The notes under the pieces were generated by a model. It did not search any database. It had not been told where the DNA came from and saw nothing but the letters and a program-made list of their open reading frames with translations. A stretch of DNA of 64,000 bases from Alphaproteobacteria bacterium (GTDB taxonomy: Bacteria; Pseudomonadota; Alphaproteobacteria; CAAHEQ01; UBA3637): contig JAZUQR010000027.1 of assembly GCA_045605805.1 (NCBI GenBank), positions 128,001 to 192,000 of the forward strand. The letters are read 5' to 3'. This document shows, in pieces, positions 1 to 64,000 of this stretch. Position 1 is the first letter of the stretch. Each line of letters starts with the position of its first letter. The translations under genes and the position numbers were made by a program.

Positions 1-1
1 A

Positions 2-1045
2 GGGGTCAATAAACAAGGCTCACCCACAAAATGCACCTACATTTCAGGCGAAGAATCGGTAGATCAAGTACGCCTTCGGGCCATGCGATTGGGCTTGGCC
101 GACAATCCTGTCAATTTGGCAAGCGAAACACATATCCGAGATATCATAGCCACTTTGGACACCCCTGATTCACCCGATATCGTGATTATAGATTCCATCC
201 AAACGATGTATGCCGATACAGTGGAATCCGCCCCTGGAACAGTGGCCCAAGTGCGTGCCTGCGGTCATGAATTGATTCGGTTGGCCAAAAAGCGTGGTTT
301 TGTTTTGTTCTTGGTGGGTCATGTCACAAAAGAAGGCACTTTGGCCGGCCCCCGTGTTTTGGAACATATGGTAGATACGGTTTTATATTTTGAAGGCGAC
401 AGAGGTCATCATTTTAGGATATTGCGTTCTGTAAAAAACCGTTTTGGGGCCACCGATGAAATTGGGGTTTTTGAAATGACAGATAAAGGGCTAAGCGAAG
501 TGGCCAACCCATCAGCCCTGTTTTTGGCCGATCGTCAAGGCCATGTGTCTGGCAGTTGCGTTTTTGCAGGGATAGAAGGCTCTCGGCCATTGTTGGTAGA
601 AATCCAAGCATTGGTTGCACCGGCAAGTGGTACAACCCCTCGTCGTTCCGTTGTGGGTTGGGATACCAATCGGTTAAATATGCTTTTGGCCGTACTGGAA
701 ACCCGCTGTGGCATTTCACTTGGGTCAAAAGACATTTTCTTAAACATTGCCGGAGGATTAAAACTAAACGAACCGGCTGTGGATTTGGCCGCCATTATGG
801 CCATTCTATCCAATGCTTTTAATCATCCGTTGCCTTCGGATATGGTTTTTTTTGGTGAGGTTGGTTTATCGGGAGAAATCAGAAATGTCCCTCTGTGTGA
901 TTTACGCTTAAAAGAAGCCCAAAAATTGGGTTTTTCAAAGGCATTGATTCCAAAAAATAAAAACAAAAAATCAGATTTCAAAGCCACCGAAATCGGCAAC
1001 TTAAAAACAGTTTTAGATTTTTTTGAAAAAAGGAGAAGTGAATGA
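2..1045 (+). CDS. radA: DNA repair protein RadA/Sms, 5' end outside the window
   Basis: Frame +2 is open from base 2 (YISGEES..QVRLRA); contains IIDSIQT, GHVTKEG, KNRFG and a Lon-like C-terminal domain. Confidence 0.97.
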   Translation, partial: GVNKQGSPTKCTYISGEESVDQVRLRAMRLGLADNPVNLASETHIRDIIATLDTPDSPDIVIIDSIQTMYADTVESAPGTVAQVRACGHELIRLAKKRGFVLFLVGHVTKEGTLAGPRVLEHMVDTVLYFEGDRGHHFRILRSVKNRFGATDEIGVFEMTDKGLSEVANPSALFLADRQGHVSGSCVFAGIEGSRPLLVEIQALVAPASGTTPRRSVVGWDTNRLNMLLAVLETRCGISLGSKDIFLNIAGGLKLNEPAVDLAAIMAILSNAFNHPLPSDMVFFGEVGLSGEIRNVPLCDLRLKEAQKLGFSKALIPKNKNKKSDFKATEIGNLKTVLDFFEKRRSE

Positions 1046-1701
1046 TTGGTATCATAGATTTAATCATTTTGGGCATTATCATTATTTCTGTGTTATTTGC
1101 ATTATACAGAGGGCTTGTGCGGGAATTATTGGGCATTTCATCATGGATATTGGCCGGTTTTACCGCCATATACAGTTATGACCCACTGTTAAAGTTTGGA
1201 GAAAATCGGTTTGATAATGTCAAATTGTCCGCTATGATTGGGTCGGTGGTCTTGGCTCTCATTGTGTTGGTCATAATGACCATCTTAAACGCTATCATAA
1301 CAAAAAAATTACGCAAAAGTTCTTTAAGCGGATTGGATCGTATTTTTGGATTCTTCTTTGGGATTGCTCGGGCTTTATTGATTGTGGTACTCATTTATCT
1401 TTTTGCAACCACCATGATGCTGTCTCCAAAATATGTTCAGGAACTACACACAAAAAATTACAGCATTCATTATATTCAGCTGATGGCCGAAAAATTGCAA
1501 AATCTGTTTCCTGAAAACATCAGAACGGATTTAAGCGAATATCAAACAGCCAAAGAAGAAAAGATTAAAAAAATTGAAGAAAACATCCAAAATAAAATTG
1601 AAAAACAAGCCCAAGAAACAATTGTGAATTATAACAAATCTGACCGAGATTCATTGGAAGATATGATTGAAAATATCGTAGAAATAGGAGACATAGAATG
1701 A
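1042..1701 (+). CDS. cvpA: CvpA (colicin V production) family membrane protein
   Basis: RGLVRELLG and LDRIFGFFFGIARA motifs, four hydrophobic segments, usual position after radA. Confidence 0.9.
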   Translation: MIGIIDLIILGIIIISVLFALYRGLVRELLGISSWILAGFTAIYSYDPLLKFGENRFDNVKLSAMIGSVVLALIVLVIMTILNAIITKKLRKSSLSGLDRIFGFFFGIARALLIVVLIYLFATTMMLSPKYVQELHTKNYSIHYIQLMAEKLQNLFPENIRTDLSEYQTAKEEKIKKIEENIQNKIEKQAQETIVNYNKSDRDSLEDMIENIVEIGDIE

Positions 1702-2108
1702 CCAAAATAAAACCAGAAGACTTGATAAAAAAAACACAGGATTTGTTAAAAAAAAGATATAATCCCAGCCATCATCATGCCGTTGTTGGGGCTTGTGTTT
1801 TATCAAAATCCGGCAAAATATACACAGCCTTAAATACCGGCACCTATCAACCATCCATCGCCACCTGTGCAGAAATTATCGCCATTGGCATGGGTCATAC
1901 AGCCGAAAAAGATTTTGAAATTGATACTATTGTGGCCATGCGTGACCAACCCGCTTATTGCATCAGCCCGTGCGGCAAATGCCGAGAATACATTGCCGAC
2001 TATGGTCCAAAAGCAAAAGTCATTATGCCGGCTGACAATAAAAAAGGCTGGACATTAGAAAAAATTGCCAATTTGATACCGGATAAATATACAAAAAAGG
2101 AAAAATAA
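1698..2108 (+). CDS. Cytidine deaminase family protein (tetrameric, three-Cys zinc site; blasticidin-S deaminase-like)
   Basis: CAE and SPCGKCRE zinc-binding motifs, 136 aa. Confidence 0.85.
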   Translation: MTKIKPEDLIKKTQDLLKKRYNPSHHHAVVGACVLSKSGKIYTALNTGTYQPSIATCAEIIAIGMGHTAEKDFEIDTIVAMRDQPAYCISPCGKCREYIADYGPKAKVIMPADNKKGWTLEKIANLIPDKYTKKEK

Positions 2109-2569
2109 TGCACATCATCATTTCAACCATCGGTAAATTAAAAAAGAATGCACCGGAATATGAATTGATAAACACATACCTAAAACGCACAAAATGGGAT
2201 GTGGAAATTAAAGAATATGAAGAAAAAAAAGCACTCAGTGGGCAAGCCTTAAAAAATGCCGAAGCCGAATTGCTGTTATCCGCTATTCCTCCAAAAGCCA
2301 AAGTAATTGCCTTGGATGAACATGGACAAACACTGTCCTCACGAGAATTATCCAACACAATCAAAACATGGCAAACAAATGGCACAGATACAATTGCCTT
2401 TTTAATTGGTGGCTCAGACGGACATGGCGAAAAAGTAAAAAAACAGGCCGATTTAACACTGTCCTTCGGGCGTATGACCTTGCCTCACTTTTTAATGCGA
2501 GTTGTTCTGGCGGAACAAATCTATCGCACAAAAACAATTCTGGACGGTCACCCCTATCACCGAGATTAA
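2108..2569 (+). CDS. rlmH: 23S rRNA m3Psi1915 methyltransferase
   Basis: SPOUT motifs LDEHG, FLIGGSDG, EQIYR and the GHPYHR C-terminus. Confidence 0.97.
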   Translation: MHIIISTIGKLKKNAPEYELINTYLKRTKWDVEIKEYEEKKALSGQALKNAEAELLLSAIPPKAKVIALDEHGQTLSSRELSNTIKTWQTNGTDTIAFLIGGSDGHGEKVKKQADLTLSFGRMTLPHFLMRVVLAEQIYRTKTILDGHPYHRD

Positions 2570-2586
2570 AAAATACAAAAATATGA

Positions 2587-2615
2587 TTGACAACGCCCAT
2601 TCCTTTTGATACAAT
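2587..2615 (+). promoter_or_regulatory. Sigma70-type promoter for rpoH
   Basis: TTGACA-17 bp-TACAAT with extended -10 TG. Confidence 0.75.
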
Positions 2616-2702
2616 AAAGGGGCTTAGTTCAAAAGACGGGCTTGTTCTTGTCTAACCAGAGGGAACAAAAACTTTATATTGCTTCAAAGAAAGGATATAA
2701 AA

Positions 2703-3578
2703 ATGGCAAATACATACGCACTTTCATTATTGGCATCAAATGCCTCATTACCAAAATATCTGGCCGAAATCAATAAGTTTCCCATGTTGGATGCGGAAAA
2801 AGAATATATGTTGGCCAAACGCTATCAAGAAACGGGGGATGTTGCAGCCGCCCATGAATTGACAACTTCTCATTTAAGATTAGCGGCAAAAGTGGCTATT
2901 TCCTTTCGGCATTACGGTTTGTCCTTGTCTGATTTAATTTCCGAAGCAAATATCGGTTTAATGCAAGCCATTAAAAAGTTTGATCCAGATAAAGGCTTTC
3001 GTTTGGCCACCTATGCTATCTGGTGGATAAAAGCCGCTGTTTCTGAGTTTATTTTGAAATCATGGTCATTGGTTAAAATCGGCACAGTGGCCACACAAAA
3101 GCGTCTGTTTTATAACCTTCACAAAATCAAATCCCGCTTGGGTCTGTATGGCGATTCATCACTGGACGATTCCACCGCCACCCAAATTGCCACCCAATTA
3201 GGCGTGAACAAAAAAGATGTTTTGGAAATGGAACAGCGTTTGGCTGGCGATTCGTCTTTGAACGCTACCTTATCACACGATTCCACCACAAATTATCAAG
3301 ATATGCTAACCGATAATGAGATCTCTATTGAAGAAAAAATCGGTGAAACACAAGAAATGCTGTTGAAAAAACAATTGTTGAAAGAAGCATTGGAAACATT
3401 ATCTGAACGGGAAAAACAAATTGTCCAAAAACGCTTTTTATCAGACAATCCGGAAACATTGGAAAATCTGGGCCTGCAATTTAACATAAGCCGTGAACGT
3501 GTCCGCCAAATTGAAACAAAAGCCTATCAAAAAGTTGAAAAGGCCATTCGTTCGGCTGCCACCCGATTCGCCTTATAA
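2703..3578 (+). CDS. rpoH: RNA polymerase sigma-32 factor
   Basis: Sigma70 regions 2 and 4, RpoH box QKRLFYNL; ATG at 2703 follows AAAGGA. Confidence 0.93.
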   Translation: MANTYALSLLASNASLPKYLAEINKFPMLDAEKEYMLAKRYQETGDVAAAHELTTSHLRLAAKVAISFRHYGLSLSDLISEANIGLMQAIKKFDPDKGFRLATYAIWWIKAAVSEFILKSWSLVKIGTVATQKRLFYNLHKIKSRLGLYGDSSLDDSTATQIATQLGVNKKDVLEMEQRLAGDSSLNATLSHDSTTNYQDMLTDNEISIEEKIGETQEMLLKKQLLKEALETLSEREKQIVQKRFLSDNPETLENLGLQFNISRERVRQIETKAYQKVEKAIRSAATRFAL

Positions 3579-3621
3579 TTTTTTCTTTCATTTTTTGTGA
3601 AAATCGGCTATACTTCTACCC

Positions 3622-4410
3622 ATGACACAAGAAATTATTATTCATACCCAAGCAGATTTTAAGGGGTTGCGTTTGGCCGGCCGCTTAGCTGCACAAACAT
3701 TGGATTATATCACCCCCTTTGTCAAAGTGGGCGTTTCAACCGAGTATTTAGACAACCTGATGAACGAGTTTATCCAAAAAAACGGGGGCGTGTCGGCGTG
3801 TTTAGGATATCATGGCTATCCAAAAGCCACTTGTATTTCCCCCAATCATGTTGTGTGTCATGGCATTCCAAACCCGCAAAAACTTCTTCAAAATGGGGAT
3901 ATTATCAACATTGATGTGACGGTGATTTTGAACGGATATTATGGGGATACTTCACGCATGTATTATGTTGGCAATCCGTCAATCAAAGCCAAGCGATTAG
4001 TGATGAACGCCTATGACAGCATGATGGCCGGCATCAACGCCATCACCGTGGGTGGCACAACGGGCGATATTGGTTATGCCATTGAAAAAATGGCCCAAAG
4101 CGAAGGCTTTTCCGTTGTCCGAGATTATTGCGGACATGGCTGTGGCAAAGTGTTTCATGGGGCTCCCAACATTTTGAACTTTGGTAAAAAAGGAAGTGGC
4201 ACCCGTTTAGAAGTGGGTATGGTTTTCACTGTTGAACCTATGGTCAATATCGGCACATTTGAAACCGTTGTCTTAAAAGACGATTGGACAGTGGTCACAA
4301 AAGATAAACAACTGTCAGCGCAATTTGAACATATGTTGGGCATCACAGAGGATGGTTTTGAAATCTTTACCCGTTCGCCCAACGGATGGGATTTTCCACC
4401 CTATAAATAA
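3622..4410 (+). CDS. map: Type I methionine aminopeptidase
   Basis: CHGIP, DIINIDVT, GDTSR, GHG, TVEPM and SAQFEH motifs. Confidence 0.97.
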   Translation: MTQEIIIHTQADFKGLRLAGRLAAQTLDYITPFVKVGVSTEYLDNLMNEFIQKNGGVSACLGYHGYPKATCISPNHVVCHGIPNPQKLLQNGDIINIDVTVILNGYYGDTSRMYYVGNPSIKAKRLVMNAYDSMMAGINAITVGGTTGDIGYAIEKMAQSEGFSVVRDYCGHGCGKVFHGAPNILNFGKKGSGTRLEVGMVFTVEPMVNIGTFETVVLKDDWTVVTKDKQLSAQFEHMLGITEDGFEIFTRSPNGWDFPPYK

Positions 4411-4418
4411 AACCCAAC

Positions 4419-4453
4419 AAAAAAACACCCGAAAAATATCGGGTGTTTTTTTT
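4419..4453. terminator. Bidirectional intrinsic terminator between map and uvrA
   Basis: AAAAAAACACCCGA-loop-TCGGGTGTTTTTTT between convergent genes. Confidence 0.85.
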
Positions 4454-7235
4454 ACTTCAATATCTTTTTCAAATACTGGCCTGTATAACTTTCTTTCACC
4501 AGAGCCACTTCTTCCGGCGTTCCCTTGGCAACCACCTGTCCGCCACCAGAGCCACCCTCAGGCCCCATATCAATGATATAATCGGCCGATTTAATCATAT
4601 CTAAGTTATGCTCAATCACCACAACCGTATTGCCAGCATCCACCAACGCCTGCAACACTTCCAACAATTTTTGAATATCCGCAAAATGAAGGCCTGTTGT
4701 CGGCTCATCCAAAATATACAAAGTTTTACCTGTGGATTTGCGGGATAGTTCTTTGGCTAATTTAATCCGTTGCGCCTCGCCACCTGACAAAGTGACAGCC
4801 GATTGCCCCAAGGTGATATAGCCCAAACCAACCTTGCGTAATAAATCACATTTATCCCGAATGGAAGGGACATGGTTAAAAAACTCAAAAGCCTCATCCA
4901 CCGTCATATCCAACACATCCGCAATGGATTTTTCTTTATATTTAATTTCCAAAGTTTCCCGATTATAGCGCTTGCCATGACACACATCACACTCCACATA
5001 AACATCTGGCAAAAAGTTCATGGAGATTTGCTTGACACCATCACCTTCGCATGCCTCACATCTCCCCCCAGACACATTAAAAGAAAACCGCCCTGCTTTA
5101 TATCCTCTGGCCTTGGCTTCTGGCAAAGCACAAAACCAATCCCGAATAGGCGAAAACATTCCTGTATAAGTGGCAGGATTAGACCGAGGTGTCCGCCCAA
5201 TAGGGCTTTGATCAATATCAATGATTTTATCAATAGTAGCGGTTCCCCGAATAGCTTTACACGCCCCCGCCAATTGACGCGTTTTACCAATAATATTACT
5301 CAATCCCTTATACAAAGTTTCAATAATTAAACTGGATTTACCCCCACCGGAAACACCTGTCACACAGGTAAAAGTTCCCAAAGGAATAGAAACAGTGACA
5401 TTTTGAAGATTATGACATGTCGCCCCTTCAATGGTTAAAGTTTTGCCATTTCCTTTGCGCCGCACCTGAGGCACTTGAATCTGGCGCATACCGCTTAGGT
5501 ATTGCCCCGTCACAGAAGCAGGATTTTCTTTAATCTGTTGGGGCGTTCCTTCGGCTACCAAATATCCCCCATGTCGGCCAGCTTCCGGACCAATATCAAA
5601 AATATAATCAGCCACTTCCATGGTTTCTTCGTCATGTTCCACCACAATCACCGAGTTGCCTAAATCACGCAAACGAAACAAAGTCTCCAACAATTTATGA
5701 TTATCTCGTTGATGCAGGCCAATAGACGGTTCATCCAACACATACAGCACCCCTGTTAAACCAGAACCAATTTGGCTGGCTAAACGAATGCGTTGGGCCT
5801 CGCCACCTGACAAAGTACCGCTGATACGATTCAAAGGCAAATAACCCAATCCAACATTATTCAAAAAGCGCAACCGTTCCGTAATTTCTTTCAAAATGCG
5901 TTCTGCAATCTCTTTTTTTTCTTTATCCAACTCTGTGGGAATCTTTTGAAACCATTCAAACGAATCACTAATAGACATTTCTGTCACCTCGGCAATATTC
6001 TTACCCCCAATTTTCACAGCCAACGCCTCTGGTTTCAAACGAGAACCGCCACACGCCTCGCAAGGGGTGTTCAACATATATTTGCTCATTTCTTCCCGAG
6101 TCCAATCAGAATCCGTTTCCAAATAGCGTCTTTCCATATTCGGAATCACGCCTTCAAAGTTCACACCTTTTGCATGATATCCATATAAAACCGCCTCACG
6201 CACTTCCGCACTCAATTGATTCCATGGTGTGTTCATATCCAACTTTAAGGCATGAATCAACGGGCGCAAAGCATAATCATACCATTGATACATATCCCCA
6301 GACGAACTTGTCCATGGCGCAATCGCCCCTTGTTTAATGGATAAAGTCGGCTGTTGAATAATTAAACTTTTATCAACACCCTGCTTTGTACCTAAACCGG
6401 AACACACCGGACATGCCCCTTCTGGATTATTAAAAGAAAACAGTCTTGGCTCTAATTCAGCAATGGTAAAACCCGAAACTGGGCAGGCAAACTTACTGGA
6501 ATAAACTTTGGATTCGTTTGTGGATAAGTTTTCCACTTCCAACAACCCATCTGCCAAAGAAAGCGCCTTTTCCACCGAGGCCGCAATACGCCCGATAATT
6601 TCCTTTTTCACAACAATCCGATCAATCACCACAGAAAGATCGTGTTTTTTGTTTTTATCCAAAGTGGGTACTTCTTCAATTTCACAAAAAACCCCATCCA
6701 CTTTCAAGCGAGTAAAACCTGCCTTTTGCCATGCGGCAATTTCTTTTTTATATTCACCTTTTCTGCCCCGCACAACGGGGGCCATTAAAATCAACTTTGT
6801 TCCCTCTGGTTCAGTTAAAATACCATCCGTCATCTGGCTAACCGTCAAGGCTTGAATCGGCAACCCCGTCACAGGGGAATAAGGTGTACCGGCTCTGGCC
6901 CACAGCAAGCGCATATAATCATAAATCTCCGTCACAGTCCCAACCGTAGAGCGAGGATTGTGACTTGTTGTCTTTTGTTCAATGGAAATGGCCGGAGAAA
7001 GCCCTTCAATCAAATCCACATCTGGCTTACCCATCACATCCAAAAACTGGCGAGCATAAGCGGATAAACTTTCCACATATCTACGCTGTCCTTCGGCATA
7101 AATAGTATCAAAAGCCAAACTGGATTTGCCCGAACCGGACACACCCGTAATCACTACAAGCTGATTTTTGGGAATATCCAAATTGATGTTTTTCAAATTA
7201 TGTTGTCTTGCACCACGAATTTTAATTGAATCCAT
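4452..7235 (-). CDS. uvrA: Excinuclease ABC subunit A
   Basis: GARQHNLKN, two Walker A motifs ([18 protein letters not shown]), two LSGGEAQR signatures, zinc fingers. Confidence 0.99.
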
Positions 7236-7261
7236 CTGCCTCTCCTTTTTTATGGGGAAGT

Positions 7262-7290
7262 ATTATATCACTTTTTCCCTTAAAAATCAA
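7262..7290 (-). promoter_or_regulatory. Sigma70-type promoter for uvrA
   Basis: Minus strand TTGATT-17 bp-TATAAT with extended -10 TG. Confidence 0.65.
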
Positions 7291-7378
7291 ATAGATTTTA
7301 GAATAGGTATGTATGCCACAGACCAGCCCACTCCATCGGGCGTTCTCATCCCAAAATAAAAAATATAATAGTTAAAAC

Positions 7379-7469
7379 TGGCGGAAGGGGGGGGATTCGA
7401 ACCCCCGATAGAGAAAAACCCTATAACAGATTTCGAGTCTGCCGCATTCGACCACTCTGCCACCCTTCC
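7379..7469 (-). tRNA. tRNA-Ser(CGA)
   Basis: GGAAGGG acceptor stem, anticodon arm GCAGA-CTCGAAA-TCTGT, long variable arm, GGTTCGAATCC T-loop, discriminator G, encoded CCA. Confidence 0.97.
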
Positions 7470-7502
7470 ATATAAACACCATTTCTGCCCCATGCTGTCG
7501 CA

Positions 7503-7584
7503 TATAACAGATTTGTCCGCTTCGCGTTCTCTCCCTTCGGTCGGTAGCGAGTCTGCCGCTTCTCACGCACTCTGCCACCCTTCC
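7503..7584 (-). pseudogene. Degenerate 5' copy of tRNA-Ser(CGA) with a 33-nt insertion in the anticodon
   Basis: GGAAGGGTGGCAGAGTG, GCGGCAGACTCG and AAATCTGTTATA are identical to the adjacent tRNA; insert at 7515-7547; no intact T-arm or 3' acceptor strand. Confidence 0.8.
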
Positions 7585-7601
7585 TTTGGGAAACACAGGC
7601 G

Positions 7602-7630
7602 AGTTTAGCACATTCCCCACAAAAAATCAA
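7602..7630 (-). promoter_or_regulatory. Putative promoter for the pseudo-tRNA plus tRNA-Ser transcript
   Basis: Minus strand TTGATT-17 bp-TAAACT with TG extension. Confidence 0.6.
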
Positions 7631-8211
7631 GGATTTTGTGTTTTCAAAAAGGCCACCAATTTTTCCAACGCCCTTGCCCGATGAGAGATTTTATTTTTAA
7701 CCTCAGACGAAAGGCCGCCAAACGGTTTGTCAGAACCCTCAGGCACAAAAATCGGATCATACCCAAAATCTTCCACCGAAGCATCTGGCGTATGGGTTAA
7801 ATGGCCAAACACCTGTCCTTCAAAGAACATCGGCTCGTGGTGAGGCATCACCAAACATAAACAGCATTCAAAATGAGCCGAAGTATCATCCCCCAAGCGT
7901 CCCAAAAGCACATCAAAAACCTTTGGAAATCCCCCATTTGCCTTGGCATATCTGGCCGAAAAAAGCCCTGGTTCATTGTGAAGAGCATGCACACACAGCC
8001 CCGAATCATCCGCCAAAGTCATCATATGGGCAAACTGGGCCGCAGCCAACGCCTTTTGGGCACTGTTTTGACGAAAAGTTGTTCCTGTCTCTGGCACATC
8101 CGGCAAAGCCACATCATCTGCACCTAACACATGATAGCCCAAGGGTTCCAGCAATGTCCGAAACTCGTTTAATTTATTTTGATTATGTGTCGCAATTAAA
8201 ATATCAATCAT
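7627..8211 (-). CDS. rdgB: Non-canonical purine NTP pyrophosphatase (RdgB/HAM1)
   Basis: IATHNQNK, ADDSGL, FGYDPIF and SHRARAL motifs; start moved to MIDILIAT. Confidence 0.95.
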   Translation of the reverse strand: MIDILIATHNQNKLNEFRTLLEPLGYHVLGADDVALPDVPETGTTFRQNSAQKALAAAQFAHMMTLADDSGLCVHALHNEPGLFSARYAKANGGFPKVFDVLLGRLGDDTSAHFECCLCLVMPHHEPMFFEGQVFGHLTHTPDASVEDFGYDPIFVPEGSDKPFGGLSSEVKNKISHRARALEKLVAFLKTQNP

Positions 8212-8309
8212 AACCTCATGATAACAAAAAGCCCTCAAAAACACAAGATTTTTCTTGACAGAAATCACAAATAGTGTCTATGATACAAAAAAAAGCAAAA
8301 GGAGACAAA

Positions 8310-8729
8310 ATGATACAACGCACATTTTCAATTATAAAACCTAACGCCACCGCCCGCCATTTGGAAAATGAAATCAACGAAAAAATCCAACAGGCAGGCT
8401 TAAAAATTATCGCATCCAAGCGCATTGAACACCCCACAAAAGAACAGTTTGAACAATTCTATGCCGAACACAAAGGCAAACCGTTTTATGAAGGCTTGTT
8501 GGATTTTATGACCTCTGGCCCCATCGTGGTTCAGGTATTGGAAGCCGAAGAGGCCATCCAACGCTATCGCACTTTAATGGGAAATAAAGATCCGGCCGAA
8601 GCAGACGAAGGCACATTACGCAAACTGTATGCCGAAAGCAAAACAAAAAATTCGGTTCATGGGTCTGACTCACCCGAAAGTGCTGCCCGAGAAATTGCCT
8701 TGTGGTTCACCGAAGACGAATTAAAATAA
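8310..8729 (+). CDS. ndk: Nucleoside-diphosphate kinase
   Basis: [13 protein letters not shown] and NSVHGSDS catalytic motif; AGGAG RBS before ATG 8310. Confidence 0.98.
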
Positions 8730-8749
8730 CCGTTCAGCGAGGGGCAACA

Positions 8750-11038
8750 GTGACACACAGAAGCAAATCAGCCCAATCCGGTCGCACCATGTTGGAAATC
8801 ATCTCTGTCATGGCTATGATCGGCGTGCTGACAATCGGTTCTATTGCCTTTTATCGTTTTGTGATGAACTATCAACAAAGCAAAGCCCTTTATAACGATT
8901 TCAAAGTGCGTTCCGCCTTAAATATGGAAGGCAAAGGGCGTATTTTTTCCACCGATATGGAAAACAAATCAACCTATGACAAAGAAATGACGGTTGCACA
9001 AAATTTCCCCCAGTATGGTTTTTTCAAGATAACCGCCCAAGGTGTTGAACAGGCGATATGTAAAAGGCTGATAAAAGAAGAATGGCCCGAACACAGCCGG
9101 ATTTATTTGGATGACAAACCATTTGGCTCGGCCATTACCGAATGTCCCCAAAAAGATGTCGCCTTTTCCGTTGTCTATCGTTCCACCCGCACCCGCCAAG
9201 AATTGCCCCCACTTTGTACACCCGATAGCACCTGTGAAGGCTGTACCTCATGTCAAAATGGCGAATGCCGTGCGGGTTGCTCATCGGGTAATGTGTGTTA
9301 TGATAACGCCTGCGTGGTTGGTTCATGCACATCCCAAGAAGACGGCACAGAATTGTGTTGCCCTGCAACACCGAAATACTGTCCGTTGAATGCACAAATA
9401 AGTGGCAACCAAACCTCCTGTGCATGCGAATGCCCCTCTCACCGCACACAAAGTGGCGGGATATGCGGTGATTGTCATTTTGACAGCGAGTTTGAACCAT
9501 TTATTGTACCACAATTCACACAAAACACCAAAGCAGGCTATGGCACCTTACAAACCGATTACTATTCAATCAACAGCGCAGATGAAGATGCATGGCGGGC
9601 TTTTGATGGGGATAAAACCAAACACTTTCTGTGGGTTGGCAACTATAGTTATGTTATATGGCATTTGCCACAACCAGTTCGGGTAAAATCCACAACAATT
9701 TGGCAAAATTTAATTGATCCGGCAAAAGATAGATTTCCAAGAATAATCACCTTGTATGGTTCTAATGATAAAAACAATTGGACAACCTTGGGAACAATAA
9801 CAAATCAAACAATTCCTCCTGAATATGTAAAACTTCAAACCGATGCCTCCCAACAGTGGACCAGCTTGAAATGGGAGTTTAATGACAATTTTGGCGGATG
9901 GTATGAACAAGTCGGCGAAATTGAAATGGAAGCCGAAATACTGGCTTCAAGTTCAAACTATACTTTTGATACAAACACATTCCAATGCACAAAAGCACGC
10001 ACCGAAAAAGAAGGGGAACCATGTCACCCATCTAACGCAGGCCGAACTGCTTGCAATCAATCCGAGGGCATATTGTATAAATGTACAGGTGGAACATTAC
10101 AAGTACTCTACACATGCAATGCATCAAATCCCACAAATATTGAAAGTTTACAACAACCGAATATCTGCCCAGAAGTAGGAAATGAGTGTTTTATAAATGA
10201 GACACAAGGGATTTGTTTGGGCGAAGAAGGGAACTTACAATGCTGTGCCGGAGCAATCAATTTAGAAACAAACACTGTTTCTGAAACATGTTGCAACGAA
10301 GCTGTTTATAACACAGCATTCTCAGGGGATTATTATGTCTACAGCTATCTTGAAGACAATATGGATGTCCCATCTGGAAACACAACTTTTTCAACATACA
10401 TCAACGGCACCCCACTTGACTTTGGCTTATGTTGTTTTAATGCCATTGATTTGGTCACAGGCACAACCGATGAACGATGTGGTCAAGCAACAGCCGAAAA
10501 AATGAATCAATGGACAAGCAGCTATCTGATATACGGTATGTCTAATGGTGAATTTTGCTATGGTCCAACCAATTTAAGCTACAAAGAACCAACCAGCACG
10601 CAACAATGTTGTGATTTTGTCAAAGAAGATTTCCAATATATGCCTGATCCGCCATCAGTGACTTGGGTTGAAACAGAATGGGGATACAATTTCTGTTGTC
10701 AAGGCCCATTTGATGCTTCATGTCCAGACTGTGGCATGACTGAAGACTGCTGCAAAAGCGCAGGCGGAACAATGGGAAGTGATTGGTGGAGCTGTTGTAA
10801 AGGCGCAGAAGACCTTGCTAATCCCGAATATGATTCATATACCTGTTGTTCGGATGTTGGGGGAGAAATGAGAACAGTAGAAGATTACTTTAACTACGGA
10901 TACGAATGGGATATGTATGATGTTTGTTTTAATCCAACAACCAATTGCCCCATTTCTCAATTTGCCTGTGAACGCTTCAGCGACAGGTATAATTGTCAAT
11001 GGAACAATGAAAATCAATCTTGCGAACCAATCTTATAA
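8750..11038 (+). CDS. Large type IV pilin-like protein with Cys-rich regions and a discoidin (F5/8 type C, CBM32-like) domain
   Basis: GTG at 8750 after GAGGGG; class III-like signal SG|RTMLE plus hydrophobic helix; AFDGD...YGSND..NWTTLG...EIEM; about 50 Cys. Confidence 0.8.
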   Translation: MTHRSKSAQSGRTMLEIISVMAMIGVLTIGSIAFYRFVMNYQQSKALYNDFKVRSALNMEGKGRIFSTDMENKSTYDKEMTVAQNFPQYGFFKITAQGVEQAICKRLIKEEWPEHSRIYLDDKPFGSAITECPQKDVAFSVVYRSTRTRQELPPLCTPDSTCEGCTSCQNGECRAGCSSGNVCYDNACVVGSCTSQEDGTELCCPATPKYCPLNAQISGNQTSCACECPSHRTQSGGICGDCHFDSEFEPFIVPQFTQNTKAGYGTLQTDYYSINSADEDAWRAFDGDKTKHFLWVGNYSYVIWHLPQPVRVKSTTIWQNLIDPAKDRFPRIITLYGSNDKNNWTTLGTITNQTIPPEYVKLQTDASQQWTSLKWEFNDNFGGWYEQVGEIEMEAEILASSSNYTFDTNTFQCTKARTEKEGEPCHPSNAGRTACNQSEGILYKCTGGTLQVLYTCNASNPTNIESLQQPNICPEVGNECFINETQGICLGEEGNLQCCAGAINLETNTVSETCCNEAVYNTAFSGDYYVYSYLEDNMDVPSGNTTFSTYINGTPLDFGLCCFNAIDLVTGTTDERCGQATAEKMNQWTSSYLIYGMSNGEFCYGPTNLSYKEPTSTQQCCDFVKEDFQYMPDPPSVTWVETEWGYNFCCQGPFDASCPDCGMTEDCCKSAGGTMGSDWWSCCKGAEDLANPEYDSYTCCSDVGGEMRTVEDYFNYGYEWDMYDVCFNPTTNCPISQFACERFSDRYNCQWNNENQSCEPIL

Positions 11039-11105
11039 TTATAATAAAAACCCTTGCATTTAACGCATAAAATCCGCTATACTTATCCAAAAGAAAGGAT
11101 AACGG

Positions 11106-12011
11106 ATGCAGGCACCACACATTCCTGTTTTATTAAACGAAGTTTTAACCTATTTGGCCCCAAATGGTGGCACTTTTGTAGACGGTACTTTTGGGGCTGG
11201 TGGCTATACAAAAGCCATTTTAGAGGCCCACCCTGAAAACAAAGTGATTGCCTTTGATCGGGACCCAACCACAAAACAAACGGCACTGGCCTTACAAAAA
11301 CAATTTCCAAACCGTTTCACATTTGTCCAAGAATGTTTCAGCCAAATGCCCCAACACCTTGATGAACAAGTGGATGGCATTGTGCTGGATATCGGTGTAT
11401 CCTCCATGCAAATTGATACCCCCGAGCGGGGCTTTTCCTTGCGCTTTAACGGCCCATTGGATATGCGTATGGGAGAGTCTGGCCCCACCGCTGCCGATTT
11501 AATTAAAGTCCTGCCTGAATCACAGTTGGCCGATATCCTTTACAAATATGGCGAAGAAAGACAAAGCCGAAAAATTGCCCACGCTTTGAAACAACATCTT
11601 CCCCAAACAACTTTGGAAATGGCCGATATCATCCACCACATTATGCCTCGCCCCAAAGATGGTTCGGACAGCGCAACTCGTTCTTTTCAAGCCTTGCGCA
11701 TTGCCGTGAACAACGAATTAAAAGAATTGGAAACAACGCTTGCCAACGCCCCCGCTTTGTTAAAAGAAAACGGACGCTTGGTGGTGGTTTCGTTCCATTC
11801 GCTGGAAGACAGAATTGTGAAAGACTTTTTACAAAACAATTCCGCCAAAAACACCCATAAAAACAAATATGCGCAATCACAAGAAAAAGAAGGGCTGTTC
11901 AAAATCTTAACCAAAAAACCCATACTGGCCACACAAGACGAACTGGAACAAAATCCCCGTTCGCACAGTGCCAAATTACGGGCCGCCATGCGTACAAAGG
12001 AGACTCAATGA
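11106..12011 (+). CDS. rsmH: 16S rRNA m4C1402 methyltransferase
   Basis: HIPVLL, DGTFGAGGY, DIGVSSMQID, FHSLEDR and NPRSHSAKLR motifs. Confidence 0.98.
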   Translation: MQAPHIPVLLNEVLTYLAPNGGTFVDGTFGAGGYTKAILEAHPENKVIAFDRDPTTKQTALALQKQFPNRFTFVQECFSQMPQHLDEQVDGIVLDIGVSSMQIDTPERGFSLRFNGPLDMRMGESGPTAADLIKVLPESQLADILYKYGEERQSRKIAHALKQHLPQTTLEMADIIHHIMPRPKDGSDSATRSFQALRIAVNNELKELETTLANAPALLKENGRLVVVSFHSLEDRIVKDFLQNNSAKNTHKNKYAQSQEKEGLFKILTKKPILATQDELEQNPRSHSAKLRAAMRTKETQ

Positions 12012-12379
12012 AAAAACTGTTTGTCAATTTTGTATTGCTGTCAATCGCCATCGGTATCGGCATCACATTGTTTTTAATGAAACAACAAGTGGTGGAATAC
12101 GAAAAACAATTGGCCACCCTCAGCACCAAGATTTTACAAGATAAACGCCAAATCCATACACTCAAAGCCGATTGGGCCGTTTTAACCGAACCCTCTCGTC
12201 TTAAAAAATTGCTGTCCGAAAGCCAAGTGGGCTTCATTCATGCCAATCAAGTTGTTCACGCAGAGGAAGTGGATTTAATTCCTGTACCCATTCCCACACA
12301 AAAACCATTTGAAGAAACGCAACCGCTGTCTGACGAAGAACCAGCACCTTCTTCCAACACCGAAGGAGAAAATCTATGA
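12008..12379 (+). CDS. ftsL: Cell division protein FtsL
   Basis: One TM helix, coiled coil, LKADWAVLTEPSRL motif; lies between rsmH and ftsI. Confidence 0.8.
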   Translation: MKKLFVNFVLLSIAIGIGITLFLMKQQVVEYEKQLATLSTKILQDKRQIHTLKADWAVLTEPSRLKKLLSESQVGFIHANQVVHAEEVDLIPVPIPTQKPFEETQPLSDEEPAPSSNTEGENL

Positions 12380-14127
12380 AGTTCTTCAAAAAAAACCCAA
12401 CCTCTTTTTATGCACCGTGCCAAGAAATCCCAACACCAAAACGGGAAAAGGAACGCTATCTGGATGCGGCCACACAAAAAAGCCTGCGCACCGCCAAGAA
12501 CCGCATTTTGATTATCGGTTTGGCTTTTTTATCCTTGCTGTTTATCATTTGGGGCCGGCTGTTTTATCTGACGGTTTTAAGCTACGACAAAACCCCCATC
12601 AAAACATCCCAATGGGATACAGACGAAAAACTGCCCCGCTATAACATTGTGGACAGAAACGGCGTGGTATTGGCCACCACACTCACCTCGTGGGATATAT
12701 CCGTCAATCCTAAAAAAGTGGAAAATCCCGAAGAAGTCGCCAAAAAAATACACGAAAAATTGCCCGATTTACAGGAAAAAGAATTGCTTCAAAAACTCAC
12801 TTCAAAAAGCAATTTCAAATACATCAAACGAGGCGCAACGCCCAAAGAATTGGAAGCTGTCAATTGGCTTGGCTATCACTTTTTAACCTATGAAGCCGTC
12901 AATACCCGAGCCTACCCACAAGGCCCTTTATTTTCGCATATACTGGGAGGTGTCAACATTGATAATGTGGGCATATCAGGCATAGAAAAAGCCTTTGATA
13001 ACGAATTAAAAAAAGCGCAACTGCAACTCTCACTAGATACTTCTGTACAAGAAGCCGTACGAAGCAACCTTTTGAAAAGTATAGAAAAATTCAAAGCAGA
13101 AGGGGCTTTTGGCTTGGTAATGGACATTCACACAGGGGAATTATTGGCAAGCGTTTCTCTGCCTGATTATGATCCGGAAAAACCAGTTGGTAAAGACCCT
13201 TCTGTACGCTTTAATATGCCCACATTGGGGGTTTATGAATTCGGTTCTGTCTTAAAATTATTCAACACAGCCATGGCATTGGAAAACAAAATCATCAAAG
13301 AAACAGACATCATAGATGCCTCTGCGCCATTAAAAATCGGGCGCAAACAAATTGAAGATTTTCGGGGGCAAAACCGCCCACTCAGCACCACCGAAGTCTT
13401 GATGCATTCGTCTAACATTGCCTCGGCCAAAATTGCTTTGCAGGCAGGCTATGAAAAACAACGGGAGTTTTTACAACGCTTTCACTTATTTGATAAATTA
13501 TCCATACCTTTACCCGAACGAGGTACGCCCATTTACAACACAAAAGAAAAATGGGCGGATATAGAAACGGCCAATGTGGCTTTTGGCTATGGTCTGGCCA
13601 CAACCGCCCTACATCTGGCAGCCGGAGTATCAGCTTTAACAAACGGTGGATTTTATAATGTACCGACTTTCCTAAAAGAAGGAAACAAAAACAAACCAAC
13701 AACAAAAGTCTTAGATACCGACATATCCCAAAAACTGCGTCATATGATGTGGGCCGTTTTGAATTGGGATATTTGGACAAAGAATGTGGCCAAACACTAT
13801 GCCGTTGGGGGCAAAACAGGCACAGCAAACATCAAAGAACAAGGCGGTTATAATACCGATAAAATTCGGGCCTCCTTTGTGGGCGTTTTTCCAATTGATA
13901 ACCCGCAATATCTTGTCCAAGTCACCTTACTCAATCCACAAAGATTAAAAGAAACCTTGATGTTGAATAATGCCGGATGGAACGCCCGCCCCACCGGATT
14001 AAATATCATCAGCGAAATTGCCCCTTATCTGAATGTGGCTCCTGTCACCGACTATCAACCACCGGAATATGTCCAACAGGCCATTGAAACTTCTTTAATT
14101 AAAAACAAAAGGAAAAAAGCACAATGA
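12376..14127 (+). CDS. ftsI: Septal transpeptidase PBP3
   Basis: IVDRNG, RAYPQG and catalytic SVLK, SSN and KTGT motifs. Confidence 0.93.
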   Translation: MKFFKKNPTSFYAPCQEIPTPKREKERYLDAATQKSLRTAKNRILIIGLAFLSLLFIIWGRLFYLTVLSYDKTPIKTSQWDTDEKLPRYNIVDRNGVVLATTLTSWDISVNPKKVENPEEVAKKIHEKLPDLQEKELLQKLTSKSNFKYIKRGATPKELEAVNWLGYHFLTYEAVNTRAYPQGPLFSHILGGVNIDNVGISGIEKAFDNELKKAQLQLSLDTSVQEAVRSNLLKSIEKFKAEGAFGLVMDIHTGELLASVSLPDYDPEKPVGKDPSVRFNMPTLGVYEFGSVLKLFNTAMALENKIIKETDIIDASAPLKIGRKQIEDFRGQNRPLSTTEVLMHSSNIASAKIALQAGYEKQREFLQRFHLFDKLSIPLPERGTPIYNTKEKWADIETANVAFGYGLATTALHLAAGVSALTNGGFYNVPTFLKEGNKNKPTTKVLDTDISQKLRHMMWAVLNWDIWTKNVAKHYAVGGKTGTANIKEQGGYNTDKIRASFVGVFPIDNPQYLVQVTLLNPQRLKETLMLNNAGWNARPTGLNIISEIAPYLNVAPVTDYQPPEYVQQAIETSLIKNKRKKAQ

Positions 14128-16913
14128 ACTTAAAAGAATTAGGATTTCAACACGATTTACAAATTACAGGCATCACCGAAAAAGCATCCGAAGTAAAAAA
14201 GGGTGATCTCTTTTGCGCCTTAAAAGGCACAACGGCAAACGGGGCTGATTTTATTCCTGAGGCCATCAAAAACGGAGCTGTAGCTGTTTTAACAAACCAA
14301 CCTGTCACAGCCGATATTCCTGTGATTCAGGTTGAAAATCCTCGTGCTGTTTTAACACAAATTGCCAATAAAATCTATCCTTCCGATAAACTGGAAAAAG
14401 TGGCCGTCACCGGCACAAATGGCAAAACATCCACCGTTTATTATGTGGCCGAAATTATGAACGCCCTTGGCACTTTAAGTGCCAGCATGGGAACGGTTGG
14501 TATTCAAGCCCCCACCTTTCAATTAAAGGGGAATATGACCACACCGGACGCCGTTTCCTTAAATAAAACTTTGCATCTTCTGCAAGAAAAAAACATTCAA
14601 GTCGTGGCGATGGAAGCATCCAGCCATGGGCTTCATCAAGGGCGTTTGTCGGGCAATCTTATCAAAGCAGCCGCCTTCACCAATTTAACCCGAGATCATT
14701 TGGATTATCACAAAACCATGGAAAATTATCTGCAAGCAAAAACTTTGCTGTTCACACAAAATATGGTTCCAAACGGTACAGCGGTTTTGAATGCAGATAT
14801 CCCCGAATATGAATTCTTAAAACAAATCTGTACAAACCAAAACCTGACAATGATCAGCTATGGCAAACAAGGGGAAACATTAAAACTGATAAGCCAAAAA
14901 CCCACCCCAAACGGGCAAGAATTGGTTGTCAAAGTACAAAATAAAGAACACTTGATTCCCATACAGATTTATGGTGATTTTCAAGCCTATAACATCTTGG
15001 CTGCTGTTGGCTTGTGTATGGGACTTGGCAAAACATTTGAACAAATCCTGCCAATACTATCCACATTAAAAGCCCCCAATGGTCGCTTGGAAAATGTGGG
15101 AGAAACACCCAATGGGGCCCGGATTTTTGTGGATTATGCCCATACACCGGACGCATTGGAACGAGTCCTTTGCTCTTTGCGTCCACACACAAAAAACAAG
15201 CTGTGCTGTCTGTTCGGTTGTGGAGGGAATCGGGATACAGGCAAACGCCCGCAAATGGGTGAAATTGCCAACCGCTTGGCCGATAAGGTCTATATCACCG
15301 ATGATAATCCCCGCAACGAAGAACCGGCCCTTATCCGTCAGGCTATTCAACAAGCCTGTCCCAAAGGAAAAAGTTTTAACAACCGCCAACAAGCCATTTG
15401 CCAAGCCATTTCAGAATTAGAAAAAGGCGATATTTTGGTGTTGGCCGGAAAAGGGCACGAATCGGGGCAAACCATCCAAAACATAACCTATCCGTTCAAT
15501 GATAAAATTGAAGCACAACTCTGCCTTAAATCATTAAAAGAGCCACCGTTGTGGACAAGTTCAGAATTACAAATGGCCTTGAATACAGCTGTGGATAAAA
15601 ATATCTGGGCAAGTGGGGTGAAGTTTGACTCACGCACCATAGAACTGGGGGATATATTTGTCGCCTTAAAAACCGAACAAAATGATGGCCATAACTATGT
15701 CACGCAAGCGTTGGAAAAAGGAGCCAGTGCATGCATTGTCAATCACCCGATAGAAACAGTTTTACAAAGCAAACAAATCGTTGTGCCAAACACCTTACAG
15801 GCCTTGGAATCCTTGGCCCGTTTTGCCCGTATGCGCACCATGGCACAGGTCATTGGCATCACAGGAAGCTGTGGCAAAACAAGCACAAAAGAAATGATTG
15901 CACAATGTCTTGCTAAACAAGGCAAAACACACGCCACACAAAAAAACTTTAATAATGACTTGGGCGTACCATACACATTGGCCAATATGCCAGCCGACAC
16001 ACAATATGCAGTGATTGAAATGGGTATCAGCCACCCCAACGAAATGGCTCAACTATCCGATTTTGTGCGTCCCAATGTCACCTTGATAACAAACATTGCC
16101 CCAGCTCATCAAGAGTTTTTTGAAAACACAAAAGCGATTGCCAGTGAAAAAATACACATTGTTGATTTTCAAGATAAAACAGGCTGTATTTTGCTAAATG
16201 CAGACGATGAACTGTGTCAATTTTTGGCCGATACAGCCACCCAAAAAGGTGTACGAAAAATTGTGCGTTTTGGACATTCAGACAAAGCCGATACACAACT
16301 GATAACCGCTGTCCCACAAAACGATAGCACAAAAGTGCACTTAAAAATGCAAGGCGAAAAAATAGATTTGACCTTACAATTTATCGGCCAACACTTTGCC
16401 TTAAACTGTGCGGCCGCCCTGTCTGCCATAGAAGCTGTTGGCGCAAGTGTGGATCAAGCAATTTATGACATACAAACCCTGTCTCCCGTTCAAGGCAGAG
16501 GGGCTGTTTTCACCTGTACAATTGAAGGGAAAACCGTTCATTTAATTGATGATGCCTATAATGCCAATCCGCTATCCATGCAATCCAGTTTACGGGCATT
16601 TGGCGCACGAGAAGGGCAAAAAATTGCCGTTTTAGGGGATATGTTGGAATTGGGCGAAAAATCCCTTAAAATGCATCTTGACATCTTAAACGAGTTAGCG
16701 CAAAATAACATCAGCAAATTATATGCTGTTGGTCCCATCATGAGCCAAGCTTTTGATTTGGCCCCTCCCGACATACAAGGTGCTAAAACCCTATCGGCAG
16801 AATCATTGGCCGATATTTTAAGGCACAACCTGCAAGACGGAGATTGGGTTTTATTCAAGGCCTCTCATGGAATGAACCTTTCAGCATTGATTCAAAAATT
16901 AAAAGGAGAATAA
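14124..16913 (+). CDS. murE-murF: Fused MurE-MurF peptidoglycan ligase
   Basis: N-half VTGTNGKTS, DYAHTPDAL, DDNPR, AGKGHE (MurE); C-half ITGSCGKTSTK, NFNNDLG, DDAYNANP, LGDMLELG (MurF); one 929-aa ORF. Confidence 0.95.
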   Translation: MNLKELGFQHDLQITGITEKASEVKKGDLFCALKGTTANGADFIPEAIKNGAVAVLTNQPVTADIPVIQVENPRAVLTQIANKIYPSDKLEKVAVTGTNGKTSTVYYVAEIMNALGTLSASMGTVGIQAPTFQLKGNMTTPDAVSLNKTLHLLQEKNIQVVAMEASSHGLHQGRLSGNLIKAAAFTNLTRDHLDYHKTMENYLQAKTLLFTQNMVPNGTAVLNADIPEYEFLKQICTNQNLTMISYGKQGETLKLISQKPTPNGQELVVKVQNKEHLIPIQIYGDFQAYNILAAVGLCMGLGKTFEQILPILSTLKAPNGRLENVGETPNGARIFVDYAHTPDALERVLCSLRPHTKNKLCCLFGCGGNRDTGKRPQMGEIANRLADKVYITDDNPRNEEPALIRQAIQQACPKGKSFNNRQQAICQAISELEKGDILVLAGKGHESGQTIQNITYPFNDKIEAQLCLKSLKEPPLWTSSELQMALNTAVDKNIWASGVKFDSRTIELGDIFVALKTEQNDGHNYVTQALEKGASACIVNHPIETVLQSKQIVVPNTLQALESLARFARMRTMAQVIGITGSCGKTSTKEMIAQCLAKQGKTHATQKNFNNDLGVPYTLANMPADTQYAVIEMGISHPNEMAQLSDFVRPNVTLITNIAPAHQEFFENTKAIASEKIHIVDFQDKTGCILLNADDELCQFLADTATQKGVRKIVRFGHSDKADTQLITAVPQNDSTKVHLKMQGEKIDLTLQFIGQHFALNCAAALSAIEAVGASVDQAIYDIQTLSPVQGRGAVFTCTIEGKTVHLIDDAYNANPLSMQSSLRAFGAREGQKIAVLGDMLELGEKSLKMHLDILNELAQNNISKLYAVGPIMSQAFDLAPPDIQGAKTLSAESLADILRHNLQDGDWVLFKASHGMNLSALIQKLKGE

Positions 16914-16914
16914 A

Positions 16915-17958
16915 ATGTTTGTATTATTAGATTGGTTGAACACCCCCTTGTCTCGCATGGGATTTGCCTTTTTCACTGCCTTGATTTTAACGCTGTGGAT
17001 GGGGCCGAATTTAATCGGCTGGTTAAAGAAAAAACAAGGCGAAGGACAACCCATTCGGGAATGTGGTCCTGAAACACATCTGGCCAAAAAAGGCACCCCC
17101 ACTATGGGCGGGATTATGATTTTACTGGCGGCCACCGTCTCAGCCTTGCTATGGACAAATCTGACCAACGCTTATGTCTGGATTTTATTGGGAACTTTGT
17201 GGGGCTTTGGTCTGGTTGGTGCTGTGGATGACTATCTTAAACTCACCCATAACAACAGTGCAAAAGGTGTCCCCGGTCGCACCCGATTAGTCATAGAGTT
17301 TACCTTATCATTACTGGCCTGTTTGGGCATGATGTACTTTGGCCACGCAACCACACAAACAACTTTAACAATTCCATTTTATAAAAACATTTTAATAGAT
17401 TTATCCATTTTTTATATTCCCTTTGCCATGTTTGTCATGGTAGGGGCGGCCAATTCTGTCAATTTAACAGACGGATTGGATGGATTGGTAAGTGTTCCCG
17501 TTATCATGACACTGATTGTTTTTGGTCTCATCGCATGGAGTGTTGGTATACCTGATTTAAGCCACATTTACTTACAAGGCACACAGGAACTAACAGTTCT
17601 TTGTTGCGCCTTAACAGGGGCAGTTTTGGGTTTTTTATGGTACAACTGTCATCCAGCAAAAGTGTTTATGGGAGATACAGGCTCTTTAGCATTAGGTGGT
17701 TTTATCGGGGCAATAGCTGTGGCCACAAAACACGAAATTATATTGGCTATCACAGGGGCTATTTTTGTTGTGGAAGCCTTGTCTGTTATGATTCAGGTAG
17801 CCTCATATAAATTGCGTGGCAAACGGGTGTTTTTAATGGCGCCTATTCACCATCATTTTGAAAAGATGGGCTGGCACGAAACAACAGTTGTGACACGATT
17901 TTGGATTTTGTCCGTTTTCTTGGCCGTCTTGGCTTTAACAATTTTGACTTTAAGTTAA
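16915..17958 (+). CDS. mraY: Phospho-MurNAc-pentapeptide translocase
   Basis: KKGTPTMGG, NLTDGLDGL, FMGDTGS and MAPIHHHFE motifs. Confidence 0.98.
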   Translation: MFVLLDWLNTPLSRMGFAFFTALILTLWMGPNLIGWLKKKQGEGQPIRECGPETHLAKKGTPTMGGIMILLAATVSALLWTNLTNAYVWILLGTLWGFGLVGAVDDYLKLTHNNSAKGVPGRTRLVIEFTLSLLACLGMMYFGHATTQTTLTIPFYKNILIDLSIFYIPFAMFVMVGAANSVNLTDGLDGLVSVPVIMTLIVFGLIAWSVGIPDLSHIYLQGTQELTVLCCALTGAVLGFLWYNCHPAKVFMGDTGSLALGGFIGAIAVATKHEIILAITGAIFVVEALSVMIQVASYKLRGKRVFLMAPIHHHFEKMGWHETTVVTRFWILSVFLAVLALTILTLS

Positions 17959-17977
17959 AAAAAGGCATAAACACACC

Positions 17978-19099
17978 ATGAAATGGATCAACAAACTGAA
18001 AAAAAACATCACAACACAATACCGCAGCTTAGACAGAGGTATTTTGTACAGTGCTTTGCTGTTGATGTTTTTCGGTTTATTTTTAACCTTTGCAGCCGGC
18101 CCTGTTGTGGCCGAAAGACGCAACTATGAATGGTTTCATTTCATCTATAAACACCTTATTTTTATGCCCATCGGTATCGGTCTTTTAATCAGTACAGCAC
18201 TGTTGCCGTTAAAATGGGCCAGAAGGGTTGGCTTTTTGGTTTTTGTCGGGGCAATTTGTGGTATGATTGCAGTTCTTCTGTTTGGCACACGATTTCAAGG
18301 GGCTTCTCGCTGGATAAACATTGCCGGCATCTCGGTTCAACCTTCCGAATTTATCAAACCTGCCTTTGCCATTGTGGCCGCATGGTGCTTAGCACGAGGC
18401 AAACTGATTCGGCAATCTCATGGCTATCTGTGGGCATGGGGCCTATGGGGAATAATTGTGCTTTTATTGGGGGCTCAACCTGATTTTGGAATGATTATCA
18501 CCATCACCGCCATCTTTGGCACCGAGATATTTTTGTCCGGCCTGCCATGGGCAATTATTATTGCAATCGGCACATTATTTGCCTCCCTTGTCCCTACAGC
18601 CTATTTTATGTTTGAACATGTCCGACACAGATTTGATGTCTTTTTCAATCCCACAACCGAAAACGCCTATCAAGTGCGTCAGTCTATGGAAACATTAAAA
18701 AATGCCGGTTGGTTTGGCAAAGGGCCAGGGGAAGGTGTGGTGAAATACACTCTACCAGATGCACATACAGACTTTATCATGGCTGTATCAGCCGAAGAGT
18801 TTGGTTTTATTTTATCCAGCGTTATTATCATAACATTTATGTATATCATCTTCAAAGGCATGCGACAAATTCGGCAAAACAACAACTATTTTGTCCAACT
18901 GGCTATTGGGGGTTTGATCACCCAAATTGCCGTTCAATCCATCATCAATTTGGGATCCACCTTAAATCTATTGCCCACCAAAGGCATGACCTTACCGTTG
19001 ATTTCATATGGTGGTTCGTCATTGGTATCCATGGCCTTTGCGTTTGGCCTGATATTAGCTTTTACAAAACAACAAACTTTCTCAAGGGGGTTAGAATGA
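17978..19099 (+). CDS. ftsW: SEDS peptidoglycan polymerase FtsW
   Basis: QPSEFIK, QPDFG, LPDAHTDF and ISYGGSS motifs. Confidence 0.95.
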   Translation: MKWINKLKKNITTQYRSLDRGILYSALLLMFFGLFLTFAAGPVVAERRNYEWFHFIYKHLIFMPIGIGLLISTALLPLKWARRVGFLVFVGAICGMIAVLLFGTRFQGASRWINIAGISVQPSEFIKPAFAIVAAWCLARGKLIRQSHGYLWAWGLWGIIVLLLGAQPDFGMIITITAIFGTEIFLSGLPWAIIIAIGTLFASLVPTAYFMFEHVRHRFDVFFNPTTENAYQVRQSMETLKNAGWFGKGPGEGVVKYTLPDAHTDFIMAVSAEEFGFILSSVIIITFMYIIFKGMRQIRQNNNYFVQLAIGGLITQIAVQSIINLGSTLNLLPTKGMTLPLISYGGSSLVSMAFAFGLILAFTKQQTFSRGLE

Positions 19100-20193
19100 C
19101 ACAAAAAACAATCGTTTTAACAACAGGTGGCTCTGGTGGCCATATTTTTCCGGCCCAAAGCGTGGCAACAGAACTGTTAAAGCGGGGCTATAAAGTAATT
19201 TTTATCACAGATAAACGGGGCAACGCTTTTCAAAATCTGCCCGAAGTAAAAACCTATCGTTTGGCGGCCGAATCTGTGACAGGGCGTTCTGTATTTGGTA
19301 AAATCACCGCCTTATTCAAACTGTGGCTTGGATCGGTTCAGGCCATGAAATTATTATTTCAAATCAAACCTGATTTGGTCATCGGCTTTGGTGGATATGC
19401 CTCCATTCCAACAGTTTTAAGCGCCCACATGATGCGCCTGCCGGTTATCTTGCACGAACAAAATGCCATTTTGGGCCGAGCGAATCGGATTGCCGCCAAA
19501 GGCACACGCATGATTGCCACCTCGTTCGCTCATGTACAACGCATTCCCAATAACATTCCGTCCATTCATGTGGGACAACCGGTACGCCAACCAATTTTGG
19601 ATAAAGCAAATGCCCCTTATCCACAAAGTGAGACATTCAATTTGTTGATTTTTGGGGGCAGCCAAGGGGCCCGTTTTTTCAGCGAACACTTGCCCCAAGT
19701 TTTAATGGACTTGCCAACAGAATATCGCCAGAAAATCATCCTAACACAGCAAGTGCGCCCCGAAGATGAAGAAAAGGTAAAACAAGCCTATGAAAAGGCT
19801 CAATTCAAACAATTGACATTGGCCCCATTTTTCAAAAATATGCCTGATCTTTTTGAACAAGCCAATTTAGTCATCGGACGAGGTGGAGCCGGCACATTGA
19901 CCGAAGTAATGGTGGTGGGTCGCCCTGCTTTGATTATTCCTTTGCCATCCGCTGCCGATAATCATCAAGCAGCCAATGCCAAGGAATTGGAACAAGCCAA
20001 GGCCGGTTGGGTTTTGGAACAAAAAGACTTTGATGCAAAAAAATTAACCCAACAGCTCAAAGAATGGATAGACAATCCAACCCTTCTGAAAGAAATGGGC
20101 CAAAAAGCACATAATGTTGCCATCATCAACGCCGCCGAACGCATGGCAGATATTGTGGATGATATCACAAAAGGGGTCAACAATGACATCTAG
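19096..20193 (+). CDS. murG: Lipid II GlcNAc transferase
   Basis: GGSGGHIFP, HEQNA and FGGSQGA motifs; ATGA overlap with ftsW fixes the start at 19096. Confidence 0.97.
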   Translation: MTQKTIVLTTGGSGGHIFPAQSVATELLKRGYKVIFITDKRGNAFQNLPEVKTYRLAAESVTGRSVFGKITALFKLWLGSVQAMKLLFQIKPDLVIGFGGYASIPTVLSAHMMRLPVILHEQNAILGRANRIAAKGTRMIATSFAHVQRIPNNIPSIHVGQPVRQPILDKANAPYPQSETFNLLIFGGSQGARFFSEHLPQVLMDLPTEYRQKIILTQQVRPEDEEKVKQAYEKAQFKQLTLAPFFKNMPDLFEQANLVIGRGGAGTLTEVMVVGRPALIIPLPSAADNHQAANAKELEQAKAGWVLEQKDFDAKKLTQQLKEWIDNPTLLKEMGQKAHNVAIINAAERMADIVDDITKGVNNDI

Positions 20194-21562
20194 TTTTGAT
20201 TTTAAGCGTGTCCATTTTGTGGGCATTGGGGGCATCGGCATGAGTGCCATTGCAGAAATGGTTCAAGCATTGGGCATTCCTGTGCAAGGTTCGGACAAAA
20301 GTGAAAATGACAACATCAAGCGGTTAAAGCAAAAAAATATCCGCATTTTTTCAAATCATAGTCCCGAAAATCTCTTAGGGGCTGATGTCGTGGTCTATTC
20401 CACCGCCACCAAAAACAATATAGAAGTTTTAACAGCACAACAACAAGGCATTGCCATTGCTCATCGTTCTGAAATGTTGGCCGAATTATTAAAATTAAAA
20501 AAAAGCATTTGCGTGGCTGGCACACATGGAAAAACCACAACCAGTTCTTTAATCGCAAGCATTTTAATGGCAGCCGACTTAGATCCCAGTTTCATCATTG
20601 GGGGCATCTTAAACAGCAACCATTCTAACGCCAAAATGGGCAAAGGTGATTGGGTTGTGGCCGAAGCCGATGAATCAGACGGTTCTTTTTTGCGACTGCC
20701 ATCCACCATTTCTGTTGTCACCAACATAGACGCAGAACACATGGACTATTACAAAACATTTGACCACGAAAAAAGTTGTTTTTTAACCATGCTCAACCAA
20801 ACGGCTTTTTATGGCATCAATGTGGTGTGTATGGACCACCCTGTCATACGGGAATTATTACCGAAAATCAAAGACCGTCCAACCATTACCTATGGGTTAA
20901 GCCCCTTGGCAGATGTCTATGCCACACAAATAACACCCACACAAACCGGATCATGTTTTAACCTTTGTGCAAAAATCAACAACACTTCTTTTACAATTGA
21001 AAATGTGTGTTTGAATATGATGGGCGAACATAACATCCAAAATGCTTTGGCAGCCGTTGCTGTGGCATTGCACTTAAAAATCCCACCGCAAATAATCAAA
21101 AAAGCACTGGCCGAGTTTCAAGGCATTCAACGACGGCTAACTTTGCGTGGTTTTTTTCATCATGCACTGGTTTATGATGATTATGCCCATCATCCAAACG
21201 AAATAAAAGCCACCTTATCTGCCTTAAAAGCACATTCCAGTGGTCGTTTAATTGCTTTGTGGCAACCCCACAGATGGTCACGCTTTAACGATTTATACTT
21301 TGATTTTTTGAACGCTTTTGAATTGGCAGATGAAGTTTGTGTCACACCAATTTATGCAGCCGGAGAAACACCTCCCGAAAACAGCCAAAACCCAACTGAT
21401 TTTACCGCAACATTGGGAAAAGTGAAACCAACCCATTTTGCCAAATTGGAAGAAATGGAAGAACACTTACAAAACATCTTAAATCCAAATGATACTTTGG
21501 TCTGTTTGGGCGCAGGCTCTGTGTCTTTATTTTCAAAAGAACTTGTGAAAAAGGAAAAGTAA
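20183..21562 (+). CDS. murC: UDP-MurNAc--L-alanine ligase
   Basis: GIGGIGMS, AGTHGKTTT, EADESDGSF and DDYAHHP motifs. Confidence 0.98.
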   Translation: MTSSFDFKRVHFVGIGGIGMSAIAEMVQALGIPVQGSDKSENDNIKRLKQKNIRIFSNHSPENLLGADVVVYSTATKNNIEVLTAQQQGIAIAHRSEMLAELLKLKKSICVAGTHGKTTTSSLIASILMAADLDPSFIIGGILNSNHSNAKMGKGDWVVAEADESDGSFLRLPSTISVVTNIDAEHMDYYKTFDHEKSCFLTMLNQTAFYGINVVCMDHPVIRELLPKIKDRPTITYGLSPLADVYATQITPTQTGSCFNLCAKINNTSFTIENVCLNMMGEHNIQNALAAVAVALHLKIPPQIIKKALAEFQGIQRRLTLRGFFHHALVYDDYAHHPNEIKATLSALKAHSSGRLIALWQPHRWSRFNDLYFDFLNAFELADEVCVTPIYAAGETPPENSQNPTDFTATLGKVKPTHFAKLEEMEEHLQNILNPNDTLVCLGAGSVSLFSKELVKKEK

Positions 21563-22468
21563 ATGGCCACAACTTCTAAATTAAACATCATCGGATTAAA
21601 AGCCCCCATCCAACACCACAAAGAATTGGCCCCGCAAACATGGCTGGGCGTGGGCGGTCAAGCCGAATTTTACATTGAACCGCAAGATATCACAGATTTA
21701 CAATTGATTTTAAGTCAAAATCCAAATCTGCCTATCACACTGCTGGGCGCAGGAAGTAATGTTTTGATTCGTGACGCAGGTATTTCAGGCCTAGTCATTC
21801 ATTTAGCCAACGGATTCAAAAATTACACTGTGGATAAAAATAAAATCACAGCCGGTGCGGGTCTGTCCCTAATCAAATTGGCCACCATTGCGGCCGAATG
21901 TGGGATATCTGGGTTTGAGTTTATGTCTGGCATCCCCGGATCGTTGGGCGGAGGGCTGAAAATGAATGCAGGGGCTTACGGATCGGATTTATCCGCCCTC
22001 TGCACCCAAGTGGTCTTTATGGATAAAGAAGGGAAAATCAACAAAATAAACCCTAAAACAACCGATTTTTTTGCCTATCGTCACAGTGATTTGCCTCCTG
22101 ATGGCATTTTCATTGAGGCCACCCTTGAAGGAACGCCCAAAAATAAAAACGAGATTTTACAAACCATGGCTGAATTAAAACAAAAACGCCAAAGCACTCA
22201 ACCGCAAGGCGTAAAAACAGCCGGTTCCACATTCAAAAATCCACCCGATTGTGCCGCATGGAAATTGATTGACGAAGCTGGATTAAGAGGCTACACTCAT
22301 AACGGGGCAAAAATAAGCGAAAAACATTCAAACTTTATGATAAACGCCAACAATGCCACCGCCACTGATTTAGAAGAATTGGGCGAATTTGTCCGTCAAC
22401 AAGTAAAACAAAAAACAGGTCATACACTGGAATGGGAAATAAAAATTATCGGAAAAAAGGAAAAATAA
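21563..22468 (+). CDS. murB: UDP-N-acetylenolpyruvoylglucosamine reductase
   Basis: LGAGSN, MNAGAYG, AGSTFKNP, KHSNF and LEWE motifs. Confidence 0.97.
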   Translation: MATTSKLNIIGLKAPIQHHKELAPQTWLGVGGQAEFYIEPQDITDLQLILSQNPNLPITLLGAGSNVLIRDAGISGLVIHLANGFKNYTVDKNKITAGAGLSLIKLATIAAECGISGFEFMSGIPGSLGGGLKMNAGAYGSDLSALCTQVVFMDKEGKINKINPKTTDFFAYRHSDLPPDGIFIEATLEGTPKNKNEILQTMAELKQKRQSTQPQGVKTAGSTFKNPPDCAAWKLIDEAGLRGYTHNGAKISEKHSNFMINANNATATDLEELGEFVRQQVKQKTGHTLEWEIKIIGKKEK

Positions 22469-22469
22469 A

Positions 22470-23390
22470 ATGAAGAAAATTGAAAAAGTTGCAGTCGTCA
22501 TGGGCGGTCTTTCTTCGGAACGGGAAATCTCGTTTCAATCAGGCAAAGGCGTGGCGCAAGCATTAAAACAAAAAGGCTATACCGTTTTGGAAATTGATTT
22601 AACAAACAATATCGCCTCATTTGTCCAACAATTAAACACCTTTAAGCCGGATGTCGTTTTCAATGCCCTTCATGGACGCTATGGCGAAGACGGTTGTATT
22701 CAAGGAATGTTAAACCTGATGCAAATCCCCTATACACATTCTGGCGTTCAAGCCTCTGCCATAGGAATGGATAAAAACAAAACACGGCAATTAGCCGAAA
22801 GTTTACATATTCCCGTGGCCAAAGGCGGATTAAAAAGCAAACAGGATTTACAAAATCAAATGCCCGATTTGCCCTATGTTGTCAAACCCAACGATGATGG
22901 GTCATCCTTTGGCGTTCAAATCATCCGCACCCCACAAGAACATGAACAACTGTTAAAAGATTGGCCGGATGTGGAATACCAATTGGTGGAAGAATATATT
23001 GCAGGGCGAGAATTGTCATTTGCCATCTTAAACAACCAATATCTTGGGTCTGTGGAATTGGTTCCCGAATCCGGTTTTTACGACTTTGAAAACAAATATA
23101 CAGCTGGCAAAACACAACACCTGATTCCGGCCCCACTGCCCAAAGAACAAGAAGAATTGGCCGCCCAATACAGCCTTCAAATTCATCAGGCATTGGGCTG
23201 TCGTGGCACAACTCGTTGTGATTTCAGGTATGACGATACAAATCCATCCCAGCCCAAATTGGTCTTTTTGGAAATCAATACGAACCCAGGGATGACACCA
23301 TTTTCTTTGGTTCCAGATATTGCCAAATCAAAAAAAATTGCGTATGATGAACTTGTGGATAAAATTGTAAGGGAAGCGCAATGCGATTAA
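22470..23390 (+). CDS. ddl: D-alanine--D-alanine ligase
   Basis: GGLSSEREIS, LHGRYGEDG and EINTNPGMT motifs. Confidence 0.97.
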   Translation: MKKIEKVAVVMGGLSSEREISFQSGKGVAQALKQKGYTVLEIDLTNNIASFVQQLNTFKPDVVFNALHGRYGEDGCIQGMLNLMQIPYTHSGVQASAIGMDKNKTRQLAESLHIPVAKGGLKSKQDLQNQMPDLPYVVKPNDDGSSFGVQIIRTPQEHEQLLKDWPDVEYQLVEEYIAGRELSFAILNNQYLGSVELVPESGFYDFENKYTAGKTQHLIPAPLPKEQEELAAQYSLQIHQALGCRGTTRCDFRYDDTNPSQPKLVFLEINTNPGMTPFSLVPDIAKSKKIAYDELVDKIVREAQCD

Positions 23391-24190
23391 ACTATAACTT
23401 TTTGAAATGGTCTTTGAAAGCCCGCACCTTCATCGCAGGTGGGGTTTGGCTGATTGTGGGCATCATTGCCTTTTTCTGTTCCCACACAGGGCATCAATTC
23501 ACAAATTGGGCCCAAAACGGCATCAATACCATTTTTCAAAAAGGAAATTGCCACCTTCAACAAGTACAAGTGGTTTGGCAAAACGAATTTCATTACACAA
23601 AAACCGAAACAATTTTGAAAACAATCGGTCTGCAACAAGGCAGCCCCATGGCGGACATTCACTTAAACGAAATCCAATCAAAGGTTAAACAACTGCCTTG
23701 GGTGCGTATGGCAGTTGTGGAAAGATATTGGCCAAACGAAATCAAAATCACCATTGAAGAAAAAATACCTTTGGCCTTGTGGCAAAATAACCATAAATAC
23801 CATCCATTAGATGAACAAGCCGAAATCATCAAAACAAACACCCAATTACCGGCCGACCTGTTGTTGGTTGTCGGGCCAGATGCGCCAAAGCACTTGATAG
23901 AATTGATAAAAAATCTGGAACAAGTTCCCCAAATCTATCAATATGTGCGGGCAGCGGTACGTTTTGGCGAACGCAGATGGAACCTGAAACTATTCAATGC
24001 CGAACATGGTTTAGAGATTCTGTTGCCCGAAAAAGATGTTTTACAGGCCTTACAGCGTCTGGACCAACATAACAAAGAAGAAAAAATAATCAAACGCCAA
24101 CTGGCAGCCATTGATTTACGCACGCAAGATAAAGTCATCTTAAAACCCATACCCACTCCATCAAAAAAACCGAAAGCAAAGAAAAAATGA
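23381..24190 (+). CDS. ftsQ: Cell division protein FtsQ
   Basis: TM helix, POTRA domain (LPWVR..VERYWP), RRWNL and IDLR motifs; lies between ddl and ftsA. Confidence 0.88.
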   Translation: MRLNYNFLKWSLKARTFIAGGVWLIVGIIAFFCSHTGHQFTNWAQNGINTIFQKGNCHLQQVQVVWQNEFHYTKTETILKTIGLQQGSPMADIHLNEIQSKVKQLPWVRMAVVERYWPNEIKITIEEKIPLALWQNNHKYHPLDEQAEIIKTNTQLPADLLLVVGPDAPKHLIELIKNLEQVPQIYQYVRAAVRFGERRWNLKLFNAEHGLEILLPEKDVLQALQRLDQHNKEEKIIKRQLAAIDLRTQDKVILKPIPTPSKKPKAKKK

Positions 24191-25431
24191 AATCCAACAA
24201 AAAATCAATTTACACTTTTTTGGATATAGGCTCGTCAAAAATATCGTGTCTAATGGCCCGTATGCCCGAAGGCCATGCCCCTGAAATTATCGCCCATAGC
24301 TCAGTTCAATCCAAAGGGATTCAAAATGGGGCAATATGGGATATAGAAGCCGCCAAACTGTGTGTGGATAATGCCTTGCGTCAAGCCGAAAAAATGGCCG
24401 GACGCACAATTACAAGCGTGTTTGTCAATGTATCATCCAGCCAATTAAAATCCGTTCAATTATATGATGAAATGGATATTCCAACCGGTCGCACCATCAC
24501 AAGCGAAGATGTCCAACAACTGGTCAATGGCATCATCACATCACAAATCCCCGCAGATGAAGAAATCTTACATGCCATTCCTGTGGGTTATACAGTTGAT
24601 CAAGAACACGGACGAAGTGATCCTCGAGGGATTCACGGCAAAACATTGGGGGCAAGAATCCATGTCATCACCATTCCACAAACACAGATATTAAACCTGT
24701 TAAAAGTGTTAGATTGGTGTCATGTCACTGTGGCTGGCAAAGTAGCCACCCCCTACGCAAGTGCCTTGTCTGTTTTAACGGAAGATGAAATGGATTTAGG
24801 GGCAACGGTCATAGATTTTGGGGCCGGCACAACAAGCTATGCCATCATCATTGCCGGTGGCTTGATGCAACTAGGTCTTATCCCGCAAGGAGGCAATGAA
24901 ATCACCCGAGCCATTGCCCAAACATTTAATACCGACTTACAAAATGCCGAGCGCAAAAAAGTATTAAACGGAGCCGCCACCCTGGTCCCACGAGATGAAG
25001 TAGAACCGGTCATCATCCCTGTGTTGGGAGACGATACAGGCACAAACATCCAAATTATGCGATCAAATCTTATCAGTTGTATTCTGCCACATTTGGAAGA
25101 TATCCTGACAAAACTCAACGCTTTTTTAACACAAGATATCACCTTTTCTTCTGTGGCAAACCGTTATGTTTTAACAGGAGGCAGTGCCGGTTTTGACGGT
25201 CTTGTGGAAAAAACAGGCCAATTTTTGGGCGGCATCGCCCGCATGGGAAAAATAAAAGAAATAAAAAACTTGCCAAAAGAGTATGATTCGTGTACATTTA
25301 ATATATGCGTTGGATTATTGGTCTATGCCAAAATGAGAATGCAAAACAAAGTGTTGGATGATTTTCAAGAAAAACCAACTGTCATCGGTTGGCTCGGAAA
25401 GGTAAAAGAATGGCTGAAACAAAACCTATAG
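24187..25431 (+). CDS. ftsA: Cell division protein FtsA
   Basis: [20 protein letters not shown] motifs and amphipathic C-terminus WLKQNL. Confidence 0.95.
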
Positions 25432-26915
25432 ATACATTACAAATCGGATTGGCAACCCCACCACCGGAAGTTTTATTAACCCCAAACATTGGTGTAATTG
25501 GTGTGGGTGGTGCCGGTGGAAATGCCGTCAATAATATGATTGCCTCTAATTTAACAGGGGTCAGCTTTTTTGCGGCCAACACAGATGCACAAGCCTTGTC
25601 AAAATCTTTATGTTCCGAACGCATCCAACTGGGCATTAAAACCACCCAAGGGTTGGGGGCAGGCGCTCATCCCGAAGTTGGCAAGGCCTCGGCCGAAGAA
25701 TCTGCCGATAAAATTAAAGAAGAAATCACAGGTCTGCATTTACTGTTTTTAACGGCTGGAATGGGGGGAGGAACCGGAACCGGTGCTTTACCTGTCATCG
25801 CAAAAATGGCTCATGAAATGGGTATTATGACGGTTGCCGTTGTGTCTACACCTTTTATGTTTGAAGGCCAAAAGCGCATGAAAACAGCCCAAGGCGGTAT
25901 TGAAGAATTAAAAAAATATGTGGATACAATGATTATCGTACCCAACCAAAACCTGTTTCGTGTGGCAAAACCGGATACAACATTTATGGAAGCCTTTAAG
26001 ATGGCAGACGATGTTTTGTGTCAAGGGGTGCGGTCCATTACCGATTTAATTATGAACCCAGGTATCGTGAATTTGGATTTTGCCGACTTGACAACCGTCT
26101 TAAAATCCATGGGGCGTGCCATGATGGGATCGGGCATAGCCTCAGGCGAAAATCGGGCAACTATTGCGGCTGAAAAAGCCCTGTCTAACCCCTTATTGGA
26201 TGATGTATCCATCAAAGGCGCACGCAGCGTTCTGATCAACATTTCTGCCGGCATGGATTTAACATTGGCCGAAGCCGATATCATCAACCAACGCATCACA
26301 GCCGAAGTTGACCCTGATGCCAATATCATCTCTGGCACCACTTTGAATCAAGATATCACAGGCTCTATTCAAGTTTCTGTTGTGGCCACAGGGCTTGACC
26401 CAAAAACACAACCCGTTGGCACACAATCAACAATTGCCATCAACACACAAACAGAAACATTGGTCACACCACCCCAAAACCCAATTCCAACGGCCACAGC
26501 CACTGTTTCACAACCCGAGCCCCCAAAAGAAGAACAACCTTCTTTAATTCCAACGATGGACTTTGGATGCACACCGTTTGTTAAAGTGGCTGCCACACCT
26601 GCCGAAGATTTGGTGGTTGAAGGGACAGAACAGGCCGAACCCACACAGGAAACCTTATTGCCAAATCCTGTACCACACATTGATGCTGTGCAGGAAATAC
26701 CGCAAAGTATCCCCCAAGAACAACCCATCAATTTGGATCATAAAACAGCCGAAGCCAATGTCACTTCTGTGAAACCGGATTTATTCAAATTGGTACCTGG
26801 GTTATGGAATCTGCGCAATACAAGTGGCACAAAAGCCCCGCAAAAATCAAAGGAAAAAGAAAAAGAAGCCCCAATTCCCGAATTGGATTTATCTATCCCA
26901 AGTTTTTTCAAATAA
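25410..26915 (+). CDS. ftsZ: Cell division protein FtsZ
   Basis: [23 protein letters not shown], long Pro/Thr-rich linker, C-terminal LSIPSFF peptide. Confidence 0.98.
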
Positions 26916-26918
26916 ACC

Positions 26919-27854
26919 TTAAATAGATAAAAAGCGTTTGTGACGACTTTCTACCAATTCTTCTGGGGATTGTTTTATCAACTGTGCCAAGTATTTTTCA
27001 ATCACTTGTGCCACCGAACGCATCGTTTCTTCGGTAAAGCGGTGAGCCCCCCCTAACGGTTCAGGAATCACCTCTTCCACCACCTTTAATTTCAACATAT
27101 CATGGGCAGTCAAATGCAAAATCTCCGTGGCCTTTTGAGCATATTTGAAATCTTTCCATAAAATGGAGGCACACCCTTCCGGCGAAATCACCGAATAAAT
27201 GGCATGTTCAAGCATCAACACAACATTTCCGCTGGCCAACGCCAAAGCCCCTCCACTGCCCCCTTCACCAATCACACAACTGATAACAGGTACTTTCAAG
27301 TTCAAACAAGTTTCAATGCAAGAAGCAATAGCTTGCCCTTGCCCATGGGCTTCGGCTTCCACCCCAGGGAAAGCACCGGCCGTATCCACCAAAGTAATCA
27401 CAGGCACACCATATTGTTCGGCCAATTTCATCAAACGAATAGCCTTACGATAACCTTCTGGCCGAGCCATACCAAAATTGTGTTTCAAACGAGTATCAAT
27501 ATCATGGCCTTTCTCAGTTCCAATCACCATCACAGTGCGTCCATTAAACTTAGCCAATCCCCCTACAATAGCCGCATCCTCACCATTCAAGCGATCGCCA
27601 CATAACAATTCAAAATCGTCAAAAATAAAATGAATATAATCCACTGCATGAGGGCGTGATTCATGCCGAGCCACCTGAGCTTTTTGCCAAGGGGTCAATT
27701 TTTCATAAGCCTGTTTAATCACCCGAGAACGCTTAGAGGTCAACCGTTTTATTTCCAGTTTATTTTTTTCACTAACGGCTTTTTCGCCCGTTGCCAAACG
27801 AGCCAATTTTTCATCCACCTCTTTAATTGTGCGTTCAAAATCAAGATATTGCAT
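26919..27854 (-). CDS. accA: Acetyl-CoA carboxylase carboxyltransferase subunit alpha
   Basis: YLDFE, PEGYRKA, GEGGSGGA and YSVISPEGCASIL motifs. Confidence 0.97.
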   Translation of the reverse strand: MQYLDFERTIKEVDEKLARLATGEKAVSEKNKLEIKRLTSKRSRVIKQAYEKLTPWQKAQVARHESRPHAVDYIHFIFDDFELLCGDRLNGEDAAIVGGLAKFNGRTVMVIGTEKGHDIDTRLKHNFGMARPEGYRKAIRLMKLAEQYGVPVITLVDTAGAFPGVEAEAHGQGQAIASCIETCLNLKVPVISCVIGEGGSGGALALASGNVVLMLEHAIYSVISPEGCASILWKDFKYAQKATEILHLTAHDMLKLKVVEEVIPEPLGGAHRFTEETMRSVAQVIEKYLAQLIKQSPEELVESRHKRFLSI

Positions 27855-27934
27855 CTTTCATCCTTTTTGTTTGCTTTTTATAATTATACAAGGTATAATT
27901 CAAAAAGTCCAGCATAAAAAGAAAGGCAAAAAAA

Positions 27935-28264
27935 ATGACACCGTACTTATTTTGGGAATTGATGATTTTAATCACAGGGGTTTGGCTGATTGCTATTTTG
28001 TTTTTCATCTATGGTTGGGTGTTGATAAAAAAACAAAAACAAATGCTTCATGATTTTTATCAATTTTTGGCCACCCAATCTCCTTTACAAGAAACACCCC
28101 CCTTTCAACAGAACGAACAAACCATACCAGAATCAGACCGTGAACCTGAAACCGAACAAGAACCGATGCACATTGAAATATCAAAAGAAGAACTCATTGC
28201 AAAATATGAAAATATGAACCCGCAAAATCCTGTGGATATTTCTTTTATAGACGAGGAAAAATGA
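27935..28264 (+). CDS. Hypothetical membrane-anchored protein
   Basis: N-terminal TM helix, acidic tail, GAAAGG RBS, ATGA overlap with the next gene. Confidence 0.65.
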   Translation: MTPYLFWELMILITGVWLIAILFFIYGWVLIKKQKQMLHDFYQFLATQSPLQETPPFQQNEQTIPESDREPETEQEPMHIEISKEELIAKYENMNPQNPVDISFIDEEK

Positions 28265-30009
28265 AACTTTTCTTTTTTCTTTTTTGCTTTTGTGCATTCC
28301 CTGTTTTTGCCGGACACGGTCTTGCCCTACATGGCGAACCAAAATTACCCCAAGGCTTTAAGCATTTTGATTATGTCAACCCAAACGCCCCCAAAAAAGG
28401 CCATTTAACAAACGCTATGTCACATGGTTTTGATACATTAAACCCTTTTTCAATCAACGGCATAGCCCCAAGCGGGATTTTTTTAACACACGATACTTTG
28501 ATGAAGCAAAACGCCAACGAAGCCTTTACACAATATGGTTTAATTGCCCAAGAAGTTTTTCTGTCTAAAAACAAAAAAACAGTCACCTTCAAATTAAATC
28601 CCAACGCCCGTTTTAATGATAACAGCCCGATTACAGCCGAAGATGTGCTGTTTTCCTTTAACACATTAAAAGAAAAAGGCTTACCCATTTATCGGGTTTA
28701 TTACCAAGATGTTGAAAAAGCAACGATTGTGAACCCACACACAATTCAATTCACTTTGAAAACTGATAAAAACAAAGAACTCCCTTTAATTTTGGGGCAA
28801 TTGCCCGTGCTATCAAAAAGCTATTGGCAAAACAAAGACTTTGAAAAAACAACCATGCAAATCCCCGTCACAAGTGGCCCCTATCTAATTCAAAAGATAA
28901 CACCAAACCGAAGCATCACCTATCAACGCAACCCAAATTATTGGGCAAAAGACCTCAATGTCAATCAAGGATTTTATAATTTTGATACCATTCAATATGA
29001 CACCTATCTAGACAGCACTGTCACATTGGAAGCCTTACGCAAAGGCATGATAGACCTACATCAAGAAAATGTGGCCAAACGGTGGCAAAATGAACTGCAA
29101 TGGCCTCAATTGAAAGACGGCACTTTAACCGCCACCCAAATCCCCCATCAATTACCAAGTGGCATGCAAGGCTTTGTGTTTAATTTGCGAAACCCTTTAT
29201 TTCAAGATATAAAAGTGCGCCAAGCGCTGACAAAAGTGTTGGATTTTGAATGGATAAATCAAAACCTGTTTTATAATATGTATCAACGCACAACAAGTTA
29301 TTTTGACAATTCTTACTTAAAAGCCCCACCTTTACCGTCAAAAGAAGAATTAGCTCTCTTAAAACCATACGAAAGCGACTTACCGCCCAACACCTTAACC
29401 ACAGCGTTTGAATTAAAAAATCTTCCACCTCGCCAAGCCTTGCGAGAAGCGTTAGATTTGTTGGAACAAGCCGGATGGTCCGTTCAAAACAACATCCTAC
29501 AAAAAGAGGAAAAACCCTTTCAATTTACTCTATTATTGGATGCCAATTCGGCACAAGTGTGGGAACGCATTGCCCTGCCTTTTGTGGCAAGATTAAAGCG
29601 ATTGGGGATTCAGGCCGATATACAGGTGATGGATTTATTACAATATAAAAACAAAATAGATAACTTTGAGTATGATATGATTGTGTTTGTGTGGGGCAAC
29701 TCGTTATCCCCCGGCAATGAACAGATGGATTATTGGGGCAGTCAAGCCGCCCAAACAAAAGGCAGCACAAACCTAACCGGCATTCAAAATAAAGCGATTG
29801 ATGCGATAATTGAAAAAATTAAAAATGCCCAAACCAAACAAGAACTAATAACAGCTACCCACGCACTGGATCGGGTGTTGCTACATCATTATTTGGTCAT
29901 TCCGCACTGGTACAGCGCAACCACCCGCCTCATACACAAACCAGACCTACAACGCCCTAAAACTATTCCCATGAACGGCTTAGATTTAATGACCTGGTGG
30001 AAAAAATAA
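28261..30009 (+). CDS. YejA-like ABC transporter peptide-binding protein (family 5)
   Basis: Signal peptide; HFDYVNPNAPKKG, FDTLNPF, SGPY, SPGNEQ and ALDRVL motifs. Confidence 0.92.
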   Translation: MKLFFFLFCFCAFPVFAGHGLALHGEPKLPQGFKHFDYVNPNAPKKGHLTNAMSHGFDTLNPFSINGIAPSGIFLTHDTLMKQNANEAFTQYGLIAQEVFLSKNKKTVTFKLNPNARFNDNSPITAEDVLFSFNTLKEKGLPIYRVYYQDVEKATIVNPHTIQFTLKTDKNKELPLILGQLPVLSKSYWQNKDFEKTTMQIPVTSGPYLIQKITPNRSITYQRNPNYWAKDLNVNQGFYNFDTIQYDTYLDSTVTLEALRKGMIDLHQENVAKRWQNELQWPQLKDGTLTATQIPHQLPSGMQGFVFNLRNPLFQDIKVRQALTKVLDFEWINQNLFYNMYQRTTSYFDNSYLKAPPLPSKEELALLKPYESDLPPNTLTTAFELKNLPPRQALREALDLLEQAGWSVQNNILQKEEKPFQFTLLLDANSAQVWERIALPFVARLKRLGIQADIQVMDLLQYKNKIDNFEYDMIVFVWGNSLSPGNEQMDYWGSQAAQTKGSTNLTGIQNKAIDAIIEKIKNAQTKQELITATHALDRVLLHHYLVIPHWYSATTRLIHKPDLQRPKTIPMNGLDLMTWWKK

Positions 30010-30067
30010 AATTTCTTCTTGATTTTCTTAAAAAAAAAAGTAAAACTAATATCAAGAGGGTGAGTAA

Positions 30068-30682
30068 ATGAAAAAAATACTGTTATTCGGACTTTTATCT
30101 TGGAGTATTCCCATAAACGCACAAAACCTTTTTTGGTCTTTTGATGATAATCAACAGCCCTTAACAATTGCCCCAGAATGTGATGCCCGTTTTGATGAAG
30201 TGCGTGGCGGTGTGTACATGCCATCTGTGGAAGATGTTTATCATTACGGTTCTATTTTTTTAGAAAACCAATCTTATGAAATTAAACGACAAGCCCCATA
30301 TTGTTTTTTGATTGCAGCCTTTAATGGCCATGTGGATGCCCAATTTAAGCTGGCACAAATGTATAATAAAGGCGATGTCTTGCCACAAGATGATTTAAGT
30401 GCCTATAAGTGGGCGTTCATTGCGGCCTTAAACGGCAAAAAAGAAGCCGAAGATTTTGTTTTAACTTTGGAACAATTTATCACAACCGATGATTTGGAAA
30501 TCACAAACGAAGCCATCCAATCCACTCGCACAAAAATCCAGCAGAACATGGAAGCACAACTGGTGGCTTTAACAGCAGAAAATCAGCAATATCAATCCAA
30601 GCAAGAAACGCTAAGCAATCTCAAAATACCAACACCCACACCTGTGACAAATATCTTTAACAATCAGGATCACTTTGAATGA
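30068..30682 (+). CDS. Exported Sel1-like repeat protein
   Basis: Signal peptide; AAFNGHVDAQFKLAQMYNKG..LPQD..AYKW repeat. Confidence 0.8.
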   Translation: MKKILLFGLLSWSIPINAQNLFWSFDDNQQPLTIAPECDARFDEVRGGVYMPSVEDVYHYGSIFLENQSYEIKRQAPYCFLIAAFNGHVDAQFKLAQMYNKGDVLPQDDLSAYKWAFIAALNGKKEAEDFVLTLEQFITTDDLEITNEAIQSTRTKIQQNMEAQLVALTAENQQYQSKQETLSNLKIPTPTPVTNIFNNQDHFE

Positions 30683-31020
30683 AAAAAAGCCTTTTAATTT
30701 TCTTGCTTTTTTTTGCCCTAACAACACAGGCCAAGTTTATTCAAGGCACCGACATTCCGCTGATGGACAACTTTCAAATCAGCGAAAGTGAAAGTTTTTC
30801 GTTTGATACACCGGCCGGTCAAATTATGACCATCACCGCAACCACAACCTTATCCGAAAAAGAAATCTATAAGTTTTATCAAGAAAGCCTAACGGCATTG
30901 GGCTGGCAAAAAACATCTCCCACTGCTTTTAAGCGAGAACAAGATGTCCTCAACATTAAAATCACCCCACAAAAACAAAACATGCAAATCACAATTCAAC
31001 TGACATTTTCCAATAAATAA
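30679..31020 (+). CDS. Exported hypothetical protein
   Basis: Signal peptide; DIPLM..FDTPAG..FYQESLTALGW pattern; ATGA overlap with the previous gene. Confidence 0.7.
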   Translation: MKKSLLIFLLFFALTTQAKFIQGTDIPLMDNFQISESESFSFDTPAGQIMTITATTTLSEKEIYKFYQESLTALGWQKTSPTAFKREQDVLNIKITPQKQNMQITIQLTFSNK

Positions 31021-31028
31021 AAAAACTA

Positions 31029-31057
31029 TTGACTTTTTGATTTTATTTTGATACAAT
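31029..31057 (+). promoter_or_regulatory. Sigma70-type promoter for rpsT
   Basis: TTGACT-17 bp-TACAAT with extended -10 TG. Confidence 0.7.
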
Positions 31058-31102
31058 AAAGTCCTGTTATAACAAACCAATTACTTTAAGGATTAAAAAA
31101 AT

Positions 31103-31369
31103 ATGGCAAATTTACGTTCATCTAAGACCCGTGTTGGTCGCAATAAAAGAAGAGAAAAAGTGAACAAAGACCGTTTGGGTTCTGTTCGCACAGCCGTAAA
31201 ACAGACACGTGCTGCAATTGCTGCCGGCGATAAAGAAACAGCACAAAAAGCATTTGTAAAAGCCGAAGGATCTTTGGCTCGTGCTGCAAACAAACGCACC
31301 ATTAAAAAACGCACAGCTTCTCGTTTAACATCTCGTTTGGCTGCTGCTGTAAAAGCTCTTTTCAAGTAA
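31103..31369 (+). CDS. rpsT: 30S ribosomal protein S20
   Basis: MANLRSSK start, IKKRTASRLTSRL, 88 aa and basic. Confidence 0.95.
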   Translation: MANLRSSKTRVGRNKRREKVNKDRLGSVRTAVKQTRAAIAAGDKETAQKAFVKAEGSLARAANKRTIKKRTASRLTSRLAAAVKALFK

Positions 31370-31386
31370 GAAAAGTTGATAATTTC

Positions 31387-31416
31387 AAAAACCCGCCTCA
31401 AAAGGTGGGTTTTTTT
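31387..31416 (+). terminator. Intrinsic terminator after rpsT
   Basis: AAAAACCCGCCT-CAAA-AGGTGGGTTTTTTT. Confidence 0.85.
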
Positions 31417-31493
31417 ATTGTTTTTTTAAGCGAAACACTTGACACAAGCACAAAAATCTGCTTTATTCAAAGCAAAGAACTGAAAGGAAAAAA

Positions 31494-32330
31494 ATGCATT
31501 CTAATTTATTTTTAAGAATTATCTCCTCAATCGTCTTTGTTCCTGTGGTTTTGGGGGCAATCTGGTATGGCCGTGGAGCTTATGAAGAATACTCCATTCC
31601 ATTATTTTCCATTTTTCTGGCTTGCCTTGGGGCTGGATTGTCATGGGAATGGGATACAATGTTCAACAAAAAGAACACAACAAACGGCATTTTACTAACA
31701 CTCTTTGCAGTTTTAACTTTATTTTTAACCGAAGCCAAACCGGCCTTTGCCCTGTGGATGATTTTGGCCGGCACTACCGTTTTGTTTTATAAAACGAAGG
31801 GGAATCTTGCCTTTTCGCTTGGCACAGCATACATTTGTCTGCCTTTAACAGCACTCAGCTATCTGTACCACACAAACGGACATGTCAGCCGTGAAATTGT
31901 GTTGTGGTTATTTTTTGTGGTCTGGGCAACAGATGTAGGCGGTTATGTGGTTGGCAAAACCATTGGCGGCCCGAAATTAGCCCCCAAAATAAGCCCCAAA
32001 AAAACATGGGCAGGTTTAATTGGTGCCATCTGTTTTGCCATGGCAATGGCCTATGTTTTTGCTCTGTACTTAAAAGCCTATGGATATATGAGTGGAGATT
32101 TCAGATTTAACACAAGAATCCTTGTTCTGTCGTCTGGGGTTTTGGCCGTCATTTCTCAAATTGGGGATTTATTTGAATCACACATCAAACGCAAATTAAA
32201 CATCAAAGATTCAAGCAACATCATCCCAGGGCAAGGTGGTTTATTTGATCGCTTTGACGGATTGATTTTTGCGGCCTGTGCCGTAGCCTTGGCTGTGACA
32301 TTCATGGGGGAAAATTGGTGGACACCATGA
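31494..32330 (+). CDS. cdsA: Phosphatidate cytidylyltransferase
   Basis: WATDVGGY, ISPKKTW, GDLFES..KR..KDSS and DRFDG motifs. Confidence 0.96.
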   Translation: MHSNLFLRIISSIVFVPVVLGAIWYGRGAYEEYSIPLFSIFLACLGAGLSWEWDTMFNKKNTTNGILLTLFAVLTLFLTEAKPAFALWMILAGTTVLFYKTKGNLAFSLGTAYICLPLTALSYLYHTNGHVSREIVLWLFFVVWATDVGGYVVGKTIGGPKLAPKISPKKTWAGLIGAICFAMAMAYVFALYLKAYGYMSGDFRFNTRILVLSSGVLAVISQIGDLFESHIKRKLNIKDSSNIIPGQGGLFDRFDGLIFAACAVALAVTFMGENWWTP

Positions 32331-33424
32331 TTTCAACATTAGCTTATTTATTTGCCTTTATTGTTGTCTTATCCTTGGTGGTAATTGTCCACGAAGGGGG
32401 GCACTTCATTGTGGCCCGCTTATGTGGGGTCAAAGTCACCGAATTTTCTTTGGGATTTGGAAAAAAACTTTTTTCAAGAACAGACAAAAAAGGGACAGCA
32501 TGGCAAATTCGGGCCATTCCATTGGGGGGCTATGTTAAAATGTTGGGCGATGAAGATGCGGCCAGTGCAAAATCATCTGATAAAGACATAGCACCAGAGG
32601 ATAAAAACAAAACATTTGCCGCCAAAAACTTGGCTCAACGATCAGCCATCATCTTTGCCGGCCCCGCTATGAATTATATTTTTGCGTTTGTGCTGTTGGT
32701 TGGGTTGTTCTGGGGATGGGGTGAAATCATCATCAAACCCGTTATTGGTTCTGTTCTGCCAGATTCGGCCGCACAACAAGCCGGCCTGATGCCCAAAGAT
32801 GAAATCCTCAGCATCAACGAAGAAGAAATTGATTCTTTTATGGATATTCAACGCAAAGTTTTGGTGTCTGATTTTGGTCAACCACTCAACCTAAAAATCA
32901 AGCGCAACGAAGAAGTTTTAACCATCACTTTAACACCCCATGTGGATGAAAAGACCCAAAATCCCATAATTGGCATTACTTCTGCCGGAGACACACAAAT
33001 TATCAACCAAAACTTAGGTTTTATTCAATCCGCCCAAAAAGCATTAGAAACAATTTATCTCAGCACACATGATACTTTGGTTTATCTGGGACAAGTTTTA
33101 ACCGGACAACGGTCACCAAAAGAGATGCGTGGTCCGTTGGGAATTGCCGAAGCGTCTGGAGATGCCATGATGGGTGGTTTGATTTCTTTAATAGCATTTA
33201 TTGCACAAATCTCTATTGCAATTGGCTTGATGAACTTACTACCTATACCTTTGTTGGATGGAGGTCATTTGTTCTTTTACGCCATTGAAGCCATTCGGGG
33301 CAAACCTTTATCCGAAAAAATGCAATCAGTCATTATGTGGGTTGGTTTCAGCATTCTGATAACCATTTTTGCCTATACAATGCTGTTGGATATACCAAGA
33401 ATTATACAAAGGATGATTGAATGA
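32327..33424 (+). CDS. rseP: Site-2 zinc metalloprotease RseP
   Basis: HEGGH, PDZ domain, NLLPIPLLDGG. Confidence 0.96.
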   Translation: MISTLAYLFAFIVVLSLVVIVHEGGHFIVARLCGVKVTEFSLGFGKKLFSRTDKKGTAWQIRAIPLGGYVKMLGDEDAASAKSSDKDIAPEDKNKTFAAKNLAQRSAIIFAGPAMNYIFAFVLLVGLFWGWGEIIIKPVIGSVLPDSAAQQAGLMPKDEILSINEEEIDSFMDIQRKVLVSDFGQPLNLKIKRNEEVLTITLTPHVDEKTQNPIIGITSAGDTQIINQNLGFIQSAQKALETIYLSTHDTLVYLGQVLTGQRSPKEMRGPLGIAEASGDAMMGGLISLIAFIAQISIAIGLMNLLPIPLLDGGHLFFYAIEAIRGKPLSEKMQSVIMWVGFSILITIFAYTMLLDIPRIIQRMIE

Positions 33425-35685
33425 CAAAAACAAAATATGCTTTATTGACAGCCGTCAGCCTGCTTGCCTTTCAAGCTCAGGCCGAAACATTAAAAGAAAT
33501 GAAAATAAGTGGTACAAGACGCATTGAAAATGCCGCCATTATGAACTATACGGGTCTTAAAACCGGCCAAGAGGTATCTCATGCTGATTTAGATCAAGCC
33601 ACAAAAACATTGTTTGCTACCGGCCTGTTTGCGGATGTAGATATTCAAATGAACGACGGAATAGCCTCTGTCAAAGTGACAGAAAACCCCATTGTTCAAG
33701 ATATTTATTTTGAAGGCAACAAAGCGTTGGATGATGATGTTTTGAAAACAGAAATTATGTTAAAACCCCGTGCGGTTTATACCAAAACAAAACTTCAAAA
33801 AGATGCCAATCGTTTGCAAAGTGTTTATCAACGCAGCGGGCGTTTTGCGGCCGTGGTAGAACCAAAAATCATTCAAAAAGACCAAAATCGGGTGGATATT
33901 GTGTTTGAAATCAAAGAAGGCGAAAAAGCCTTTGTCCGCCAAATCAACTTTATAGGCAACTCAGCCTTTGATGAAGACACCTTAAAAGATAAAATGATGA
34001 CCCAAGAAAAAGCATGGTATCGGTTTTTGTCCAACACCGACACCTATGATGCCGACCGTTTCAAATACGATCAGGAACTGTTAAGAAGATTCTATTTTGA
34101 AAAGGGCTATCTGGATTTCCAAATCACCGATACCTTGTCCGAATTGACACCGGATAAAGAAGGCTTTATTTTAACCGTTAAAATGGACGAAGGAAGCCCT
34201 TATACAATTGCTAATCAAACACTTCAAGTGTCTTTACCTGATTACAAAAACAACATTTCTTTGGAAGAGTATTTAGAACAAGAAACGGGCGAAAAAATCA
34301 ACATTACCAAAGTTGAAAAAACAACTGATGCGTTGACAGATAAGTTTTTGAACGAAGGCTTTGCTTTTGCGGCCGTAGAACCGGATATCATTCCAAACAA
34401 AAAAGACAAAACCGCCACAGTGGTTTATCGTGTCGCAGAAGGCGAAAAAGTCTTTATCAGACGCATCAATATCGTTGGCAATTCTCGCACACAGGATGAA
34501 GTCATCCGTCGTGAGTTTCGTATAAAGGAAGGAGATGCCTATAACGCCAACCTGTTGCGCCAATCCAAACAAAATGTATCGGATTTAGATTATTTTTCCA
34601 CCGTAGAAATGACAACAAATGCCGTTCCAATGAATCCGTCTTTAACGGATGTTGAAATGTCATTGGCCGAAAAATCAACCGGAGCCTTTAACATCGGCAT
34701 CGGCTGGTCCTCCTATGACGGCATGATGTTTGAAACCGGCATTCAAGAACGCAACATTTTGGGAACAGGCAAAATTGTTGGTATCAATATGATGCTCAGC
34801 CAAAAAGAAACCCAATATAATATCAGTTTAACCGATCCTTATTTCTTGGGCTATCGCCTGACAGCTGGCATTGATTTATATCACACAACAAGTGATAACT
34901 CGGATTCATCGTCCTATAACTATAAAACCACAGGCGGTACTGTCCGGTTCGGATGGCATTATACCGATGCGTTCAGCCATTCGGTACGCTATACTTTGCG
35001 GCAAGACAATATCTATGATATTGATGCCGATGCGGCCTTGTCCATCAAAGAACAAAAAGGCAAAACCGTTGTGTCAATGATTGGTCAAGATTTAACCTAT
35101 GACAAACGAGACAGTCGTATCAATCCAACCACCGGTTATTATACTTCGTTCAGCTCAGATTTAGCTGGCCTTGGCGGGGATACAAAGTTTTTCCGTGTGG
35201 ATGCAACAGCCATCAAATACTTCCCTGTTGCCGAAGATGTTGTCTTTTCTTTGCGAGCCGATGGGGGCTATATCTGGGGCATAGGAGGCAAAGATTTACG
35301 CATCAATGACAGATACTTCTTAGGTGACAGAAGTTTGCGTGGCTTTGAATATGGTGGCGTAGGGGCCCGTGATAAAGCCTCTGATGACGCATTAGGCGGT
35401 GATTGGTATGCAACCGCAAGTGCCGAACTCTCTTTCCCAATTGGCCTGCCCAAAGAAATGGGGGTTAAAGGAAAGGTATTCACAGATGCCGGTTTAATTG
35501 GCAAACCGGATGATTATGATGCCCAAACGATGGAATACTCCAACCGTTTGCGGGCAGCTGTTGGAACGGGCATTGAATGGGCCTCCCCAATGGGTATCAT
35601 TAACTTTGACTTTTCTTATGCATTTGCAAAAGAAGACTATGATAAAACAAGGGTTTTCCGCTTAAACTTCGGAAAAGGATTTTAA
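33421..35685 (+). CDS. bamA: Outer membrane assembly factor BamA
   Basis: POTRA repeats, LRGF motif, C-terminal FNFGKGF-type beta signal. Confidence 0.97.
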   Translation: MTKTKYALLTAVSLLAFQAQAETLKEMKISGTRRIENAAIMNYTGLKTGQEVSHADLDQATKTLFATGLFADVDIQMNDGIASVKVTENPIVQDIYFEGNKALDDDVLKTEIMLKPRAVYTKTKLQKDANRLQSVYQRSGRFAAVVEPKIIQKDQNRVDIVFEIKEGEKAFVRQINFIGNSAFDEDTLKDKMMTQEKAWYRFLSNTDTYDADRFKYDQELLRRFYFEKGYLDFQITDTLSELTPDKEGFILTVKMDEGSPYTIANQTLQVSLPDYKNNISLEEYLEQETGEKINITKVEKTTDALTDKFLNEGFAFAAVEPDIIPNKKDKTATVVYRVAEGEKVFIRRINIVGNSRTQDEVIRREFRIKEGDAYNANLLRQSKQNVSDLDYFSTVEMTTNAVPMNPSLTDVEMSLAEKSTGAFNIGIGWSSYDGMMFETGIQERNILGTGKIVGINMMLSQKETQYNISLTDPYFLGYRLTAGIDLYHTTSDNSDSSSYNYKTTGGTVRFGWHYTDAFSHSVRYTLRQDNIYDIDADAALSIKEQKGKTVVSMIGQDLTYDKRDSRINPTTGYYTSFSSDLAGLGGDTKFFRVDATAIKYFPVAEDVVFSLRADGGYIWGIGGKDLRINDRYFLGDRSLRGFEYGGVGARDKASDDALGGDWYATASAELSFPIGLPKEMGVKGKVFTDAGLIGKPDDYDAQTMEYSNRLRAAVGTGIEWASPMGIINFDFSYAFAKEDYDKTRVFRLNFGKGF

Positions 35686-35703
35686 TAATAAAAGGAGAAA
35701 AAA

Positions 35704-36264
35704 ATGAAAAAAACAATGATAACAAGTATTGCAACAGTCGCTATGATTTCATGGATGGCCTTTAACACCTATCAAATCAACAAGCCACAAATCGGTATCA
35801 TCAACTTTGCCAAAGTGCAACAAACAGCCAAAGCCTATGTTGATGCCGCCCAAAAACAACAAAAACACGATGAACAAATTCAAAACATCATTTTGCAAGA
35901 TAAAGAGTTCATCAAATTGCAAGAAGAAGGACAAAAATTAGCCGATAACCAGAAAAAAATGCCTGTGGATGAATTCAAAACAAAATCGGTTGCATTGCAA
36001 GAAAAAGCATTAAAAATCAACGAAAAATATCGTACTTCATTTGAAAGAAATGCTTTTGCCACACAAATTGCCTTAAAGGCTTTGGAAAAACAAATTGCCG
36101 AAGCGGTTGAAGCCACTTCAAAAGCAACAGGGGTTCAGGTTATCTTGCCTGTCAATACAATTTTGTATGCCACAGAAAAAGTGGATTTAACCGAAAAATT
36201 CATCAAAGAATTGGATGGGCGAGTCCAAACCGTCAATTATCCAGATCCAATCACATTACAATAA
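35704..36264 (+). CDS. skp: OmpH/Skp family periplasmic chaperone
   Basis: IGIINF start, coiled coil, VDLTEKFIKELD end; lies between bamA and lpxD. Confidence 0.75.
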   Translation: MKKTMITSIATVAMISWMAFNTYQINKPQIGIINFAKVQQTAKAYVDAAQKQQKHDEQIQNIILQDKEFIKLQEEGQKLADNQKKMPVDEFKTKSVALQEKALKINEKYRTSFERNAFATQIALKALEKQIAEAVEATSKATGVQVILPVNTILYATEKVDLTEKFIKELDGRVQTVNYPDPITLQ

Positions 36265-36273
36265 GGAGTAAAA

Positions 36274-37353
36274 ATGGCTGATACACGCTTTTTTCAAAAA
36301 AAAGAAGGGGGATTAAGTCTGCAAGAACTGGCATCCTGTGCCGAAATCGCACTGCCGGAAGGGGTGGATAACACAAAGGTATTTCATGATGTGGCTGACT
36401 TGGAGTCGGCAACTGAAAAGGATATTTCTTGGGCATTTATTCCCTCGGTGCGGGATCAGCTAAAAACAACAAAAGCAGGGGCTGTCATTGTGCCGGAAAA
36501 GTTCAAAGATTTGGTCCCTCAGGGAACAATTGCCTTGGTTTCAAAAGATGCCCACCGTTCCTATGGTTTGGCAGCCAGTGCCTTTTATCCCAATCATATT
36601 GAACCATACATTTCACCCGCAGCCCACATTGATAGCACGGCACAATTGGGGGAAGGCTGTCGTGTAGAAGCCGGAGCCGTTATCGGAAAAAATGTGAAAT
36701 TAGGCCCCATGTGTCATATTCGTGCCAATGCCGTCATTGAAGATGGTGTTGAAATGGGGGCGATGTGTATTGTGGGAGCAAACGCAACCGTATCCCACTG
36801 TATTGCCGGTTCAAAAGTATATATATATGCAGGGGCTCAAGTCGGTCAAGATGGATTTGGCTTTGCCATGAGTCCGGAAAAAGGCCCCCAAAAATGCCCT
36901 CAATTAGGTCGTGTGATAATCGGCAATGATGTGGAAATCGGTTCCTGTACAACAGTGGACCGTGGGGCCATGGGCGATACAGTCATTGGTGATGGCTGTC
37001 GCATTGATAACTTGTGCCAAATTGCACACAATGTTCAATTGGGTCGGTGCTGTGTCATCGTGGCTCAAAACGGCATTGCGGGAAGCTGTAAGTTTGGCGA
37101 CTTTGTTGTCTCCGGCGGACAAGCAGGCTATGCCGGTCATTTAACAATCGGCACAGGGGCGCAAATTGCGGCTCAATCTGGTGTTATTGGCAACATTGAC
37201 CCCATGAAAAAAATGATGGGAGCACCCGCCCAAGAAGGCCACGAGTTTATGCGCCAAATGGTTGCCTTGCGTGGCTTGACAAAAAAGAAATCTGAACAAG
37301 TAAAAGCAGATGCAAAAATCTGGTTCTGGAAAAAGTTTATAAAGAAAGGATAA
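36274..37353 (+). CDS. lpxD: UDP-3-O-acylglucosamine N-acyltransferase
   Basis: Hexapeptide repeats; GQDGFGF, VDRGA and [11 protein letters not shown] motifs. Confidence 0.96.
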
Positions 37354-37358
37354 AAACT

Positions 37359-38147
37359 ATGGCAAATATTCATCCATCCAGCGTTGTTGATCCCAAAGCA
37401 GAAATTGCAGACGATGTGCAAATCGGCCCCTTCTGTACCGTTGGACCACAAGTAAAAATCGGTTCAGGCACACGCCTGATTTCACACAATGTGATTGACG
37501 GTGATACAGTAATTGGCACAGGCAATACATTATACCCGTTTGCAAGTTTGGGCCTTCCTTGTCAACATAAACGCAACAAAGCCCAAGATTTGAAGTTAGT
37601 CGTGGGAAATGACAATGTGTTTCGTGAACATTTTACGGCCCACACTGGTTCTGATGTGGATAAAAAAATCACCACCATCGGCAACCGCAACTGGTTTTTG
37701 GTTGGGTCACATGTGGCCCATGATTGCGTTGTTGGAGATGATATTGTCATGAGTAACAATGCAGGTCTGGCCGGCCATGTGATTGTTGAAAATCGGGCAA
37801 TCATCGGGGCTATGGCAGGCGTGTTGCAATTCACTCGCATTGGCGAAGGCGCAATGATTGGGGGTATGTGTGGTGTACCAAAAGATGTCATTCCCTATGG
37901 CATTGTGATGCGAGATGGCTTATCCGGCTTAAATCTGGTTGGTTTGCAACGAGCAGGTATAGATAAAACTTTGGTAATGGAACTTCAAAAAACATACAAA
38001 GAATTGTTTTTGTCACAAGAAGGTGTGTTTAATGACCGATTGGAAAATCTGCTAGCCCAAAACACACCCAATCCATTGATTCAAAAAGTATTGGCATTTT
38101 GTCAAAATCCGTCTAAAAACGGCATTTTACATCCTGAAAGGAAATAA
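37359..38147 (+). CDS. lpxA: UDP-GlcNAc O-acyltransferase
   Basis: IHPSSVV, HVAHDC and GLNLVGLQR motifs. Confidence 0.96.
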   Translation: MANIHPSSVVDPKAEIADDVQIGPFCTVGPQVKIGSGTRLISHNVIDGDTVIGTGNTLYPFASLGLPCQHKRNKAQDLKLVVGNDNVFREHFTAHTGSDVDKKITTIGNRNWFLVGSHVAHDCVVGDDIVMSNNAGLAGHVIVENRAIIGAMAGVLQFTRIGEGAMIGGMCGVPKDVIPYGIVMRDGLSGLNLVGLQRAGIDKTLVMELQKTYKELFLSQEGVFNDRLENLLAQNTPNPLIQKVLAFCQNPSKNGILHPERK

Positions 38148-38150
38148 CAA

Positions 38151-38969
38151 ATGAAAAAGTTGGGGATTATTGCCGGTGCCGGTGCCTTACCCATTTGCTT
38201 GGTACAAGCCTGCGAACAAATGAAGCGTCCCTATTTTGTGGTTGCGTTGAAAGATTGCATGGCAAAAGACGCCCTCCCCAAACACACACCCATGGCTTGG
38301 ATACGATTGGGGGCCTTAGGGAAAGGATTAAAACTTTTGAAAAAAAACGGTGCCGAAGAAGTGGTGATGATTGGTGCCGTCAAACGCCCCTCGTTTATCG
38401 GCTTGTTCCCCGATTGGAAATGTTTCAAACTGCTTTTGAAGCATCGCAAAAAAGCCTTAGGGGATGATGCGCTTTTAAGAATCTTAATTCAAGAATTAGA
38501 AGCCAACAAGTTTTCTGTGGTCGGCATTGATCAAATTTTACCGCATCTTTTAATCAAAAAAGGTGTCTATGGACGCATGATTCCCGATGAACAAGATACT
38601 CGGGATATTAAACGAGGAATGGAAGTGGCCAAAAAACTGGGCGAAGCCGATGTTGGTCAGGCCGTTATCGTTCAACAAGGTCTTGTGTTGGCGGTAGAAG
38701 GCATAGAAGGCACAGATGCCCTTATCCATCGCAGTAAAAACTTAAAACGCAAAGGTGGACATGGTGTTTTGGTCAAAGCCGCTAAACCTCAACAAGACAG
38801 ACGGGCAGACCTGCCCACAATTGGCCCTAACACCGTTCAATCTGTGGCCGAAGCAGGTTTGGTTGGGATTGCCGTTCAAGCCGATTCTGTGTTGTTCAGC
38901 GAAGCCGAAAAAGCCGTCAAATTGGCAAACCAATTGGGCATTTTCATTATAGGAGTGGAATCAAAATGA
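38151..38969 (+). CDS. lpxI: UDP-2,3-diacylglucosamine diphosphatase LpxI
   Basis: GIIAGAGALP, DVGQ, EGIEGTD and QDRRADLPTIG motifs; lies between lpxA and lpxB. Confidence 0.93.
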   Translation: MKKLGIIAGAGALPICLVQACEQMKRPYFVVALKDCMAKDALPKHTPMAWIRLGALGKGLKLLKKNGAEEVVMIGAVKRPSFIGLFPDWKCFKLLLKHRKKALGDDALLRILIQELEANKFSVVGIDQILPHLLIKKGVYGRMIPDEQDTRDIKRGMEVAKKLGEADVGQAVIVQQGLVLAVEGIEGTDALIHRSKNLKRKGGHGVLVKAAKPQQDRRADLPTIGPNTVQSVAEAGLVGIAVQADSVLFSEAEKAVKLANQLGIFIIGVESK

Positions 38970-40102
38970 GCTTAAAAGTCTATTTAATCACAGGCGAACC
39001 ATCTGGCGACTTACTGGGTGCCAGAGTGATGCGTTCCTTAAAAAAAATAGACCCTAAAATCCAAATCTTCGGAGTTGGCGGTGAAGAGATGCAATCCGAA
39101 GGCTTAAACTCATTATTTGATATTAAGGACTTGGCCGTCATGGGTTTTTTTGAAGTCTTACCCCATTTACCCAAAATCTTAAAACACTTTAACGAAATTC
39201 AACAAGATATCCAAAAAATTAAACCAGATATCATTATGACAATTGACAGCTATTCGTTTTCAATTCGTGTGCATAAAATGTTGAAAAAAAATAAATGTGA
39301 TATACCACATGTTCATCTGGTTGCCCCTCAGGTTTGGGCATGGAAAAAAGGGCGAGTCAAAACAATCGGCCATTATGTGGATCATCTGTTTTGTCTGTTG
39401 CCAAACGAACCAGCCTATTTTGCCCCCTATGGTATGCCAGCCACTTTTGTGGGACACCCTGTCATAGAGGGAGGCTCTGACAACGGAGATGCAACCGCAT
39501 TCAGAAAAAAACACAACATCTCCCCCGAAAAAAGAATTGTATGTCTTTTGTCGGGAAGTCGTTCCAACGAAATCAAATATCTGTTAAAAGATTTTATGCA
39601 AGTGGCCGAAAATCTGTATGCCACAAATCCTGATTTATTTTTTGTTATTCCCACAGTTCAAACAGTTCAGGAAAAATTGGAAAAAGCCATGAAAAATTGG
39701 TTTGTACCACACTTGATTATCACAGGGGAAAAAGAACGCTATAATGCCTTTGCATCGGCCTCTGCGGCCTTGGCGGCAAGCGGAACAGTCAGCTTGGAAT
39801 TAGCTTTGGCCAAAGTACCCCATTTAATTGCATATAAAATGCATCCGGTCACAGCGGCTTTGGCAAAACGCATTTTGAAAATTAAATATGCCAATCTAAT
39901 CAATTTATTGGAAAATAAAGAAATCATTCCCGAATACTTACAGGAAAATTGCACTGTACAAAAATTAACCACACAAATGCGTCTGTTTTTACAAGGAGAA
40001 ACACAACAAACCCAACAAGCTCTTCTGAAACTGGGGCATCAAACCATCCCTTCGGAAAAAATAGCCGAAAAGCTGATACAACTGGCAAGGAATCATCAAT
40101 GA
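38966..40102 (+). CDS. lpxB: Lipid A disaccharide synthase
   Basis: GEPSGDLLG, APQVWAW, FVGHP and SGTVSLE motifs. Confidence 0.97.
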   Translation: MSLKVYLITGEPSGDLLGARVMRSLKKIDPKIQIFGVGGEEMQSEGLNSLFDIKDLAVMGFFEVLPHLPKILKHFNEIQQDIQKIKPDIIMTIDSYSFSIRVHKMLKKNKCDIPHVHLVAPQVWAWKKGRVKTIGHYVDHLFCLLPNEPAYFAPYGMPATFVGHPVIEGGSDNGDATAFRKKHNISPEKRIVCLLSGSRSNEIKYLLKDFMQVAENLYATNPDLFFVIPTVQTVQEKLEKAMKNWFVPHLIITGEKERYNAFASASAALAASGTVSLELALAKVPHLIAYKMHPVTAALAKRILKIKYANLINLLENKEIIPEYLQENCTVQKLTTQMRLFLQGETQQTQQALLKLGHQTIPSEKIAEKLIQLARNHQ

Positions 40103-40776
40103 CAAACAGAACTTTAATTTATCATTACCCCCTATGTCCGTTTTGCCGTTTGGTAAGATTGGCCTATTACGAAAAAGGCATTCCCCACGCTTTATTGACA
40201 GAAATCCCATGGGAAAGGCGTCCTGCTTTTTTGGATAAGAATCCCCTAGGCACATTACCCATGATAACCGAACCGGATGAGTATATGCTGTCAGGAGCCG
40301 ACACCATCTGCACCTATCTGAATGAAATCCACCAATTACCGGATTTAATGGGCGAAACGCCCCGAGGCCGTGCCGAAATTCATCGTCTGATAGAATGGAC
40401 ACATAGTGTTTTTTATACAGATGTTGTCAAACCCATTTTGTCCGAACGAGTTTATAAAACCTTACAACACAAAGGTGTTCCGGATTCCAATATTTTACGG
40501 GCTGCCCGACAAAACTATAAAATCCTGATGCCCTATTTGGATTGGATCGCATCCAGACGATCCTATTTGGGAGGGCGACACTTATCTTATGCCGATTTAG
40601 CTGTGGCCGCACAACTGTCTGTATTGGATTATTTGGGCGAACTCACTTGGGAAAAATGGCCTGATGTCAAAGTCTGGTATGCCAAAATAAAATCTCGTTC
40701 CTCATTTAAGTCTTTACTTCAAGATAAAGTTGGTGGTATAATGCCCACAGAGGAATACACAAACTTAGATTTTTAA
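40099..40776 (+). CDS. fzlA: GST-family FtsZ-binding protein FzlA
   Basis: HYPLCPFCR, PWERR, DLAVAAQLSVLDYLG and C-terminal YTNLDF; ATGA overlap with lpxB. Confidence 0.8.
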   Translation: MTNRTLIYHYPLCPFCRLVRLAYYEKGIPHALLTEIPWERRPAFLDKNPLGTLPMITEPDEYMLSGADTICTYLNEIHQLPDLMGETPRGRAEIHRLIEWTHSVFYTDVVKPILSERVYKTLQHKGVPDSNILRAARQNYKILMPYLDWIASRRSYLGGRHLSYADLAVAAQLSVLDYLGELTWEKWPDVKVWYAKIKSRSSFKSLLQDKVGGIMPTEEYTNLDF

Positions 40777-40785
40777 GGGGCCGCC

Positions 40786-41199
40786 ATGAGAAAATTTGTA
40801 TGGATATGTTTTGCCACACTCACCCTTGCTTCTTGTCAGTTTATGATGGGAGAAGAAGGCCAAAAAGTTTTTTATTGGCAACGAGCCAATACAGGGGTTG
40901 CATGGTTTGCCAAAGATCATCGGGAATGTCTGCAAGAGGCCGATTTATTTCCCTTTGAATGGCCCTCTATTCCATTATTTTCTGAAAAACCAAAAGATTT
41001 GAAATTGCGTTTTGATAACGATGCGCCATCAGGTGTTTGGGCACAATTTGTTCCTTTTCCTGGGGCACAACCTGTCTATGTAAATTCGGCCGAAAACGAT
41101 TGGTCCGTAGATTATACCTCTTACCAAGAGTGTATGGAAGGGCGACACTACCACCAACGCCTACCTGCCACACAAAACAGACAAGTTTTCCCAATGTAA
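40786..41199 (+). CDS. Putative lipoprotein
   Basis: Lipobox LAS-C, two further Cys, GGGG RBS. Confidence 0.7.
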   Translation: MRKFVWICFATLTLASCQFMMGEEGQKVFYWQRANTGVAWFAKDHRECLQEADLFPFEWPSIPLFSEKPKDLKLRFDNDAPSGVWAQFVPFPGAQPVYVNSAENDWSVDYTSYQECMEGRHYHQRLPATQNRQVFPM

Positions 41200-41209
41200 G
41201 GAGAAAAAA

Positions 41210-42340
41210 ATGACCCTAAGGATTATGCAGATTTTGCCCTCACTTAAACAAGGTGGCGTAGAAACAGGAACCATTGAAATTGCCGCTGCCTTACAACAAG
41301 CCAACATTTCAAACATTGTTGTATCCTCTGGCGGCCCAATGACAGACAGCTTAAAAAAGTTGGGCGTAAAACATATCACCTTGCCTGTTCAAAGCAAAAA
41401 CCCGTTTGTCATTTGGAAAAATGCAAAAAAATTAGCAGCCATAGTCAAAGAATATCAAATCACATTAATGCATGTCCGATCCCGAGCGCCGGCATGGTCC
41501 GTCTGGTTGGCCTCAAAAAAAACAGGCATTCCTTTTATAAGCTCTTACCATGGTATCTATGGCATAAAACCAAAATTGAAAAAGCTGTATAACCAAGTGA
41601 TGTTAAAAGGCCAGCACACCATTGCCGTATCTGAATATGTAAAACAACACCTGATAAACGAATATAATTATCCGCAAGAAAAAATAACTGTTATTCATCG
41701 TGGGGCCGATTTGAATCGCTTTAATATAGATAAAGTGACACCCCAAAAAATACAAGAATTTGCCGAAAAAAATCAAATTCCAATGGATAAACCAATTCTT
41801 ACATTGGTGGGGCGGTTATCCAAAATGAAGGGGCAATTGGAATTGATTCAAGCCTTACAAAAAATGGCCCATAAAGAAGTCACCTGTCTTTTAATTGGCG
41901 GCAAAGCCACCCCAAAATATCAAAAAGAATTAAATGAAATGATGCAAAAACTCCCCGCAACAACCAACCTAAAAATCCTATCGGTCAACAGCAAGGATAT
42001 GTATTTGGTGTATGCCTTATCAAATGTAATGGTTTCTGCCTCTTTAATTCCAGAATCGTTTGGGCGCACCATAGCCGAAGCAAACGCCATGAAAAAAATT
42101 GTGGTTGCCTTTAATCATGGAGGACCAACCGAAACAATCATACAAGGAAAAACAGGTTTTTTAACCCCTGTTGGCAACATTACCGAATTAGCCCATACAT
42201 TGGATAAAGTTTTGGATATGTCCGCTTCTGAAAAAGAACAAATGGAAAATGCCGCATACCAAAATGTCCACCAACACTTTTCTGTTCAAAAAATGTGTGA
42301 AAAAACACTGGCATTATATAAGGAGCTGTTCAATGACTAA
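41210..42340 (+). CDS. GT4 family glycosyltransferase, probably LPS core related
   Basis: GGVETGT, HVRSRAPAW and ESFGRTIAEA (EX7E) motifs. Confidence 0.9.
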   Translation: MTLRIMQILPSLKQGGVETGTIEIAAALQQANISNIVVSSGGPMTDSLKKLGVKHITLPVQSKNPFVIWKNAKKLAAIVKEYQITLMHVRSRAPAWSVWLASKKTGIPFISSYHGIYGIKPKLKKLYNQVMLKGQHTIAVSEYVKQHLINEYNYPQEKITVIHRGADLNRFNIDKVTPQKIQEFAEKNQIPMDKPILTLVGRLSKMKGQLELIQALQKMAHKEVTCLLIGGKATPKYQKELNEMMQKLPATTNLKILSVNSKDMYLVYALSNVMVSASLIPESFGRTIAEANAMKKIVVAFNHGGPTETIIQGKTGFLTPVGNITELAHTLDKVLDMSASEKEQMENAAYQNVHQHFSVQKMCEKTLALYKELFND

Positions 42341-42680
42341 AAACAAAAAACAAACCGAACCACAAACACAAAAAAAACAATCCCCCAAAGAACGGATTTC
42401 CCAATTAGAAAAGTTGGCCAACCGATTGGAAGTGATGCGTGTGGGAGATTATGTCACCAACTTAAACAAAACTTCTCGTTTAATTTGGATAAACCTGATA
42501 AGCGGGATTTCTCGTGGTGTAGGGCTAACCATTGGGGCAACCTTGGTTATCGCCATCATATTCAAAATTATCAGTGCCTTGATAAGCCTAAATGTGCCTT
42601 ATTTAAGTGAAATGATGCAAGAAATGCTGGATACACTTCAAAACAGATATCAACCTGTTCAACAAATCAACCCCAAATAG
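42333..42680 (+). CDS. DUF5665-like small membrane protein
   Basis: DYV..L....RLIWINLISGISRGVGLTIGAT pattern; AAGGAG RBS before ATG 42333. Confidence 0.7.
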   Translation: MTKNKKQTEPQTQKKQSPKERISQLEKLANRLEVMRVGDYVTNLNKTSRLIWINLISGISRGVGLTIGATLVIAIIFKIISALISLNVPYLSEMMQEMLDTLQNRYQPVQQINPK

Positions 42681-42683
42681 GTT

Positions 42684-42857
42684 TTACATAAACACACTCA
42701 GGATATCATGCAGCAGATCCAAAATCCGATCTGTCATATCAATAAACCAATTCAAAACAGTGTACACACACCATTCAATGGTGTGCATAATATACTCATA
42801 CGCCACCACAATGGGATGAGTCACATATGTGAAAAACTCAACAACATAATTTTTCAT
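42684..42857 (-). CDS. Small hypothetical protein (57 aa), absent from the ORF track
   Basis: MKNYVVEFF...HDILSVFM; ATG 3 nt after the ATPase stop, GGGAG RBS, fills the gap between convergent genes. Confidence 0.6.
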   Translation of the reverse strand: MKNYVVEFFTYVTHPIVVAYEYIMHTIEWCVYTVLNWFIDMTDRILDLLHDILSVFM

Positions 42858-42860
42858 ATT

Positions 42861-44363
42861 CTACTCCCTAAACATTGGTAAACCACGTTCCATGCGTGTT
42901 TTTTGTTGTTCCATAAATGTCGCCAAATTGATATTGGCATCCCGAATAGCCATTCGCATTTGGTCGGCCGCCTGAGCATTTGGATTGGCAAAAGCCGATT
43001 GATAAACCAATTTTAATTTGGTTGTCCCTTCCAAGCGTTGATGTACCACACCCAAAATACCCCGAGCCAACAAATCCGCCACAAGGCTGTTATCCAACCC
43101 TGTTGAGGCCGCATATTTAATAATAGAGTTCAAAGCATCTTCCACCCCATTGGCGTGGATGGTAGATAAAACCAAGTGTCCGGAAGTAGCCGCCACCAAA
43201 CATTGGCTGGCCGTTTCGGGGGTTCGGATTTCACCCACTAAAATATAACGTGGTTTAGAACGCAAAGCCGAACGCAAGCCGGCCCCCCATTGGTCATTTT
43301 CAACCGGCACTTGTTTGCAAAGACCTAATCCGCCATTTTTGGAATGATACACGCCCGATAAAGGCATTTCAGGGGGATCTTCAATGGTGTATAAAAAGCC
43401 GCCATCCGTATCCAAAAAGCGTTTCATCAAAGCCGAAACGGTGGTGGTTTTACCTTGTCCTGTCGGTCCGGCAAAAAGCAACAATCCCGAAGAACGGCTT
43501 AAACTTGTCAAATGTTTCACAACCGATGGAGCAAACCCCAAAGTTTCAATTTCGGGCGTTGTGGTCGGCATTTTACGACAGTTATATTGTAACCCATCGG
43601 CCGTATTCACCCGCTCCACACGATAGGAATCACCGGCAAAACGCACGGCATAACTGGACATCCCCGTAAAACCTTGCTCCAAAACCGTATGAAACTCATC
43701 CAAATCATCTGTTTCAATGGGCGTTAAAGCAAAACGAGTATCCTTATCCCGTACATAGGCCACCCCTTCTGGTGTGAACCAAATATCCGCAAAATCAACA
43801 TTATGTAACGAATCCCCACGCACCGTTTTAATTTCATGAATCACATCTTTTTCAAAATGTTCCTTAAATTCAATGGACGACTTGGGGGCAACAGGGGTCA
43901 CTGAATCAACAGGTGTTTCGTCCGAAGGGATAAAGACTTTGGCATTTTCCACTTTCTGTGGAGCCTCTGTTTTCAAAAACGAAGGCGGTTCTGGCGGATT
44001 TTCCACCTTATTCTCTGGCAACTCATCCATAGGTAAAGCTGTTTCTGGATTTTCTTCTTCATCCGGCAAATCAGCCAAATCCAGCGCACTCTGGCCCGCC
44101 TCCGGCCGAACAACAGAAGGTAATTCATCTGGCAGAATCGGATGATTTGCCATGGGAGGTTTAGCGTTGGGATCAAGCGCATCTGACATCAGTTGTGGCC
44201 GAACTTCCGGCAAAGGATTTTGTTGTACATCAGGCTGTGCAGAAGGCAAAGTCATAGCGGCTGGTTTAGGCATCTCTGTCCTTGGCACAGGTGCCACCGG
44301 CACAGGCGTATTTGGATTTTCCGAATCTTCCGGCGGACGACCATGTAAAAAGCGTTCAAACAT
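42861..44363 (-). CDS. PilT-like type IV pilus/secretion ATPase with a long Pro-rich N-terminal extension
   Basis: Walker A GPTGQGKTT, Asp box TIEDPPE, Walker B ILVGEIR, His box TSGHLVLSTIH, AIRNLIRE-like MRMAIRD. Confidence 0.85.
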   Translation of the reverse strand: MFERFLHGRPPEDSENPNTPVPVAPVPRTEMPKPAAMTLPSAQPDVQQNPLPEVRPQLMSDALDPNAKPPMANHPILPDELPSVVRPEAGQSALDLADLPDEEENPETALPMDELPENKVENPPEPPSFLKTEAPQKVENAKVFIPSDETPVDSVTPVAPKSSIEFKEHFEKDVIHEIKTVRGDSLHNVDFADIWFTPEGVAYVRDKDTRFALTPIETDDLDEFHTVLEQGFTGMSSYAVRFAGDSYRVERVNTADGLQYNCRKMPTTTPEIETLGFAPSVVKHLTSLSRSSGLLLFAGPTGQGKTTTVSALMKRFLDTDGGFLYTIEDPPEMPLSGVYHSKNGGLGLCKQVPVENDQWGAGLRSALRSKPRYILVGEIRTPETASQCLVAATSGHLVLSTIHANGVEDALNSIIKYAASTGLDNSLVADLLARGILGVVHQRLEGTTKLKLVYQSAFANPNAQAADQMRMAIRDANINLATFMEQQKTRMERGLPMFRE

Positions 44364-44481
44364 AAAAAAACCTCCTCTTTTACTCTATCATGAACTTTTT
44401 TCCACACTTTTGCAAGTTTTTTCTTTTGGATAATATTTTTTTTAGGCAACCACCCACAACCTCTTGTCATAAAATAAAAAC

Positions 44482-44510
44482 TTGATTTTTTTCAAAAAGT
44501 AATGTATAAT
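44482..44510 (+). promoter_or_regulatory. Sigma70-type promoter for rpsO
   Basis: TTGATT-17 bp-TATAAT. Confidence 0.7.
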
Positions 44511-44513
44511 ATA

Positions 44514-44600
44514 TCTCGTTATTTTTAATGAAAACAGTGTTGACCTAACTGAACGATATCTCGGTGTGTGCCAATTCTGTTGGAAAAAATAACAACGAAT
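44514..44600 (+). promoter_or_regulatory. Putative alphaproteobacterial S15 autoregulatory leader RNA
   Basis: Nested stems (TCGTTATTTT/AAAATAACAACGA, AACAG/CTGTT) enclose CTGAACGATATCTCGG, which resembles the core of alpha rpsO leaders as I recall it. Confidence 0.6.
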
Positions 44601-44622
44601 AAAACAAATGAAAGGAAAAAAG

Positions 44623-44892
44623 ATGTCGTTAACAAAAGAAGCAAAACAAAAATTGATTGCTGACTTCGCCACAACAAAAGGCGATACAGGTTCACCGGAT
44701 GTGCAAATTGCTGTATTGACAGAAAAGATTGCCGCCTTGGCTGAACACATGAAAACACACGCCAAAGACTTTCACTCCCGTCGTGGTTTGAATGCCATGG
44801 TGACACGTCGTCGCCAATTGTTGGCTTATGTTAAAAAGCAAGATAAATCTCGCTATGAAGATTTAATTGCCCGCTTGAAATTGCGTAAATAA
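44623..44892 (+). CDS. rpsO: 30S ribosomal protein S15
   Basis: [23 protein letters not shown] and LKLRK motifs. Confidence 0.98.
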
Positions 44893-44899
44893 TTTCACA

Positions 44900-44931
44900 G
44901 CAAGGGGTGTCAAGGGATGCCCCTTGCCTTT
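44900..44931 (+). terminator. Hairpin between rpsO and pnp (weak terminator or processing site)
   Basis: GCAAGGGGTGTC-AAGG-GATGCCCCTTGC followed by only a short T run. Confidence 0.6.
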
Positions 44932-44962
44932 GTATGTATGAATGATGAAGAAAGGAAAAAAG

Positions 44963-47140
44963 ATGTCAATTTTTACAACATATAAAAAAGAAATGACATG
45001 GGGCGGAAAACCCTTGTCCATTGAAACAGGTAAAATCGGCCGTCAAGCCGACGGTTCTGTCATCGTCCGTTATGCAGATACAGTGATTCATGCAACTGTG
45101 TGTGCCTCTAAAAAAACACCGGACACATTTGAAGATTTCATTCCATTGACCGTCAACTATCAAGAAAAAACCTATTCTGCCGGTCAAATTCCTGGGGGAT
45201 TTTTTAAGCGTGAAGGAAAACCAAGTGAACACGAAGTGTTGGTCAGCCGTTTGATTGACCGTCCTATCCGTCCTTTGTTTGTCAAGGGCTTTAATAATGA
45301 AACACAAGTTGTTTGCACATTGATTTCTTATGACAAAAAAACCCAAGCCGATATCGTTGCCATGATTGCGGCTTCTGCGGCCATCACAATTTCCGGCTTG
45401 CCATTTTTGGGGCCAATTGCTGGCGCACGGGTGGGTTATATTGATGGTCAATATGTGTTAAACCCAGATATTCAACAAATGAAGAACACCGATTTGGACT
45501 TGGTTGTTGCCGGTACCAAAGAAGGGGTGTTGATGGTTGAATCCGAAGCCCAAGAATTGTCCGAAGAAGTAATGTTGGGTGCTGTGGAGTTTGGTCATGA
45601 AAGTTTGAAACCTGTGATTGATTTGATTATTGCCTTGGCCGAAGAATGTGCCAAAGACCCATGGGAAGTTCAATCCGAACCGGCTGAATACGAAACAGTC
45701 CGCACACAAATCAAAACAAGTTTGGGTGATAAAATCGCAGCCGCCTATCAAATTCACAATAAATTGGAACGCCAAAACACATTGGATGCCATTCGTGAAG
45801 AAGCCAAAGCCTTGTTTGAAGGCAAAGAAGTAGAATTATCCATCTATGAAAAAGTGTTTCATGAATTAGAAGCCAGAACAGTGCGTGATTCCATCTTGGC
45901 TGGTAATCCTCGTATTGATGGGCGTGACACAAAAACCGTTCGTGTGATTGAAACCGAAGTCGGTTTGTTGCCAAAAGCCCATGGTTCTGCCTTGTTCACA
46001 CGGGGTGAAACACAAGCCATGGTTGTCACAACATTAGGCACAGAAGATGACGAACAAATCATTGATTCGTTGGATGGTGAAACCTCTGAAAGTTTTATGT
46101 TGCACTATAACTTCCCGCCTTATTCTGTGGGTGAAGTGGGCCGTCTTGGCTCTCCGGGCCGTCGTGAAATCGGCCATGGAAAATTGGCATGGCGTGCCAT
46201 CCACCCAATGTTGCCGAACAAAGAACAATTCCCTTACACAATTCGTGTTGTGTCTGATATTATGGAATCTAACGGGTCTTCCTCTATGGCAACAGTTTGT
46301 GGTTCAACCTTGTCCTTGATGGATGCGGGTGTCCCAATGAAAAAACCTGTGGCAGGGATTGCAATGGGTTTAATCAAAGAAGGCGAAAAGTTTGCCGTTT
46401 TAACCGACATTTTGGGTGATGAAGATCACTTAGGCGATATGGATTTCAAAGTGGCCGGCACAAAAGACGGTGTCACCGCCTTGCAAATGGATATTAAAAT
46501 CACATCCATTACAAAAGAAATCATGGCAATTGCCTTGCAACAAGCCCACGAAGGCCGGATGCATATTTTGGGCAAGATGGCCGAATCTATCGCTGAACCT
46601 CGTGCTGAAATAAGCCCGAATGCCCCACGCATCCAATCTTTCCAAATTGATAAAGAAAAGATTCGTGAAGTCATCGGTTCTGGTGGAAAAACCATTCGTG
46701 AAATCACCGAAAAAACAGGCGCAACAATCAACATTTCTGAGGAAGGGATTGTGTCTGTGGCCGCCGTGGATGGCATTGCCGGTCAAGCCGCCATTGATTG
46801 GATTAAAGGCATTGTCGCCGAACCTGAAAAGGGCCAAGTCTATGATGGAACAGTTGTCAAGATTATGGAATTCGGTGCCTTTGTGAACTTTATGCCAAAT
46901 CGTGACGGATTGGTCCATGTGTCCGAAATCAAACCGGAACGTGTGGAAAAAGTGACCGATGTGTTGCATGAAGGAGATAAAGTCAAAGTCTTGTGTCAAG
47001 GAACAGACAATCGTGGAAAAATCAAACTGTCCATGAAACGTGTGAACCAAGAAACAGGCGAATTGATTGAATTACCTGAAAAGAAAAAACACACAGACGG
47101 TGAATCAGAAGAAAAACCAACTGAAACACCTGCCGAATAA
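44963..47140 (+). CDS. pnp: Polyribonucleotide nucleotidyltransferase
   Basis: [24 protein letters not shown] and DHLGDMDFK motifs; KH and S1 domains. Confidence 0.99.
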
Positions 47141-47152
47141 AAACAGGCAAAG

Positions 47153-47186
47153 AAAACACCCCGCCCAAAAGGTGGGGTGTTTTTTT
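47153..47186. terminator. Bidirectional terminator between pnp and truB
   Basis: AAAACACCCCGCC-CAAAA-GGTGGGGTGTTTTTTT. Confidence 0.85.
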
Positions 47187-47199
47187 GAATCTTCCAAAC

Positions 47200-48099
47200 C
47201 TACCAAATAAATAAAGGACGCAAAACCAAATTGTCTTTTTGAACCAAACCACACACCACACCATCCGTTTGAACTTTCACCACACCTGTGGATAAAGTTA
47301 TCTTCTGTGGTAAAGATAATTTATTCATACTCAACCGCTGGCCACAAGAAAGCCGATAAAGCTCGTCTGTGGATAAAAATAAACAGGGCATCGGTGGCAA
47401 CACTGTTTCCATGGATATCAACGGTAAATTATCCAAACAAACAGCCCCCGATTTAATTTGTTCAACCGTCACAGCCATAGATAAATCAAACGGCAAACAA
47501 ACGGTTCGTCTTAAAAAAGTCACAACGCCAACTGTTCCCAAAGCATGGGCTATATCATGGGCCAAAGAACGCACATAAGTCCCCTTACTGCATACCACTT
47601 CAAAAGTGGCTTGTTCGGTTTGAAAATCAATCAACTTTAATGAATAAATAAACACAGGACGAGCCACCAAATGCACTTCCTTTCCTGCTCTGGCCAAATC
47701 ATAGGCCCTTTGTCCATTCACACGCAAAGCCGAAAAGATATTAGGGGTTTGCATGATCTGACCGTTAAAACGCCCTAAAACAGCCTCTACGGCCTCTTTG
47801 GAAGGGCGCACCTCGCTGTGATCAACCACATCTCCACCTAAATCATCCGAAGCCGTTTCCACGCCCCATTGAATCGTAAAACGATAGGTTTTTTGTCCCT
47901 CCATCACATAAGAAATTAAACGGGTTGCCTTTCCAAAAGCAATAGGCAAAACACCGCTTGCCAAAGGGTCCAAAGTACCGGCATGTCCAATTTTTTCGGG
48001 ATGAAAATATCTTTTCAACAAAGAAACAACTTGTGTAGAACCCATTTCATAGGGCTTATCTACCACCAAAAAACCGTTTATCTTATTCTTCTGATTCAA
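47200..48099 (-). CDS. truB: tRNA pseudouridine 55 synthase
   Basis: GHAGTLDPLASG and CSKGTYVRSL motifs. Confidence 0.97.
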   Translation of the reverse strand: MNQKNKINGFLVVDKPYEMGSTQVVSLLKRYFHPEKIGHAGTLDPLASGVLPIAFGKATRLISYVMEGQKTYRFTIQWGVETASDDLGGDVVDHSEVRPSKEAVEAVLGRFNGQIMQTPNIFSALRVNGQRAYDLARAGKEVHLVARPVFIYSLKLIDFQTEQATFEVVCSKGTYVRSLAHDIAHALGTVGVVTFLRRTVCLPFDLSMAVTVEQIKSGAVCLDNLPLISMETVLPPMPCLFLSTDELYRLSCGQRLSMNKLSLPQKITLSTGVVKVQTDGVVCGLVQKDNLVLRPLFIW

Positions 48100-48469
48100 T
48101 GTCAGCCTTTACTTTTGGAGAGTTAAGAAGCTGTTCAATGCGTTCAGCCTGTTCCATACGAGTATCAACCACAAAATCCAACTCTGGCACAATCCTCAAA
48201 CGAATCTGTCGGCCAATTTCCTTTCTGAAAATCCCCTTATGAGCCTTTAACAAAGCCACCTGCTCGGCCGTATCAACGGGAGGAATAGCCCGCACATAAA
48301 GACGAGCAAAAGATAAATCTGGCGAAATATCCACTTCCGTCAACATAATATACGAAGCCTTCAAGCCTGTAATAAAGAAATTATTGTGAATCAATAAAGT
48401 GGCCAACACATGTTGGATTTCTTCCGCAACACGCAATTGCCGTTGACTGGGTGCTTTTTTTCCACGCAT
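48083..48469 (-). CDS. rbfA: Ribosome-binding factor A
   Basis: SQRQLRVAEEI, ISPDL and LRIVPELDF motifs. Confidence 0.93.
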   Translation of the reverse strand: MRGKKAPSQRQLRVAEEIQHVLATLLIHNNFFITGLKASYIMLTEVDISPDLSFARLYVRAIPPVDTAEQVALLKAHKGIFRKEIGRQIRLRIVPELDFVVDTRMEQAERIEQLLNSPKVKADIESEE

Positions 48470-48479
48470 CACATTCTCC

Positions 48480-50882
48480 TTAGTTTGCCACAAACTTCAC
48501 CGCAGTTTGTTCCATTTCAAAACATTCCACAATGTCGCCTTCTTTAATATCATCAAACTTGGCCAACTTCACACCGCATTCAAAAGATTCTTTCACCTCA
48601 CGGACATCATCTTTAATGCGTTTCAATTGTTCCAAATCACCGGTATAAATCACCGTATCATCACGCAGCAAGCGCACCTTTGCCCCCCGTTTGATAATAC
48701 CTTCTGTCACCATACAACCGGCAATTTTACCCACTTTGGAAATAGAAATAACCTGACGAATTTCGGCATAACCCAAAATCTTTTCGTGTTCTTCTGGGGC
48801 AAGCATTCCTTCCACCACATTTTTGATATCATCAGCCACATCATATACAATAGAATAATAACGAATATCCACACCATCCCGTTTGGCAGCGGCCCTTGCC
48901 CCTTGGTTGGCCCGCACATTAAATCCAATCACAATGGCATGACTGGCTCTGGCCAAAGCGATATCTGTTTCATTGATACCCCCCACAGCACTATGTACAA
49001 TATTGACTTTGATTTCATCATTTTTAATTTTGGATAAAATACCAATCAAAGCCTCCACAGAGCCTTGCACATCGGCTTTAATCAACACAGGTACTTCTTT
49101 AATCTGGCCGGCTTTTATTTGGGCCAACAAGCCTTCTGTGCCACCAATATGTTTCACATTTAATAATTCACGAGCCTTGCGTTGACGATAAGCAGAAATA
49201 TCTCTGGCAGTTTGTTCATCATCCACCACAGAAAAATCATCACCGGCCGCTGGCGTACCGTTCAAGCCAATCACTTCCACAGGTTGAGCCGGTTCAGCCG
49301 TCTCCAAAACCTGATTTTTGGCATTACTCATAGAACGCACACGCCCCCATTCTTGACCAACAACGAACAAATCCCCCACATGTAATGTGCCTTTTTTCAC
49401 CAAAATAGTGGCCACAGAACCCCGTCCTTTTTCCATACGGGCTTCCACAACAACCCCTTCGGCAGGGCAATTTTTTGGGGCCTTCAAATCCAACATTTCC
49501 GCCTGCAACAAAATAGCATCAACTAGTTTATCCAAATTGATATGTTTTTTGGCCGAAACTTCCACTTCTAACACATCACCGCCCATAGATTCAACCGCAA
49601 TTTCATGTTGCAATAAATCCAAACGCACACGGTTTGGATCAGCCCCTGGCACATCAATTTTGTTGATGGCCACAATCACAGGCACACCCGCCGCTTTGGC
49701 ATGATGAATGGCTTCAATGGTCTGAGGCATCACACTGTCATTGGCCGCCACAACCAAAATCACAATATCGGTCACCTGCGCCCCTCTGGCACGCATAGCC
49801 GTAAAGGCTTCATGCCCTGGCGTATCAATAAAGGTAATTTTCTTACCGTTTTCCAATTCCACCTGATACGCACCAATATGTTGTGTAATCCCACCCGATT
49901 CCTTGGCCGCCACATTGGTGGAACGCAACGCATCCAAAAGAGAAGTTTTACCATGGTCCACATGGCCCATAACCGTCACCACAGGCGGCCGGAATTCGTG
50001 CTCGGATTCGGGGATTTCATCCCGTTTCAAAATGTTTTCCACATCCGACTCGGCCACACGTTGTTTCACACGATGGCCCATTTCTGTCACAACCAATTCT
50101 GCGGTATCCGCATCAATAGACTGTGTAATCGTCACCATCATCCCTAACTTCATCAAGGTTTTAACAACATCCGCCCCTTTTTCGGCCATACGAGAAGCCA
50201 ATTCCTGAACCGTAATAGTTTCCGGAATAATCACATCATGAATCACCTTTTCTGCCGGCCCCTTTTGGGCATTCAAAAACTTTTGATATTGTTTTTCTCT
50301 GGCTCGTTTAATAGAGGCCAAAGAACGGCGGTGATGATGTGGCCCGCTTTCACCATCTCCTTCTTCATCATCCGAAGTGTATTGCTTGTACGCATTCAGA
50401 TTCATCTTATTGGCCCGTTTAGCTTCAAAAGCACCTTGAGAACGATTCATAGATTGTTCTAATTCTTTTTGCTTTTTGGCGGCTAAAATCTCGTTCACAT
50501 CCTTCTTTTTTGATTCAGTAAAGGTTTTGGGTTTAGAAGGTACTTGTGCTTCAACAGCTGTCACCGCTGCCACAGGCTGTGTCTGAACAGCGGCTTCTTC
50601 TGCGGCTCTGCGTTCTTGCTCTAAACGCACTTTTTCGGCCTGAGCTTGACGTTCTGCCTCTAATTGTCGGGCGTGTTCCGCCACCCGTTGAGCTTCTTGC
50701 AACAATTTTAATTTTTGGGCCGTATTTTCACTTAAAACGGTTTGTTTTTGTTCTGGTGAGATAACTCTGCGTTGCTTACGCACTTCCACCTGCACACCGG
50801 TACGCACCGAAGTATTTGGGCGCAAAGTCCCCCCCAAAGATAATGTTTTACCTGATAATGTCAATTTTTTATCTTCACTCAT
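48480..50882 (-). CDS. infB: Translation initiation factor IF-2
   Basis: [28 protein letters not shown] and KADVQGS motifs. Confidence 0.99.
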
Positions 50883-51219
50883 GACTGGCTCCTTCTAAAA
50901 AGAGTTTTTGTTTTTCGGGATATCTTTCAAGCATTTGTTCAACCACACACATCAAATCCGTTGGAATATGAACCGTTCCTTTTGCCGCTTTGTAAAAAAG
51001 TTTTTTGTCAATCGCTTGTTCTAAACAGGCTTTATTGGCATGCAACCACATTCCCCGACCGGGCATCACTTCTTTTGCATCAAAACAAACAGTTTGTCCC
51101 GCTCGCCCCACAAAGCGCAACATCTCGGCCCGCGGGGCAGCCGTTTTACAAACAAAACAAGTGCGTGTTCCCACAACTGTTTTGGGATTTGAATTTTTGT
51201 GATTGTGTCTATTCACCAA
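50875..51219 (-). CDS. YlxR/DUF448 family RNA-binding protein
   Basis: RTCFVC, MLRFV and PGRGMW motifs; lies between nusA and infB; exact start uncertain. Confidence 0.85.
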
Positions 51220-52708
51220 ACCAATGCTCCCTTGCTTTCATAATCAAGGCATTCGCATCATCTTCGGACAATTCCGAACCAACAATTTCTTGAAGTTCAT
51301 CACCGGCCAAATCAGCCAAATCATCCAAAGTTTTCACACCTTTTTCACCTAATTTCACCAACATTTCTTGGGTCAATCCCTCAAAACTGGACAAGTCTTC
51401 GGCTAAATCTAATTCTTTAAGTTTAGCAGCCAATTCAGATTCTTTGGCCACCAAATAAGCCTTTGCCCGATTTTGAAGTTCTGTGGCCAAATCCACATCA
51501 AAGCCTTCAATGCCCGCCAATTCATCCAATTCAATATAAGCAATATCTTCCACTTTGGCAAAGCCTTCTTGCACCAACAAATGAGCCATCATATCATCCA
51601 CATCCAAGGCAGACATAAACAAATCCACACGGCCTTTTGTTTCGGCTTGACGATGTTCGGATTCTTGTGCCTCCGTCATCATGTCAATATGCCAACCGGT
51701 CAATTGGCTGACCAAACGGATGTTTTGCCCTCTGCGACCAATAGCCAATGACAGTTGTTCTTCGTTCAAAACAACTTCCACATTTTTGGCTTCTTCATCA
51801 ATCACAATTTTCAACACTTCATTGGGGGCCAAAGCATTGATGATAAATGTGGCCGGATCATTAGACCAAGTCACCACATCAATTTTTTCACCCTGCAATT
51901 CGTTGATAACAGCCTGTACCCGAATCCCACGCATACCGATACAAGCCCCACGAGCATCCAAAGTGGAATCATTTGAATACACAGCAATCTTAGCCCGAGA
52001 ACCTGGGTCACGAGCAACTGCTTTTATATCAATAATACCATCATAGATTTCTGGCACTTCGGCCTTAAATAAAGCGGCTAAGAAATCCGGATGAGAACGG
52101 GTTAAAAACACCTGAGGACCACGCACTTCGTTGCGCACATCCAAAACCAACGCCCGAATGCGATCCCCCACCCGATACATTTCTCTGGGAATCATTTCAT
52201 CACGGCGCAACAAAGCCTCTGTCCGCCCCATTTCCACAATGATATTACCGGCTTCCACCCGTTTCACAACACCATGAACAATTTCGCCTTTTTTATCTTT
52301 CATTTCTTCATATTGTTGGCTGCGTTCAGCCTCACGCACTTTTTGCGTAATCACCTGTTTTGCTGTTTGAGCCGCAATCCGACCAAAGTCCATTGGCGGC
52401 AATTCATCCACAATTTCATCACCGATTTTGGCAAATGGATTGTTTTTGCGGGCTTCTACCAAACTGATTTCCCGAAACTCATCCATCACTTCTTCCACAA
52501 CGGTAATGTATCTGGCCATACTGATAGAACCGTTATTTGGATCAATTGTGGTACGAATATCGTATTCAGGGCCATATTTACTGCGCCCAGCTTTGGAAAT
52601 ACCTTCTTCCATAGCTTTCAAAACAGCGGCTTTTTCAATACCTTTTTCATGGGCCAAAACATCGGCCATTTGAATCAATTCTGGTCTGGGAAGTGTTGCA
52701 TTATGCAT
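51209..52708 (-). CDS. nusA: Transcription termination factor NusA
   Basis: FGRIAAQTAKQV, ARDPGSRAK and LAIGRRGQN motifs; C-terminal acidic repeats. Confidence 0.98.
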   Translation of the reverse strand: MHNATLPRPELIQMADVLAHEKGIEKAAVLKAMEEGISKAGRSKYGPEYDIRTTIDPNNGSISMARYITVVEEVMDEFREISLVEARKNNPFAKIGDEIVDELPPMDFGRIAAQTAKQVITQKVREAERSQQYEEMKDKKGEIVHGVVKRVEAGNIIVEMGRTEALLRRDEMIPREMYRVGDRIRALVLDVRNEVRGPQVFLTRSHPDFLAALFKAEVPEIYDGIIDIKAVARDPGSRAKIAVYSNDSTLDARGACIGMRGIRVQAVINELQGEKIDVVTWSNDPATFIINALAPNEVLKIVIDEEAKNVEVVLNEEQLSLAIGRRGQNIRLVSQLTGWHIDMMTEAQESEHRQAETKGRVDLFMSALDVDDMMAHLLVQEGFAKVEDIAYIELDELAGIEGFDVDLATELQNRAKAYLVAKESELAAKLKELDLAEDLSSFEGLTQEMLVKLGEKGVKTLDDLADLAGDELQEIVGSELSEDDANALIMKAREHWFGE

Positions 52709-53195
52709 GTTGTTTTTTTCCTTTCTTGTTGTCTAATGTTTCATCCTTAAAAGTCAATTTTGCCTTGACAATATCTTCAAAGTCAAAAGTGATATCCTGT
52801 CCTTCAAAATCCATGGTGATTTTGCTGTTTTCCACAGACTTCAAAGTTCCCTTAAATCTTTTACGGCCATCAATATCCCGCATCAATTCCACCTTGGCAT
52901 CTTCACCCAAAAAGCGTTCATAGTCGGCCAATTTTACCAACGGACGATCAATCCCCGGAGAAGAAACTTCCAACACCCAACGGCCATTGAAAGGATCTAC
53001 CACATCTAACAAAGCACTAACTGTATGACTTATTTTTTCACAATCATCCACTGTCATATCCGTGCGATCTGTGCGTTCCGCCATCACTTGAACGGTTTTC
53101 ATATCCCCACCGTTCACCGCCACACGCACAAGATCATATCCCATATCTTGCAACGCAGGCTCAATAGCCTCTTCAATTGTTTGAATCAATTCCAT
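52701..53195 (-). CDS. rimP: Ribosome maturation factor RimP
   Basis: LEVSSPGIDRPL and GRKRFKG motifs. Confidence 0.97.
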   Translation of the reverse strand: MELIQTIEEAIEPALQDMGYDLVRVAVNGGDMKTVQVMAERTDRTDMTVDDCEKISHTVSALLDVVDPFNGRWVLEVSSPGIDRPLVKLADYERFLGEDAKVELMRDIDGRKRFKGTLKSVENSKITMDFEGQDITFDFEDIVKAKLTFKDETLDNKKGKKQHA

Positions 53196-53217
53196 TTTTT
53201 CTCCTTGTAAAGTTTAA

Positions 53218-53240
53218 GTGGAGCTCTTTTGAAGCCCCAC
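53218..53240 (-). promoter_or_regulatory. rimP-leader hairpin
   Basis: GTGGGGCTT-CAAAA-GAGCTCCAC stem just upstream of the rimP RBS, as commonly seen at this locus. Confidence 0.55.
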
Positions 53241-53316
53241 CCGTTTGTTATCATCTCAGGAAGTATGTAAAGATTATAATCAATTTTTTTTGATTTGTCA
53301 ACAACTTTTTATCAAA

Positions 53317-54039
53317 CTAAACCACACCACCAAATCGTCTTTGACGACGAGCAAAAGATTCCAAAGCCAAATCCAAATCCTGTTCATTAAAATCTGGCCA
53401 ATAAATCGGGGTAAAATAAAGTTCAGCATAGGCAATTTCCCATAACAAAAAATTGCTAACCCGTTGCTCACCACTTGTCCGAATCACTAAATCTGGATAA
53501 GGAAGGTCATGCGTAGACAAAGCCTCATTGATAATTTTTTCGTCAATAGCAGAAATCATATATTTTCTGTCCATCACATCCAAAGCAATCCGCTTGATGG
53601 CCGTAATGATATCATCCCGAGCCCCATATGAAAGAGCTAATATCACATGAAAATCATGATATTCAGAAGTCTCTCTTTCTACTTCATTCATCCGATCCTG
53701 CATATCTTCTGGAAAACGAGTTCGGTCACCAATAAAAGAAACACGCACCTTTTTCTTTTGAAGTTCCGCCACATCTTCTTTAAGGTATTTTCTAAATAAA
53801 TCCATTAAAACTTTCACTTCCTCTTTTGGGCGTTTCCAATTTTCGGAAGAAAAAGCATATAAGGTCACATATTTGACCCCTCGTTCCTTGGCATGTTCCA
53901 AAATCACACGCACATTTTCGGCCCCTTTACGATGCCCTTCCGAACGAGGTAAGCCCTGTTCCGAAGCCCAGCGACCGTTGCCATCCATAATAATAGCAAT
54001 ATGTTGAGGGATAGTATCAGATTCAACCACAGACGACAT
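53317..54039 (-). CDS. uppS: Undecaprenyl diphosphate synthase
   Basis: HIAIIMDGNGRW, FSSENWKRP and RTSGEQRVSNFLLW motifs. Confidence 0.98.
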   Translation of the reverse strand: MSSVVESDTIPQHIAIIMDGNGRWASEQGLPRSEGHRKGAENVRVILEHAKERGVKYVTLYAFSSENWKRPKEEVKVLMDLFRKYLKEDVAELQKKKVRVSFIGDRTRFPEDMQDRMNEVERETSEYHDFHVILALSYGARDDIITAIKRIALDVMDRKYMISAIDEKIINEALSTHDLPYPDLVIRTSGEQRVSNFLLWEIAYAELYFTPIYWPDFNEQDLDLALESFARRQRRFGGVV

Positions 54040-54040
54040 T

Positions 54041-54595
54041 TTACACTTGTTTAATTTCAGCTTCTTTATTTTTCAAATCTTCGTCCAATTTGGCAATCGT
54101 TTTGTCTGTCAAATCTTGCACTTCTTTTTCATGACGCTTGAAATCATCTTCCGACAAAGAATCTTTAATCGCTTTCAAAGCATCCAAGGCCTCACGACGA
54201 TAGTTGCGCACAGACACACGCACTTCTTCTGTAAAACGAGCAGCAATTTTTACCAATTCCAAACGTCTTTCTTCCGACAAGGGAGGAATCGGTAAACGAA
54301 TCATTTGCCCATCATTCATGGGATTCAGCCCCAAATTGGCTTCTACAATGGCTTTTTCAACTGCTTTAATCAAGCCTTTATCCCAAACGGAAACGGTCAG
54401 CATGCGAGCTTCCGGCACGCTGACATTTCCCACTTGGTTCAAAGGAACCACAGAACCATAGGCTTCCACCATTAAACCATCCAACAAAGCTGTGGAAGCA
54501 CGCCCCGTACGCAAACCGGAAAACTCTTTTTTCAAAGCCTCTTCCGCTTTGGCCATATTTGTTTGCATTTCAGATTTAATTACATCCCAAGTCAT
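54041..54595 (-). CDS. frr: Ribosome recycling factor
   Basis: LRTGRAS, LGLNP and PPLSEERR motifs. Confidence 0.98.
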
Positions 54596-54612
54596 GTGAT
54601 TCCTTTCTTTAA

Positions 54613-55497
54613 TTAGCCATTCATTTGTGCAGCTACTTCTGCGGCAAAATCTTCTTGTTTTTTCTCAATACCTTCACCCAAAGCAAAGCGAGTAAAGCCA
54701 GTGACAGTCACACCAGCATCTGCCAACACTTCTTTAACCTTTTTATCTGGGTTCATCACAAAAGCCTGTTCTAACAACACAACTTCTTGATAGTATTTTT
54801 GCATACGACCTTCAACCATTTTTTCAATAATGGCTTCTGGTTTTCCGCTTGCCTTTGCTTGTTCGGCATAGATTTCCCGTTCATGGGCAGCTGTATCTGC
54901 ATCCACATCATCCACGCTTAAAAACTTCGGAGAGGTAGCAGCAATGTGCATAGCCACTTGTTTGGCCACTTCACCGGCATTAGCCCCATTGGCGGCAACC
55001 AACACACCGATTTTGCACAAATCATCACCCAAAGTTGTGTGCATGTAAGGAACAACAGTTTCGCCTTCCAAAACAGCCACACGACGCAAGCTGATATTTT
55101 CACCGATTTTGGCAATCAAAGCCACCACATTGTCTTGCACAGAAGTACCATTCATATCTGTGGCTTTTAAGGCTTCCACATCATTAGAACCATTCAAAGC
55201 AACGGTTGTCACATCTTGCACAAACTTTTGGAAATCAGCATTTTTGGCGGCAAAGTCTGTTTCAATGTTCACTTCAACCAAAGCCCCTTTGTTGCCGGCT
55301 ACTTTCACACCGACAGCGCCTTGATTAGCCACACGACCGGCCTTCTTTTCGGCCACAGACATACCTTTTTTACGCAAAAAGTCAATAGCAGCATCCAAAT
55401 CACCATTTGTTTCCACCAATGCTTTTTTGCATTCCATCATGCCGGCGCCTGTTTTTTCACGCAGTTCACCAACGAGTTTTGCTGTAATTTCAGCCAT
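54613..55497 (-). CDS. tsf: Elongation factor Ts
   Basis: [24 protein letters not shown] and AMHIAA motifs. Confidence 0.98.
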
Positions 55498-56265
55498 TTA
55501 TTCCCCCTTTGTTTCTGTTTCTACAATTTCAGCCACTTCTTCGGCAGCGCCCACATCAACGCCAGCTGCTTTCAATTCGGCTTGAATACCATCCAAAGCC
55601 GCACCTGCCATTAAATTGCAGTATAAAGCAATGGCTTTGCCGGCATCATCATTACCAGGAATGGGATAAGTGATATCATCTGGGTTAGCATTGGAATCGC
55701 AAATAGCCACAACAGGAATACCCAATTTTTTGGCTTCTGCAACAGCCAAACTTTCATGTGGCACATCAATCACAAACACAATGTCTGGACGACCGTTCAT
55801 ATCTTTAATACCACCGAAAGAGGCCATCAATTTTTCACGCTCACGTTCAATGTTCAGCTTTTCTTTCTTTGTCAAACCTTCAAAAGCACCTTTTTCTTGC
55901 TTAGATTCAATTTCTTTCAAGCGTTTGATGCTGGAAGAAATGGTTTTCCAGTTTGTCAACATACCACCCAACCAACGTTGATTGACATAGAATTGGCCAC
56001 AACGAGCAGCAGCATCAGCCACCAATTCACGAGCTTGTGCTTTTGTGCCGACAAACAAGATTTTACCACCTTTGGCAGCCACATCACGCACAGCCTCCAT
56101 TGCCCGATACATCATCGGAACAGTTTGAGCCAAATCCATAATATGAACACCTTCCCGTGTACCATAAATAAACGGAGCCATTTTTGGGTTCCATCTGCGG
56201 GCATTATGCCCAAAGTGAACACCAGCTTCAATCAGCTGACGCATAGTAATTGTTGGAATAGACAT
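55498..56265 (-). CDS. rpsB: 30S ribosomal protein S2
   Basis: [17 protein letters not shown] and IPGNDD motifs; GAAAGGA RBS before the ATG at 56265. Confidence 0.98.
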
Positions 56266-56279
56266 TTTTATAATCCTTT

Positions 56280-56395
56280 CTTTTTCCAGTTGATCCTCTG
56301 CAAGGCTTAAAATATGCTTAAAACTCATTTTTTAAGCACACCGGAAGCGAATTTTCGGAACACCCGAAATGCGCCTGCCCCGCATGTGTTTTGTC
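56280..56395 (-). promoter_or_regulatory. Putative rpsB (S2) leader RNA
   Basis: Structured 5' UTR: CACATGCGGGG...TTCCGGTG, GCTTAAAA/TTTTAAGC hairpin, GCAGAGGATCAACTGGAA. Confidence 0.55.
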
Positions 56396-56510
56396 ACTTC
56401 TTTATTGAAATAACACACAGAGTATATCAAATTTTTTTCAAAAAATCAAGAAAAAAATAAAACTTCTCCCCCTTCTGTTCAAAGAAAAGATGAAAAAACA
56501 TAAAAAAGTG

Positions 56511-56539
56511 TTGCAAATCAAAAAAAAGTGTTTTATCAT
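56511..56539 (+). promoter_or_regulatory. Sigma70-type promoter for recA
   Basis: TTGCAA-17 bp-TATCAT. Confidence 0.65.
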
Positions 56540-56543
56540 ATGA

Positions 56544-56558
56544 GAACAAAACAAGAAC
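56544..56558 (+). promoter_or_regulatory. Alphaproteobacterial LexA (SOS) box
   Basis: GAAC-AAAACAA-GAAC (GAAC-N7-GAAC) over the predicted recA transcription start. Confidence 0.85.
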
Positions 56559-56582
56559 AAAATTGATAAGGAGTTGAAAAAT

Positions 56583-57617
56583 ATGGAAAAAGATAAAGCA
56601 TTAGAAGCGGCCGTGGCCCAAATTGAACGGGCATTTGGCAAAGGCTCAATCATGCGTTTGGGTCAACAAGATAACAGCGAAGAAATCCCCGCCATCTCAA
56701 CCGGCTCATTGGGCTTGGATTTGGCACTTGGAATTGGTGGTCTCCCCAAAGGCCGTATCATAGAAGTCTATGGTCCGGAAAGTTCTGGTAAAACCACATT
56801 GGCCCTTCATGTAGTGGCTGAAGCCCAAAAGCAAGGGGGCGTCTGCGCATATATTGATGCGGAACACGCCATGGACCCAAGCTATGCCCGCAAATTGGGT
56901 GTGAACATTGACGACTTATTGATTTCGCAACCTGATACAGGGGAGCAAGCGTTGGAAATTGCCGACACATTGGTGCGCTCTGGCACATTATCTGTGTTGG
57001 TGGTAGACTCTGTGGCCGCCCTTGTACCAAAAGCCGAATTAGAAGGCGATATGGGCGATTCACACATGGGATTGCAAGCCCGCCTAATGAGCCAAGCTTT
57101 ACGCAAACTCACAGCTTCTGTGGCCCGAGCCAATACATTGGTTATTTTCATCAACCAAATCCGCATGAAAATTGGGGTAATGTTTGGTAATCCGGAAACA
57201 ACAACAGGGGGCAACGCCTTAAAGTTTTATGCCTCTGTCCGCATGGATATCCGTCGTATTGGTTCGGTCAAAGACCATGAAGATGTGATCGGCAACCAAA
57301 CCCGGGTTAAGATTGTAAAAAACAAAGTGGCTCCTCCGTTCAAAACAGTTGATTTTGATATTTTATACGGCGAAGGCATCTCTAAACTGGGCGAATTGTT
57401 GGATTTAGGGGCCAAAACTGGTTTAGTGGAAAAAGCCGGCGCATGGTTTTCGTATAAAGACGAACGCATCGGACAAGGGCGTGAAGCTGCCAAAAAATGG
57501 TTAAAAGAAAACCCCGAAAAAGCCGCAGAATTGGAAAAAGCCATTCGGGACAATGCCAAAGACATTTCAAAAGAAATGATTGTTGGCGACCATGATGCGG
57601 CCACAGAAATAGAATAA
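56583..57617 (+). CDS. recA: Recombinase A
   Basis: [27 protein letters not shown] and GGNALKFY motifs. Confidence 0.99.
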
Positions 57618-57636
57618 CTCCTCTGTGTCACATAAT

Positions 57637-57670
57637 AAAAACCGGATATGTTCTGTATCCGGTTTTTTTT
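57637..57670. terminator. Bidirectional terminator after recA
   Basis: AAAAACCGGATA-loop-TATCCGGTTTTTTTT. Confidence 0.85.
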
Positions 57671-57687
57671 GAATATGTTTATAATGT

Positions 57688-57966
57688 TTATTCGCCTTTG
57701 GCAGCCTTCAAAGCCGTTAAAACATTGGTCGCAGCCGTCACTGATTCTTGTGATAAACCAGACTTTTCCAACGCTAAATCCTTCAAACATTGAACTGAAA
57801 CATTTTTGGCCAATGTTTTAATGTCTGTTGTAAATAAAGAACCATCATTCAAAGCAGCATAGGCCTTTTGAGTTAAACAAGCATTCAAAGAAGTGCTGGA
57901 TGTATCGGCATTTTGAACGCAGGCAGTTAAAATAAAAGAACACATAAAAATAAAGAGCTTTTTCAT
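57688..57966 (-). CDS. Small lipoprotein
   Basis: MKKLFIFMCSFILTA-C lipobox; GAAAGGA RBS. Confidence 0.75.
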   Translation of the reverse strand: MKKLFIFMCSFILTACVQNADTSSTSLNACLTQKAYAALNDGSLFTTDIKTLAKNVSVQCLKDLALEKSGLSQESVTAATNVLTALKAAKGE

Positions 57967-58092
57967 AAAAATCCTTTCTGTCATTTGAAATATGTACACC
58001 ATTATAGAAACATTTTGCAATTTTGTCAAATACCTTGACTTTTTAATCAATTTTTGATACAATCCCGAATAATTTCAATAAAGGAGAAGAAA

Positions 58093-59856
58093 ATGAAAAT
58101 GACATATGATGAATTGCGCACATTGTGGTTGGATTTTTATAAATCAAAGCAACACAGCGAAATCCCATCGGCCTCTCTGTTGCCGGAAAATGATGCCACA
58201 GTGTTGTTCACAACGGCAGGCATGCACCCATTGGTTCCCTATCTGATGGGAGAAAAACATCCGGCCGGCAATCGTTTAACCGACATTCAAAAATGCATCC
58301 GCACAAATGATATTGCCGAAGTGGGCGACCATTGTCATTTAACATTTTTTGAAATGATGGGCAACTGGTCATTGGGGGATTATTTCAAAAAAGAAATGAT
58401 TGAATGGAGTTTTGAATTTTTAACTCAAAAATTGGGATTCAAGCCCGAACAATTGGCCGTCACCTGCTATAAAGGCGATGAAAACACCCCAAAAGACGAA
58501 GAAGCAGCCGCCATTTGGCACTCTTTGGGCTTAAAAGACAATCAGATTTTCTTTTTAGAAGATAACTGGTGGGGCTTGGCCGATGGGGGGCCATGCGGGC
58601 CGGATACGGAAATGTTCATTGACAACGGCAAACCAGCCTGTGGCCCAGCATGTAATCCATCTTGCAACTGTGGCAAATACACCGAAATTTGGAACGATGT
58701 ATTTATGCAATACTTAAAGAAAAAAGACGGTACATTAGAACCGCTGTCTCAAAAGAATGTGGATACGGGAATGGGGTTGGAACGCACACTTGCTTTCTTA
58801 AATGGCGAAGGCGATGTATTTATGACAGAATTATTTGAAGAATCTCGCTTGAAATTAGAAGAAATCAGCGGTAAAAAATATACTGATAATTTGGTGCCAT
58901 TCCGCAAAGTGTTAGACCATTTACGCACAGCAGTGTTCATTTTGGGGGATGATAAAGGCATTCCACCAAGCAACACTGATCAAGGTTATGTTTTGCGGCG
59001 TCTTATCCGCATTGCCATCCGCAACTTAAAGAAATTGGATGTCACCGATTTTGTTTTGGCCAAATTAGCGGAATCTGTTGTGAATAAATATAAAAAATAC
59101 TATCCGGAATTGGAACGCAACAAAGCCTTTATTATGGCTGAATTGGAAAAAGAAGAACAATTGTTCAACCGCACAATTACAGCCGGCTTAAAAGAAATGG
59201 ATAAAGTTCTGAACCGTGTTCAAAACAACCTGATTGATGGACAAACCGCTTTTCATCTGTATGACACCTATGGCTTTCCATTAGAGTTCACCCAAGAAAT
59301 TGCCGCAGAACATAATGTTCAAGTGGATGTGGAAGGGTTTAACAAATGCTATGAAGCCCACCAAGAACTGTCCCGTAAAGGGGCCGAACAAAAGTTCAAA
59401 GGCGGCTTGGCTGACCATTCTGAAAAGTCTGCCCACTATCATACCGCCACACACATCATGCACGCCATGTTGCGCCAAATGTTTGGGGAGACAGTGGCCC
59501 AAAAGGGAAGCAATATCACACCCGAAAGAATGCGCTTTGACTTTTCGTTTGACCGCAAGATGACCCCCGAAGAAGTGGCCGAATTGCAAGCCAAAGTCAA
59601 TGCAGTCATTGAACAAAAGATTCCTGTTGTCTGTGAAGAAAAAACATTGGATGAAGCCAAAGCCGAAGGGGCAATCGGGTTATTTGCCCATAAATATGAT
59701 GCAGAAAAGGTAAAAGTCTATACCATCGGCACAGTATCCAAAGAAGTCTGTGGCGGGCCTCATGCCCAAAACACAGGCGATTTAGGACATTTTCGCATCT
59801 TAAAAGAAGAATCTTCTTCGGCCGGTGTCCGTCGCATCAAAGCAGTGTTAGAATAA
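58093..59856 (+). CDS. alaS: Alanine--tRNA ligase, short form lacking the C-Ala domain (587 aa)
   Basis: LFTTAGMHPL, HLTFFEM, DTGMGLER, editing motifs HTATH and CGGPH; ends GVRRIKAVLE. Confidence 0.96.
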   Translation: MKMTYDELRTLWLDFYKSKQHSEIPSASLLPENDATVLFTTAGMHPLVPYLMGEKHPAGNRLTDIQKCIRTNDIAEVGDHCHLTFFEMMGNWSLGDYFKKEMIEWSFEFLTQKLGFKPEQLAVTCYKGDENTPKDEEAAAIWHSLGLKDNQIFFLEDNWWGLADGGPCGPDTEMFIDNGKPACGPACNPSCNCGKYTEIWNDVFMQYLKKKDGTLEPLSQKNVDTGMGLERTLAFLNGEGDVFMTELFEESRLKLEEISGKKYTDNLVPFRKVLDHLRTAVFILGDDKGIPPSNTDQGYVLRRLIRIAIRNLKKLDVTDFVLAKLAESVVNKYKKYYPELERNKAFIMAELEKEEQLFNRTITAGLKEMDKVLNRVQNNLIDGQTAFHLYDTYGFPLEFTQEIAAEHNVQVDVEGFNKCYEAHQELSRKGAEQKFKGGLADHSEKSAHYHTATHIMHAMLRQMFGETVAQKGSNITPERMRFDFSFDRKMTPEEVAELQAKVNAVIEQKIPVVCEEKTLDEAKAEGAIGLFAHKYDAEKVKVYTIGTVSKEVCGGPHAQNTGDLGHFRILKEESSSAGVRRIKAVLE

Positions 59857-59861
59857 ACCCA

Positions 59862-59885
59862 AAAGCCCCGTTCAAACGGGGCTTT
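59862..59885. terminator. Terminator between alaS and the convergent small ORF
   Basis: AAAGCCCCGT-TCAA-ACGGGGCTTT. Confidence 0.8.
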
Positions 59886-59904
59886 CATTTTGAAAAAGTA
59901 TAAC

Positions 59905-60060
59905 CTATCTATCTTTCTTTTTGGAAAAATCCACATGGCGCATATAGCGGTGATGTTTAGCCTTCACAACATTTTCAAAAACAAGCGCACCACCTTTGTA
60001 TAAACCAGAACCACCCAAGGCAATCAAAGCCCCAAGGAACATAATTTGATTTAAGTTCAC
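59905..60060 (-). CDS. Small putative membrane protein (51 aa), absent from the ORF track
   Basis: GTG shares one base with the upstream TAG, AGAGGA RBS; hydrophobic N-half, basic C-half. Confidence 0.5.
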   Translation of the reverse strand: MNLNQIMFLGALIALGGSGLYKGGALVFENVVKAKHHRYMRHVDFSKKKDR

Positions 60061-60716
60061 TATCTTCCTCTATGATGTTTTTGTGCCTGGTATACACATT
60101 GGGCTTTATCTGCTTCTGCCTGACGCTTGTGAATATCTGTAAGAAGACCCTTCAAATACGCTTCTCGTTGAAAAGGCAATTTATTATGGTTCTTTTTTCT
60201 AAATTGTGCATCTTCCTTCCAAATCGTTTCCATTGTTTCAGCAATTTTCAGATGCCTCTGTTTTTGCGCCAAATGTACATTCGCAACGCCTTCGTTTTCG
60301 GCATTATACATTGCTGCATTGGCACATTGGATGCGAGATATTAATGAATCTTTCACCCAATCACGGCCATAATTTTGAGTCCCTTCTATATACGTTCTCA
60401 AATCATTCAAATAGTCTTTATAACACTTCACTTGCATCTCATTACAAAAAACAGCCTTTTTGCGAATATCCCATAAAGTGCTGGATTCATTAATTGGTAA
60501 TTGCCAACCAGCCTCTTCACCATAATTGTAAATACGTTCTGCTATAATCTGTCGCTTTGCTTCTTCCTTGCGTTCAGCGGCCCTCCCTTTGCCGACTGCA
60601 CAGACACCACCGGCAACAATAGAACTAAGAGCAACAGTCAAACCAACCGTTTTCAGTTTGGCAATTGTTTGTTTCTTTTTAAGTTTTGCATGATCTACCG
60701 CTGTTCCAAAAGGCAT
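60060..60716 (-). CDS. Hypothetical membrane-anchored protein
   Basis: AGGAGG RBS, one TM helix after a basic N-terminus, helical body. Confidence 0.75.
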   Translation of the reverse strand: MPFGTAVDHAKLKKKQTIAKLKTVGLTVALSSIVAGGVCAVGKGRAAERKEEAKRQIIAERIYNYGEEAGWQLPINESSTLWDIRKKAVFCNEMQVKCYKDYLNDLRTYIEGTQNYGRDWVKDSLISRIQCANAAMYNAENEGVANVHLAQKQRHLKIAETMETIWKEDAQFRKKNHNKLPFQREAYLKGLLTDIHKRQAEADKAQCVYQAQKHHRGR

Positions 60717-60754
60717 ATTTTGTTCCTCCTGTTAAAAATTGCATCTGTAGATAA

Positions 60755-60783
60755 ATTATACCATAAAACAAAATTTTTGTCAA
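60755..60783 (-). promoter_or_regulatory. Consensus sigma70 promoter for the 218-aa gene
   Basis: Minus strand TTGACA-17 bp-TATAAT with extended -10 TG. Confidence 0.8.
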
Positions 60784-60809
60784 TTTTAGCCCTTTTTGAA
60801 AAGTAAATA

Positions 60810-60841
60810 AAAGAAAAACAACCTATGTATTTCAATAGGTT
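60810..60841 (-). terminator. Terminator, probably the original one downstream of the tRNA-Ser
   Basis: Minus strand AACCTAT-TGAAATAC-ATAGGTT followed by GTTTTTCTTT, 10 bp after the distal CCGCCA core. Confidence 0.6.
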
Positions 60842-60851
60842 ATTTTGAAAG

Positions 60852-60879
60852 TGGCGGGCAATGCTGTGCATAATGGGAA
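60852..60879. repeat. 28-bp att-like direct repeat, copy 1
   Basis: TGGCGGGCAATGCTGTGCATAATGGGAA, identical to 61713-61740; starts with the TGGCGG core of the tRNA 3' end. Confidence 0.95.
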
Positions 60880-60880
60880 C

Positions 60881-61482
60881 TCATTTAATTGTCTGATTTT
60901 TCGTATTCTCAATATTTTTATTTACTTTATAGATATAGTATGTATCATATTTGGAACCTAAGGAAAACTCCTTTTTTGGTTCCATATCTGGAATTGGAAA
61001 CCGATTGACATAAAGAAGGGTACTTTTTTTTGCTTCTGTTTGACATTTAGTGCTGATTTTTTTCATTAAGTGGGATAATAAAAATAAAAATATAATATCA
61101 GCTTTGGATATATCTGCGTTAAAGAAATTTTGACGATAAAACTCGATATTTTTCATTTTTCTGGCTCTAAATCTACTAACTAAATAGGGAACCACCCATA
61201 TTCAATTCCAATAAACTTGTGCTGTGGAAATTGTTGCGCCAAGGGTAAAAGTAAGGTACCCCAACCGCTTCCCAAATCCATTATGGTTTGATTTTTTCTT
61301 TTCTCTAAAAGTTGAGCAACATTTTTTAACATAGCCCTTTTAACTTTTCCACTTGATGGAACAGGTGGTGCATTGCGCATAAAACTGGAATTAAAAGCAA
61401 AATAGATGGTTATTATTCCCACACAGAATATAACTAACATTAATAAAGTTTGCAATAACACCAACAAATAAATAAGAACCAT
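60881..61482 (-). pseudogene. Frameshifted membrane-anchored class I SAM-dependent methyltransferase
   Basis: ORF1 has a TM helix, PPVPS, MDLGSGWG and IGIE; ORF2 continues PYLVSR...NFFNADISKADIIFLFL; adding one base at TGGTTCCCTAT (~61185-61194) joins them. Confidence 0.8.
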
Positions 61483-61523
61483 ATATCCTTATCCTTCCGT
61501 GTTAATTTATAAAATTTTTTACT

Positions 61524-61718
61524 AAAATGTTCGAATGTCGGTAAGGGTTCCAAACAGCGTTAAAAATGTGAAATGTAATAAATTCAAGCGCTTACTGCGT
61601 TATCGGTTCGATTGTTGAAAAAGTATGTGCTTTTTGACCAAACAACATTTGAACCAGCTTAACATATTGAAAACAAAAGAAAAAGTCGCTATTTTAAGCG
61701 ACTTGTTCACTTTGGCGG
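61524..61718. repeat. ~195-bp structured arm, copy A
   Basis: Imperfect direct repeat of 63763-63958; includes terminator stem AAGTCGCT/AGCGACTT. Confidence 0.92.
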
Positions 61719-61740
61719 GCAATGCTGTGCATAATGGGAA
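61713..61740. repeat. 28-bp att-like direct repeat, copy 2
   Basis: Identical to 60852-60879. Confidence 0.95.
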
Positions 61741-61777
61741 GTCATCTAGAGCATTTTGATACATAAAAGGTCTTAAC

Positions 61778-63691
61778 TCAACCTCCTGCCTGTGGGGTAT
61801 TTTGTCCTTTTAAAATAGAAAGAGGAGGTTGTTTTTTATTTGAAAGCGATCTTTTATCAGCACTTTTGGAAAGCATTTGTATTAAACCGGATTTACCTGT
61901 ATTATTCCCAGACTTCTTATGCGACTTAACGGAAGAAGTTAAAGGACTGTTTTCTGGAAATCTATCAATATTCTCCTGACTGATAATCGGCTTCCCATAT
62001 TTGTCCTTTAATGACATAAGGATAGGTAATTGTTCAGCATAATCTGAATGTGCCTGAATAAGACTTTCTAACAATATATTCTTTCCTTCTTTTGTATCAA
62101 AAGTCTTACGGGAAAGTGGTAGATTTCCTTTTTCATCTTTAATTGCATCAAATAATAATTTAATTTCTTCCTTGCAATTTTTTCCTCTACTTATGTCTCG
62201 CACCCAAATATCCAATGCTTTAGCAAATTGTTCCTCTCTAACAAGTACCTTTCCATCACGACCTGTTAATTTTAGTATTTGAGGAAGTAATGGAAGCATT
62301 TTAATCCAGTCCTCATCGTAAGGACCGAAATGTCCCAAAAACACATTCCTCGTGTTATCAAAAGAGGCTCGTAAATCTTTTTCTATAAGGGGTAGACGTC
62401 CTTCATCATCTGAAAGAATAGCAACAGACTTTTTAAAATCTTCTGGAATCTTTGTTTTAAAAGACAATATATTCGCAATATTTTCTGAAGTCGCTATTTT
62501 TTCACCATCACGAGTAGCCTCAACTAGGTACTTTAATGCAGCGGGACTAATAATTTGCTGAATACCACAACCTTTAAAAAGATCTCTAACTTTTTCTATA
62601 TTAAATACATATTGAGAATCAGTTCTTTTCAATGTCAATATATCGTGAATCTGTGCTGGTGAAGCATTTTCCAATATGTATCCTAAAACCTCTTCATAAT
62701 CCTTGGGCATTTTTTCATCAACACCATCATGTAAAAGACGTATATATTCATCCAGATGGTTATTCTTTTTGGCTTGCAATAACTTTCCTCGAAAACGTCT
62801 AGCTCTTCTAGGGGCTTCTTGTAATTTTTTCATCAAACTTTGTGGTAAGTGAAATACCTCTGGAATACAATCTAAACCTGGATCATTTTCCCCAATTGGA
62901 GCTCTCATATCATATAAATCTTTATAAGGACTACCATATACTCTATCTAATATGGCACTTATCGCCTCTTCTTCAATTTTTTTATCACCTCTATGGCTCA
63001 CATCATTTGCGTGTTTTTTTAATATTTCTTCATACGTTTTAACCCCAGTCATTTTAGTATCATCTGTATGACCAAAAATTTCATAATAAGCTCGCGCACC
63101 GGTTTCAAATGCTTGTGCTTCTGATAAAAATTCAAGCTGATGCCAAGCATAGGCATTTTCTATTGGAATTCCAAAAAACGAAGCATTCATCATACGTTCT
63201 TCCTGATGATAGGCAGCCTCATCATTTTGTTCTGCGTGTTTGAGTTCATGTGATAATACTAAAACTAAAAAATTAAGATCATCCACCTTTTCAAAAACAA
63301 CCTTATTGTCCATCGGTCCATATGAAGCCGCAGATTTTGCCTCCTTATCTCCGTTATTTCTTTCTCTGACTATTGTAGTGTCAATTATGAGAGGGTTCGT
63401 ATCTTGACGAAAGGTTGAAAATTTATGATACAAAGGTGTTTCCTTACCATTCAGTTCATAAATCAATTTTAAAGCCTGTTGAACCTTTTGTTCTCTTTCG
63501 CTTAAATTTAATTTTGGATTATTCGGGTAATCTTCTGGATATATAAACTCACGAATAGAGCATGTTTTTATTTTGCTTTTTAACTCTTTTGCTCTTTCTT
63601 CATCTATAAAACTATGTTCAAGAAGATATTGCTCCTCTTCTGTCAATAAAACCCCATATGACACTTTTATCATATCCATTGAATTTTCCAT
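61778..63691 (-). CDS. Hypothetical 637-aa protein with an HExxH metallopeptidase-like domain and degenerate C-terminal repeats
   Basis: AAGGAG RBS; LSHELKHAEQ plus downstream EAQAF; repeated L..(D/R)..G....I units. Confidence 0.75.
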   Translation of the reverse strand: MENSMDMIKVSYGVLLTEEEQYLLEHSFIDEERAKELKSKIKTCSIREFIYPEDYPNNPKLNLSEREQKVQQALKLIYELNGKETPLYHKFSTFRQDTNPLIIDTTIVRERNNGDKEAKSAASYGPMDNKVVFEKVDDLNFLVLVLSHELKHAEQNDEAAYHQEERMMNASFFGIPIENAYAWHQLEFLSEAQAFETGARAYYEIFGHTDDTKMTGVKTYEEILKKHANDVSHRGDKKIEEEAISAILDRVYGSPYKDLYDMRAPIGENDPGLDCIPEVFHLPQSLMKKLQEAPRRARRFRGKLLQAKKNNHLDEYIRLLHDGVDEKMPKDYEEVLGYILENASPAQIHDILTLKRTDSQYVFNIEKVRDLFKGCGIQQIISPAALKYLVEATRDGEKIATSENIANILSFKTKIPEDFKKSVAILSDDEGRLPLIEKDLRASFDNTRNVFLGHFGPYDEDWIKMLPLLPQILKLTGRDGKVLVREEQFAKALDIWVRDISRGKNCKEEIKLLFDAIKDEKGNLPLSRKTFDTKEGKNILLESLIQAHSDYAEQLPILMSLKDKYGKPIISQENIDRFPENSPLTSSVKSHKKSGNNTGKSGLIQMLSKSADKRSLSNKKQPPLSILKGQNTPQAGG

Positions 63692-63762
63692 AATGTTCTC
63701 CTTTTTTTATCACACTAACATATTTTAATGTGATTTACAACACAAATGGTGTAATCACTCAA

Positions 63763-63958
63763 AAAATGTTCGAGTGTCAGTAAGGGTTTCAAACAGTGTC
63801 AAAAATGCGAAATGCTTTAAAATCAATCGCTTACTGAGTTATCGGTTCGATTGTTGAACAAAGTATGCCTATTTTTCCTGCTTAACAATCGAACCGCCTT
63901 AAACCATTGAAAATAAAAGAAAAAGTCGTCATTTCTGACGACTTGTTCACTTTGGCGG
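63763..63958. repeat. ~195-bp structured arm, copy B, directly after the tRNA
   Basis: Imperfect direct repeat of 61524-61718; perfect 13-bp inverted repeat at 63843-63855/63884-63896. Confidence 0.92.
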
Positions 63959-64000
63959 AGCGTACAGGATTTGAACCTGTGCATCCCTTTAACAGGATGA
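63953..64000 (-). tRNA. 3' part of a long-variable-arm tRNA, probably tRNA-Ser (anticodon outside the window)
   Basis: Minus strand CATCCTGTTAAAGGGATG variable arm, ACAGG-TTCAAAT-CCTGT T-arm, ends CGCTCC-G-CCA with discriminator G. Confidence 0.88.

Follow-up and report, generated by a model that had tools for sequence, protein, structure and literature searches.

How did two genes, neither of them accompanied by a recombinase gene, come to be stacked in repeat-bounded units behind the 3´ end of a tRNA gene? The question is raised by a locus of genome G000, a 31-contig MAG of an uncultured rumen bacterium, from which the window analysed here was taken (64,000 nt; G000:C27:128001-192000). The reading favoured here, which we hold to be probable, is that the units of this tRNA-end array are non-autonomous cassettes, and that a site-specific recombination event within the final 6-8 bp of the tRNA gene is what moves them.

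Layout of the array at tRNA-Ser(GCT)

The array is read on the minus strand and is anchored at the tRNA-Ser(GCT) gene. This gene occupies 63953-64041 in window numbering and reaches past the window end, leaving its 3´ part inside (63953..64000); because it is cut there, a scan of the window alone missed it. On the whole contig, ARAGORN placed it at C27 c[191953,192041], and the Rfam tRNA model gave 63 bits. Its terminal bases, CTCCGCCA, are the anchor of the array and the proposed crossover region.

Directly behind the tRNA, cassette 1 opens with a 190-nt arm (arm 1, a P' arm; 63763..63952; 122 bits with the covariance model R1), comprising a terminator hairpin (63923-63944), the inverted repeats GGTTCGATTG and CAATCGAACC (63843-63860 and 63879-63896), a TAA-N4-TTGAT block and a final GACACTCGAAC. 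The ORF of a 637-aa protein follows (cargo 1; 61778..63691), and the cassette closes with a 28-nt P-site ending GCCCGCCA (61713..61740), that is, with CCGCCA. This P-site abuts arm 2, the P' arm of cassette 2 (61524..61712; hairpin at 61683-61704), creating a site/arm junction of attP-like build. A class I SAM-methyltransferase-like gene (cargo 2; 60881..61482) and a second 28-nt P-site ending GCCCGCCA (60852..60879) complete cassette 2 and form the distal end of the array. Beyond it, the distal flank (60813..60851) comprises 10 nt, the hairpin AACCTATTGAAATACATAGGTT and a T-run, with the hairpin and T-run at 60813-60841.

In a blastn comparison, the two arms share 80% identity along 190 nt (E 3e-43). 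The two P-sites are identical at 28/28 positions, or at 34/36 when the upstream bases are included, and exact repeats in the array measure 28-33 nt. The repeats are spaced at 2239/2240 nt and 861 nt. The first-pass annotation had described the tRNA-Ser, the arms, sites and spacings, the 637-aa ORF and the terminator hairpin with its T-run, and all of these were found in place. It was also right that neither unit encodes a recombinase and that the three junctions read tRNA/arm, site/arm and site/flank, with the break falling exactly after CCA. Its methyltransferase, in contrast, is not a single intact gene: the reading frame is broken into a pair of ORFs that overlap (61180-61482 and 60881-61195), so that the gene is frameshifted. 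A metagenome contig of run X3 carries one extra base at L001:3192, corresponding to window position 61192, at the frameshift; on an X3 contig, the methyltransferase cassette is joined to an arm start through a variant P-site.

Arms, P-sites and junctions across the host family

The arm, of about 190 nt, has a constant order from the tRNA outwards: a terminator hairpin, inverted GTTCGATTG half-sites, the TAA-N4-TTGAT block and a last TCGAAC half-site. The half-sites and the block are invariant in 29 arms, with spacers that vary. The block fits the IHF consensus and is a putative IHF site; four HU/IHF-family genes are present in G000. Among cassette sub-families of one genome, the half-site sequences vary while their inverted symmetry is kept (GTTCGATTG, GTCCGTGTA, CTCGGAAT), and the flavour of half-site in a P-site is that of its own cassette's arm, as seen in the tRNA-Gln array on C10 and in the Met and Pro arrays.

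The P-site (about 30 nt) has the skeleton AGYTC-N5-TTGCRCA-N5, which is not tRNA sequence, and its final 6-8 nt repeat the 3´ terminus of the target tRNA together with its CCA. Site endings correspond to the head tRNA of the array: CCGCCA for Ser, TCGCCA for Glu, CAACCA for Met, TCCGACCA for Pro and CTCACCA for Lys. The copy covers 6-8 nt in most P-sites and is longer (10-16 nt) in some Lys-type sites and in the site of G011. In dozens of cassettes, the P-site lies directly after the cargo stop codon and the cargo starts about 20-350 nt behind the arm. Site and arm together give a composite of about 225 nt, with hairpins some 9-10 nt to either side of the junction; its outer inverted repeat (AGTTC ... 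GAACT) is weak, and no inverted core-type binding sites were seen on the two sides of the 6-8 bp.

The position of the junction was tabulated for 57 arm starts in an earlier set of the loci. All 21 arms lying behind tRNA genes begin 1-2 nt after CCA. Nearly all of the other 36 come after a short CCA-terminated site, with an offset of one base in a few rows; the exceptions include one arm behind a contig-cut tRNA-Ser end and one start that is the reverse strand of the same hairpin. At C21:130154, no CCA site precedes the arm start. A type-specific core module emerges when a cassette of the Ser array of G011 is compared with one of the Lys array of G004. The two share 82% identity between arm position +9 and a point about 10 nt beyond the stop codon, whereas each type has its own P-site and its own bases at arm positions +1 to +8. 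In a circular cassette, these type-specific parts would lie side by side as a single stretch of about 36 bp spanning the junction.

A search of G000 with the arm and the site, suggested by the first-pass annotation, returned the array repeats and also further copies elsewhere in the genome. Three additional complete arms lie at C7:1007-1193 (immediately behind tRNA-Ser(tga)), C27:2076-2265 and C21:130154-130342, a further site lies at C1:373-402, and some ten other arms are diverged or partial. The host family consists of uncultured Alphaproteobacteria with genomes of about 1 Mb (1.0-2.0 Mb), and the arm model matches 70 of its 80 genomes and 15 of its 16 genera, with up to 35 matches per genome. 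The tRNAs found at the head of arrays are those for Ser, Met, Glu, Gln, Arg, Pro and Lys. Thus, the description as a cassette array at tRNA-Ser holds for this locus and not as a tRNA-Ser-specific or locus-specific system, since at least seven tRNA amino-acid families and the whole bacterial family are involved.

Relatives differ in the way predicted for mobile cassettes, with variable cassette number, the same ends and different cargo. The tRNA-Ser(gct) gene is in view in 16 species; an arm lies directly behind it in ten, and six have no type-A arm there. Among the ten, one closed cassette is present in five species and two in three, the other two being contig-cut or without a site, and the cargo at this tRNA differs between species. 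The predicted empty site was recovered in G011, in which the tRNA CCA is followed without interruption by the flank that stands after the last site in G014, G001 and G002 (83-86% identity over 145-179 nt). For the flank of G000 itself the match is weaker: about 31 of 38 nt correspond to the sequence directly 3´ of tRNA-Ser(gct) in G005, with one compensatory change in the stem, and the common part is the terminator only (about 38 nt), longer homology between the two having been looked for and not found.

Cargo genes and the search for a recombinase

Cassettes measure 0.86-3 kb and contain one to three cargo genes each. The first ORFs behind 49 arms form 43 blastp clusters, and a Pfam family was matched above the cut-off in nine of the 20 scanned; no recombinase was found among these 20, even among weaker matches. 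The cargo includes a GNAT acetyltransferase, an M20 peptidase, a second tyrosyl-tRNA synthetase, transporters and many unannotated proteins. The 637-aa protein of cassette 1 has an HExxH motif and a weak match, below the Pfam cut-off, to DUF6782 (putative metallopeptidase); its family is small (14 proteins in a collection of 5.8 billion) and restricted to this lineage. A cargo of 302/323 aa is found at tRNA-Ser(tga) in G000 and at tRNA-Ser(cga) in G014, the proteins being 68% identical. The arm is not a general promoter for the cargo, since 17 of the 49 first ORFs are oriented against it.

No recombinase was detected in or beside any cassette in about 100 loci. The first-pass annotation had also predicted an integrase-bearing element with the same ends, and this failed: none was found in the roughly 100 fetched loci, the IMG/VR viral contigs, the PLSDB plasmids or the INPHARED phages. 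G000 has six PF00589 genes (two Xer-like, two DUF6538-type, one of 501 aa and one of 198 aa), and none of the six is near the array. Xer is the sole recombinase present in all of the six genomes checked. In G014 (91% complete), with 10 arm matches, the complement is limited to two Xer-like tyrosine recombinases and one large serine recombinase. Neither a circle nor an excision product was seen among the assembled contigs of the metagenome runs.

Tyrosine integrases of the DUF6538 type do occupy tRNA ends, but in only 35 of the 80 genomes. Their elements resemble the cassettes in being inserted flush with CCA and in having, 8-10 nt behind CCA, a terminator hairpin and then protein-binding repeats. 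In contrast to the cassettes, they encode an integrase of 584-638 aa, their arm is built on a different motif present as three direct repeats (for example GTGTAACAC), and their far end bears a tRNA copy of 19 nt that starts in the T-loop. Cassette arms differ in kind from the arms of all integrase elements examined (14 loci).

Mechanism, alternatives and related systems

In the proposed mechanism, a circular cassette would bring P-site and arm together to make up an attP-like site of about 225 bp, and conservative site-specific recombination inside the common 6-8 bp (CCGCCA for serine) would insert the circle. Insertion at tRNA/arm or site/arm junctions would give stacked cassettes. The tRNA would stay intact, with each cassette supplying a terminator, the arm hairpin replacing the tRNA's own. 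The recombinase would be supplied in trans and would most likely be a tyrosine recombinase helped by IHF, and the cassettes may be active at present. This reading is supported by the precision of the CCA junctions, the match between site endings and head tRNAs, the variable cassette content and uninterrupted junction at tRNA-Ser(gct), the diverse cargo, the type-specific core module, the block-wise conservation of the arms, the X1 and X3 contigs and the wide distribution. Counting against it are the failure to tie any recombinase to these arms, the different arms and narrower occurrence of the DUF6538-type integrases, the small recombinase complement of G014, the lack of visible core-type sites and of circles, the divergence of cassette copies between species and the imperfect X1 difference.

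The alternative that survives best, unlikely as we consider it, holds that integrase elements were inserted successively at tRNA ends, in the manner of tycheposon islands or CIME accretion, and lost their integrases, the arms and sites being decayed, immobile attL/attR remnants. It draws on the abundance of CCA-flush integrases at tRNA ends in the same genomes, with a terminator hairpin in the same position, and on element remnants found between tRNA and arm: on C25, some 165 nt together with a tRNA copy of 19 nt, and on C21, an element of 26 kb. Partial arms of 28-56 nt also follow the last site in several arrays. Furthermore, cassette copies common to different species are 82% identical, compared with 77-81% for alaS; cassettes are thus about as diverged as core genes, and the data therefore do not show recent transfer. 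However, decay predicts all arm lengths and integrase pseudogenes, whereas the arm is complete (about 190 nt) in dozens of cassettes, with invariant blocks and a regular cargo start and P-site. No integrase fragment was found by tblastn in any array, the arms are unlike those of every integrase element examined, and the P-site skeleton is conserved without being tRNA sequence.

A second alternative, quite improbable in our judgement, takes the arm for an intergenic module of the host (a terminator with an operator or promoter, or a REP/MITE-like repeat), behind which cargo is swapped by homologous recombination after DNA uptake, with no dedicated recombinase. Its motif blocks are conserved in 15 of 16 genera, which suggests a binding factor in most genomes; a dedicated recombinase was not found, and G014 has almost none. 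The arm hairpin is a bona fide terminator, with covariation at three pairs and G-U pairs on the tRNA strand, and tRNA plus arm would offer about 280 nt of homology. Yet homologous exchange leaves unexplained why P-sites copy 6-8 nt of the tRNA end, why site/arm and site/flank junctions fall exactly at CCA, and why the flavour of the P-site co-varies with its own arm and the core module is exchanged as one contiguous piece. In addition, a consensus scan found no promoter inside the arms, 17 of the 49 first ORFs are antisense to the arm, and CAATCGAAC has eight of its nine copies in G000 within arms and is therefore no general operator.

Recombination through folded single strands is very improbable, whether by integron attC-like folding of nested half-sites or by an HUH (IS200/IS605-like) enzyme reading subterminal hairpins. 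The symmetry kept by varying half-sites and the hairpins on either side of the junction would suit it. Against it, the single-stranded fold of the G000 composite is unremarkable (z = -1.23; 24 of 200 shuffles fold equally well), the outer repeat extends 30 nt beyond the junction, which is not the case in attC, and the arm hairpin is terminator-like and varies freely in sequence. Sites of the attC type are imperfect palindromes of 57-141 nt at the cassette 3´ end, recombined as folded single strands; the composite here does not fit that description, as its fold is ordinary, it measures about 225 nt and lies mostly 5´ of the cargo, and no Rfam family matches it. Neither Y1 HUH transposases (PF01797, found in control genomes) nor IS110-type or rve-type enzymes were detected in G000, whose tyrosine recombinases are the two Xer-like and four other proteins already listed. 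Elements of the IS200/IS605 type or other HUH elements (PATE-like) were rejected on the missing PF01797 and on two hairpins that are unlike each other, the arm hairpin being variable. Finally, an assembly artefact or metagenomic chimera at the repeats is scarcely credible: although G000 is in 31 contigs and its tRNA-Ser(tga) cassette spans a break between the starts of C7 and C1, the arms are too diverged and the exact repeats short, the same architecture occurs in dozens of independent assemblies, and independent contigs cover parts of the array.

The favoured reading, of cassettes moved by site-specific recombination at tRNA ends, invites comparison with integrons. To our knowledge, no well-understood platform other than the integron accumulates single-gene cassettes that have no recombinase of their own. 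Clusters of attC sites without an integron integrase are termed CALINs. Integron arrays resemble the present ones in their small, mostly single-gene, promoter-poor cassettes with diverse, largely unannotated cargo and no recombinase of their own, and in a common recombination site, stacking at one fixed anchor, and a number and order that vary among relatives. Unlike the integron anchor, attI beside intI, the anchor here is the CCA end of tRNA genes, and the long composite site lies mainly upstream of cargo that is often antisense. An integron proper was rejected, with no intI by the array and none of the PF00589 genes near it.

In CIMEs (cis-mobilizable elements) and in ICE/IME accretion at tRNA or gene 3´ ends in streptococci, att-flanked units without integrase likewise lie in tandem at a 3´-end target, a neighbour's integrase being thought to act on them. 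Direct core repeats bound such units, as CCGCCA does at all three junctions in G000. CIMEs use the att sites of a known ICE or IME integrase and are usually deletion derivatives of such elements. The present cassettes differ in that no integrase element with cassette arms was found in the loci and databases searched, although a helper may lie in unbinned sequence, and in being far smaller, uniform in build and spread over many tRNA types.

For a lambda-type attP (heterobivalent tyrosine integrase with IHF), the signs are mixed: the arms have invariant repeated half-sites and a putative IHF block, and 6-8 nt are identical with the tRNA, but neither an integrase nor inverted core sites were seen. 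The dif modules, or IMEXs, are recombinase-less units moved by host Xer recombinases through sites of about 28 bp, and the ubiquity of Xer in the genomes checked adds to the likeness. This candidate was rejected on two grounds. The dif-like sites of G000 (C7:8084 and the ends of C4, C23 and C30) do not resemble the junction, and the central region of an Xer-type site would fall 17-22 nt upstream of the observed break, where crossover would destroy the tRNA, which is intact. A MITE was rejected as well: cargo is present, no target duplication was seen, and only breakage at CCA would account for the half composites found at the tRNA and at the distal flank.

Tycheposons of Prochlorococcus are elements of 10-20 kb with their own site-specific integrase, separated by partial tRNAs (bioRxiv 10.1101/2020.12.28.424599). 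As described there, they share with the cassettes a setting in streamlined genomes, stacking of cargo elements at a handful of tRNA genes and the formation of hypervariable islands. On the same description, the cassettes differ in having no integrase or replication genes, and probably in a separator that consists of P-site and arm, with mostly 6-8 nt in common with the tRNA.

A literature search returned no description of this system. It is possible, and we put it forward tentatively, that the integron principle was invented independently here. The CCA ends of tRNAs would serve as landing pads for a family-wide pool of recombinase-less cassettes, each with a modular attP of about 225 bp whose 36-bp core sets tRNA specificity, and the recombinase would be encoded outside the cassettes and come from none of the element families seen at these tRNAs. 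It could be a host-encoded or otherwise unrecognised protein reading the T-loop-like GTTCGA half-sites. This would be a second platform, with the logic of integrons and different parts, in genomes of 1.0-2.0 Mb. If active, the cassettes would explain accessory-gene trade among streamlined gut bacteria, provide a natural set of tRNA-end attachment sites with specificity in a swappable core of about 36 bp, and suggest that some recombinase or DNA-binding factor reads half-sites of the GTTCGA type. The coexistence of autonomous integrase elements and miniature cassettes in one genome would then be a test bed for the origin of non-autonomous elements.

Cassettes make tRNA-adjacent intervals hypervariable. 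Here the interval runs to alaS (600 aa; 58054..59856, plus strand), the conserved far flank in G000, G020, G008 and G009. Between array and alaS, on the minus strand, a stretch (60060..60783) that holds a consensus promoter (60755-60783) and an ORF of 218 aa lacking any Pfam match may be a further accessory unit; the ORF was not found in any other fetched locus. On a metagenome contig of run X1, which carries the 637-aa cassette, this stretch is replaced by other sequence, and the P-site with the first 36 nt of an arm is joined to alaS through 584 other letters, which is not a clean whole-cassette difference from G000.

Cassettes behind tRNA-Ser(gct)

The source genome (G000; 1.21 Mb in 31 contigs, completeness score 98.85%; the window corresponds to C27:128001-192000) carries two cassettes on the minus strand behind tRNA-Ser(gct), a gene at 63953-64041 whose 3'-terminal bases are CTCCGCCA. 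Each cassette consists of a conserved arm, a cargo gene and a short closing site, termed the P-site. Arm 1 (63952-63763) lies directly 3' of the tRNA and is followed by a 637-aa ORF (63691-61778) and a 28-nt P-site (61740-61713) that terminates in GCCCGCCA. Arm 2 (61712-61524), with 80% identity to arm 1 (E 3e-43), opens the second cassette, whose methyltransferase-like gene (61482-60881) is split into two overlapping ORFs and whose P-site (60879-60852) comprises the same 28 nt. The unit-to-unit spacings are 2239/2240 nt and 861 nt. All the parts described by the first-pass annotation were found in their places, except that the methyltransferase gene is frameshifted and the tRNA gene is cut by the window edge. 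Its statement that neither unit encodes a recombinase was borne out, since neither cargo is one.

The distal flank consists of 10 bases, a hairpin and a T-run (60851-60813, minus strand). A consensus promoter and a 218-aa ORF (60060-60783, minus strand) separate the array from alaS, which is encoded on the opposite strand (58054-59856, plus strand). The ORF has a perfect promoter (TTGACA-17-TATAAT) and no Pfam family, and it is replaced in a contig of metagenome run X1. The 600-aa alaS product contains the catalytic and SAD domains by Pfam, and its homologues in the genus measure 587-630 aa. Bacterial alanyl-tRNA synthetases are usually longer; the G000 gene leaves no room for the usual C-terminal part.

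Metagenome evidence for the locus comes from assembled contigs of four runs (X1-X4), all containing at most 0.22 of the sampled words. One X1 contig links the end of alaS, across 584 other letters, with the first 36 nt of an arm plus the P-site of the 637-aa cassette, and further X1 contigs span the 637-aa gene at ~94-95% identity. This relative thus possesses cassette 1 but lacks both the methyltransferase cassette and the 218-aa ORF. An X3 contig is arranged as in G000 (flank, site, methyltransferase, arm 2) and carries one extra base at the G000 frameshift position. In a second X3 record, a variant P-site links the methyltransferase cassette to the start of an arm. The missing cover of the 637-aa gene in X3 (L001:3708-5731 of the fetched locus), and the absent or slight cover of the methyltransferase gene in X1, X2 and X4, are gaps in contig data that prove nothing. 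That the array is an assembly artefact is scarcely credible.

Anatomy of the arm and the P-site

The anatomy of the arm was derived from 29 copies. Eight type-specific bases are followed by ACAAGTCG, a hairpin, CGAC and a T-run. Three apical pairs of the hairpin covary, with 7, 8 and 12 double changes, and its G-U pairs are consistent with the tRNA strand; a sequence scan classed it as a terminator. Furthermore, the arm contains a nearly invariant inverted repeat, GGTTCGATTG - ~27 nt - CAACAATCGAACC (also written GGTTCGATTG...CAATCGAACC), whose sole paired variant, GAATG/CATTC, occurs in three of the 29 copies. The block TAA-N4-TTGATTT has invariant ends and a variable middle. Read on the opposite strand, it fits the IHF consensus as a putative IHF site; four HU/IHF-family genes are present in G000. 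The arm ends with GACAYTCGAAC. Its half-site 9-mers were nearly confined to arms in a genome search, and no arm segment was seen to co-vary with the tRNA-specific core.

Other roles for the arm were considered. A promoter role was rejected, the scan finding no consensus sigma-70 promoter within arms. Half-sites acting as operators would lead to a regulator gene; the 9-mers are almost arm-only and mark no candidate. RNA-based readings were set aside as well, with no Rfam match to the arms at E <= 1 and the sole reverse transcriptase of G000 belonging to a DGR-like locus.

P-sites share the skeleton AGYTC-N5-TTGCRCA-N5. Their last 6-8 nt equal the 3' end of the tRNA heading the array: CCGCCA for Ser, TCGCCA for Glu, CAACCA for Met, TCCGACCA for Pro and CTCACCA for Lys. 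The first motif of the P-site is a further copy of the half-site from the arm of the same cassette. This match of flavours is seen in the main family, in a tRNA-Gln array of G000 (CTCGGAA and GTCCGYGTA flavours) and in the Met and Pro arrays (GAGTTCGTRAAT vs ATTTACGAACTC). Since the P-site matches its own cassette's arm, the site and the arm that a circle would join belong together, which fits a unit of arm, cargo and site with the break at CCA.

The comparison of a Ser-array cassette of G011 with a Lys-array cassette of G004 (both genomes of relatives) separates the constant from the variable parts. The two share 82% DNA identity and 90.5% protein identity, with homology that begins at arm position +9, spans the rest of the arm and the cargo, and ends ~10 nt past the stop codon. 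Their P-sites (Ser type vs Lys type) and the first eight arm bases (+1 to +8) differ. In circular form, the segments that differ would make up one contiguous stretch of ~36 bp around the junction, which is expected to be the core that sets target choice.

The tRNA-Gln(ttg) array of G000 (C10:67686-72720) contains four diverged arms with half-site flavours CTCGGAAT and GTCCGTGTA. The terminal bases of its sites are CCAGCCA or CCCGCCA; a single array thus contains a mixture of site types. A conserved stretch of ~60 nt, CATCAATTC.TTC.GCGTT.CCACTTGAA.T.ATTGTGT.TCATTG, occurs at C27:73531-73812, where it lies between a tRNA-Met terminator and the corresponding tRNA-copy site, and a second time within the tRNA-Gln array (C10:69560-69620).

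Distribution, variation and cargo

Three other full arms are present in G000, at C7:1007-1193 (directly 3' of tRNA-Ser(tga)), C27:2076-2265 and C21:130154-130342, together with another P-site (C1:373-402) and ~10 diverged or partial arms 3' of tRNA-Gln, tRNA-Met, tRNA-Leu and tRNA copies. Two of the four tRNA-Ser genes of this genome bear cassettes; that of tRNA-Ser(tga) bridges a contig break (starts of C7 and C1) and is closed by the site at C1:373-402.

Around 100 loci of relatives and metagenomes were mapped for arms (nhmmer), tRNAs (ARAGORN), sites and ORFs, and 57 arm starts from these loci were tabulated. Each of the 21 arms lying behind a tRNA gene starts 1-2 nt past its CCA, the tRNAs being Ser(gct, tga, cga, gga), Met, Glu(ttc), Gln(ctg), Arg(tct) and Pro(ggg); tRNA-Lys(ttt) is a further one, known from metagenome contigs. 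The remaining 36 are nearly all preceded by a short site with terminal CCA, a few rows being off by one base. The exceptions are one arm behind a contig-cut tRNA-Ser end, one that represents the same hairpin read on its reverse strand, and the arm at C21:130154, which has no such site before it.

A covariance model built on the first 112 nt of the arm matched 70 of 80 family genomes and 15 of 16 genera, with up to 35 matches per genome and 13 in G000; the search at order level covered the same 80 genomes. No arm was detected by BLAST in 16 same-class genomes or by blastn in plasmids and phages, and viral contigs gave 0 matches to the arm pattern. When one genome per species was scanned with this pattern, 22 of 23 matches were uncultured Alphaproteobacteria or Pseudomonadota MAGs, many with rumen, omasum or abomasum as the stated source. 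Metagenome runs holding parts of the locus come from animal gut, feces and bovine gut. The tmRNA of G000 is permuted, with the tag ANDN...

The tRNA-Ser(gct) locus is in view in 16 species. As the first-pass annotation had anticipated, cassette number varies among relatives (0, 1 or 2). An arm lies directly behind the tRNA in ten species, with one closed cassette in five (G009, G012, G019, G014, G001), two in three (G000, G004, G015), and an arm followed by the contig end or by no site in G017 and G016. The other six (G020, G008, G003, G005, G011, G013) have no type-A arm there; G013 carries instead a 587-aa DUF6538 integrase element with a different arm. The interval between tRNA-Ser(gct) and alaS is wholly different in G000, G020, G008 (autotransporter) and G009. 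Other tRNAs vary likewise; for example, tRNA-Glu(ttc), Arg(tct), Pro(ggg) and one tRNA-Met bear arms in some species and none in G000.

The cleanest uninterrupted junction is found in G011, where a 170-180-nt element starting TAGAGTACAG directly adjoins the tRNA CCA. This element appears after the last P-site in G014, G001 and G002 (83-86% identity over 145-179 nt), and the genomes diverge again downstream of it. Three direct GTTCGAA repeats and an end resembling a T-arm mark it as a third type of arm. An empty site had also been proposed for the G000 flank; the sequence behind the tRNA in G005 shares its ~38-nt terminator and nothing further, and no relative of the 218-aa ORF occurs in the other fetched loci. 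The empty-site case therefore rests on G011 against G014, G001 and G002.

By blastp, the 49 ORFs that come first behind an arm form 43 clusters; 32 of these ORFs are oriented with the arm and 17 against it. Among 20 cargo proteins scanned with Pfam, nine had a family over the cut-off (radical SAM, TyrRS, histidine phosphatase, M20 peptidase, GNAT acetyltransferase, periplasmic binding protein, chromate transporter, MBOAT/AlgX-like and AP_endonuc_2), one had a weak MORN match below it and ten had none. The 637-aa protein has no family over the cut-off and 14 relatives in 5.8 billion proteins.

The cassette behind tRNA-Ser(gct) in G012 (L031:9105-11316) combines a radical-SAM gene with a tyrosyl-tRNA synthetase 44% identical to the tyrS of G000 (C19:11585-12718). 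This second TyrRS may be an auxiliary or drug-insensitive synthetase. The DGR-like locus (C8:49800-53900, L129:2816-6866), outside the window, resembles a diversity-generating retroelement. It encodes a bAvd-like ORF of 197 aa (below the Pfam cut-off), a reverse transcriptase of 349 aa and an ORF of 649 aa, the last of which is, in its N-terminal half, 78% identical to the cargo of a tRNA-Ser(cga) cassette in G014 and is also related to the tRNA-Ser(tga) cassette cargo of G000.

Recombination and alternative explanations

The exact CCA junctions, the 6-8-nt target identity, a tRNA left intact and a long arm bearing repeated half-sites plus an IHF-like block fit conservative site-specific recombination. 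A circular cassette, with its site-arm junction as attP, would recombine with tRNA-arm, site-arm or tRNA-flank junctions. Judged from these features, the enzyme is predicted most likely to be a lambda-type tyrosine recombinase.

Six tyrosine and eight serine recombinases are encoded by G000, and all 14 were compared by tblastn with every fetched locus. Two of the tyrosine enzymes are Xer-like, two are integrases (584/593 aa; C7:57525-59279 and C21:76146-77927) with a DUF6538 N-terminus, and the remaining two measure 501 and 198 aa. Xer-like genes lie 3 kb away from two tRNA-Gln arms, with conserved synteny, and small serine recombinases lie within integrase elements or next to tRNA-Phe. Those of the large serine type are found near assorted tRNAs; their mutual identity of only 41-46% indicates that they are ordinary integrases rather than the product of one conserved core gene.

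DUF6538-kind integrases and their distant relatives sit flush with the tRNA CCA in 12 of 14 loci (L109 and L119 have no such junction). In all 14, the arm of the integrase element is unlike the cassette arm, typically with a hairpin and direct repeats of another motif, and the only such element seen with both ends has a 19-nt tRNA copy. The integrase occurs in 35 of 80 genomes, compared with 70 of 80 for arms, so it is not necessary for them; it may be an occasional helper. G014 has cassettes, yet its recombinases comprise just two of the Xer-like type and a single large serine enzyme. The integrase-bearing element with the same ends that the earlier reading looked for did not turn up in the ~100 fetched loci, viral contigs, plasmids or phages. 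With no matching recombinase in G000, G014 or the integrase loci, either the helper would be unbinned, rare or of an unrecognised kind, or many arrays would now be static.

An integrative element of ~26 kb lies behind tRNA-Thr(ggt) in G000 (C21:75837-101704), outside the window. Its DUF6538 tyrosine integrase (593 aa) adjoins the tRNA, and it further encodes two small serine recombinases together with a tyrosine recombinase of 198 aa. At its far end, a 19-nt copy of the tRNA 3' end precedes a cassette-type arm, indicating that the element inserted between the tRNA and an older arm.

The system is filed as non-autonomous integrative cassettes. That these constitute a separate platform of the integron kind, served by an unrecognised recombinase of its own, is a tentative possibility. 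Fossil stacks of decayed integrase elements are an unlikely source: the cassettes are uniform in build, their motif blocks are invariant, the P-sites have a dedicated skeleton and integrase fragments are absent, all of which speaks against decay. Still less probable is a host intergenic module whose cargo is exchanged by homologous recombination, as the P-sites and exact junctions stand against pure homologous exchange. Structure-based or HUH recombination is very improbable; the site-arm composite folded as single-stranded DNA is not unusually stable, and no Y1 HUH, IS110-type or rve-type enzymes were found in G000.

Integron cassettes, grouped here with CALINs, are nearest in logic, and the present cassettes differ from them in a feature that defines integrons. 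CIMEs and tandem accretion are nearest in mechanism and tycheposon islands (bioRxiv 10.1101/2020.12.28.424599) in ecology; as far as the available parts of these sources describe them, each differs from the cassettes in a defining feature. No account of this cassette system was found in the available parts of the published literature.

Finally, four dif-like sites (TTCGCATAATTTAYATTATGT) are present in G000, at C7:8084 and at the ends of C4 (10836), C23 (11176) and C30 (52042). They are unlike the cassette junction; by eye, the P-site start and the XerC-side arm of the dif-like site are alike at 8-9 of 11 positions. Xer was rejected as the cassette recombinase, since the crossover position does not fit and would fall within the tRNA. 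Three of the four sites lie at contig ends, and C23 is an 11-kb contig with 33.5% G+C against ~41% for the genome. Together, these sites and C23 may represent a Xer-dependent element integrated at dif.
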